Shown: positions 1 to 5,948 of the stretch, piece by piece
How the letters are laid out: every line of letters begins with the position of its first letter
Position numbering within the stretch: the stretch's first letter is position 1
Virus record (IMG/VR): IMGVR_UViG_2579778745_000009
Source: a virus
Lineage: Duplodnaviria > Heunggongvirae > Uroviricota > Caudoviricetes
Strand: one strand, 5' to 3'
DNA: 5,948 nucleotides
Notes under the pieces: generated by a model
Told to the model about the DNA's origin: nothing
What the model saw: only the letters and a program-made list of their open reading frames with translations
Databases searched by the model: none
Program-made: the position numbers and the translations under genes

Positions 1-1
1 G

Positions 2-754
2 AAAGGGATAAGTGAAATCGCTGGCTATTATCCCAGAGTTATATCAGATGATTTGTTTTACGCTGTACAGGAAATTCGGTTGGCACCTTTTGGTATTAGC
101 AATAGTAGCAAGAATCCTATGCTAATAAATCTACTTCGAACAGTTATGAAGTGTGAGGCTTGTGGTAATACCATGATTGTTCATGCGGTATCTGGAAGTT
201 TGCATGGCTATTATGTTTGTCCGATGAGAAGATTACATCGATGTGACAGGCCATCAATAAAAAGAGATTTGGTTGATTATAATATCATTAATGAATTGCT
301 TTTTAATTGTAGCAAAATTCAACCAGTTGAAAACAAGAAAGATGCTAATGAAACTTTAGAGTTAAAAATTATTGAGCTTCAGATGAAAATTAATAATTTA
401 ATCGTTGCATTGTCTGTCGCGCCTGAAGTTACCGCTATAGCAGAGAAAATAAGACTATTAGATAAGGAATTACGAAGGGCTTCGGTATCATTGAAAACTT
501 TGAAGAGTAAAGGTGTAAATTCATTCAGTGATTTTTATGCTATTGACTTAACCAGTAAAAATGGACGAGAGTTATGCCGTACACTTGCCTATAAAACATT
601 CGAAAAAATCATAATTAATACGGATAATAAAACCTGTGATATCTATTTTATGAATGGCATTGTTTTTAAACACTATCCTTTAATGAAAGTAATATCCGCC
701 CAGCAGGCGATAAGTGCTCTCAAATATATGGTTGATGGTGAGATTTATTTCTAA
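2..754 (+). CDS. ybcK: Large serine recombinase, C-terminal part; gene continues upstream of the window
   Basis: Frame 2 is open from nt 2 to the TAA at 752-754; the track ORF 53..754 is only its TTG-initiated tail. The translation has a four-Cys zinc ribbon (CEACGNT...YYVCPMRRLHRC) followed by a long predicted coiled coil (ELKIIELQMKINNLIVAL...KELRRASVSLKTLKS), the typical C-terminal architecture of large serine recombinases. Consistent with DLP12 YbcK as I recall it. Confidence 0.8.
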   Translation, partial: KGISEIAGYYPRVISDDLFYAVQEIRLAPFGISNSSKNPMLINLLRTVMKCEACGNTMIVHAVSGSLHGYYVCPMRRLHRCDRPSIKRDLVDYNIINELLFNCSKIQPVENKKDANETLELKIIELQMKINNLIVALSVAPEVTAIAEKIRLLDKELRRASVSLKTLKSKGVNSFSDFYAIDLTSKNGRELCRTLAYKTFEKIIINTDNKTCDIYFMNGIVFKHYPLMKVISAQQAISALKYMVDGEIYF

Positions 755-1135
755 ATAATGATCTCGGATTTTAAGTTATGCTATGGTGATAAAGTGCAAG
801 ACAGAATTAATTATCTTTGACGAAACTTAATGGGTAATTACTTTGTTTGCTCCCACAAGCGAGTTTTGTACGGCTGTATTGGGGTAGTAAATGAGCTATA
901 CAATCTTAATCATTTGTTAGGTGAGAACTCTTGGTCGCAGATTCAAATACTGAAAATACGTGACAAATTATTATGAGCAAAATGGTGTATGTCACGTATT
1001 TTGAATGGTAGGTTAAAAAATAACACCGACTTTCGTAGGTATTACTAATAATAAAGCAGAGTTTTTAGATAGTATCAATGTGCTTTGTGTATATTGTGGC
1101 AAATAATTGGGTTGGGGGTACAATTGTGATTGCTT

Positions 1136-1165
1136 TTGCATAAACATTGCGCCTTTATGCATAAT
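1136..1165 (+). promoter_or_regulatory. Candidate sigma70 promoter for ybcL-ybcM, overlapped by an 8-bp inverted repeat (possible operator)
   Basis: TTGCAT at 1136-1141, 18-bp spacer, CATAAT at 1160-1165, about 55 bp upstream of the ybcL ATG. The inverted repeat TGCATAAA (1137-1144) / TTTATGCA (1154-1161) spans the -35 and -10 elements. Motif reading only. Confidence 0.3.
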
Positions 1166-1218
1166 GAGATAAAGGAATATCAAATAAAATAACGATAGGT
1201 CATAACAAAGAGGTTTTT

Positions 1219-1770
1219 ATGAAAACACTTATCGTTTCAACTGTATTGGCATTCATAACATTTTCTGCGCAGGCTGCAGCATTTCAGGTCACTAGTAATG
1301 AAATAAAAACAGGAGAGCAACTTACAACGTCTCATGTCTTTTCTGGATTTGGGTGTGAAGGTGGTAATACATCGCCCTCATTAACCTGGTCTGGTGTTCC
1401 TGAAGGTACCAAAAGCTTTGCCGTAACTGTATATGATCCAGATGCACCTACAGGCAGTGGTTGGTGGCATTGGACTGTTGTTAATATTCCAGCAACAATA
1501 ACATATTTGCCCGTTGATGCAGGGAGACGTGATGGAACAAAACTGCCGACTGGTGCTGTTCAAGGCCGAAATGATTTTGGCTATGCTGGGTTTGGTGGCG
1601 CATGTCCTCCTAAAGGAGATAAACCACATCATTACCAGTTTAAAGTATGGGCTCTAAAAACTGAAAAGATTCCTGTAGATTCTAACTCCAGCGGAGCGTT
1701 AGTTGGTTATATGCTTAATGCTAATAAAATCGCAACCGCTGAGATAACACCAGTTTATGAGATAAAGTAG
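1219..1770 (+). CDS. ybcL: Secreted PEBP/RKIP-family protein (YbcL/YbhB family)
   Basis: 183-aa ORF with an AGAGG ribosome-binding site upstream of the ATG. N-terminal Sec signal peptide MKTLIVSTVLAFITFSAQA|AAF. Contains the PEBP-family motifs YDPDAPTG and GDKPHHYQF. Matches E. coli YbcL as I recall it. Confidence 0.9.
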   Translation: MKTLIVSTVLAFITFSAQAAAFQVTSNEIKTGEQLTTSHVFSGFGCEGGNTSPSLTWSGVPEGTKSFAVTVYDPDAPTGSGWWHWTVVNIPATITYLPVDAGRRDGTKLPTGAVQGRNDFGYAGFGGACPPKGDKPHHYQFKVWALKTEKIPVDSNSSGALVGYMLNANKIATAEITPVYEIK

Positions 1771-1779
1771 GGTGAGAGT

Positions 1780-2577
1780 ATGCTGGCAAGAGGTAAGACT
1801 AACTTAAAGATCGAAGAAATACGGATGCATAAACATCATGAGATTCATAGGGTTAAGCCTCTTATGCCAGCTTTGTGTCGTATCCGTCAGGGAAAGAAAG
1901 TTATCAATTGGGAGACGCATACTTTAACTGTTGATAATAATCAAATAATATTATTTCCTTGTGGTTATGAATTTTATATTGAGAATTATCCTGAAGCAGG
2001 GCTTTATCTTGCAGAAATGCTTTACTTACCCATTGATTTAATTGAGAGTTTCCAAAAACTTTATACGGTAACTGATCAAATACGTAACAAAACAAGTTTC
2101 TTTTTACCTCAGAATCCTGAGTTAATATATTGTTGGGAGCAACTAAAAACATCTGTTTCCCGAGGCTTCTCAACTAAAATTCAGGAGCACTTAGCAATGG
2201 GCGTTCTACTTTCGTTAGGAGTGAATCATGTTAATCATTTACTTTTATCATATAGTAAACAATCATTGATAAGTCGTTGTTATAACCTGCTGCTATCCGA
2301 ACCCGGCACAAAATGGACAGCAAACAAGGTTGCTCGATATCTCTACATTTCTGTTTCTACATTACATCGCCGTCTAGCAAGCGAGGGGGTAAGTTTCCAA
2401 AGTATACTGGACGATGTGAGGTTAAATAATGCGTTGTCTGCTATACAAACGACGGTAAAACCTATAAGCGAGATTGCCAGAGAAAATGGTTATAAGTGTC
2501 CTTCTCGTTTTACTGAAAGATTTCATAATCGTTTTAATATAACACCAAGAGAGATAAGAAAAGCTTCCAGAGAGTAA
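1780..2577 (+). CDS. ybcM: AraC/XylS-family transcriptional regulator
   Basis: 265-aa ORF beginning 9 bp after the ybcL stop with a GGTGAGAG ribosome-binding site. The C-terminal ~100 aa form a typical AraC-type double helix-turn-helix ([17 protein letters not shown]...[33 protein letters not shown]). AT-rich like ybcL. Confidence 0.85.
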
Positions 2578-2609
2578 AAGTGTTTTAAGAAGGAGCAATT
2601 CTATCGATT

Positions 2610-2638
2610 TTGATTTTGGGAAATCAACACGGCATAAT
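2610..2638 (+). promoter_or_regulatory. Candidate sigma70 promoter for the nin-region operon
   Basis: TTGATT at 2610-2615, exactly 17-bp spacer, CATAAT at 2633-2638. The predicted transcription start falls at the foot of the 2642-2670 hairpin. Motif reading only. Confidence 0.35.
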
Positions 2639-2641
2639 TAT

Positions 2642-2670
2642 GTCACCGGAGCCTGAACAACTCCGGTGAC
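2642..2670 (+). other. Perfect 10-bp stem / 9-nt loop hairpin: ybcM terminator, or 5'-leader structure/operator for the nin operon
   Basis: GTCACCGGAG (2642-2651) and CTCCGGTGAC (2661-2670) are perfect reverse complements. Followed by TTCTGCGC, a weak U-tract. Lies 65 bp after the ybcM stop and 24 bp before the ylcH ATG, at the AT-rich to GC-rich transition. Confidence 0.35.
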
Positions 2671-2693
2671 TTCTGCGCTAAACGGGGACGTTT

Positions 2694-2795
2694 ATGCGCA
2701 CATACAATCCAAACTCTCTTCTCCCTTCACAGATGCAGAAATGCACCTGCAATTCTTTGCATCTAGCGTTTGACCTCTGCGGAGGTGAAGCGTGA
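2694..2795 (+). CDS. ylcH: Small Cys-containing protein (33 aa), first gene of the nin-region operon
   Basis: ATG at 2694 with GGGGA five nt upstream; translates to [33 protein letters not shown]. Its TGA (2793-2795) overlaps the ybcN GTG start (2792) in a GTGA coupling overlap. Below the length cutoff of the supplied ORF track. Position matches DLP12 ylcH as I recall it. Confidence 0.45.
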
Positions 2796-3247
2796 ACCTC
2801 TCACAAGACGGCATCAAATTACATCGCGGCAACTTCACCGCTATCGGTCGGCAGATCCAGCCTTATCTGGAGGAGGGCAAATGCTTTCGCATGGTGCTTA
2901 AACCGTGGCGTGAGAAACGCAGTCTTTCCCAGAATGCACTCAGCCACATGTGGTACAGCGAAATCAGTGAATACCTCATCAGCAGGGGTAAAACGTTCGC
3001 CACTCCAGCTTGGGTAAAAGATGCTCTCAAACACACATATCTCGGTTATGAAACCAAAGACCTGGTTGATGTCGTAACCGGTGATATCACCACTATCCAG
3101 TCGTTACGCCATACCTCCGATCTTGATACCGGAGAGATGTATGTCTTCCTGTGTAAGGTTGAAGCCTGGGCGGTGAATATTGGCTGCCACCTGACTATTC
3201 CGCAGAGCTGCGAGTTCCAGCTGCTCCGCGACAAGCAGGAGGCGTAA
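2792..3247 (+). CDS. ybcN: NinB/Orf-family protein (lambda NinB recombination-mediator homolog; reported DNA base-flipping protein)
   Basis: 151-aa ORF with a GTG start and GGAGG six nt upstream. The [18 protein letters not shown] segment resembles the RSLDQN core of lambda NinB. Occupies the ninB-equivalent position ahead of ninE. Confidence 0.85.
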
Positions 3248-3417
3248 TGGCTACACCGCTTATTCGTGTCATGAACGGACACATCTACAGAGTATCAAAT
3301 CGTCGTAAGCGTAAGCCTGAGCTGAAGCCATCCGAAATACCAACACTGCTCGGATATACCGCTAGCCTGGTTGATAAAAAATGGTTGCGACTGGCAGCAA
3401 GGAGGAATCATGGCTGA
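3247..3417 (+). CDS. ninE: NinE-family small phage protein (56 aa)
   Basis: ATG at 3247 overlaps the ybcN TAA by 1 nt (TAATG), with AGGAGG upstream. Translates to [56 protein letters not shown]. Not in the ORF track because of its size. Confidence 0.75.
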   Translation: MATPLIRVMNGHIYRVSNRRKRKPELKPSEIPTLLGYTASLVDKKWLRLAARRNHG

Positions 3418-3700
3418 TTTGAGAAAAGCAGCGCGTGGTCGGGAATGCCAGGTAAGAATCCCTGGCGTATGTAATGGCAATTCTGAAACGTCTGTACTGG
3501 CACATATCCGGCTGGCTGGATTGTGCGGTACCGGTATCAAACCGCCAGACCTGATTGCCACCATTGCATGTTCTGCCTGCCACGACGAAATCGACCGCCG
3601 CACACATTTTGTCGATGCTGCATATGCAAAAGAATGCGCGCTGGAAGGTATGGCGAGAACACAGGTTATCTGGCTGAAAGAGGGGGTTATTAAGGCGTGA
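3410..3700 (+). CDS. ybcO: YbcO-family protein (DUF1364, as I recall), Cys/His-rich putative metal-dependent nuclease
   Basis: ATG at 3410 preceded by AGGAGG, and overlapping the ninE stop by 8 nt. 96 aa with Cys at positions 13, 21, 39, 55 and 58 plus His 59 (..[23 protein letters not shown]..). The track ORF start at 3371 is a spurious upstream TTG extension. Confidence 0.85.
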
Positions 3701-4059
3701 ATACCTACAGTATCACATTACCCTGGCCTCCGAGCAATAATCGCTATTACCGCCATAATCGCGGGCGCACGCACGTCAGTGCAGAGGGGCAGGCATACCG
3801 CGATAACGTCGCCCGAATCATTAAAAGCGCAATGCTGGATATCGGCCTGGCTATGCCTGTGAAAATCCGCATTGAGTGCCACATGCCGGATCGCCGTCGC
3901 CGTGACCTGGATAATCTGCAAAAAGCCGCTTTTGACGCACTCACTAAAGCAGGTTTCTGGCTGGATGATGCTCAGGTCGTTGATTACCGCGTTGTGAAGA
4001 TGCCTGTTACCAAAGGTGGGAGGCTGGAACTGACCATCACCGAAATGGGGAATGAATGA
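3697..4059 (+). CDS. rusA: RusA Holliday-junction resolvase
   Basis: 120-aa ORF with a GTG start overlapping the ybcO stop (GTGA). Sequence [37 protein letters not shown]...[30 protein letters not shown] matches E. coli RusA as I recall it. Confidence 0.9.
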
Positions 4060-4196
4060 TGTTTGAGTTTAATATAGCAGAACTTCTTCGCCACCGCTGG
4101 GGGCGTCTGCGCTTATATCGTTTCCCCGGTTCTGTTTTGACCGATTACCGAATACTGAAGAATTACGCCAAAACCCTGACAGGAGCAGGAGTATGA
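4056..4196 (+). CDS. ylcG: Small phage protein (46 aa)
   Basis: ATG at 4056 overlaps the rusA stop (ATGA). Translates to [46 protein letters not shown], ending at the TGA 4194-4196. Below the track size cutoff. Position matches DLP12 ylcG. Confidence 0.55.
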
Positions 4197-4281
4197 AGTC
4201 AGAGATAACAATCAACTAATACTGTTTTATTGATTTTTGCTTGTAATTGGCGTTCTGGTCTGATTTTTGTGGAGTAAGTTG

Positions 4282-4665
4282 ATGCGTGATATTCAGATGG
4301 TTCTTGAGCGTTGGGGAGCGTGGGCGGCTAATAATCATGAAGATGTGACCTGGTCGTCCATTGCCGCCGGTTTTAAGGGATTAATTCCTTCAAAAGTAAA
4401 ATCTCGCCCGCAATGTTGTGACGATGACGCGATGATCATTTGCGGGTGCATGGCCCGTCTGAAAAAGAACAACAGCGATTTGCACGATTTATTAGTAGAT
4501 TATTATGTAGTTGGTATGACATTCATGTCACTGGCAGGTAAGCATTGCTGCTCTGATGGTTATATCGGGAAAAGGTTACAGAAGGCTGAGGGCATAATTG
4601 AAGGGATGTTAATGGCATTAGATATCCGGTTAGAGATGGATATCGTTGTTAATAACTCTAATTAA
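4282..4665 (+). CDS. quuD: Late-gene antiterminator Q homolog
   Basis: 127-aa ORF from the ATG at 4282 with GGAG seven nt upstream. The track's TTG at 4267 is a less likely start. Cys-rich segments ([25 protein letters not shown]) are compatible with a zinc-binding Q-type antiterminator. Sits immediately after the nin genes, as Q does in lambdoid phages. Confidence 0.85.
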
Positions 4666-4687
4666 TACGCCAATTATTTACTAAAAG

Positions 4688-4716
4688 TTATTAAAAATGG
4701 GGCGTTGAAACGCCCC
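4688..4716 (-). terminator. Intrinsic terminator oriented for the minus strand (porin transcript)
   Basis: Stem GGGGCG (4699-4704) / CGCCCC (4711-4716) with loop TTGAAA. On the minus strand the stem is followed by AUUUUUAAUAA (complement of 4688-4698). On the plus strand it is followed by CAAAAATAAAGGG, with no U-tract. Confidence 0.4.
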
Positions 4717-4756
4717 CAAAAATAAAGGGTAATATATAACAGAAGGTTTGTATAGT

Positions 4757-4804
4757 TAGAAGCAAGGTTGTGCTTCTAAAGGAAGTGGCTTGAGGGAGCC
4801 ACTT
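4757..4804. repeat. Two tandem perfect 8-bp-stem hairpins
   Basis: TAGAAGCA (4757-4764) pairs with TGCTTCTA (4771-4778). AAGTGGCT (4783-4790) pairs with AGCCACTT (4797-4804). Neither is followed by a U-tract on either strand. Confidence 0.4.
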
Positions 4805-4845
4805 ATATGTTGGGGAGGCAAAGCCTCCCACAACATATCTTTTAG
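4805..4845 (+). terminator. Intrinsic terminator oriented for the plus strand (quuD side), possibly bidirectional
   Basis: About 15-bp stem ATATGTTGGGGAGGC (4805-4819) / GCCTCCC-A-CAACATAT (4823-4838) with one bulged A and a 3-nt loop, followed by CTTTTAG. It lies only 16 bp from the porin stop codon on the opposite strand. Confidence 0.5.
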
Positions 4846-4853
4846 TAATCAAA

Positions 4854-5886
4854 TTAGAACTGGTAAACCATACCTACAGCAACGATATCATCGGTAGCAA
4901 CGCCAGATGCTTTCGTGAAATCGCTCTTATCAATCAGGTTGATTTTGTAGTCAACAAAAGTGGACATATTTTTGTTGAAGTAATAGGTTGCACCTACATC
5001 AACATATTCAACCAGGTCCTGATCACCCCAAACACCCAAGTCTTTTCCTTTAGAATGCAGGTAAGCAACGGATGGACGCAGGCCGAAGTCGAACTGATAT
5101 TGTGCAACAGCTTCGAAGTTTTGTGCTTTGTTGGCAATATGGTTATTACCAAAAACAGTCATGTTCTGGGTTTCAGAATAGGTGGTGGCCAGATAGATGT
5201 TGTTCGCATCATATTTCAGACCAGCTGCCCATACTTCAGCATTTTGACCAGAAGCATTCAGACCGTTGTTACCGTAGATAACCTGATTATTAGTGCGATC
5301 AGATTTAGCATAGGTTGCACCTACACCGAATCCTTCATACTCATAAGTAGTGGAGAAACCGAAACCATCACCATTAGCTTCAGTTACGTCAGTGCGGTCA
5401 TTTTTACCCTGATACTGAGCAGCAAAGTTCAGACCATCAACCAGACCAAAGAAGTCGTTGTTACGATAAGTTGCAACACCAGTGGTGCGACCAGTCATGA
5501 ACACATCTGTTTGAGTCCAAGTGTCACCACCGAATTCTGGCAGGACGTCAGTCCACGCACCGATGTCGTATGCTACACCGTAGTTACGGCCGTAATCGAT
5601 GGAGCCGTAGTCACCGAATTTCAGGCCAGCGAAGGCAAGACGGGTTTTATCTTTGGAGGAACCTTGAGATTCAGCGCGGTTGCCTTTGAATTCATATTCC
5701 CACTGACCGAAACCAGTCAGTTGATCGTTGATTTGGGTTTCACCTTTGAAGCCAAGACGGGCATAAGTAGTATCACCATCATCTGCATCATTAGAGGAGA
5801 AGTAGTGCTTAGCATTAACTTTCCCGTACAGATCCAGCTTGTTACTGTCTTTATTATAAATTTCAGCTGCCTGAGCAGACATCGCC
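4854..5886 (-). pseudogene. nmpC: OmpC/PhoE/NmpC(Lc)-family outer-membrane porin, 5'-truncated by IS1 insertion inside the signal-peptide codons
   Basis: Minus-strand ORF translating to ...[29 protein letters not shown]...[12 protein letters not shown], with a typical porin C-terminal Phe and an intact stop at 4854-4856. The reading frame runs without a break into IS1 sequence at 5887, so the track's TTG start at 5900 lies inside IS1. Only the last ~6 signal-peptide residues remain; native promoter, ribosome-binding site, start codon and hydrophobic core are absent. Confidence 0.75.
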
Positions 5887-5948
5887 GGTGATGCTGCCAA
5901 CTTACTGATTTAGTGTATGATGGTGTTTTTGAGGTGCTCCAGTGGCTT
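5887..5948 (+). mobile_element. IS1 insertion sequence, left end (IRL), partial; continues beyond the window
   Basis: 5887-5948 reads GGTGATGCTGCCAACTTACTGATTTAGTGTATGATGGTGTTTTTGAGGTGCTCCAGTGGCTT, which matches the IS1 left terminal inverted repeat and leader as I remember them, with the insA GTG start at IS1 position 56. Confidence 0.85.
5942..5948 (+). CDS. insA: IS1 InsA, first two codons only (GTG GCT ...); the rest is outside the window
   Basis: The GTG at 5942 corresponds to the insA start (InsA begins MASVSISCPSC..., GTG GCT TCT GTT in IS1). Only 7 nt are in the window. Confidence 0.5.

Follow-up and report, generated by a model that had tools for sequence, protein, structure and literature searches.

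An AT-rich accessory block with ybcK, ybcL and ybcM in the variable ren/nin slot of a DLP12/phage 82-type lambdoid prophage

The 5,948-nucleotide stretch of DNA analysed here (hereafter, the window) opens inside ybcK and runs through ybcL, ybcM and ylcH into the nin module (Table 1). The first reading frame, which ends with VDGEIYF and a stop codon, is named ybcK in a record that is 100% identical to this sequence. The full 508-aa YbcK matches Pfam Resolvase (PF00239), Recombinase (PF07508) and Zn_ribbon_recom (PF13408) as well as PHROG 95 (integrase), and thus shows the full architecture of a large serine recombinase. YbcL was assigned to the Pfam PBP family far above the family threshold (E = 7e-42; 143 bits, cut-off 24) and YbcM to HTH_18 (61.5 bits, cut-off 33.6) and HTH_AraC; both genes are annotated under these names in the matching record. 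In the nin module, YbcO was recognized by Pfam, and the match to NinB was weak and below the cut-off. No protein-family match (Pfam, PHROG) was found for ylcH, and the 48-codon ORF in the ybcK-ybcL spacer, which matched no Pfam, PHROG or PADLOC entry, is unsupported.

Table 1. Features of the window
Feature	Coordinates	Strand	Description
ybcK, 3' part	2..754	+	last 250 codons and stop of a 508-aa large serine recombinase; GC 0.335, GC3 0.28
ybcK-ybcL spacer	755..1063		specific to the present arrangement; 33% GC; contains a 48-codon ORF (830-976)
ybcLM upstream regulatory region	1064..1218	+	sigma-70-like promoter GTGGCA-17-TACAAT at 1096-1124 (consensus scan)
ybcL	1219..1770	+	periplasmic PEBP/Raf-kinase-inhibitor-like protein, 183 aa; GC 0.42, GC3 0.26
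ybcM	1780..2577	+	AraC/XylS-family regulator, 265 aa; GC 0.36, GC3 0.29
Tail downstream of ybcM	2578..2608		cassette-specific; 2608 is the last base before the conserved backbone
Conserved boundary element opening the nin module	2609..2693	+	putative -35 TTGATT (2610-2615), inverted partner AATCAA (2625-2630), putative -10 CATAAT (2633-2638), hairpin 1 (2642-2670), 5' arm and loop of hairpin 2 (from 2674)
Hairpin 2	2674..2700	+	predicted (MFE structure); Shine-Dalgarno GGGGA at the stem-loop junction (loop GGGA), ylcH AUG (2694) in the 3' arm
ylcH (orf33 of phage 82)	2694..2795	+	33-codon ORF; stop overlaps the ybcN GTG start (GTGA, 2792-2795)
nin module (ybcN/ninB-like, ninE, ybcO, rusA, ylcG)	2792..4196	+	GC 0.47-0.53; GC-richer flank contrasting with the block

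An E. coli prophage record matches the window at 100% identity, except for one IS3 insertion in that record, and the viable phages PhiR70_1, PhiR34_1 and PhiR68_2 match positions 1-2693 at 99.9-100%. Identity to DLP12 of strain K-12 is 99.85% over 1-2608 (4 mismatches) and 98.7% over 2609-4665 (27 mismatches), and the sequence of phage 82 (X92588), which starts at window position 2561, shows no mismatch in 2561-2750 and 62 mismatches in 2751-4197, so that its nin genes diverge by 4.3% from 2751 onward. Both distributions of mismatches have the signature of recombination. The X92588 record of the phage 82 nin/rus region reportedly accompanied the 1996 study of rusA by Mahdi, Sharples, Mandal and Lloyd. 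Because its first 48 bases are cassette-specific (the 3' end of ybcM and the tail), phage 82 very probably carries ybcM too and would presumably carry the rest of the block, which lies upstream of the reach of X92588.

The gene order ren-emrE-ybcK-ybcL-ybcM-ylcH-ybcN-ninE-ybcO-rusA-ylcG-Q-porin is colinear with, and nearly identical in sequence to, that of the DLP12/phage 82 type. DLP12 itself has the same genes in the same order (emrE-ylcJ-ybcK-ybcL-ybcM-ylcH-ybcN-ninE-ybcO-rusA-ylcG-quuD-nmpC), but it is located at argU and has lost its immunity and replication genes, whereas the best-matching prophage lies at the lambda attachment region (ybhC/bioA), retains both sets and has a lambda-like integrase. 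In addition, IS5 adjoins the porin gene of DLP12, whereas the window has an IS1 end within the 5' end of this gene. Directly upstream of emrE, both the matching prophage and phage PhiR70_1 have intact copies of a cI-like repressor gene, cro, a cII-like gene, O, P and ren; emrE is followed by ylcJ, ybcK, ybcL, ybcM, ylcH and ybcN. The first-pass annotation had supposed that the block replaced or displaced the immunity and replication genes; since these are intact just upstream, nothing was replaced, and the slot is the ren/nin junction. The ybcK-ybcL-ybcM block, annotated before, is real but ordinary. The slot corresponds in map position to the ren-nin interval of lambda, where ren is followed by ninA, ninB and so on, with the terminators tR2-tR4: in both, ren lies on the upstream side, and a ninB-like gene, ninE, a Holliday-junction resolvase gene and Q lie on the downstream side. 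To our knowledge, lambda carries no cargo between ren and nin.

The GC content is 0.361 in 1-2640, 0.510 in 2641-4196 and 0.467 in 2641-5948. A single-change-point likelihood scan placed the break at 2641, with log-likelihood ratios (LLRs) of 34.7 over the full window and 45.3 over 1-4200, against maxima of 10.8 and 7.4, respectively, in 200 shuffles. The window covers only the right two-thirds of the AT-rich island (emrE-ylcJ-ybcK-ybcL-ybcM). In the full locus, the AT-rich segment extends from window coordinate -1459 to 2641 (4.1 kb, 36.0% GC), with 51.2 and 51.1% GC on its two sides, so that its composition is distinct from that of the flanking phage genes (LLR 35-68 at the two change points, null maximum about 11). 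The left change point (10541 in L001) lies within about 25 bp of the left junctions found by comparison (10537 and 10565). GC3 is at most 0.29 in the three cargo genes of the window (Table 1), whereas it is 0.61, 0.57, 0.46 and 0.44 in ybcN, rusA, ybcO and ninE, respectively, and 0.55-0.65 in flanking host genes. A CAI-like index, for which nine flanking host genes served as the reference set, gave 0.45-0.51 for the cargo, 0.43-0.65 for the nin genes and 0.60-0.73 for the host; it distinguishes the cargo and host genes, but ninE and ylcG do not separate cleanly from the cargo, and GC3 discriminates better. The block is not uniform, because ybcL, which is low in GC3 only, has GC1 and GC2 of about 0.5 and hence 42% GC overall. 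The sharp switch near 2640 from AT-rich DNA to GC-richer nin genes, noted by eye in the first-pass annotation, was thus confirmed by GC content, change point and GC3. Its reported coincidence with a hairpin and a candidate promoter also stands: the hairpin at 2642-2670 is real, and TTGATT-17-CATAAT spans 2610-2638, just before the change point.

The low GC and GC3 probably reflect an origin of the block outside the phage backbone, although low GC could instead be kept by selection, e.g. for H-NS silencing. The occurrence of the block is patchy. Of 5,426 complete E. coli genomes, 2,905 have the nin module, and only 673 of these 2,905 have ybcLM there; likewise, ybcLM was found in only 8 of 122 viral contigs having the boundary element. 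The block is thus not ancestral. Sequenced phages without ybcLM include Perceval, 4A7, PhiR30_1 and HK639, and elsewhere the slot holds unrelated cargo: ybcK, then a P22AR-C gene and a hypothetical gene, in NCTC11121; DUF4041, P22AR-C and hypothetical genes in GN05505; ybcK plus an alpha/beta hydrolase gene in Perceval and its relatives; a DNA polymerase III theta gene among others in HK639, CobraSix and KO-TP1; and genes for an acyltransferase and a lipoprotein in PhiR30_1. In the 52 viral contigs in which both ren and the element were found, the distance between them ranges from 759 to 6,422 bp and the GC content of the slot from 0.32 to 0.54. These results support the view that the block is accessory, horizontally mobile cargo. 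By an alternative explanation, the GC step marks no foreign origin: selection would keep the early-region accessory genes of these phages intrinsically AT-rich (for instance, for H-NS silencing or regulation), and the block would have co-evolved with the backbone. Two observations speak for it. In 80% of 96 viral contigs, the GC content of the 1.5 kb upstream of the element falls short of that of the nin side by more than 5 points, irrespective of gene content, and promoters of the block were H-NS-flagged in genomic SELEX (PMC3946193). We regard this explanation as very unlikely. The gene content of the slot is completely different between close relatives, ybcLM is patchily distributed and has homologues outside phages, and the position as such does not impose AT-richness, since about a quarter of the measured slots have a backbone-like GC content near 0.50-0.54.

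Homology to relatives without ybcLM, both prophages and phages with other cargo, picks up again at 2609, which identifies the junction near 2640 as a true module boundary. In 86 distinct sequences of the boundary element, conservation starts at TTGATT. The promoter and hairpin at 2610-2670 are not new, as they were annotated in phage 82 in 1996: the putative -35, the -10, the 'possible regulator-binding site' and orf33 of that GenBank record correspond to window positions 2610-2615, 2633-2638, 2642-2670 and 2694-2795, respectively, and the record also annotates a ribosome-binding site within the element. For the segment with both hairpins (2636-2700), the predicted folding energy is -32.1 kcal/mol, with z = -6.5 relative to shuffles. 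Hairpin 2 occurs in three versions (50, 31 and 5 of the 86 sequences) that differ on both arms and are predicted to fold alike, with TAAAC/GTTTA, ATTTAA/TTAAAT and TTTGAG/CTCAAA as the paired segments. Hairpin 1, with a 10-bp stem and a 9-nt loop, is conserved, but its pairing as RNA is not proven: across the 86 sequences, 96% of cells are paired with no double-sided changes, a result indistinguishable from shuffles and obtained with a search pattern that also constrained the 3' arm, and in a 12-sequence set, the double changes at three pairs come mostly from one diverged paralogous copy. No match was found in an Rfam 15 covariance-model scan of the whole window at E <= 1. The two-hairpin leader upstream of ylcH/ybcN is widely conserved. 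We know of no such promoter-like, two-hairpin and ylcH leader in the ren-nin interval of lambda, whereas here at least 122 viral contigs of IMG/VR have it ahead of the ninB-like gene. As a tentative possibility, the element at 2609-2795, which combines a palindrome over the -35, CATAAT, hairpin 1, the covarying hairpin 2 and ylcH coupled to ybcN, may be a regulatory leader, so far uncharacterised, by which nin-Q expression is started or gated without depending on read-through from pR, and it could also act as a recombination anchor for the exchange of AT-rich cargo among enterobacterial lambdoid phages.

The first-pass annotation had also suggested that the block was possibly carried by the serine recombinase. 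In this reading, a YbcK-driven mobile element put the block, or its ybcLM part, beside the nin genes; in a broader form, YbcK captures or exchanges cassettes just downstream of its own gene. Besides the domain architecture of YbcK, it could account for at least three cassettes that diverge just past the ybcK stop codon (ybcLM; an alpha/beta hydrolase gene; a P22AR-C gene with a hypothetical gene) and for a probable fourth state, in which the ren-to-element slot of one viral contig, only 2,231 bp long, would leave little or no space for a cassette after emrE-ylcJ-ybcK. Furthermore, a 2,083-bp ylcJ-ybcK segment precisely distinguishes the phage arrangement from a chromosomal island in which emrE is joined to ybcL. 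The spacer segment 764-1063, found in single copy in 675 of the 5,426 genomes (672 of them at >=99% identity), is absent both from ybcK phages with other cassettes and from this island. However, about 2,600 E. coli genomes, E. albertii and one Plesiomonas metagenome-assembled genome (MAG) contain ybcL-ybcM unaccompanied by ybcK, ybcK in turn is found with cassettes other than ybcLM, and phages lacking ybcK have the identical right-hand junction at 2609. Past the ybcK stop codon, similarity fades gradually over about 755-830 with no crisp crossover site. A search of 1-2900 for att-like or terminal repeats, direct or inverted, gave only 14-24-nt matches of 70-93% identity, typical of AT-rich DNA and at chance level; a 14-nt inverted pair (1217-1230/2578-2591) that brackets the ybcLM coding block was likewise treated as chance. 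No target duplication was evident on inspection of the ends of the 2,083-bp segment, at about 90% divergence, and ybcK was seen in no context other than the ren-nin slot downstream of emrE. YbcK thus has the domains expected of such an element, but consistent co-occurrence with the cargo and discrete att-type junctions were not found, and carriage by the recombinase is highly improbable. The block is made up of no fewer than three pieces that assort independently of one another: emrE; ylcJ-ybcK; and the ybcLM operon, whose own upstream region starts at 1064, where homology to the ybcK-less island begins.

In any context, ybcLM is present in 3,258 of the 5,426 complete E. coli genomes, in 666 at >=99% and in 2,591 at 90-95% identity. 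The ybcK-ybcL adjacency of the phage form accounts for 673 genomes, and emrE is joined directly to ybcL without ybcK in 2,628. This island form, which adjoins fliE in both loci inspected, is therefore four times commoner, and its copies are more diverse (97.4-100% identical among themselves) than the nearly clonal phage form (>=99%). In E. albertii, emrE-ybcL-ybcM lies beside a P4-type integrase gene with no nin genes. These features would be expected if the phage had taken emrE-ybcL-ybcM from the E. coli chromosome, with the prophage copy as a transduced derivative and the island not a decayed prophage. Downstream of ybcM, however, the island carries phage-backbone DNA, namely the boundary element and ylcH up to window position 2794, which run without a gap into the final 100 bp of quuD (window 4567-4669); this junction is an internal deletion of ybcN through quuD. 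The start codon of ylcH has been lost in the island, and E. albertii retains the boundary element up to 2682. Moreover, island and phage alleles are 8-10% apart, so that no recent transfer links the two. A chromosomal source is thus unlikely, if slightly less so than the alternatives considered above. Two 'Shigella flexneri' loci have the same island layout; their fragmented multi-frame matches look like the product of low-quality assemblies, and these loci served for no more than this comparison of layout.

Matches to YbcM in genome contigs were limited to E. coli, E. albertii, Plesiomonas and Shigella. YbcL is 96, 89 and 73% identical to the alleles of the UPEC island, E. albertii and Plesiomonas, respectively; the ybcL-ybcM pair of Plesiomonas, known from a single MAG, lies in a non-phage chromosomal context, and its proteins are only 73 and 51% identical to YbcL and YbcM. 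Promoter-like matches in the region (7 found, 6.8 expected from shuffles in the consensus scan) are no commoner than by chance, and the promoter assignment therefore rests on published experiments in K-12 and not on the present sequence analysis. The GTGGCA/TACAAT hexamer pair was identified by genomic SELEX as a constitutive RpoD promoter for ybcLM and was H-NS-flagged (PMC3946193), and a YbcM site upstream of ybcLM was mapped by ChIP-exo in a study that also reports autoregulation by YbcM and 8-fold H2O2 survival (PMC8464067). YbcL of UPEC suppresses neutrophil migration (PMC4810123). From this literature on K-12, ybcLM would be expressed from its own H-NS-associated, YbcM-autoregulated sigma-70 promoter and may supply the lysogen with a PEBP protein in the periplasm and a regulator of the AraC type acting on host genes. 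No convincing intrinsic terminator was found for ybcLM, the terminator-like matches in 700-2900 being weak and within chance in number. PADLOC anti-phage defence models gave no match for YbcK, YbcL, YbcM, YlcJ, EmrE or the 48-aa ORF, leaving a defence-system reading of the cargo unsupported.

Morons of lambdoid phages, a concept of Hendrix and Juhala, are exemplified by bor and lom of lambda and by gp15 of HK97. The concept is also mentioned in PMC6379469. Like morons, the block is carried by some phages but missing from the corresponding position in close relatives, and it differs in composition from its flanks (GC 0.360, against 0.512 and 0.511). It may also have its own promoter, be expressed from the prophage and act on host physiology rather than phage growth, a ybcLM promoter being supported by the published SELEX and ChIP-exo data from K-12 (PMC3946193 and PMC8464067). 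It differs in being a 4.1-kb stack of several units and not a single gene, in including a large serine recombinase and in the absence of a clear intrinsic terminator closing the ybcLM unit. Taken together, positions 1-2608 are in all likelihood the right-hand part of a 4.1-kb accessory, 'moron'-type set (emrE, ylcJ-ybcK and ybcL-ybcM) in the variable ren/nin slot of a DLP12/phage 82-type lambdoid (pro)phage, a set that adds to the phage and replaces no core module. The right-hand edge is probably sharp because all members of this phage group share the promoter-like, two-hairpin and ylcH leader from 2609, and homologous recombination between phages, on the right within the leader and on the left within ren, emrE or ybcK, may swap the intervening cargo.

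The presence of ybcK, ybcL and ybcM, as first described, changes little, as these are named K-12 genes in a DLP12-type prophage. The useful outcome is a correction: the cargo is an addition in the ren-nin slot that took the place of no immunity or replication gene, and it has no link to the recombinase. For prophage biology, the comparisons are of modest value. The same cargo is found on viable phages. In roughly half of the complete E. coli genomes, including UPEC lineages, in which YbcL is a reported immune-evasion factor (PMC4810123), a decayed prophage appears to have kept only emrE, ybcL and ybcM. The conserved leader marks an exchange boundary across phages of Escherichia, Enterobacter and Klebsiella, and if it has the proposed function, the leader at 2609-2795 would insulate the late-gene switch from whatever cargo lies upstream.

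A megablast search with the whole window placed it in the complete Escherichia coli genomes of hundreds of strains, with one locus covering at least 80% of its length in 523 genomes. The best record is that of strain E2, whose match to the window is 100% and is split into two parts by an IS3 insertion. This 1.3-kb IS3-family element lies at 4636–4641, in the 3′ end of quuD, and is absent from the window, which therefore derives from a sibling genome without the insertion. Pfam assigned the 508-aa YbcK to the large serine recombinases and also recognized YbcO and the Q antiterminator. The gene order is the same as that of the K-12 cryptic prophage DLP12, and the K-12-type DLP12 record differs from the window at 4 positions in 1–2608 and at 27 in 2609–4665. 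Three sequenced viable phages (PhiR70_1, PhiR34_1, and PhiR68_2) contain 1–2693 at 99.9–100% identity, and the GenBank record of phage 82 (1996) begins at 2561 and is identical up to 2750. All features within 1–2693 are already annotated and partly characterized, and this part contains nothing new.

Features of the window and of related loci (window positions unless a locus is named)
Feature	Position	Remarks
ybcK, 3′ end	2–754	Annotation of the strain E2 record
Spacer between ybcK and ybcL	764–1063
ORF of 48 codons in this spacer	830–976	Annotated as hypothetical in PhiR70_1
Promoter match for ybcLM	1096–1124	GTGGCA-17-TACAAT
14-nt inverted repeat	1217–1230/2578–2591	86% complementary
ybcL	1219–1770	E2 annotation; Pfam PEBP
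ybcM	1780–2577	E2 annotation; Pfam AraC-type HTH
Putative −35; −10	2610–2615; 2633–2638	Annotated in phage 82
Candidate promoter	2610–2638	TTGATT-17-CATAAT
Hairpin 1	2642–2670	10-bp stem; ‘possible regulator-binding site’ of phage 82
Hairpin 2	2674–2700	Loop GGGA
ylcH	2694–2795	E2 annotation, 33-codon ORF; orf33 of phage 82
ybcN, ninE, ybcO, rusA, ylcG, quuD		E2 annotation, after ylcH
Porin gene, nmpC/ompC-like	4854–5900	E2 annotation; minus strand
IS1 end	5887–5948	E2 annotation
Slot of NCTC11121		ybcK, then P22AR-C gene and hypothetical gene
Slot of GN05505		DUF4041 gene, P22AR-C, hypothetical gene; no emrE or ybcK
Slot of Perceval, 4A7, D2, and others		ybcK, then inverted alpha/beta hydrolase
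Slots of HK639, CobraSix (Enterobacter), and KO-TP1 (Klebsiella)		DNA pol III theta and other small genes
Slot of PhiR30_1		Acyltransferase and lipoprotein
ybcK-less island	L004 8524–10776; L003 8566–10812	emrE joined directly to ybcL
ybcL–ybcM homologue pair, Plesiomonas MAG	L012 5405–6801	73 and 51% protein identity

Several features outside the block were also recorded. The IS1 end abutting the porin gene has removed the promoter and the first 50 bases of the coding sequence, as judged from the intact gene in another compared locus (L002), and the RefSeq record of strain E2 (L001) still annotates the shortened ‘porin OmpC’ as intact. Outside the window, another accessory cluster occupies L001 5318–6828, with the repressor gene on one side and the recombination genes on the other; it is annotated as a SecB-like chaperone, an MqsA-family antitoxin, and one further, hypothetical gene.

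The first-pass annotation had described a sharp change from AT-rich to GC-richer DNA near 2640 with AT-biased codon usage in ybcK, ybcL, and ybcM, and both were confirmed quantitatively. The GC content is 0.361 in 1–2640 versus 0.510 in 2641–4196, and a likelihood scan placed a single change point at 2641, with an LLR (34.7–45.3) far above the maximum in 200 shuffles (7.4–10.8). GC3 values are 0.28, 0.26, and 0.29 in ybcK, ybcL, and ybcM; 0.61, 0.44, 0.46, and 0.57 in ybcN, ninE, ybcO, and rusA; and 0.55–0.65 in the flanking host genes. A CAI-like index, with nine flanking host genes as the reference, set the cargo genes (0.45–0.51) apart from the host genes (0.60–0.73) but not cleanly from ninE (0.43). 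The full AT-rich segment extends to the left of the window, from −1459 (in the adjoining prophage DNA) to 2641, and comprises 4.1 kb with 36.0% GC, flanked by O-P-ren (51.2%) and the nin genes (51.1%). It contains emrE (GC3 0.33), ylcJ, ybcK, ybcL, and ybcM, hereafter the block. The block is heterogeneous in GC, the 42% of ybcL being due to ∼50% GC at the first and second positions of its codons.

Both the identical prophage and phage PhiR70_1 have a cI-like repressor gene, cro, a cII-like gene, O, P, and ren directly upstream of emrE, which places the block at the ren/nin junction. The block is therefore an addition to a complete early region, none of which has been replaced, and the proposal that it had displaced the immunity and replication genes does not hold. 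That it is acquired cargo is borne out by comparison with relatives carrying other genes in this slot (see the Table): homology to the window restarts at 2609 in every case, which defines the right junction. Among 5,426 complete E. coli genomes, the nin module was found in 2,905 and the ybcK–ybcL arrangement in only 673, indicating that the block is not ancestral to the lineage. A pattern search of IMG/VR for the boundary element, a conserved promoter-like leader with two hairpins at the left edge of the nin module, yielded at least 122 elements in at least 120 loci; among the matches listed, ybcL–ybcM lies just upstream in 8, and emrE and ybcK in 11. For the 52 listed matches in which ren could be located as well, ren and the element are 759–6,422 bp apart and the slot has a GC content of 0.32–0.54. 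Of the 96 listed contigs having both flanks, 80% show a GC content in the 1.5 kb preceding the element that is lower than that of the nin side by >5 points. The slot is thus a hot spot for cargo, with ybcLM as one among many occupants.

Carriage of the block by the YbcK serine recombinase, also suggested initially, was not supported. ybcL–ybcM occurs without ybcK, and ybcK is also found with other cassettes; past its stop codon, similarity fades gradually over ∼755–830 without a discrete end site, and no flanking repeats above chance level were detected. These results show that the block is composite and uncoupled from the recombinase. The two arms of an inverted repeat lie almost precisely at the start of ybcL and at the stop of ybcM, probably by chance in AT-rich DNA. 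The spacer downstream of ybcK is confined to the 675 genomes that share precisely this arrangement, nearly all at ≥99% identity, and the configuration of the window is thus a single, recently spread haplotype. A family search with the 48-codon ORF in this haplotype-restricted spacer gave no match. The cargo is 99.85% alike on prophages with different integrases and att sites (E2, L001 3387–4361; K-12, L020 1141–2304), the attachment site being ybhC/bioA, the lambda attB region, in E2 and tRNA-Arg argU in K-12.

Copies of ybcL–ybcM were found in 3,258 genomes and fall sharply into two allele classes, 666 at ≥99% and 2,591 at 90–95% identity. The latter corresponds to a direct emrE–ybcL junction, found in 2,628 of the 5,426 genomes; this island shows 90–92% identity to the phage allele. 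It lacks a 2,083-bp segment consisting of ylcJ, ybcK, and 309 bp downstream and, in both of the two loci inspected (urinary isolates), lies between fliE and yedK. Its homology to the window covers 1064–2794 and continues directly with the last 100 bp of quuD (4567–4669), an internal deletion having removed ybcN, most of quuD, and the genes between them. Both the boundary element and ylcH are kept except for the lost ylcH start codon, and the island is read as a decayed prophage left with its cargo only. In Escherichia albertii, emrE-ybcL-ybcM lies beside a P4-type integrase, and homology stops at 2682, within the boundary element. The homologue pair in a Plesiomonas MAG resides in a stretch of 37–38% GC by ychF, pth, an eptA-like gene, and lpp, with phage genes absent, and is a possible clue to a non-phage origin of ybcL–ybcM.

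How the block most probably works can be outlined from the K-12 literature. Genomic SELEX identified constitutive RpoD promoters in the emrE–ybcK and ybcK–ybcL spacers, both H-NS-flagged (PMC3946193). The promoter reported there for ybcLM was matched by our scan within the part common to the island. ChIP-exo located YbcM upstream of ybcLM, implying autoregulation, and at 11 other sites, and deletion of ybcM lowered H2O2 survival eight-fold (PMC8464067). A meeting report describes YbcM as a repressor of motility genes and an inducer of biofilm genes (PMC9966839). Neutrophil migration is reportedly suppressed by the YbcL allele of UPEC and not by laboratory alleles, the difference being due to one residue (PMC4810123); between the YbcL of the window and one island allele, 7 of 183 positions differ. 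The cargo genes would thus be self-contained units directed at the host, as expected of phage morons.

The hairpin and candidate promoter that had been noticed at the compositional break are both present there, and were already on record, since the phage 82 entry annotates the same sites. In 86 distinct copies, conservation starts at TTGATT, with no consensus in the preceding dozen bases; TTGATT and CATAAT are nearly invariant, and AATCAA in the spacer is the inverted counterpart of the −35. Pairing in hairpin 1 reaches 96% over the set, in which no double-sided changes were found. The hairpin may form as a stem in RNA or may be a palindrome bound by a protein; its commonest state contains a U-G pair, which fits plus-strand RNA. 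In hairpin 2, the Shine-Dalgarno GGGGA is located where stem and loop meet, and the 3′ arm contains the ylcH AUG. Its three versions (50, 31, and 5 of the 86 copies) differ in both arms and retain the same fold, and these fully compensatory changes are good evidence for a selected structure. The ylcH stop codon overlaps the ybcN start. No Rfam family matched the leader (2609–2795).

Identity falls just to the right of the boundary element in comparisons with both phage 82 and K-12, which is consistent with cargo exchange that may proceed by recombination inside this conserved element. Mismatches to phage 82 rise from 0 in 2561–2750 to 4.3% in 2751–4197, and the nin region is itself mosaic. Divergence from K-12 is highest (3.3%) in 3248–3700 (ninE/ybcO). 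Some prophages and viral contigs (L005, L043, and L047, with two matches each) contain two copies of the element 1.9–2.4 kb apart. Those in L005 (7052–7206 and 8988–9141) enclose a cassette of P22AR-C and a hypothetical gene, as expected if recombination between elements stacks cargo. At least 122 IMG/VR contigs have this leader at the start of the nin module, as do Escherichia, Enterobacter, and Klebsiella phages, and the generality and covariation of the leader might merit a small follow-up.

Follow-up and report, generated by a model that had tools for sequence, protein, structure and literature searches.

An inverted repeat between ybcK and ybcL

The window, by which we mean the whole analysed stretch of 5,948 nucleotides, is a DLP12-type lambdoid prophage. 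The locus was placed with the help of its open reading frames and the annotated K-12 locus, and the gene order is ybcK (3' end), an inverted repeat (IR), ybcL, ybcM, ylcH, ybcN, ninE, ybcO, rusA, ylcG, quuD and, on the minus strand, nmpC, which is truncated near its 5' end at 5887-5948 by sequence that we take to be an IS5 terminus, as in K-12. The 3' part of ybcK occupies 1-754 on the plus strand, with its stop codon at 752-754. The genes ybcL (1219-1770) and ybcM (1780-2577), both also on the plus strand, are cargo that always accompanies the segment containing the IR. From 755 to 1218 the window is 99.6% identical to K-12, which makes its source a near relation of MG1655 and not MG1655 itself. 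The 3' flank of ybcK (755-826, plus strand) is common to other cargo variants, though diverged, and is followed by an orphan segment of 237 bp (827-1063, assigned to no strand), which carries the IR and is present only where ybcK adjoins ybcL-ybcM of the phage type. A 48-codon open reading frame inside the orphan segment (830-976) was considered as a gene and found to be unsupported, having neither a Pfam match nor a homologue beyond this arrangement. To the right of the IR, and outside it, lies the ybcLM promoter (GTGGCA-17-TACAAT, 1096-1124, plus strand; PMC3946193), in DNA that is common to the arrangement lacking ybcK. Beyond the cargo, a linker shared by the variants (2603-2669, plus strand) contains a hairpin, TCACCGGAG-N9-CTCCGGTGA, at 2643-2669, upstream of ylcH/ybcN.

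The gene beside the IR had been taken, from the letters of the DNA, to encode a large serine recombinase, and this was borne out. YbcK (508 amino acids in full, from the ORF list and the annotated K-12 locus) is complete, with Resolvase, Recombinase and Zn_ribbon_recom domains that all score over the Pfam thresholds. Y7, R9, S11 (a serine of the catalytic type), the SLDRLSR motif (which includes DRLSR) and the four zinc cysteines are invariant in an alignment of 20 members of the YbcK family. A profile of this family matched the C-terminal domain of the A118/LI serine integrase in the PDB (4kis, E = 1e-15, residues 190-477); phmmer of the single YbcK sequence against the PDB gave no match. Judged by these features, YbcK is a genuine large serine recombinase (LSR), and ybcK is the only LSR gene of the region. 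About one in four complete E. coli genomes encodes the protein, as do infective lambda-like phages. Our literature search found no paper on the site or function of YbcK, and we know of no DNA site or role for it. A published intragenic PhoB ChIP site, TGTCACATCGATGTAATC, maps to 233-250 in ybcK, on the minus strand.

The IR consists of a left arm, AAAATACGTGACA (953-965), and a right arm, TGTCACGTATTTT (990-1002), neither assigned to a strand, which are 100% complementary over 13 nt and enclose a strandless spacer of 24 bp (966-989), with the whole site of 50 bp spanning 953-1002. Both a reading of the sequence and a repeat finder confirmed the two perfect reverse complements, 24 bp apart, with a dyad between G977 and C978, as first described; the central dinucleotide, GC, is itself palindromic. 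When one mismatch is allowed, the arms lengthen to 15 nt (951-965 and 990-1004). The inner 24 bp are essentially asymmetric, with 3 of 12 positions pairing, and a small inner helix is predicted there in RNA. The IR starts 199 nt past the ybcK stop codon, in agreement with the roughly 200 bp downstream of the recombinase gene originally given, ends 216 nt ahead of the ybcL ATG (1219), and corresponds to 570627-570676 in NC_000913.3. Its surroundings, earlier called a low-complexity AT-rich spacer, have a GC content of 0.32-0.35, and the description is a fair one. A promoter-like match on the minus strand (GTGACA-17-AATAAT, 967-995, 10/12) is a candidate whose -35 hexamer lies inside the right arm.

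First-order Markov shuffling gave an estimate of how often such a repeat arises by chance. Perfect IRs with arms of 13 nt or more and no more than 60 nt between them turned up in 0.6% of shuffled whole windows, in 0.9% of shuffles of the AT-rich part (1-2600), and in 0.1% of those of the 464-bp intergenic region. The window itself holds one perfect IR of at least 13 nt only, the element at 953-1002. At 0.6% per 5.9-kb window, a genome of 4.6 Mb is expected to hold a few such IRs by chance. The IR is real and statistically unusual, and nothing shows a function.

A further IR lies outside the window, in the retrieved locus L001 (6837-6871), and reads GTTCAAACTG-N15-CAGTTTGAAC, with 13-nt arms that contain one mismatch and a spacer of 9. 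It is located 16 bp upstream of emrE, between ren and emrE, is kept in several arrangements, and is absent from locus L005.

Cargo arrangements and distribution of the repeat

Arrangements were found by a distant search with window positions 1-2800, followed by locus retrieval. Arrangement A, the full layout as in the window, is present in 672 genomes. In the infective phages PhiR70_1, PhiR34_1 and PhiR68_2, the nin region reads ren-emrE-ylcJ-ybcK-IR-ybcL-ybcM-ybcN, and the annotation of PhiR70_1, the only one of the three consulted, shows a tyrosine integrase and an excisionase of the phage's own at the end of its genome. In arrangement B, emrE is followed after 63 bp by ybcL-ybcM-ylcH, beside fliE, and ylcJ, ybcK and the IR are missing (for example in strain HS, L006 4655-6514, and in L071 and L072); judged from identity bands, it seemingly occurs in thousands of E. 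coli genomes. The emrE-ybcL-ybcM-ylcH block at the fliE locus, a prophage remnant that often has an IS200/IS605 tnpA after it, shares about 90% identity with the copy in the phage. Arrangement C has emrE-ylcJ-ybcK, then other cargo, then ylcH/ybcN. O157 Sp8 has about 400 bp of non-coding DNA as this cargo, LF82, N24 and phage Perceval have an alpha/beta hydrolase, and FDAARGOS_1268, FORC_041 and phage Turner have a P22AR-C-terminal protein with hypothetical proteins.

Comparisons of these arrangements place the edges of the variable slot at ~815-826 on the left (alignment A3) and ~2603-2608 on the right (alignment A4). Against arrangement B, the window has an extra block of 2.1 kb (ylcJ, ybcK and the IR segment), and strong homology resumes at 1119, with weak homology from ~1064. 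The ends of this 2.1-kb indel share no inverted or terminal repeats, only AATAAT microhomology. The IR is 126 bp and 62 bp away from the nearest breakpoints, and the breakpoint alignments therefore place it inside the 237-bp segment 827-1063. The sequence-only reading had raised the IR as a possible boundary of presence and absence of the ybcK-ybcL-ybcM block; the breakpoints lie elsewhere, at ~815-826, 1064-1119 and 2603-2608. The metagenome contig OERN01000871.1 (L094), with 94% overall identity, is a recombinant that equals the window up to 1118 and is of the fliE-locus ybcL-ybcM type from 1119, which shows that the exchange took place in the shared ybcL promoter region and not at the IR. 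Like the linkers at lambdoid mosaic boundaries, the IR lies in a region where cargos swap between conserved flanks; unlike them, it is not at a junction and is not common to the variants.

The 237-bp segment was found in 675 of 5,426 complete E. coli genomes, always as a single copy and at least 98.7% identical. All 675 copies were at least 80% covered and none was split, and not one of the 5,426 genomes has just one side of the IR, so no attL/attR-like product was seen among them. A query of ybcK with its immediate flank (1-826) matched 1,522 places in 1,423 E. coli genomes, and the IR is missing from more than half of the E. coli copies of ybcK. The infective phages Turner and Perceval also carry ybcK, as near-identical alleles, without the IR, and the YbcK protein of Turner is 99.8% identical to that of K-12. 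Exact-pattern scans returned 40 copies from viral contigs and 20 from metagenome contigs, all in arrangement A, and 3 copies of the segment are in phage records. No homologues of the segment 827-1063 were found beyond arrangement A. Conservation and covariation were set aside as evidence, as the copies (675 E. coli, 40 viral, 20 metagenome and 3 phage) are at least 98.7% identical except for L094; the segment is monomorphic, and its conservation is therefore uninformative on the IR. The few SNPs of the segment all fall outside the 50-bp IR, but with about five variable sites in the 237 bp this carries no information.

Partner sites and loci of YbcK homologues

A partner site with the same half-sites had been proposed as something to look for elsewhere in the prophage. 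The whole 48,757-bp genome of PhiR70_1 contains no partner half-site pair for the IR, and 13-mer matches with up to 2 mismatches, with the IR's own arms excluded, numbered 2, against 1.35 expected. The match CAAATACGTAACA at 2077-2089 in ybcM was rejected as a partner, being a lone half-site with 2 mismatches, no inverted mate nearby and a frequency expected by chance; the match at position 1480 of PhiR70_1 is likewise a lone half-site at chance frequency. Among viral contigs, the IR arms occurred at attB-like spacing in 17 matches, which were unrelated and showed no excess over chance, and an apparent excess at gap 20 was one sequence family counted three times.

Relatives of YbcK with 40-60% identity were found in Atlantibacter, Yersinia, Erwinia, Pantoea, Kluyvera and Citrobacter, and in most of the retrieved loci they appeared as prophage passengers. 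Some are located in nin regions between the replication genes and Q (L009, L055 and L060), others after tail-fibre genes, as in Yersinia (L011) and Erwinia (L013). The homologue loci contain no IR with arms of at least 10 nt and a spacer of 20-28 bp near the gene. A scan in attP geometry, from 500 bp upstream to 700 bp downstream of each YbcK-family gene, found no outer-arm symmetry of at least 10/13 in seven homologue lineages and three other E. coli cargo variants. The Erwinia homologue was considered as the integrase of its prophage and rejected, as prophage cargo runs about 1.2 kb past the gene and no nearby junction is definable.

Several further features were observed at these loci. In L011, L013 and L058 (Citrobacter koseri), the homologues lie directly after tail-fibre and tail-fibre-assembly genes, and one of them is oriented divergently to a gene that weakly matches Shufflon_N. 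Such a location is reminiscent of small DNA invertases, but no inversion of gene segments was observed. In L055, a metagenomic lambdoid contig, ybcK-like, KGG and DinI genes are located between an 81-aa DUF1367 fragment (4673-4918) and a full 198-aa DUF1367 gene (7653-8249), and this bracketing suggests cassette insertion or duplication at that nin gene. In L013, a LexA-box-like sequence, TACTGTATATCCAAACAGTA (8176-8195), precedes two small ORFs in the interval from the ybcK-like gene to lepA.

Possible roles of the inverted repeat

Our best single mechanistic guess, held tentatively, is that the IR is an orphan or relic attP-type site of YbcK, to which the fit of its geometry, the adjacency to ybcK and the 24-bp spacer, more apt for a protein site of two halves than for the loop of a terminator, point. 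In the A118/LI system, whose integrase was crystallised on an attP half-site, this half-site is 25 bp long, the recombinase domain covers positions 1-12 and is followed by a linker, positions 16-24 form a 9-bp motif for the zinc-ribbon domain, and A118-type sites show low similarity in the inner region bound by the recombinase domain (4kis; Rutherford et al. 2013, PMC3783163). The IR is similar to this attP in being ~50 bp long with two 25-bp half-sites, in having its symmetry at positions 13-25 of both halves (the left arm running from 25 to 13 of the notional half-site), where it is concentrated in the distal zinc-ribbon-domain motif and low inside, and in adjoining a recombinase gene. That gene is competent as far as its sequence tells, and the C-terminal domain of YbcK is homologous to that of the A118/LI integrase. 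The att-like size and the symmetry in the outer flanks, which had suggested an attachment site in the first place, thus fit the published half-site layout (PMC3783163), with 50 bp in all and the symmetry in the outer 13 bp of each 25-bp half.

On this attP-type reading, the identical outer arms, at positions 13-25 of the two 25-bp half-sites, would each be contacted by one zinc-ribbon domain of a YbcK dimer, and the asymmetric 24 bp between them would lie beneath its recombinase and catalytic domains; that YbcK binds the IR at all is something we only infer. ybcK and the site might then form an 'integrase-attP' module, a passenger cargo in the nin region of lambda-like phages, whose integration relies on their own tyrosine integrase. 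The IR would not be used to move the ybcK-ybcL-ybcM block, and would be dispensable and lost in other cargo variants.

The att cores of natural serine integrases are non-palindromic, because the core sets polarity; unlike them, the IR has a palindromic core (GC). Its arms are perfect over 13 bp, more than is usual for such sites, and the phage that carries it integrates by a tyrosine integrase instead. No attB, attL or attR is known or detectable for the IR, and it is missing from most ybcK copies and from all homologue loci examined, so that it does not travel with the recombinase gene (675 against 1,423 genomes). In place of split attL/attR junctions, the 675 copies are whole, with no partner in PhiR70_1. 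The GC core, the loss from most ybcK copies, the lack of equivalents in homologues and the lack of recombination products indicate that the IR, if it is of attP type, is an orphan or relic that is not active in cargo mobility. Of the att-like site first proposed, the nature of YbcK and the attP-type layout thus stand; the boundary, the split copies, the partner and the co-travel with ybcK do not.

The main proposal of the sequence-only reading is highly improbable; under it, the IR would be an active att site, used by YbcK in the past or even now to mobilise the AT-rich ybcK-ybcL-ybcM cargo. Proximity to ybcK and att-like size are all that speaks for it. Against it, the IR lies within its segment, with 126 bp and 62 bp separating it from the breakpoints, the ends of the 2.1-kb indel share no inverted repeat, and the exchange of cargo occurs at conserved linkers typical of lambdoid mosaicism. 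An integrated element should moreover bear split attL/attR and not an intact symmetric site, and no split copies were found in the 5,426 genomes and no partner site in PhiR70_1. We regard it as improbable, too, that YbcK and the IR make up a working second site-specific recombination system in otherwise lambda-like phages with a tyrosine integrase (e.g. PhiR70_1), serving as an alternative route of integration or rearrangement, or as a roadblock or switch that bound YbcK would form between ybcK and the ybcLM stress operon, in hosts or conditions outside the sampled complete E. coli genomes.

An RNA hairpin and a neutral palindrome are close rivals of the attP-type reading. As RNA, the IR might be a weak, possibly bidirectional, intrinsic terminator or 3'-end stabiliser that closes the ybcK unit and insulates it from the ybcLM operon in a 'moron' layout (promoter, gene, terminator), a role that we consider conceivable and somewhat doubtful. 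Like the bidirectional terminators of lambdoid 'moron' cassettes, its stem is preceded by AAAA and followed by TTTT, and it lies between two separately promoted cargo units of the nin region, here within the ybcK 3' untranslated region and upstream of the independent ybcLM promoter. The RNA at 940-1015 folds with -18.9 kcal/mol (z = -3.3), other cargo variants have a hairpin and a T-run after ybcK, such as GCCCGCA-TAAG-TGCGGGC-TGCTTTTT in L004, and a terminator-like hairpin is also found at the upstream emrE. Unlike those terminators, and unlike intrinsic terminators with a G+C-rich stem and a loop of 3-8 nt, the IR has a loop of 24 nt and an AT-rich stem (5 of 13 pairs are G-C), and the U tract after the stem is just four nucleotides on either strand and able to pair with the A-run. 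It was missed by a terminator consensus scan of 700-1300, which returned 0 sites, and by published 3'-end maps, the E. coli Term-seq data having no 3' end near 570627-570690 (PMC7815308 supplement); this absence is weak evidence because ybcK is silenced upstream by a Rho-dependent stop near its 5' end (PMC7815308 supplement; PMC4150792). The 311 nt around the IR show no unusual RNA structure on either strand (z = -0.6 and -1.0), which speaks against a larger structured RNA, Rfam gave no family match for the whole window at E up to 1, and an RNA stem does not need perfect symmetry at the DNA level. A terminator d-score, calculated with the d'Aubenton-Carafa formula, was negative even for obvious terminators and was discarded as uncalibrated. 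The IR could also be a functionless palindrome. It would have arisen by chance or by mutation, for instance through template switching at a quasi-palindrome, in filler DNA that is young, AT-rich and silenced by H-NS, and would hitch-hike with one recombinant arrangement; to this we give about the same limited credence as to the hairpin. The segment around the IR is an orphan that lacks homologues outside a single arrangement, is monomorphic with no sign of selection, and is dispensable for ybcK and for ybcLM, and a rate of 0.6% per 5.9-kb window leaves room for a few such repeats in a 4.6-Mb genome. The rate of ~0.1% that this intergenic region gives for spacers of up to 60, with an even lower one for a spacer close to 24, argues against chance, as do the attP-like geometry and the adjacency to the sole large serine recombinase gene of the region.

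It is unlikely that the IR is an operator through which another dimeric DNA-binding protein, from the host or the phage, affects ybcLM or ybcK from a distance. Two identical 13-bp half-sites, located 93 bp upstream of the -35 hexamer of the constitutive ybcLM promoter, would suit such a role, and genomic SELEX shows binding of H-NS and RNA polymerase to the spacer region (PMC3946193). A distance of 37 bp from centre to centre is unusual for the palindromes of transcription factors, however, the arrangement without ybcK retains the ybcLM promoter and lacks the IR, and the region's PhoB site falls within ybcK (233-250). As for YbcM, the local regulator, its binding is away from the IR: ChIP-exo gave one very strong site upstream of ybcL (570015-570048, signal/noise 357; PMC8464067 supplement), which is the sole entry for the region among the listed rows of the 12-site YbcM table (PMC8464067). 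The coordinates of this site are those of NC_000913.2, as the ucpA site shows, and were converted by way of ybcL, at 570893 in version 3, to approximately 1119-1152 of the window (no strand assigned), 117 bp to the right of the IR. This excludes the IR as the YbcM operator, and with it, for YbcM as the sole factor tested, the operator alternative of the original note. The YbcM site overlaps the -10 of the ybcLM promoter, in DNA common to the arrangement that lacks ybcK, and its position is consistent with YbcM autoregulation.

At most, then, the IR is an orphan or relic site, as it marks no cargo boundary, has no partner and was never seen recombined. If YbcK does bind it, the IR would offer a first handle on this recombinase family, whose members ride in nin and tail-fibre-proximal regions of enterobacterial prophages, and a candidate new integrase/attP pair for engineering; if it is just a hairpin or a neutral palindrome, the finding is an ordinary one. 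The sturdier biology nearby is the conventional mosaic cargo slot downstream of ybcK, and this well-supported part of the locus is ordinary lambdoid mosaicism, not recombinase-driven mobility. Directly downstream of ybcK, the slot holds at least 4 alternative cargos between the same conserved flanks (L003, L004, L005, L064, L065, L067, L069 and L070), and the exchange of cargo appears to be recent, because near-identical ybcK alleles bear different cargos.

Follow-up and report, generated by a model that had tools for sequence, protein, structure and literature searches.

The window analysed here, i.e., the whole 5,948-nucleotide stretch of the viral record IMGVR_UViG_2579778745_000009, carries two tandem genes, ybcL and ybcM, which are separated by 9 nt (1771–1779) and preceded by the ybcK-ybcL intergenic spacer (Table 1). 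It is the same locus as the ybcLM operon of prophage DLP12 in E. coli K-12 (b0545–b0546), which has already been described (Serre 2001; Han 2010; Gao 2021). Gene order is equal in the window and in K-12 from ybcK to quuD, YbcM is 100% identical, and YbcL differs only by I94V. The two versions diverge at position 1142 within the distal box discussed below (A in the window, G in K-12), and an IS1-like end cuts the porin gene of the window at 5887, while in K-12 an IS5 lies at a different place. The K-12 locus was reportedly also described by Lau (2012, 2014).

Table 1. Features of the ybcL-ybcM region in window coordinates; negative positions are relative to the start site at 1197.
Feature	Position	Strand	Description
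Candidate third YbcM-type box, inverted	1084–1094	-	−113 to −103; reverse complement ATATACACAAA; 8.1 bits, weak
Consensus-like sigma-70 promoter, GTGGCA-17-TACAAT	1096–1124	+	scan match 9/12
YbcM ChIP-exo interval	1118–1151		U00096.2 570015–570048; −79 to −46; signal/noise 357 (Gao 2021)
Distal YbcM-type box, TTTTGCATAAA	1134–1144	+	−63 to −53; includes left repeat arm 1137–1144; 13.5 bits with the family PWM
Proximal YbcM-type box, TTTATGCATAAT	1154–1165	+	−43 to −32; includes right repeat arm 1154–1161; 12.9 bits
−35 slot, TAATGA	1162–1167	+	2/6 vs. TTGACA; 17-bp spacing to the −10; position deduced from −10 and start site
−10 hexamer, TAAAAT	1185–1190	+	5/6 match; 7 nt upstream of the start site
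ybcLM start site (A)	1197	+	Cappable-seq TSS, U00096.2 570094; RRS 4.9; log2 enrichment 3.28
Shine-Dalgarno of ybcL, AAGAGG	1208–1213	+	5 nt ahead of the ATG; by eye
ybcL	1219–1770	+	183 aa; periplasmic PEBP/RKIP-family protein; predicted signal peptide, residues 1–19
Start site internal to ybcL	1513	+	Cappable-seq TSS 570410; RRS 5.55; could transcribe ybcM alone
ybcM	1780–2577	+	265 aa; AraC/XylS-family regulator of the ToxT/Rns structural type
GC-rich 10-bp inverted repeat/hairpin	2642–2670	+	after ybcM, before ylcH and ybcN (ninB)

The YbcL and YbcM proteins

The PEBP homology of YbcL proposed in the initial annotation is borne out by a profile match spanning the whole domain (Pfam PBP, PF01161; E 7.3e-42, residues 44–180), by the NCBIfam equivalog PRK09818 (399.8 bits, cut-off 277) and by the YbhB/YbcL subfamily model TIGR00481 (189.5 bits, cut-off 57.75). 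The PEBP fold has been solved for YbcL itself (PDB 1FUX; E 2e-112, residues 20–183 covered), and the structure of YbhB (1FJJ) is matched at E 1e-49. The N-terminus, MKTLIVSTVLAFITFSAQA, is hydrophobic and has AQA at its end; cleavage after AQA fits the crystallised chain, which begins at residue 20. One residue is said, in papers by Lau, to distinguish suppressive from non-suppressive YbcL. A published review places YbcL in the periplasm and states that YbcL variants of uropathogenic strains suppress neutrophil migration. A reading of the locus as anti-phage defence was dropped, as no PADLOC match at E ≤ 0.01 was obtained for YbcL, YbcM or the C-terminal part of YbcK.

The assignment of the second gene, 9 nt downstream, to the AraC family holds as well: residues 185–261 of YbcM match Pfam HTH_18 (PF12833) above the cut-off at E 9.5e-17, and PF00165 is matched at 29.1 bits (cut-off 26.6). 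An AlphaFold2 model (pLDDT 80.6) places seven helices in residues 163–264 and eight strands in residues 10–82. Pfam, the model and Foldseek concur on a C-terminal double helix-turn-helix of AraC/XylS type, for which the DNA-binding domain of GadX (3MKL) yields TM-scores of 0.82–0.89 on target. The model and Foldseek likewise reveal the N-terminal cupin-like beta-sandwich of this family, with matches of that domain to the regulatory domains of ExsA, AraC and RhaR and to full-length ToxT and Rns; the Pfam profile ExsA_N stays below its cut-off (20.5 vs. 27). With the entire protein as query, Foldseek ranks full-length Rns, ToxT and CsvR highest (E about 1e-13); these share with YbcM the order of beta-sandwich followed by double helix-turn-helix and, in the case of Rns, the length of 265 aa. 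Sequence identity to these regulators is just 14–17%, and the TM-scores are 0.45–0.49 because the domain orientation differs. R75 of the fatty-acid pocket of Rns has no counterpart in YbcM (L75) when residues are compared by number, i.e., not by structural alignment. Cysteines C33, C167 and C240 of YbcM are invariant. Autoregulation is frequent among regulators of the ToxT/Rns/CsvR type, as is action on AT-rich DNA of horizontal origin.

Start sites and repeated boxes upstream of ybcL

Transcription starts were taken from a published Cappable-seq list for MG1655 grown unstressed in M9 glucose, with the mapping anchored on the ybcL ATG (570893 in U00096 v3, NC_000913.3) and on a v2-to-v3 shift which we take to be 777, in agreement with a check on ucpA; the resulting window positions could be 1–2 nt off. 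The list contains no plus-strand start from U00096.2 568538 until 570094, so that A1197 is the only plus-strand start between ybcK and ybcL. The promoter implied by this start combines a weak −35 slot with a usable −10 (2/6 and 5/6 matches), as is found in class II AraC/XylS promoters, and it was missed by a consensus scan, though its start is experimentally mapped. We infer activator dependence from the weakness of the −35 slot; at the same time, the low-strength start seen in unstressed M9-glucose cells suggests that some activity may not need induction. A supplementary list of activator-free in vitro starts (ROSE) has no entry for the ybcL region.

Two other promoter placements fared less well. 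The hexamers proposed in the initial annotation, TTGCAT (1136; 3/6) and CATAAT (1160; 5/6), form a pair below the scan threshold and imply a start at ~1172, at odds with the mapped start at 1197; they were discarded, and the ybcL promoter sits about 25 bases downstream of that placement. The GTGGCA-17-TACAAT match corresponds to a constitutive RpoD promoter proposed from genomic SELEX, together with an H-NS site, in the ybcK-ybcL spacer (Shimada 2014). It was abandoned as the main promoter, since Cappable-seq reports no start near about 1131, the position expected from it, and it may represent a minor or in vitro promoter. Between ybcL and ybcM, the same study has an entry ‘Internal Promoter’ (Shimada 2014), and Cappable-seq maps a start within ybcL at 1513. 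The possibility that spacer or leader holds a structured RNA was dropped after an Rfam search (E ≤ 1) yielded a single chance match far under the gathering score. The hairpin downstream of ybcM, which the phage 82 record X92588 labels ‘possible regulator-binding site’, has an RNA fold z of −3.9 and lacks a U tract after it.

The initial annotation also drew attention to an 8-bp inverted repeat, TGCATAAA (1137–1144) and TTTATGCA (1154–1161), said to overlap both promoter hexamers. The repeat is present, and can be extended to 11 nt at 91%, but it neither exceeds chance expectation nor is conserved, and relative to the mapped start its arms fall at −60 to −53 and −43 to −36, clear of the −10. 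In first-order Markov shuffles of the 464-bp spacer (33% GC), perfect inverted repeats of at least 8 bp with a spacer of at most 20 nt arise in 23.7% of cases, and the same spacer contains a much stronger 13-bp perfect inverted repeat (953–965/990–1002). The exact 60-bp allele of the window, with A1142, occurs in 44 of 5,426 complete E. coli genomes; a mismatched allele occurs in 626 genomes, of which the rows sampled carry one mismatch. G1142 in K-12 MG1655 yields TGCATGAA (7/8 arm match), and the common fli-island allele, the commonest in E. coli, carries TGCGCGAT and matches at about 4/8. The perfect 8/8 repeat hinges on a derived G-to-A change at 1142. On the combined evidence of shuffles, E. 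coli alleles and the cross-genus comparison below, the palindrome was dropped as a significant feature.

A different arrangement emerged when the window was compared with eleven further ybcL-ybcM loci, drawn from nine other genera plus two other allele types of E. coli, namely two direct repeats of a family consensus, ATTTGCACGAT, 21 bp apart, followed by a −10-like hexamer 19 nt past the proximal copy. A box occupies the proximal position in 12/12 loci, and in all of these a TAnnnT hexamer (TAAAAT, TAGAAT, TACAAT or TAACCT) lies 19 nt past it. With a leave-one-out PWM built on proximal boxes, nine of the 12 loci have their best second site on the same strand at a distance of exactly 21 bp upstream, and the site at this distance ranked second or third in two more; as the consensus was derived from the loci that also served as the test, independent checks come only from the 21-bp spacing and from how far the −10 lies from the box. 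In an unbiased search for self-repeats, the 21-bp spacing came up in 6 of 13 sequences, one of them that of Limnobaculum, whose repeat is perfect (11/11), with ATTTGCACGAT present twice. In E. coli, the window, K-12 and the fli-island allele share the segment CCTTTATGCATAATGAGAT of the proximal box without change, and 4 bp of this box fall within the −35 slot. In Shigella flexneri, both genes have decayed, and the proximal box together with them.

Could the repeat nevertheless act as a palindromic operator across the −35 and −10, bound symmetrically by a dimer? The existence of the repeat, the 5/6 match of CATAAT and the occupancy of the repeat DNA by YbcM (see below) speak for it, as does the E. 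coli proximal box, TTATGCATAA, which is by itself a perfect 10-bp palindrome. Against this stand the lack of a mapped start near 1172, the 3/6 match of TTGCAT in a pair below threshold, a repeat that some 24% of shuffles reproduce, and a left arm that differs among alleles (A1142 in 44 genomes, G1142 in K-12, TGCGCGAT in the commonest one); furthermore, the boxes of other genera are direct and clearly lack symmetry. We regard this model as already largely refuted and its chances as very slim. The 8-bp palindrome would rather be a by-product of two E. coli boxes mirroring each other, because the TGCA box cores (1137–1140 and 1158–1161) are self-complementary and A/T-flanked and because of the G-to-A change at 1142.

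The direct-repeat arrangement is familiar from Pm, where XylS acts through two direct repeats with a TGCA box, and from araI1-I2, where the proximal AraC site overlaps the −35. As in those systems, the ybcL promoter features two direct TGCA-containing sites 21 bp apart, with the proximal one reaching a poor −35, and a regulator with a C-terminal double helix-turn-helix. Helically phased sites at ~21 bp, as in class II promoters, are found in 9–11 of the 12 loci. The ybcL promoter differs from Pm in that no GGNTA-type second half-box is evident, and its proximal TGCA (−39 to −36) is about one helical turn nearer the start than in Pm. A candidate third box on the opposite strand is suggested by minus-strand PWM matches located 70–71 bp upstream of the proximal box in Escherichia and Phytobacter and 50 bp upstream in Limnobaculum, Plesiomonas and Brenneria, two distances that differ by 21 bp.

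YbcM occupancy and models of ybcLM regulation

Binding of a regulator to the repeat DNA, as anticipated in the initial annotation, is confirmed by published ChIP-exo data, in which YbcM occupies the interval 1118–1151, with RNA polymerase also bound there under the ChIP condition; the authors called this autoregulation of the ybcLM operon, in a report that covers binding only (Gao 2021). The coordinate version was checked on ucpA and on annotated ybcL in NC_000913.3. The distal box lies inside the interval, which stops 3 bp before the proximal box. The view that YbcM targets are undefined is thus out of date, as 12 ChIP-exo sites have been reported, including ybcL, ubiT, ucpA and lrhA (Gao 2021), along with mutant phenotypes. 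We found a box within 24 bp in three of the four other peaks checked (ucpA, TTATGCATCAT; ubiT, AAATGCACAAT; lrhA, ATTTGCACTTA) and no box match in the fourth, yhiS; a perfect consensus box within quuD (4478–4488) has no ChIP-exo peak reported. Deletion of ybcM renders cells 8-fold more sensitive to H2O2 (Gao 2021), and a published ybcM::Tn5 mutant is hyper-killed by nalidixic acid. At the transcriptome level, a meeting report describes motility genes going down and biofilm genes going up, and a mapSPLiT preprint describes just limited or broad effects of ybcM perturbation.

The ybcLM promoter is probably a YbcM-dependent, positively autoregulated promoter of AraC/XylS class II type. According to this model, ybcL and ybcM would form one operon transcribed by sigma-70 polymerase from A1197; YbcM would bind the two direct-repeat boxes, spaced by 21 bp or two helical turns, and recruit RNA polymerase at the −35 slot, activating its own operon in a positive feedback loop, for which a constitutive start at 1513 within ybcL could supply the first YbcM molecules. 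The genes, the start site, the occupancy by YbcM and the conserved geometry of repeats and −10 are established by the data; we infer the contacts of YbcM with the boxes, the sign of regulation and the feedback loop. The explanation as a whole, i.e., one operon, two boxes, self-activation and an old module carried as phage cargo, appears to us reasonably likely.

The opposite sign is conceivable: box-bound YbcM could block RNA polymerase and keep ybcLM low until a signal releases it. Binding that overlaps the −35 slot could indeed exclude polymerase, the start site is detectable without stress, the candidate upstream inverted box could support an AraC-like repression loop, and the predicted role listed for this AraC-type candidate is ‘Repressor’ (Gao 2021, Supplementary Table 1). 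However, with a 2/6 match in the −35 slot the promoter seems too weak for repression to be needed, direct repeats 21 bp apart and abutting the −35 constitute the activation geometry of AraC and XylS, and RNA polymerase and YbcM are both at the site under the ChIP condition. Moreover, the structural relatives Rns and ToxT are activators. Negative autoregulation is, in our estimate, unlikely.

Positive control could also be indirect, with YbcM displacing H-NS without contacting polymerase, or with another regulator mainly reading the boxes. Many regulators of the ToxT/Rns type counter H-NS. The 33% GC content of the spacer and the H-NS site marked within it (Shimada 2014) are consistent with such anti-silencing, which could act alongside activation instead of replacing it. 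The strict 21-bp phasing and the fixed 19 nt to the −10 hexamer, maintained across varied flanking composition, point to a stereospecific polymerase contact and argue against anti-silencing, to which we accord a low probability.

Origin and significance of the module

In every locus with a full-length ybcM relative, ybcL lies directly upstream at a gap of 7–20 nt; these loci are in E. albertii, Phytobacter, strain RIT693, Lelliottia, Limnobaculum, Plesiomonas, two Brenneria, Y. ruckeri and Rahnella. The pair is thus present across Enterobacterales, and in Yersinia ruckeri and Limnobaculum its surroundings are ordinary chromosomal, not phage. In the window, the ybcLM block has the marks of a phage moron: it is inserted between ren and ybcN/ninB, has its own start site, and deviates in GC content (32–46% across 1–2700 vs. 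49–55% in the nin region). The block is present with 99.9–100% identity in three complete phages, PhiR70_1, PhiR34_1 and PhiR68_2, with a 100% match of 1050–2700 to PhiR70_1, and a large fraction of E. coli genomes has a fliE-emrE-ybcL-ybcM-porin remnant in which the pair is about 91% identical. Thus, ybcLM shares with lambdoid morons the AT-rich composition, own promoter, ren-ninB insertion, and occurrence in complete phages as well as degraded remnants, but differs from them in being also an ordinary chromosomal pair in distant Enterobacterales, which indicates that the phage captured a pre-existing regulated module, not a single gene. On the best reading, the ybcL-ybcM module existed before the prophage, and DLP12-type lambdoid phages carry it as cargo. 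The notion of a self-contained, regulated, virulence-type prophage module therefore stands as regards a two-gene, self-regulated, lambdoid unit; ‘virulence-type’ is too narrow for a pair that is chromosomal in Y. ruckeri and Limnobaculum and distributed across Enterobacterales.

The core of the finding, i.e., the gene pair and YbcM at its own promoter, is already known; as the locus is well annotated and this binding is published, the finding as originally stated adds little. What is added is (i) a corrected promoter map, with the start at 1197, the −10 at 1185–1190 and direct-repeat boxes at −63 to −32 in place of a palindrome, (ii) a cross-genus consensus of two ATTTGCACGAT boxes 21 bp apart as a guide for footprinting, mutagenesis and regulon prediction, and (iii) the recognition that ybcLM is of older date than the prophage and is transported by phages as cargo. 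Although not a surprise, the corrected promoter model is useful in practice, because the module is tied to survival of oxidative and quinolone stress and because YbcL variants suppress neutrophil migration.

A broader reading, which we put forward tentatively and consider rather doubtful in its entirety, joins these elements into a chromosomally rooted module captured by phage as a regulatory switch, in which YbcM would sense a small ligand, hydrophobic or anionic and perhaps a fatty acid, and activate its own synthesis through three boxes, the two direct ones at the −35 and a phased inverted one upstream allowing AraC-like looping, with A1142 altering the strength of the distal box. If this reading is true, the regulator brought in by lysogeny would act on host genes too (ubiT, ucpA, lrhA, motility).

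The ybcL-ybcM pair and its setting

The 5948 bases come from an E. coli lambdoid prophage of the DLP12 type and correspond to its ren-to-Q part, in which ybcL and ybcM lie as initially annotated, with 9 nt between them (table). The window is distinct from K-12 (differing from MG1655 at 40, 1041, 1142, 1498 and many later positions) and is 100% identical to the complete phage PhiR70_1 over 1050-2700. GC content is 32-46% over 1-2700 vs. 49-55% in the nin genes. An IS1-like end interrupts the nmpC/ompD-like porin gene (minus strand) at 5887: its 5' end is missing, and 5887-5948 carries the IS1-like terminus (GGTGATGCTGCCAACTTACTG...). In strain RM14723 an intact copy extends beyond the break point; in K-12 there is instead an IS5 elsewhere, within the 3' part of the gene.

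Features of the window and of the ybcL promoter region (negative positions relative to the start at A1197)
Feature	Position	Strand	Remark
ybcK 3' end	1-754		
Candidate third box	1084-1094	opposite orientation	weak match in window
Distal box TTTTGCATAAA	1134-1144	+	-63 to -53
Proximal box TTTATGCATAAT	1154-1165	+	-43 to -32
-35 slot TAATGA	1162-1167	+	17-bp spacing, 2/6 match
-10 TAAAAT	1185-1190	+	7 nt upstream of A1197
ybcL	1219-1770		
ybcM	1780-2577		
ylcH, ybcN (ninB), ninE, ybcO, rusA, ylcG			between ybcM and quuD
quuD	4282-4665		
Porin gene		minus	last in window

The order ren-emrE-ylcJ-ybcK-ybcL-ybcM-ninB is found in a more intact prophage and three complete phage genomes. A large share of E. 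coli genomes carries a fliE-emrE-ybcL-ybcM-porin-yedK remnant with ~91% identical ybcLM, from which ybcK is absent and near which no phage genes are annotated; in the ybcLM search the best match fell at 90-95% identity for 3024 genomes, and the sampled rows of this band were mostly of the remnant type, a few being short phage-backbone matches. For instance, in E. coli Z0117EC0036 (4952-9043 of locus L001) only emrE, ybcL, ybcM and the porin gene, which are cargo genes of a DLP12-like prophage, are left between fliE and yedK, an arrangement recurring among the sampled ~91% matches.

YbcL matches Pfam PBP (E 7e-42) as well as its NCBIfam equivalog. PDB 1FUX is a structure of YbcL; its chain lacks the typical signal peptide, which ends in AQA, and begins at residue 20. 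YbcM carries an AraC-type double-HTH domain; it matched none of the NCBIfam equivalogs, and a PDB sequence search retrieved its DNA-binding domain only. An AlphaFold2 model (34 sequences, pLDDT 80.6) predicts a beta domain of eight strands at the N-terminus, joined by a helical linker to a DNA-binding domain of seven helices, with full-length Rns, ToxT and CsvR as top Foldseek matches (E ~1e-13), followed by the AraC, ExsA and RhaR regulatory domains. YbcL, YbcM and the C-terminal part of YbcK gave no match to known defence families, and YbcL and YbcM each fall into a PHROG family of unknown function.

An alignment-based search with YbcM relatives yielded 14 loci. Wherever the relative is full-length (E. 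albertii, Phytobacter, strain RIT693, Lelliottia, Limnobaculum, Plesiomonas, two Brenneria, Yersinia ruckeri and Rahnella), a ybcL homologue directly precedes it at a gap of 7-20 nt, with identities of 65-89% for YbcL and 44-82% for YbcM. The surroundings in Y. ruckeri (hrpA, protease, glyoxalase, sodC, histidine kinase) and Limnobaculum (HAD hydrolase, DUF2501 protein, ABC transporter) are not phage DNA. In Shigella flexneri (L018, ~3250-4780), ybcL carries a frameshift, the decayed ybcM relative shows only 39% identity, and the proximal box is partly deleted with loss of ATGCAT; the module appears to be decaying together, as would fit one functional unit. A 400-aa database protein (P0001) containing both PEBP and HTH_18, with 92% identity to YbcM, most likely arose through read-through or a frameshift in gene calling where a short contig spans the small gap between ybcL and ybcM, rather than through a true fusion.

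Repeats, boxes and start sites upstream of ybcL

The initial annotation placed a palindrome across the -35 and -10 elements of ybcL. The genes and the 8-bp inverted repeat, TGCATAAA (1137-1144) / TTTATGCA (1154-1161), exist; both the interpretation as a palindrome and the assigned promoter are incorrect. Perfect inverted repeats of at least 8 bp with a spacer of up to 20 nt arise in 24% of Markov shuffles of the 464-bp, 33% GC spacer, and the 1137-1161 repeat is statistically unremarkable. Its 8/8 match needs A at 1142, being 7/8 in K-12 with G; the common E. coli allele here is TGCGCGAT, and the exact 60-bp window allele, also found in phage PhiR70_1, occurs in 44 of 5426 complete genomes vs. 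626 with a mismatched allele. Since E. albertii and most other genera have G at this position, the A is derived. The G-to-A change creates the perfect palindrome while shifting the distal box away from the cross-genus consensus (G) to match the E. coli proximal box.

Each arm forms the core of one of two direct boxes, which resemble an inverted repeat in the window allele because TGCA is self-complementary and A/T-flanked; the box in other genera (TGCACGAT) is clearly asymmetric. Upstream of every ybcL, two same-strand copies of the box, with the consensus ATTTGCACGAT, lie 21 bp apart, both perfect in Limnobaculum. With a PWM built from proximal boxes, the tested lineage being left out, the best other match was located exactly 21 bp upstream on the same strand at 9 of 12 loci and ranked second or third at two more. 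A TAnnnT hexamer (TAAAAT at seven loci, also TAGAAT, TACAAT and TAACCT) stands exactly 19 nt after the proximal box at all 12. Five lineages have a candidate third box, in opposite orientation, 70-71 or 50 bp upstream of the proximal box, two distances that differ by 21 bp.

Cappable-seq of MG1655 in M9 glucose places a + strand start at U00096.2 570094 (window A1197), with no other + strand start listed for these conditions between 568538 and 570094. The initially proposed TTGCAT (1136) / CATAAT (1160) scores below the consensus scan threshold, and the start expected from it at ~1172 is absent from this list. The promoter GTGGCA-17-TACAAT (1096-1124), proposed from genomic SELEX, predicts a start near 1131, which is likewise not in the MG1655 M9 glucose list. 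The next + strand start, 570410 (window 1513, within ybcL, RRS 5.55), corresponds to an 'internal promoter' that genomic SELEX with RpoD located between ybcL and ybcM; ybcM could be transcribed from it independently of ybcL.

Two further repeats were observed. A 13-bp perfect inverted repeat in the ybcK-ybcL spacer (AAAATACGTGACA / TGTCACGTATTTT, 953-965/990-1002, 24 nt apart) is much stronger than that at 1137-1161 (RNA fold z = -3.3, no U tract after it) and is overlapped by a minus-strand promoter-like match, GTGACA-17-AATAAT (995 to 967). For the spacer downstream of ybcM, record X92588 (phage 82) gives putative -35 (2610-2615) and -10 (2633-2638) elements together with a 'possible regulator-binding site'. 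This site is a GC-rich 10-bp inverted repeat (2642-2670, RNA fold z = -3.9); in lambda, tR2 occupies this position, before ninB.

YbcM binding and the sign of regulation

The view that YbcM's targets are undefined is out of date, since ChIP-exo sites, mutant phenotypes and a transcriptome are already in the literature, where a 2023 paper still describes the regulon as 'never been characterized'. ChIP-exo of YbcM-8myc under paraquat gave 12 sites, and that upstream of 'operon ybcLM' (signal/noise 357) was read by its authors as autoregulation. On H2O2 exposure, survival of a ybcM deletion is 8-fold lower than that of wild type; nalidixic acid, mitomycin C and peroxide hyper-kill ybcM::Tn5, which the cloned gene complements; and a meeting report gives biofilm genes up and motility genes down. 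YbcM C33, C167 and C240 (1876-1878, 2278-2280, 2497-2499) are invariant in 34 relatives, C118 nearly so, and may bear on the oxidative-stress phenotype described. In uropathogenic strains, YbcL suppresses neutrophil migration; laboratory variants do not, owing to a single residue change.

The ChIP-exo coordinates are those of U00096.2, as checked on ucpA, where only the v2-to-v3 shift brings the site into the upstream spacer. With this shift, which we take to be 777 bp at the locus, and the ybcL ATG at 570893 in v3, the interval 570015-570048 becomes window 1118-1151, which contains the distal box and ends 3 bp short of the proximal one. Three of four other sites checked, ucpA (L005, TTATGCATCAT), ubiT (L020, AAATGCACAAT) and lrhA (L022, ATTTGCACTTA), show a box match 4-24 bp beyond the interval, in each case towards higher coordinates; none was found at yhiS. 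The matches adjoining these sites support the box as the YbcM recognition element. Across ybcL, ucpA, ubiT and lrhA, the best match lies 3-24 bp past the higher-coordinate edge, which suggests that the published intervals are systematically offset, with a bias to lower coordinates. Within quuD, 4478-4488 matches the 11-nt consensus perfectly (~0.003 expected in the window); for K-12, whose sequence is identical at this spot, no YbcM ChIP-exo peak has been reported there.

The ybcL boxes are like those of XylS at Pm in being two phased direct repeats, the proximal one overlapping a poor -35 (here by 4 bp). AraC at araI has the same arrangement, with phased direct repeats and the proximal one over a poor -35. 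At Pm, XylS uses two 15-bp direct repeats with a TGCA box, and the ChIP-exo study found RNAP together with YbcM at the ybcL site. From this geometry and co-occurrence we favour positive autoregulation, in which YbcM on the two direct boxes would activate its own operon and the internal start at 1513 would supply basal YbcM. Repression of ybcLM by YbcM is a real alternative, and a table entry predicting 'Repressor' is the literature's only statement on sign. Alongside the favoured activation, anti-silencing may contribute; H-NS is reported on the ybcK-ybcL spacer.

Overall, the core biology of ybcLM is already published, and this analysis makes modest additions to it in the form of a corrected promoter map and a cross-genus box consensus.

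Follow-up and report, generated by a model that had tools for sequence, protein, structure and literature searches.

What drives the nin genes of a lambdoid prophage in which these genes lie directly behind ybcLM? According to the lambda paradigm, nin expression depends entirely on transcription that starts at pR and, antiterminated by N, runs through tR2. The 5,948-nt stretch of DNA analysed here, hereafter the window, comprises the nin region of a lambdoid prophage of the DLP12 type, with the gene order ybcK (3' part)-ybcL-ybcM-ylcH-ybcN-ninE-ybcO-rusA-ylcG-quuD-nmpC, and at its ybcM / ylcH-ybcN junction a promoter-like site leads into a hairpin. Direct reading confirmed the geometry laid out in the original prediction, namely TTGATT at 2610-2615, a 17-nt spacer, CATAAT at 2633-2638 and a perfect 10-bp hairpin at 2642-2670. 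That prediction took the hexamers for a sigma70 promoter, made necessary by the replacement of the early region with cargo, and regarded the hairpin as a 5' stem-loop, an operator palindrome or the ybcM terminator. Over positions 2560-2800 the window is 99.6% identical to K-12, the single difference (T2786 in the window, G in K-12) falling in the ybcN Shine-Dalgarno sequence, and several further E. coli strains, together with induced phages such as PhiR34_1, match it at 100% identity; window positions are converted to MG1655 coordinates (NC_000913.3) by adding 569,674. The features on which the argument turns are as follows.

1096-1124: ybcLM promoter, GTGGCA-17-TACAAT, of the sigma70 type, reported previously (PMC3946193) and also returned by the promoter scan.
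2610-2615, plus strand: -35 hexamer TTGATT.
2610-2627: palindrome TTGATT-N6-AATCAA, found by repeat search and spanning the -35 hexamer and the upstream half of the spacer.
2633-2638, plus strand: -10 hexamer CATAAT, 17 nt from the -35 hexamer.
2642-2670, plus strand: hairpin 1, a predicted RNA structure with a perfect 10-bp stem in the window and a core under selection at 2644-2668.
2645, plus strand: A2645, the transcription start predicted from the position of the -10 hexamer, with a C before it.
2652-2660, plus strand: loop of hairpin 1, CCUGAACAA, which holds the YUNR motif CUGA.
2675-2676 (MG1655 572,349 and 572,350), plus strand: RNA 3' ends of K-12 MG1655 from Term-seq (PMC7815308, supplement).
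2675-2699, plus strand: hairpin 2, GCGCTAAACG / GGGA loop / CGTTTA(T)GCGC.
2694-2795, plus strand: ylcH, a 33-codon upstream ORF annotated in MG1655, lying between hairpin 1 and ybcN.
2792-3247, plus strand: ybcN, the first nin gene, a distant NinB/Orf relative that matches Pfam NinB at E = 1.3e-4, below the curated cut-off.

The distribution of this interval indicates to which neighbour it belongs. A megablast search with positions 2560-2800 against 5,426 complete E. coli genomes matched 2,828 of them, and in most the alignment begins at query position 49-50 (window 2608-2609), just before the -35 hexamer; homology with approximately 1,700 other E. coli prophages begins at the same point. The 93-nt core (2608-2700) occurs in 4,179 of the 5,426 genomes (77%), at 6,050 places and with no more than four per genome. 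Upstream of it, at least 78 unrelated contexts were found among 146 loci from viral contigs, and the genes there vary from ren with two hypothetical genes, an HEPN-domain pair, or a recombinase with an esterase (phage 4A7) to ybcLM in the window, with still other genes in HK639 and phi80. The homology edge and the varied upstream genes together identify the interval as the left edge of the nin module. On this comparative evidence, the interval is neither part of the ybcLM cargo nor a DLP12-specific repair, and its promoter appears to be ancestral to the module. The argument that a local promoter is needed because the early region has been replaced does not hold, as the cassette is also present in 4A7, HK639, phi80 and the PhiR phages, which are intact and retain pR, O, P and ren. 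The junction also marks a hot mosaic joint that receives cargo, including ybcLM, toxin-antitoxin pairs and esterases.

Viral contigs were also scanned for the promoter palindrome alone (TTGATT-N6-AATCAA-N5-CATAAT), which returned 84 distinct downstream sequences. In seventy of these, a hairpin with a TGARC loop and a stem of at least 7 bp begins no more than 8 nt from the -10 hexamer; among the other 14, ten still have a loop of the CCTGAACAA type, the stem being shorter, bulged or interrupted, and four (L264, L268, L269 and L276) lack hairpin and loop alike and appear to be unrelated pattern matches. A looser pattern (TGAACA-N8-14-GACTTCTGCGC) returned mostly chance matches from genome contigs, the real ones being confined to Lelliottia wanjuensis and Enterobacter vonholyi. 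At one locus, L259, an insertion is flanked by two copies of the cassette. The cassette family is unannotated and very widespread, and the kinds of element that it contains are all known.

Evidence on the promoter comes from 99 distinct leader variants, all retrieved through an identical 20-mer within ylcH, so that the promoter played no part in their selection; the invariance of that 20-mer block is, for its part, circular. Across these variants, the -35 positions are conserved at 0.81-0.96 (exact TTGATT in 82 of 99) and those of the -10 hexamer at 0.80 (C), 1.0 (A), 0.98 (T), 1.0 (A), 0.92 (A) and 1.0 (T), such that -11A and -7T are found in 100%, with -14G at 0.82. The spacer measures 17 nt in 96 of the 99 and its middle positions are conserved at only 0.37-0.64, while its AATCAA element, at 0.73-1.0, is kept as well as the -35 hexamer itself. 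At least eight variants that lack a TTGATT -35 have a consensus extended -10 (TGTTATAAT) at an unchanged distance from the hairpin, in what appears to be a second, independent route to a promoter at the same spot. Moreover, a canonical terminator (GGCCTCTTCGGAGGCCTTTTTC) stops 10-12 nt before the -35 hexamer in several upstream contexts, which would make a classic terminator-then-promoter layout.

The hexamers themselves match sigma70 at 9 of 12 positions, with a non-consensus C at -12, and the window contains 14 such promoter-like sites versus 15.2 +/- 3.8 in shuffled sequences, so that a hexamer match of this quality is by itself no more than chance would give. What had been called a good sigma70 match is therefore of little weight as a match, and it is the comparative conservation that makes TTGATT-17-CATAAT a probable sigma70 promoter. 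That this promoter fires, and that it does so from A2645 exactly, is what we infer when the standard 6-nt gap is assumed after the -10 hexamer. Binding sites for other proteins were considered for the same region. An FNR site was rejected: half-sites TTGAT and ATCAA are present but lie 8 nt apart, instead of the 4 nt of the FNR consensus. The IHF and Fis consensus sequences do not fit the promoter region. A mapped 5' end was looked for in the text tables of Cappable-seq and SMRT-Cappable-seq start sites (PMC4782308, PMC6131387) and none was found, the coordinates of the site being absent from them.

Immediately downstream, the arms of hairpin 1, GTCACCGGAG (2642-2651) and CTCCGGTGAC (2661-2670), pair perfectly around the 9-nt loop CCTGAACAA. 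The structure folds at -18.3 kcal/mol (z = -4.8), and its stability is above chance, given that 0 of 200 shuffles were equally stable; RNA begun at A2645 would retain a 7-bp stem of -10.6 kcal/mol. The stem sequences of the 99 variants are of more than 30 kinds, and the manner in which they pair discloses the strand. With plus-strand G·U pairs allowed, the ungapped stem averages 10.1 bp and reaches at least 8 bp in 94 of the 99, as compared with 5.4 bp for Watson-Crick pairs only and 6.9 bp when A·C (equivalent to minus-strand G·U) is admitted; in the fixed 10-pair register, 136 G·T/T·G pairs stand against 13 A·C/C·A. In a 61-sequence alignment, 90.7% of cells are paired versus 81.2% in shuffles, the covariation score is 0.403 versus 0.231 (0 of 500 shuffles in both comparisons), slid registers pair at no more than 44%, and nine of the 11 pairs show changes on both sides. 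The helix was recovered independently by RNAalifold from a MAFFT alignment of the 99 sequences. Hairpin 1 is, as judged from these patterns, a plus-strand RNA structure with compensatory changes; a scan of the whole window with Rfam covariance models (E <= 1) matched no family.

The pairing also bears on where the local transcript would begin. The outer pairs are kept less often (G2642-C2670 in 62%, T2643-A2669 in 80%) than those from C2644 inward (92-100%), and the 4-6 bp stems found at four loci (L261, L274, L266 and L303) start exactly 7 nt after the -10 hexamer, which places the beginning of the selected structure at the predicted +1, as would be expected at the 5' end of a local transcript. 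Transcription had been proposed to start at the base of the hairpin; a start at the hairpin agrees with this pattern, with the amendment that the predicted +1 lies 3 nt inside the 5' arm. The proposal of a 5' stem-loop likewise gains from it, and hairpin 1 may accordingly be given a putative role in protecting the 5' end.

Evidence of a different kind comes from RNA 3' ends that lie just past the same hairpin in K-12. Term-seq placed one at 572,349 (+) in LB at OD 2.0, with a read count of 1,585, and another at 572,350 (+) in the third table of the supplement, probably for M63 0.4, with a read count of 1,859, both classed as "orphan" and lying 19 nt upstream of ylcH (Adams et al. 2021, PMC7815308). 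Counted from the end of the 10-bp stem, these positions lie 5-6 nt downstream, and from the end of the conserved core (2668), 7-8 nt; hairpin 1 thereby accounts for an "orphan" 3' end. The simplest reading is that hairpin 1 ends a transcript, most simply the ybcLM mRNA, which would make the RNA ending at 2675 that of ybcLM; the Term-seq tables assign no further 3' end to ybcM (PMC7815308). The earlier suggestion of a ybcM terminator is borne out to this extent, although UUCUGCGC, which follows the stem, makes a poor U-tract, having 3 U where an intrinsic terminator calls for at least 5 U in the 8 nt right behind its hairpin. As the terminator scan of the window did not call hairpin 1 either, the 3' end could be an exonuclease stop or a product of trimming rather than of termination. 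It is absent from the list of Rho-dependent (bicyclomycin) ends, a list that covers exponential LB only, the condition in which the end was undetected. A terminator and a 5' stem-loop are not mutually exclusive.

Past hairpin 1 lie a second hairpin and the small ORF ylcH. Hairpin 2 has a Shine-Dalgarno-like GGGA in its loop and the ylcH AUG in its 3' arm, and it is found in all 99 variants, with eight distinct compensated stems and the start codon invariably in the 3' arm (99 of 99); it was scored with a register-based script because MAFFT with RNAalifold missed it, the leader types among the 99 sequences having been misaligned. The TGA of ylcH overlaps the GTG of ybcN (GTGA), and both the ylcH frame and an ATGA/GTGA overlap are kept in all aligned variants, whichever gene comes next (ybcN, NinB or another). 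From this arrangement, ylcH appears to be translationally coupled to ybcN. The leader as a whole, from A2645 to ybcN, is predicted to fold at -50.5 kcal/mol (z = -4.9). In K-12, ylcH RNA is detectable and increases approximately four-fold under microaerobic conditions, with no known regulator.

On balance, the reading favoured here is that window 2608-2800 constitutes the control cassette at the 5' end of nin modules of the ybcN/ninB type in lambdoid phages, serving at once as promoter and as 3'-end hairpin. The sigma70 promoter TTGATT-17-CATAAT would initiate at approximately A2645, and its transcript would open directly with a stem-loop (core 2644-2668, loop YYUGAACAM); hairpin 2 would follow, showing the ribosome-binding site in its loop and sequestering the ylcH AUG, and the overlapping stop and start codons would couple translation of ylcH to that of the first nin gene. 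In the window, 2-3 bp of the stem would lie before the start site; the resulting longer, 10-bp hairpin would make the 3' end at 2675/2676 on RNA that enters from upstream, which would be ybcLM RNA in the window and transcripts from pR or cargo in intact phages. Situated at the map position of lambda tR2, the hairpin would insulate the nin operon, which would restart from its own promoter.

Were the promoter inactive, hairpin 1 would be solely a tR2-position terminator, or a 3' protective hairpin, that ends the ybcLM or early-operon RNA, and TTGATT...CATAAT would owe its conservation to protein binding, as a palindrome, or to a role as recombination linker at the mosaic joint. This account, which is considered unlikely, agrees with the Term-seq ends 5-6 nt past the stem, with the chance-level hexamer match, with the conservation of the spacer AATCAA beyond what sigma70 needs, and with the mosaic joint that falls exactly here and the two cassette copies around the L259 insertion. 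It would also suit the genomic SELEX data for sigma70 holoenzyme, which tell weakly against the promoter: peaks were listed at ybcK>ybcL and within ybcLM and none in the ybcM>ylcH/ybcN spacer, at limited resolution and subject to a cut-off (PMC3946193). Nevertheless, conservation here is of the promoter type (-11A and -7T invariant, a fixed 17-nt length, a variable mid-spacer), and different sequences, with an extended -10, recur at the same position. The separate canonical terminator immediately upstream in several contexts would render a second one redundant there, short-stem variants without a U-tract retain both promoter and loop, and selection for pairing ends at the predicted +1.

The loop of hairpin 1 adds a requirement of its own. 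T2654, G2655, A2656 and C2658 are invariant in the 99 variants, and YYUGAACAM is conserved across all stem types, that is, on more than 30 different stems, and recurs in short-stem variants with unrelated leaders, for example with a DUF1367 gene directly downstream. A specific loop sequence is needed neither by a terminator nor by a 5' stabiliser, so the conserved loop and the spacer AATCAA are unexplained by either role. Its YUNR motif, a U-turn, is that of antisense or sRNA recognition loops, for which a complementary partner RNA would be expected. The loop complement TGTTCAG shows no positional enrichment in the 146 loci (109 occurrences versus approximately 82 expected, the excess being due to related coding sequences), and a search within the window for a partner complementary to the loop gave nothing positional. 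A boxB element is a GNRNA pentaloop with a conserved closing pair on a short stem, with boxA upstream. GAACA can be read as such a pentaloop closed by U2654-A2660, but the closing A is replaced by C in approximately 30% of variants, boxA is absent, and the phages that have the cassette differ in their antitermination systems, which leaves a boxB/nut reading unsupported.

Conservation of the loop and of the spacer palindrome points to a recognition step. A stronger form of this idea, in which the cassette is a dedicated RNA-recognition switch whose YUNR loop is read at the 5' end of the nin transcript by a factor of phage or host origin, be it protein or RNA, must be called doubtful; the palindrome TTGATT-N6-AATCAA would possibly be read together with the loop. 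If such a switch were real, the factor would decide between a stop of the polymerase at +31 and continuation, and the recombination genes of a prophage (ybcN/orf, rusA) would be set independently of the pR/N cascade.

A related proposal, and quite an unlikely one, holds that hairpin 1 acts on the local transcript as a promoter-proximal attenuator: most polymerases would stop at +31 and release a hairpin RNA of approximately 31 nt (A2645-G2675), and entry into ylcH-ybcN would need antitermination or a loop-recognising factor, loosely like the short RNA of lambda pR'. Here, a 3' end 7-8 nt past the conserved core has normal terminator geometry, the conservation of the loop and the spacer element would find a purpose, and the literature describes weak expression of rusA and the nin genes in K-12. 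The truncated stem of the local transcript would, however, have only 7 bp (-10.6 kcal/mol) and be followed by a tail containing 3 U, and the short-stem variants have no U-tract; recovery of a 31-nt RNA by Term-seq is uncertain, no antiterminator partner was identified, and ylcH RNA is detectable in K-12. Poor expression of rusA, which the original prediction had cited as a reason to ask what drives the operon, bears on this promoter only loosely; a separate HusR-dependent control region just upstream of rusA was described in a 2026 paper. A scan for the degenerate HusR box consensus (CnGnnnAnnTnnnCnG) gave a chance-level match only; the scan covered the consensus alone, which the two HusR boxes listed in that paper for the ybcO>rusA peak do not fit.

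The remaining proposal, a DNA operator at which a dimeric repressor would bind the 10-bp inverted repeat as a roadblock just past the start site, draws on the perfect palindrome at -3 to +26 in the window and is scarcely credible, being ruled out by the G·U-dependent pairing across the 99 variants, in which DNA symmetry is not conserved and the asymmetric loop persists while the stem sequence changes.

Viewed beside known systems, the cassette most readily invites comparison with lambda tR2. Both have a rightward-strand RNA hairpin where the nin genes are entered, a shared map position that in lambda lies between ren and ninB, and here a measured RNA 3' end falls just past it. tR2 is an intrinsic terminator that stops unmodified polymerases; it has a canonical U run and no promoter, whereas the hairpin described here has the tail UUCUGCGC, a conserved promoter before it and a conserved loop. 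Homology between the two was rejected: the lambda ren-ninB spacer (40,590-40,630; CAGGCCTGC...GCAGGCCTTTTTATTT) is unrelated to the cassette, and lambda is not among the phage matches to it. A second comparison is with the 5'-terminal stabilising stem-loops of bacterial mRNAs such as ompA, for which a specific loop sequence is not needed. Hairpin 1, predicted to begin no more than 1 nt from the 5' end and thus to leave no single-stranded 5' segment, resembles these; it differs in its conserved loop, and its 5' end is predicted and its stabilising effect putative.

The lambda pR' region with its 6S RNA, in which a late promoter has a terminator-like hairpin close downstream and a conserved spacer element, offers a third parallel. 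The cassette likewise combines a promoter, a close terminator-like hairpin and a conserved element in the promoter spacer, although the likeness is one of resemblance only: the cassette lies approximately 1.6 kb upstream of Q (ybcN starts at 2792, quuD at 4282) rather than behind it, neither a -10-like pause element nor a Q-binding element was identified, and the cassette occurs with different Q types. With regard to translation, the lambda ninR region contains "interlinked genes" coupled by ATGA/GTGA overlaps, and in every variant the ylcH stop similarly overlaps the start codon of the gene that follows; in contrast to that precedent, ylcH has just 33 codons and a hairpin-masked start, and the first gene behind it may be any of at least three unrelated ones (ybcN, NinB and others). 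A fragment of the cassette has in fact been recorded, as the inverted repeat "IR4" of phi80 (GenBank JX871397) is a homologue of hairpin 2; the record annotates the repeat only, with no promoter, hairpin 1 or small ORF marked.

The cassette suggests an arrangement other than the lambda scheme in many lambdoid phages and cryptic prophages, in which upstream RNA would be stopped and the nin module would restart from its own promoter. Such a self-contained promoter would let repressed or defective prophages express recombination functions (YbcN/Orf-like, RusA), and the -10 hexamer, the stem and the loop provide concrete handles on the control of the DLP12 nin genes.

A viral contig (L259) carries the whole cassette, the conserved promoter-like and hairpin unit at the head of the nin genes, twice, at 7795-7823 and 9728-9756, 1.9 kb apart, and a degenerate ylcH and foreign DNA come after the first copy. 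This arrangement suggests a role for the cassette as a recombination joint at which cargo is inserted. A ybcK-type serine recombinase is found upstream of the cassette in both DLP12 (window 1-754, with ybcLM) and phage 4A7 (with an esterase; cassette locus L006). The cargo adjoining the cassette may be a recombinase-borne insertion. The features of the window considered here are as follows.

1096-1124: GTGGCA-17-TACAAT, upstream of ybcL
2610-2627: palindrome TTGATT-N6-AATCAA
2675-2699: hairpin 2, the second conserved hairpin, GCGCTAAACG-GGGA-CGTTTA(T)GCGC
2694-2795: ylcH, small ORF of the cassette
2730-2764: CAGATGCA-GAAA-TGCACCTG block, within ylcH
about 3650-3700: HusR peak region, at the 3' end of ybcO and upstream of rusA
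4689-4716, minus strand: strong intrinsic terminator from the terminator scan, GGGGCGTTTCAACGCCCC plus T-run, downstream of nmpC

On the downstream side of the cassette, an ATGA/GTGA overlap always joins the end of ylcH to the next gene, whichever gene that may be. Directly after the cassette in two further viral loci, L261 and L274, stands a DUF1367 gene, codons ~21-28 of which are similar to the C-terminal part of ylcH (CDFLHS; GCGATTTTYTGCATTC); ylcH may be a relic of module exchange. Within 2560-2800, the window departs from K-12 solely at 2786 (GGAGGT here versus GGAGGG in MG1655), a substitution inside the ybcN ribosome-binding site that changes one ylcH codon as well.

Hairpin 2, which corresponds to 'IR4' in the phi80 annotation, looks like a translational control element. 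Its loop presents a Shine-Dalgarno-like GGGA, the AUG of ylcH falls within its stem, and it was found in all 99 variants (distinct cassette leaders gathered by exact match to a 20-mer inside ylcH), with eight compensated stems among its copies. CsrA-type motifs consist of a GGA within a hairpin loop, a description that the GGGA loop also fits.

The CAGATGCA-GAAA-TGCACCTG block is unchanged in six BLAST-derived homologues, including phi80; its invariance across the 99 variants is circular because the block was the search key. GATTTTYTG follows it in many variants, the terminator scan lists 2734-2751 inside it, and it may constitute an attenuator within the ylcH small ORF; the K-12 MG1655 Term-seq tables report no 3' end at 2730-2764 (PMC7815308).

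Elsewhere in the window, the element upstream of ybcL is identical in sequence to an entry for ybcLM in a published list of constitutive sigma70 promoters, for which H-NS association is also given (Shimada et al., 2014, PMC3946193). At the nmpC-side terminator, Term-seq places a minus-strand 3' end at 574,366 (window 4692; read count 66,408; PMC7815308). nmpC itself is uninterrupted in the window, and the K-12 nmpC region carries IS5. According to a 2026 paper, the LysR-type regulator HusR (YnfL) gives its strongest genomic-SELEX peak between ybcO and rusA, and rusA-ylcG is activated in stationary phase; rusA may therefore be under its own control, apart from the cassette.

Finally, the palindrome that begins with the TTGATT of the -35 is a possible regulator site; its spacer half is conserved equally with the -35. 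Its half-sites resemble those of FNR, but their spacing is wrong for that regulator.

Follow-up and report, generated by a model that had tools for sequence, protein, structure and literature searches.

The segment between quuD and the porin gene of this DLP12-type prophage, at positions 4693 to 4853 of the window (the whole 5,948-nt stretch of DNA that was analyzed), is very probably the 3' untranslated region (UTR) and transcription stop of the porin gene on the minus strand, with the late promoter of the phage located elsewhere. The segment holds conserved stem-loops, it is linked to the porin gene, and the terminator at its far end is used in E. coli K-12. As such, it reads as an ordinary gene tail and terminator rather than as the promoter region of Q. 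The DNA immediately after Q in DLP12/PA-2-type prophages, which are in about half of the complete E. coli genomes, would then not be a late promoter region; the late promoter would have been moved 1.6 kb by insertion of the porin, and Q-driven transcription would not run antisense over the porin gene.

The window is the right part of a DLP12-type lambdoid prophage, and 5948/5948 positions match the chromosome of E. coli Z1323CEC0003 (NZ_CP148493.1); its features are listed in Table 1. In comparison with the intact gene of PhiR70_1 (locus L002), the window porin has lost its promoter and about the first 14 codons. The annotation of the identical chromosome has an IS1A transposase beside the porin break, and IS1 is followed there by unrelated genes (an AraC-type gene, IS fragments) and then by ybhB/bioA (L293 6120-9641). 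The porin promoter, the block containing the late promoter PR', the lysis genes, and all that lies between them are gone from this chromosome, and because the PR' block is deleted beyond IS1, QuuD is there without its target promoter. Elsewhere in the window, a hairpin (GTCACCGGAG...CTCCGGTGAC) is located at 2643-2676 between ybcM and ybcN, and a K-12 plus-strand Term-seq 3' end, 572350, corresponds to window position 2676, directly after it.

Table 1. Coordinates of features in and around the quuD-porin spacer; positions are those of the window except in the last row.
Feature	Position	Strand	Details
Genes in window, in order			ybcK', ybcL, ybcM, ybcN, ninE, ybcO, rusA, ylcG, quuD, porin, IS1
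quuD, Q-type late antiterminator, Q21-related Pfam family	4282-4665	+	PF06530, E = 8.5e-54
Junction segment	4642-4692		Last 8 quuD codons plus 27 nt; end of Q-family homology to start of porin-linked homology
Intrinsic terminator of porin transcript	4693-4716	-	Stem-loop 4699-4716 plus U-tract 4693-4698; expected 3' end 4693
Hairpin 1 inverted repeat	4699-4716		8+8, 2-nt gap; -12.5 kcal/mol (plus strand)
A/U-rich stretch, porin 3' UTR	4717-4755	-	Unpaired in minus-strand fold
Hairpin 2, porin 3' UTR	4756-4779	-	9-bp stem (9+9), 6-nt loop; -9.7 kcal/mol (plus strand)
Hairpin 3, porin 3' UTR	4783-4804	-	8-bp stem (8+8), 6-nt loop; -12.4 kcal/mol (plus strand)
Hairpin 4	4805-4838		Outer 11-nt arms (91%) plus inner 7+7; -22.2 kcal/mol (plus strand)
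Hairpin 4 plus plus-strand CTTTT (4839-4843)	4805-4843		First porin 3' UTR stem-loop on minus strand
Porin gene, nmpC/lc/OmpD type	4854-5885	-	Pfam Porin_1, E = 2.6e-152
IS1 left end, within porin signal-peptide codons	5886-5948		Departs from intact allele at 5886
PhiR70_1 PR' block	L002 6048-6135		-35 at 6048, -10 at 6070, inferred start at 6082, terminator 6106-6135, S at 6251

All four of the inverted repeats that a sequence-only reading of this DNA had placed between quuD and the porin gene are present at those places, and the spacer as a whole is strongly structured on both strands relative to shuffled sequences (plus, z = -9.1; minus, z = -7.8; none of 200 shuffles folds as well). The quuD-adjacent hairpin with a minus-strand U-tract is real: on the minus strand, hairpin 1 has a 7-bp stem with six GC pairs, followed by ATTTTTAA, and it is called by a terminator scan. 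Hairpin 4, with a stem of 15 bp and one bulge, is a candidate terminator on the plus strand for transcripts leaving quuD. The porin-side terminator that had been proposed on that strand has a stable stem, but in the window allele this stem is followed by CTTTTAGT, with just four consecutive T residues, and the scanner made no call; K-12-type alleles carry CTTTTTCG at this place, versus CTTTTAG in the window allele. The crossed convergent layout is likewise as described, with predicted ends at about 4693 (minus strand) and 4843 (plus strand) and an overlap of about 150 nt.

The A/U-rich stretch between hairpins 1 and 2 is identical in E. coli alleles, E. albertii, and enterotoxigenic E. coli (ETEC) loci, and the alignment consensus draws within it a weak stem made only of A/U pairs and a short long-range one. 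Its core, AAACCTTCTGTTATATATTACC, shows no variation in any locus retrieved independently of the core, although invariance of 22 nt at 11% divergence would arise by chance with a probability of about 0.08 and is not significant alone. Searches of the whole window on either strand with the Rfam covariance models gave no match at E <= 1.

The pattern of variation among 41 distinct alleles, including E. albertii, is consistent with paired stems, with 18 of 78 paired columns variable, versus 30 of 78 unpaired columns. The stem of hairpin 1 is conserved and its loop varies, and hairpin 4 of E. albertii has one compensatory change, in which the loop-closing C-G becomes U-A. In a common allele of hairpin 2, an A-U pair of the minus strand becomes G-U, which is A.C on the plus strand, and the outer pair of hairpin 3 in E. 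albertii is likewise G-U when read on the minus strand. Counted over the stem transitions, G-U pairing is kept in eight on the minus strand versus four on the plus strand, a difference that is not significant; the only frequent stem transition favors the minus strand.

Published Term-seq data for K-12 place a transcript end at hairpin 1 in vivo. Minus-strand 3' ends at 574367/574366, reported for two growth conditions (PMC7815308, supplement 1), fall on or beside the final U of the hairpin-1 terminator (CCCCAUUUUU; K-12 version, GGGGCGUCUCAACGCCCCAUUUUU), at the U-tract in a spacer that is 95% identical to that of the window, with K-12 read counts close to the floor of the table for the minus strand. 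Just 3 nt beyond the base of hairpin 4 is a weaker minus-strand end, at 574476 (PMC7815308). A further minus-strand end, 574331 (approximately window position 4657), is bicyclomycin sensitive and therefore Rho dependent, and is located at the quuD stop, 36 nt past the porin terminator (PMC7815308, supplement 2), which means that some porin-side transcription enters quuD in the antisense direction. The K-12 porin gene is split by IS5, and the minus-strand RNA may therefore start either in IS5 or at the porin promoter (PMC11677980). Of the transcript ends that the sequence-only reading had predicted for the two strands, the minus-strand end at hairpin 1 is borne out by this mapping, whereas for the plus strand no end at hairpin 4 is listed in the tables for three growth conditions, in which quuD is perhaps untranscribed. 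The same tables list no plus-strand end at the PR'-proximal terminator either.

The spacer is closely associated with the porin gene. It is present in approximately 2500 of 5426 complete E. coli genomes, and all E. coli copies are between quuD and the porin, except for a few loci cut by insertion sequences or deletions. We considered a dispersed repeat element and rejected it, as the spacer is found a single time per prophage, in every case with quuD or the porin; copies that seem to be detached from Q or the porin reflect IS5, IS1, or IS200 insertions or deletions and are uninformative. At an E. albertii locus (L109), a porin gene with an 89% identical product precedes the whole series, from hairpin 4 through hairpins 3 and 2 and the unpaired stretch to hairpin 1 with its U-tract. 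The match breaks off at L002 4431, equivalent to window position 4690, and ycgN/ycgM come next with no Q gene present, which shows that all four hairpins stay with the porin when Q is lost. This locus is itself a remnant prophage that has a bor homologue on its upstream side, so the boundary at 4690 may be a deletion endpoint and not the limit of a functional unit. E. albertii also shares the promoter region upstream of the porin, and activity of the PnmpC promoter has been published (PMC11677980).

When the spacer was compared with the 3' flanks of chromosomal OmpD/OmpC-type porins from 80 species, matches came only from E. coli and E. albertii; the other species have just the final coding bases in common with it and a short tail with one terminator, and a chromosomal origin of the porin tail is therefore not demonstrated. 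In Citrobacter, Salmonella, Enterobacter, and others, the chromosomal OmpD orthologues end in about 25 nt of tail, whose one terminator is a single hairpin with A and T runs on its flanks, and they have no homology to the spacer, whereas the phage porin tail is about 160 nt long.

Two minor features of the porin region were seen in PhiR70_1. A tandem direct repeat, TTATTTGTTG-G-TTATTTGTTG (L002 5957-5980), lies ~280 bp upstream of the start of the porin gene, leaving ~70 bp to the late-promoter block, and may be a regulator site for the porin promoter. Sigma-70-like sites are markedly depleted over the porin gene and its flanks, with none on either strand of the 1.9 kb at L002 4380-6300, versus 5.5 +/- 2.2 in shuffled sequences.

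QuuD shares 79 to 82% identity with the Q proteins of Stx phages and 86% with that of ev087, and it is in these relatives that the late promoter of the family can be traced. Direct comparison with Q21 was tried as a route to the binding site and set aside, because QuuD matches the solved Q21 only distantly (E = 7.6e-8) and the Q21 binding site is thus not transferable. In Stx phages of strain Sakai, the PR' start was mapped by dRNA-seq and Term-seq to 258 nt upstream of the tR' 3' end (PMC7547250). In the equivalent Stx2 II sequence, the same distance upstream of the tR' U-tract puts this start at about L088 2957, 7 nt after TTTACG-16-TATCAT (2923-2950), which overlaps the Q stop and is the sole plus-strand promoter-like site that the scanner finds there. 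The PR' block in Stx phages has the form TTTACG..CGTAAAAA..TAT..T..TAAGAGTGGTTAC..CAC.CAG..AACCCGCCG....GCGGGTTTTT, and it is kept in DLP12-type phages, in which it lies between the porin start and the holin gene S. It is also present in K-12, 434B, PA-2, an ETEC prophage, and 79 of 80 IMG/VR loci encoding QuuD. In ev087, TTTACA-16-TATGAT is 1.9 kb past Q, behind a reverse-oriented lipocalin gene (blc) and a ybgA-like gene. The motif TTTAC[GA]NNCGTAAA (<=1 mismatch) is found in the DLP12-type, Stx, and ev087 loci, and TAAGAGTGGTTAC (<=2 mismatches) in the DLP12-type and Stx loci, and both are absent from the window, which has neither the -35 palindrome nor the initially transcribed block of this promoter. 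A signature for the late promoter of the QuuD family is TTTAC[GA]NNCGTAAAAA, then TATNNT, then TAAGAGTGGTTAC.

Several observations concern the promoter block itself. A perfect 14-bp palindrome spans the PR' -35 in DLP12-type phages (TTTACGTACGTAAA; blocks at L002 6048-6135 and, in K-12, L004 7762-7845), and it persists in Stx phages (TTTACGATCGTAAA; Stx2 II block at L088 2923-3005) despite a change of the two bases at its center; the ev087 counterpart is TTTACAATCGTAAA (block at L003 5278-5310). This palindrome is a candidate Q-binding element, unlike the direct repeat of Q21. A terminator-like hairpin with a T-run is ~25 to 50 nt past the Stx PR' start (L088 2980-3005; L002 6106-6135). The published Stx transcript StxS runs 258 nt, to a second terminator (PMC7547250); in DLP12-type phages, the first hairpin after PR' is the only terminator before holin S. 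The regulatory region of the DLP12 lysis cassette was cloned from the porin-S side (PMC7918800) with a forward primer equivalent to window 5864-5883; the reverse primer is without an exact K-12 match, and the published start site is anchored by the forward primer only. A sigma-E-like site, GAACTA-16-TCACT, is present in K-12 (L004 7400-7441, equivalent to L002 ~5685-5726), 121 nt from this forward primer, where the cited lysis-cassette start is expected. As it is ~350 bp upstream of the Q-type block, the lysis cassette may have two promoters.

Together, the spacer and the porin gene very likely constitute a moron situated between Q and the late promoter upon which Q acts. In Stx phages PR' is directly after Q, in ev087 blc and the ybgA-like gene are in between, and in DLP12-type phages the porin is; moreover, the porin gene has a terminator and a promoter of its own, the latter removed from the window by IS1. 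Phage morons, exemplified by lambda bor and lom and PA-2 lc, are accessory genes that bring their own promoter and terminator and sit between phage genes; here, a lysogenic-conversion porin gene in reverse orientation, with a terminator of its own, is between Q and PR', and the PA-2 lc region is 95% identical to the window over the spacer. It departs from other morons in its unusually long tail with three extra stem-loops, and in that its insertion also replaced the last Q codons.

Polymerase leaving the porin stop would make the stem-loops 4838-4805, 4804-4783, and 4779-4756, then the A/U-rich unpaired stretch 4755-4717, and would terminate at the GC-rich hairpin 4716-4699 followed by UUUUU, giving a 3' end at about 4693. 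The three upstream stem-loops may stabilize the message or hold processed 3' ends. On the opposite strand, hairpin 4 and its short U-tract would stop quuD transcription that is not antiterminated, and in doing so would shield the porin gene from antisense transcription. In intact phages, PR' and an early terminator lie beyond the porin start, in the part that is deleted in the window genome. Rho-independent terminators of convergent genes are a close parallel, as the spacer likewise has a GC-rich stem and a U-tract on each strand and its minus-strand 3' end maps at the U-tract, although it has two hairpins 90 nt apart in crossed order instead of one bidirectional hairpin. A point against this explanation is that the single-terminator orthologues do not account for why the porin has three extra hairpins.

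The sequence-only reading had interpreted the spacer differently, as PR' with a Q-loading site (qut) and tR' in 4666-4853, giving a ~100-nt RNA like lambda 6S that would end at 4845, with Q-antiterminated readthrough running antisense over the porin. The spacer does resemble the lambdoid late cassette (Q, PR', pause elements, tR') in lying directly after the Q gene, which is where PR' is in lambda and Stx phages, and in having a strong plus-strand hairpin with a U-tract ~180 nt past the Q stop. The proposed elements, TTGAAA (4705-4710) and TAATAT (4730-4735), are also present, with the hairpin and short U-tract ~100 nt downstream, and TAATAT is unchanged among the alleles. However, they are 19 bp apart, outside the 16-18 range, and a promoter scan of 4666-4853 found no promoter-like site and did not return this pair. 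The proposed -35 coincides with the hairpin 1 loop, which is free to vary, with TTGAAA, TTGAGA, TTGCAA, TGGAAA, TAGAAA, and TGTCAA among the plus-strand alleles. The candidate promoter is thus weak and its -35 is not conserved, while the promoter block homologous to the mapped PR' of Stx phages is not in the spacer but beyond the porin, the side from which the DLP12 lysis-cassette promoter was cloned (PMC7918800). With PR' beyond the porin, Q-modified polymerase would not cross the porin gene antisense, and only early-operon transcription leaving quuD could do so.

A constitutive PR'-type promoter should also give a plus-strand end at hairpin 4, and its absence from the K-12 tables for three conditions disfavors the late-promoter model; no short plus-strand RNA end comparable to those of lambda 6S and Stx StxS is listed, an indirect comparison in that the published tables are for another strain (K-12). 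The spacer therefore fails on homology, on a conserved -35/-10 pair at 16-18 bp, and on a constitutive short transcript as features of a PR'-qut-tR' region, and the entire hairpin segment is kept in E. albertii without Q. The model of a late promoter within the spacer is largely refuted, and the chance that it is correct is very slight.

Two further explanations accept the porin tail as such but give it a function beyond termination, either as a stable Hfq-binding small RNA or through the ~150-nt antisense overlap with quuD, and we regard such an added function as improbable. The tail of the porin transcript resembles the module through which small RNAs bind Hfq. If cleaved within its A/U-rich stretch, it could release a regulatory RNA that ends in the hairpin-1 terminator, binds Hfq, and acts on other mRNAs, and the minus-strand layout of a U-rich run, GC hairpin, and U-tail (CCCUUUAUUUUU-hairpin-AUUUUU), preceded by a conserved unpaired segment, is similar to that of the 3' UTR-derived Hfq small RNAs CpxQ, SroC, and DapZ. 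No Rfam family matches. The invariance of the 22-nt unpaired core between E. coli and E. albertii, the length of the tail relative to the ~25 nt of chromosomal orthologues, and a stable minus-strand 3' end in K-12 in spite of its broken porin gene all point toward such an RNA, but there are only five U residues at the 3' end, conservation of the core at this divergence could be due to chance, and we found no publication linking nmpC to a 3' UTR small RNA. We consider a small RNA unlikely; only such a role would add anything new to a spacer that is otherwise an ordinary tail and terminator.

Alternatively, the complementary 3' ends of the quuD and porin transcripts could pair over ~150 nt, with double-strand RNA cleavage or transcriptional interference coupling porin shut-off to lytic entry, or damping Q in the lysogen. 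The crossed geometry is real and is conserved in thousands of E. coli genomes, and the Rho-dependent minus-strand end at the quuD stop shows antisense entry of some porin-side transcription into quuD. Yet the plus-strand partner has no transcript end listed at hairpin 4 in K-12, E. albertii retains the arrangement although it lacks quuD there, and 3' ends of convergent genes often overlap, usually with no demonstrated function, making this coupling quite improbable. Were either role true, a lysogenic-conversion gene would have a second function at the RNA level, linking the porin to host regulation or to the lytic switch.

The place at which the porin entered is also of note. The Q alleles of QuuD, Stx, and ev087 phages are alike as far as residue 120 (RLEMD; window 4641) and unrelated after it, suggesting that accessory DNA has been swapped in just after codon 120. 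This boundary is at window 4641/4642, at L003 3382 in ev087, and at about L088 2860 in Stx2 II, and what follows it is the porin, the blc lipocalin and ybgA-like genes, or the late promoter directly. From these sequence comparisons, the point after Q codon 120 looks like a recombination hot spot for accessory genes.

Follow-up and report, generated by a model that had tools for sequence, protein, structure and literature searches.

Gene content of the window and state of the porin gene

The stretch of DNA analysed here, 5,948 nucleotides in length and further referred to as the window, carries the early-right and late-regulatory region of a DLP12-like lambdoid prophage. Its plus strand holds a row of prophage genes ending with quuD, and its minus strand holds an OmpC-family porin gene that runs directly into the left end of an IS1 element near the right edge of the window. 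The features are as follows.

Plus strand: C-terminal part of ybcK (cut at the window edge), ybcL, ybcM, ybcN, ninE, ybcO, rusA, ylcG and quuD
4282-4665, plus strand: quuD, Q-type late antiterminator gene
4666-4853, minus strand: 3' untranslated region of the porin gene, homologous to the K-12 region holding ipeX
4854-5886, minus strand: 5'-truncated nmpC/Lc-type prophage porin gene (codons 18-360, the stop codon and one nucleotide of codon 17)
5868-5886, minus strand: remnant of the signal-peptide coding sequence, by comparison with the intact allele (residues -6 to -1, AMSAQA, plus one nucleotide)
5886/5887: novel joint, with base 3 of porin codon 17 (M, position -7) on its left and base 1 of IS1 on its right
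5887-5948, plus strand: left end of IS1 (IS1A type), the first 62 nucleotides of a complete 768-bp element
About 5887-5909: left inverted repeat of IS1
5894-5921: inward-facing promoter-like site of insA (CTGCCA-16-TATGAT), found by consensus scan

The identity of quuD follows from a match to the Pfam family Phage_antitermQ (E=9.7e-54) and from the RefSeq annotation. It is convergent with the porin gene and lies directly downstream of it, and thereby shows where in the lambdoid late region the porin gene belongs, between the gene for the Q antiterminator and the lysis cassette. This cassette is present in the ancestral arrangement found in a sister strain (L004, see below) and deleted in the window allele. 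In the complete chromosome of strain Z1323CEC0003 (L003:1-21200, in which the window corresponds to L003:12001-17948), the DLP12-like gene set from emrE to quuD, together with the porin gene, is part of a composite defective prophage that is located between ybhC and ybhB, compared to argU in K-12 and REL606. The ybhC/ybhB interval is the integration site of phage lambda in K-12. The left part of the composite prophage contains a truncated integrase gene, a gam fragment and a SecB-like/MqsA-like pair.

The porin reading frame covers the full Porin_1 family (PF00267 positions 1-337 of 337, E=2.6e-152) and scores above the cut-off of the NCBIfam OmpC subfamily (504.8 compared to 484), where the alignment starts at position 18 of the 368-position profile. 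An intact porin of 360 amino acids contains the same sequence as its residues 18-360, and the N-terminus of this porin reads MKKLTVAISAVAASVLMAMSAQA followed, at the cleavage site, by AEIYNK... This intact allele in turn shows 100% identity with the porin of the inducible Escherichia phage PhiR70_1, which supports the designation as a prophage porin. The break falls within codon 17 (AT/G) of the 23-residue signal peptide, while the cleavage point lies between 5868 and 5867, so that the AQA/AE cleavage site and the entire mature porin are retained. An earlier, sequence-only reading of this DNA had described the porin frame as continuing into the IS1 left end at 5887, with the mature part and cleavage site intact and the signal peptide replaced upstream of residue -6. 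Both the sequence of the junction and the identity to the intact porin bear this out.

Little is left from which the remnant could be translated and exported. The sole in-frame ATG is located at 5880-5882 (MSAQAAEIY...) and the IS1-derived sequence upstream of it, ...GTTGGCAGCATCACCGGCG, holds no AGGAG-like Shine-Dalgarno motif, in agreement with what had been noted before; in the native porin gene, AAAAGGGCTCACG precedes the ATG. The charged n-region and hydrophobic core of a Sec signal peptide are no longer encoded, AMSAQA being all that is left of MKKLTVAISAVAASVLMAMSAQA. The TTG at 5898-5900, an alternative start, would give an 11-residue lead that, by the established rules for Sec signal peptides, has neither a basic residue nor an adequate hydrophobic core. 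We also considered a translational fusion initiated from within IS1 and rejected it, as the frame opens just 10 codons above the ATG, after a TAA, and the resulting 14-residue sequence has no signal-peptide character. With promoter, ribosome-binding site, start codon and 17 of the 23 signal-peptide residues gone, the remnant would be a null allele, as had been concluded earlier for this prophage nmpC/Lc-type porin, and it is expected to undergo neither transcription from its own promoter, nor efficient translation, nor export. Its sequence thus marks it as a predicted export-incompetent pseudogene. RefSeq/PGAP annotates 4854-5882 (L003:16854-17882) as a normal CDS, 'porin OmpC', of 342 amino acids (WP_029397883.1) and not as a pseudogene. 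This truncated protein of 342 amino acids is indexed in 218 blocks of public assemblies.

At the other side, the porin gene is undamaged. Its 3' end is intact, as is a terminator-like hairpin downstream of it (4699-4716, minus strand), both as previously stated, and the 3' untranslated region is identical to the K-12 quuD-nmpC intergenic region in 182 of 192 aligned columns. Since an Rfam scan of the whole window gave no match at E<=0.1, the assignment of ipeX rests on this homology to the K-12 intergenic region and on the literature. This RNA is reportedly produced from the porin promoter, within the porin transcript (PMC12197685). Because the porin promoter is deleted and ipeX shares that promoter, the 3'-UTR RNA would be silent as well in the window allele.

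The IS1 element and its flanks in complete genomes

Positions 5887-5948 read GGTGATGCTGCCAACTTACTGATTTAGTG... and are identical, at 62 of 62 positions, to the left ends of complete 768-bp IS1 elements (in L001, L003 and L004), which are annotated in the complete genomes as 'IS1-like element IS1A family transposase'. In RefSeq the transposase is annotated with a programmed frameshift, and the Pfam families InsA, HTH_Tnp_IS1 and DDE_Tnp_IS1 match the neighbouring gene. The earlier naming of the element as IS1 is thereby substantiated. Judging from identical complete genomes, the element runs past the window to the equivalent of position 6654, leaving 62 nucleotides within it.

Six complete E. 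coli chromosomes contain the window with 100% identity over its whole length, and a seventh, that of strain E2, differs from it by an extra IS3-family insertion. This IS3-family element (L001:4247-5926) lies at the 3' end of quuD, which measures 363 nucleotides instead of 384 in E2, and neither the window nor the other genomes bearing the porin/IS1 junction contain it. In E2 (USA), Z1323CEC0003 (South Korea) and TB4019 (chicken meat, Vietnam), the IS1 element is complete at 768 bp. To the right of it, the identical genomes continue with CTTATTGGC..., an AraC-family regulator gene, IS remnants and ybhB-bioA-bioB. The missing 50 nucleotides of the porin gene are not found to the right of IS1 in the identical complete genomes that were extended rightwards.

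The AraC-family regulator (L003:18861-19604) is just 28% identical to AppY of DLP12, and on account of this low identity the name AppY was dropped. Its sequence indicates a paralogue other than AppY that occupies the corresponding place at the end of the prophage. In this IS1, the right inverted repeat (L003:18628-18654, and in the same place in L001 and L004) carries a G-to-C change and reads AAGTTCGAGTCATTACC instead of AAGTTGGAGTCATTACC. This variant is common to strains with and without the deletion described below and is a useful marker of this IS1 copy.

Extension to the right, which had been proposed as a way of finding a target duplication of 8-9 bp, led to a different outcome. IS1 ends after 768 bp and the 9-bp sequences flanking it, GACATCGCC on the porin side and CTTATTGGC on the other side, do not form a target duplication. 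The same comparison retrieved 9-bp duplications in the positive controls REL606 (GGTTTCGGT) and AGR5151 (CTGAACCTT), both of which carry simple insertions, the IS1 of REL606 being located mid-gene in the porin gene and that of AGR5151 upstream of it. The former claim of a clean insertional inactivation consequently holds for the inactivation and fails for the clean insertion, as the remainder of the porin gene does not lie to the right of IS1.

Reactivation of the gene, either by precise excision of IS1 or by a hybrid promoter, had been suggested too. A consensus scan of IS1 and the junction revealed no promoter-like site at the IS1 left end directed outward towards the porin remnant; the sites it did return were the inward insA site and a minus-strand site beyond the right end of IS1, with a terminator-like hairpin inside IS1 between them. 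A hybrid promoter was for this reason discarded, and its product would in any case have no export signal, the remnant being devoid of a usable start codon, ribosome-binding site and export signal. Given that the porin 5' end is not present across IS1, neither excision of the element nor a hybrid promoter would restore a functional porin.

Among 5,426 complete E. coli genomes, the porin/IS1 junction occurs in nine, all of them from poultry and NZ_CP148493.1 being one of them, compared to 79 complete genomes with the ancestral junction between the tail side and IS1. Two assemblies share the porin/IS1 junction and continue differently beyond IS1, one with amyA-fliT-fliS-fliD (L014) and the other with a BigA-like autotransporter gene (L012), which suggests later IS1-IS1 rearrangements or draft misjoins.

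The ancestral arrangement is preserved in Z1323CEC0018 (L004), a sister strain from the same Korean chicken collection as Z1323CEC0003, with the same prophage at the same site. The two strains match over the left 17,886 nucleotides with one mismatch and, rightwards from IS1 base 1, over 5,872 nucleotides with two mismatches. The agreement ends exactly at position 17886 and resumes at IS1 base 1, with no shared bases left of IS1. Between both matching flanks, to the left of IS1, the sister strain contains 6,128 extra bp, which occupy record positions 1407115-1413242 of NZ_CP148405.1. These comprise the first 50 nucleotides of the porin gene, its ribosome-binding site and promoter/upstream region, essD-rrrD-rzpD, iss (a bor homologue), ylcI, nohD, a terminase fragment, a tail-protein fragment and a tail-fibre-assembly gene, after which IS1 follows. 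The resident IS1 of the sister strain thus sits between the tail-fibre-assembly gene and the AraC-family regulator gene. Because the extra DNA displays the canonical order nmpC-essD-rrrD-rzpD-bor/iss-ylcI-nohD, which is also that of K-12, REL606 and 442/2, the long form is taken as ancestral.

The IS1 of E2, which has the deletion, and that of the undeleted sister strain are identical at 768 of 768 positions and both end with the right-end variant (...AAGTTCGAGTCATTACC), which the IS1 copies of REL606 and AGR5151 lack. Even in its ancestral form (L004:24015-24782), the resident IS1 is not bordered by a target duplication, with AAGAAGGCT on one side and CTTATTGGC on the other, from which it follows that this site had a rearrangement history of its own. 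Earlier IS1-linked losses have probably shaped this end of the prophage, where truncated terminase and tail genes adjoin IS1.

Origin of the porin/IS1 junction

The comparison with the sister strain makes it very probable that an IS1-anchored deletion truncated the porin gene and created the novel joint at which the window ends, adjacent deletion being the favoured route. In a relative, the same IS is found at the same site with one flank identical, 6,128 bp are missing at the locus, and the end point of the loss coincides exactly with the IS terminus. A deletion of this size ending at the terminus of a pre-existing IS1, combined with the lack of a target duplication, is the signature of an IS-mediated adjacent deletion. 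According to this scenario, IS1 would already have been resident at the right end of the defective DLP12-like prophage between ybhC and ybhB. Its left end would then have been joined to a site in porin codon -7, 6,128 bp away, with loss of the DNA in between. This would have taken place in one step by intramolecular transposition, the classic IS1 'adjacent deletion', which would leave the IS and its other flank unchanged and create no target duplication. Adjacent deletions and recombination between IS copies are both recognised causes of IS elements that are not flanked by target duplications (PMC11708052).

The second of these causes forms the basis of a two-step route, to which we assign a clearly lower, but still appreciable, probability. 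Here, a second IS1 in the same orientation would have inserted in the signal sequence, after which homologous recombination with the resident copy would have deleted the interval together with one IS1. The end product would be what is observed, namely a single IS1, no duplication and an unchanged right flank, so that the one-step and two-step routes would be expected to yield an identical sequence. Simple IS1 insertions in or beside the porin gene, as needed for the first step, do exist (REL606 and AGR5151), and recombination between IS copies would account for the missing duplication (PMC11708052). The intermediate would, however, combine the porin/IS1 junction, followed by the rest of the porin gene to the right, with a junction of IS1 to ATCAGTACTGATG..., and such an arrangement of porin/IS1 with the remaining porin sequence on its right was encountered in none of the 5,426 complete genomes. 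In all nine junction-bearing genomes a single piece covers the query, and the deleted arrangement is found in all five with an inspected or aligned right flank (E2, Z1323CEC0003, TB4019, Z1323CEC0007 and L013). In addition, the IS1 of E2 equals the resident copy over its whole length (768/768) and is no mosaic, an argument that carries little weight since IS1 copies are nearly identical.

Compared to these routes, it is highly improbable that the window shows a simple and reversible IS1 insertion in the signal-peptide region, beyond which the gene would continue after a 9-bp duplication. The left junction looks just like an insertion junction, and such an insertion is documented for nmpC in E. 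coli B (bioRxiv 10.64898/2026.08.19.745717, and the structure of REL606), but all identical complete genomes that were inspected have unrelated DNA across IS1 (the AraC-family gene and ybhB-bioA), there is no duplication, and the 6,128 bp of the sister strain are missing. Even less credence can be given to an assembly artefact, i.e. a false join via collapsed IS1 repeats: IS1 is multicopy and a frequent cause of misjoins, and L012 and L014 differ to the right of it, but the junction recurs, together with the same 3 kb on its right, in complete chromosomes from separate projects, with isolates from three countries (USA, South Korea and Vietnam), and the junction is indexed in many further assemblies.

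Relation to known systems and biological meaning

The IS1-anchored adjacent deletion that we favour places the allele among several described systems. In kind, it is predicted to be the same as the classic IS1 adjacent deletions, which start at an IS terminus, keep the IS and its other flank and make no duplication. IS1-promoted adjacent deletions were first described beside IS1 in the gal region and are textbook knowledge. The closest counterpart is nmpC::IS1 of E. coli B (REL606/BL21), in which the same gene family, at the prophage position between quuD and essD, is silenced by IS1A as in the window, and of which the porin protein is identical in its N-terminal half to the window-type porin. 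The E. coli B allele is nevertheless a simple mid-gene insertion with both halves of the gene present and a 9-bp duplication (GGTTTCGGT), whereas in the window allele IS1 abuts codon -7, no duplication exists and the 5' end has gone together with 6.1 kb. In E. coli B, precise excision of 777 bp comprising IS1A from nmpC reactivates the porin and alters beta-lactam behaviour (bioRxiv 10.64898/2026.08.19.745717).

In K-12, nmpC::IS5 of DLP12 is likewise a quiescent, IS-disrupted prophage porin gene with the same neighbours from ybcK to quuD. There, IS5B lies 58 nucleotides from the 3' end of nmpC, which confirms the earlier statement of an IS5 near that end, and promoter, signal peptide and lysis genes are kept. 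The window shows the reverse, with the 3' end intact and the 5' end deleted, in a prophage at ybhC/ybhB instead of argU. The Lc porin of the lambdoid phage PA-2 and the porins of inducible E. coli phages are also of the OmpC family and are encoded beside the Q antiterminator gene, as in the window; these are complete genes in viable phages, whereas the window holds a remnant, in a prophage without lysis and packaging genes.

An independent IS1 event was observed in strain ET76 (L007:3064-6020), in the same prophage and equally without target duplication. There, IS1 links a truncated integrase gene directly to sequence lying immediately downstream of a porin gene that is intact, and nothing of the early region is left. 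These prophages are recurrently eroded by IS1. No paper describing the particular allele of the window was found in our literature search, and the allele differs from the known cases only in position and type of event.

We consider it rather doubtful that the loss of 6.1 kb was selected in a globally spread, poultry-associated E. coli lineage instead of being neutral decay. If it was, a large-channel porin, the ipeX brake on OmpC and OmpF, the lysis cassette and the iss/bor serum-survival gene would have been removed in a single step, and the possible gains would be a changed outer-membrane permeability or phage-receptor profile, or the shedding of a lysis liability.

For the interpretation of similar loci, it matters that a junction between a gene and an IS end is no proof of a simple insertion. 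Assuming one here wrongly predicts reversion, in contrast to the situation in E. coli B. Moreover, the listing of WP_029397883.1 as an intact 'porin OmpC' could mislead porin inventories drawn up with regard to antibiotic permeability or phage receptors, and the deletion of the chromosomal iss/bor gene together with DLP12-type lysis genes is relevant to the scoring of virulence markers in avian isolates. Inactivation of nmpC by IS elements is already known, by IS5 in K-12 and by IS1 in strain B, and the present allele, although of little general weight, is a further instance of cryptic-prophage erosion by an IS and of an E. coli lineage with a silent nmpC. The allele is inherited in a poultry-associated lineage of E. 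coli and is a product of ordinary, irreversible prophage decay.
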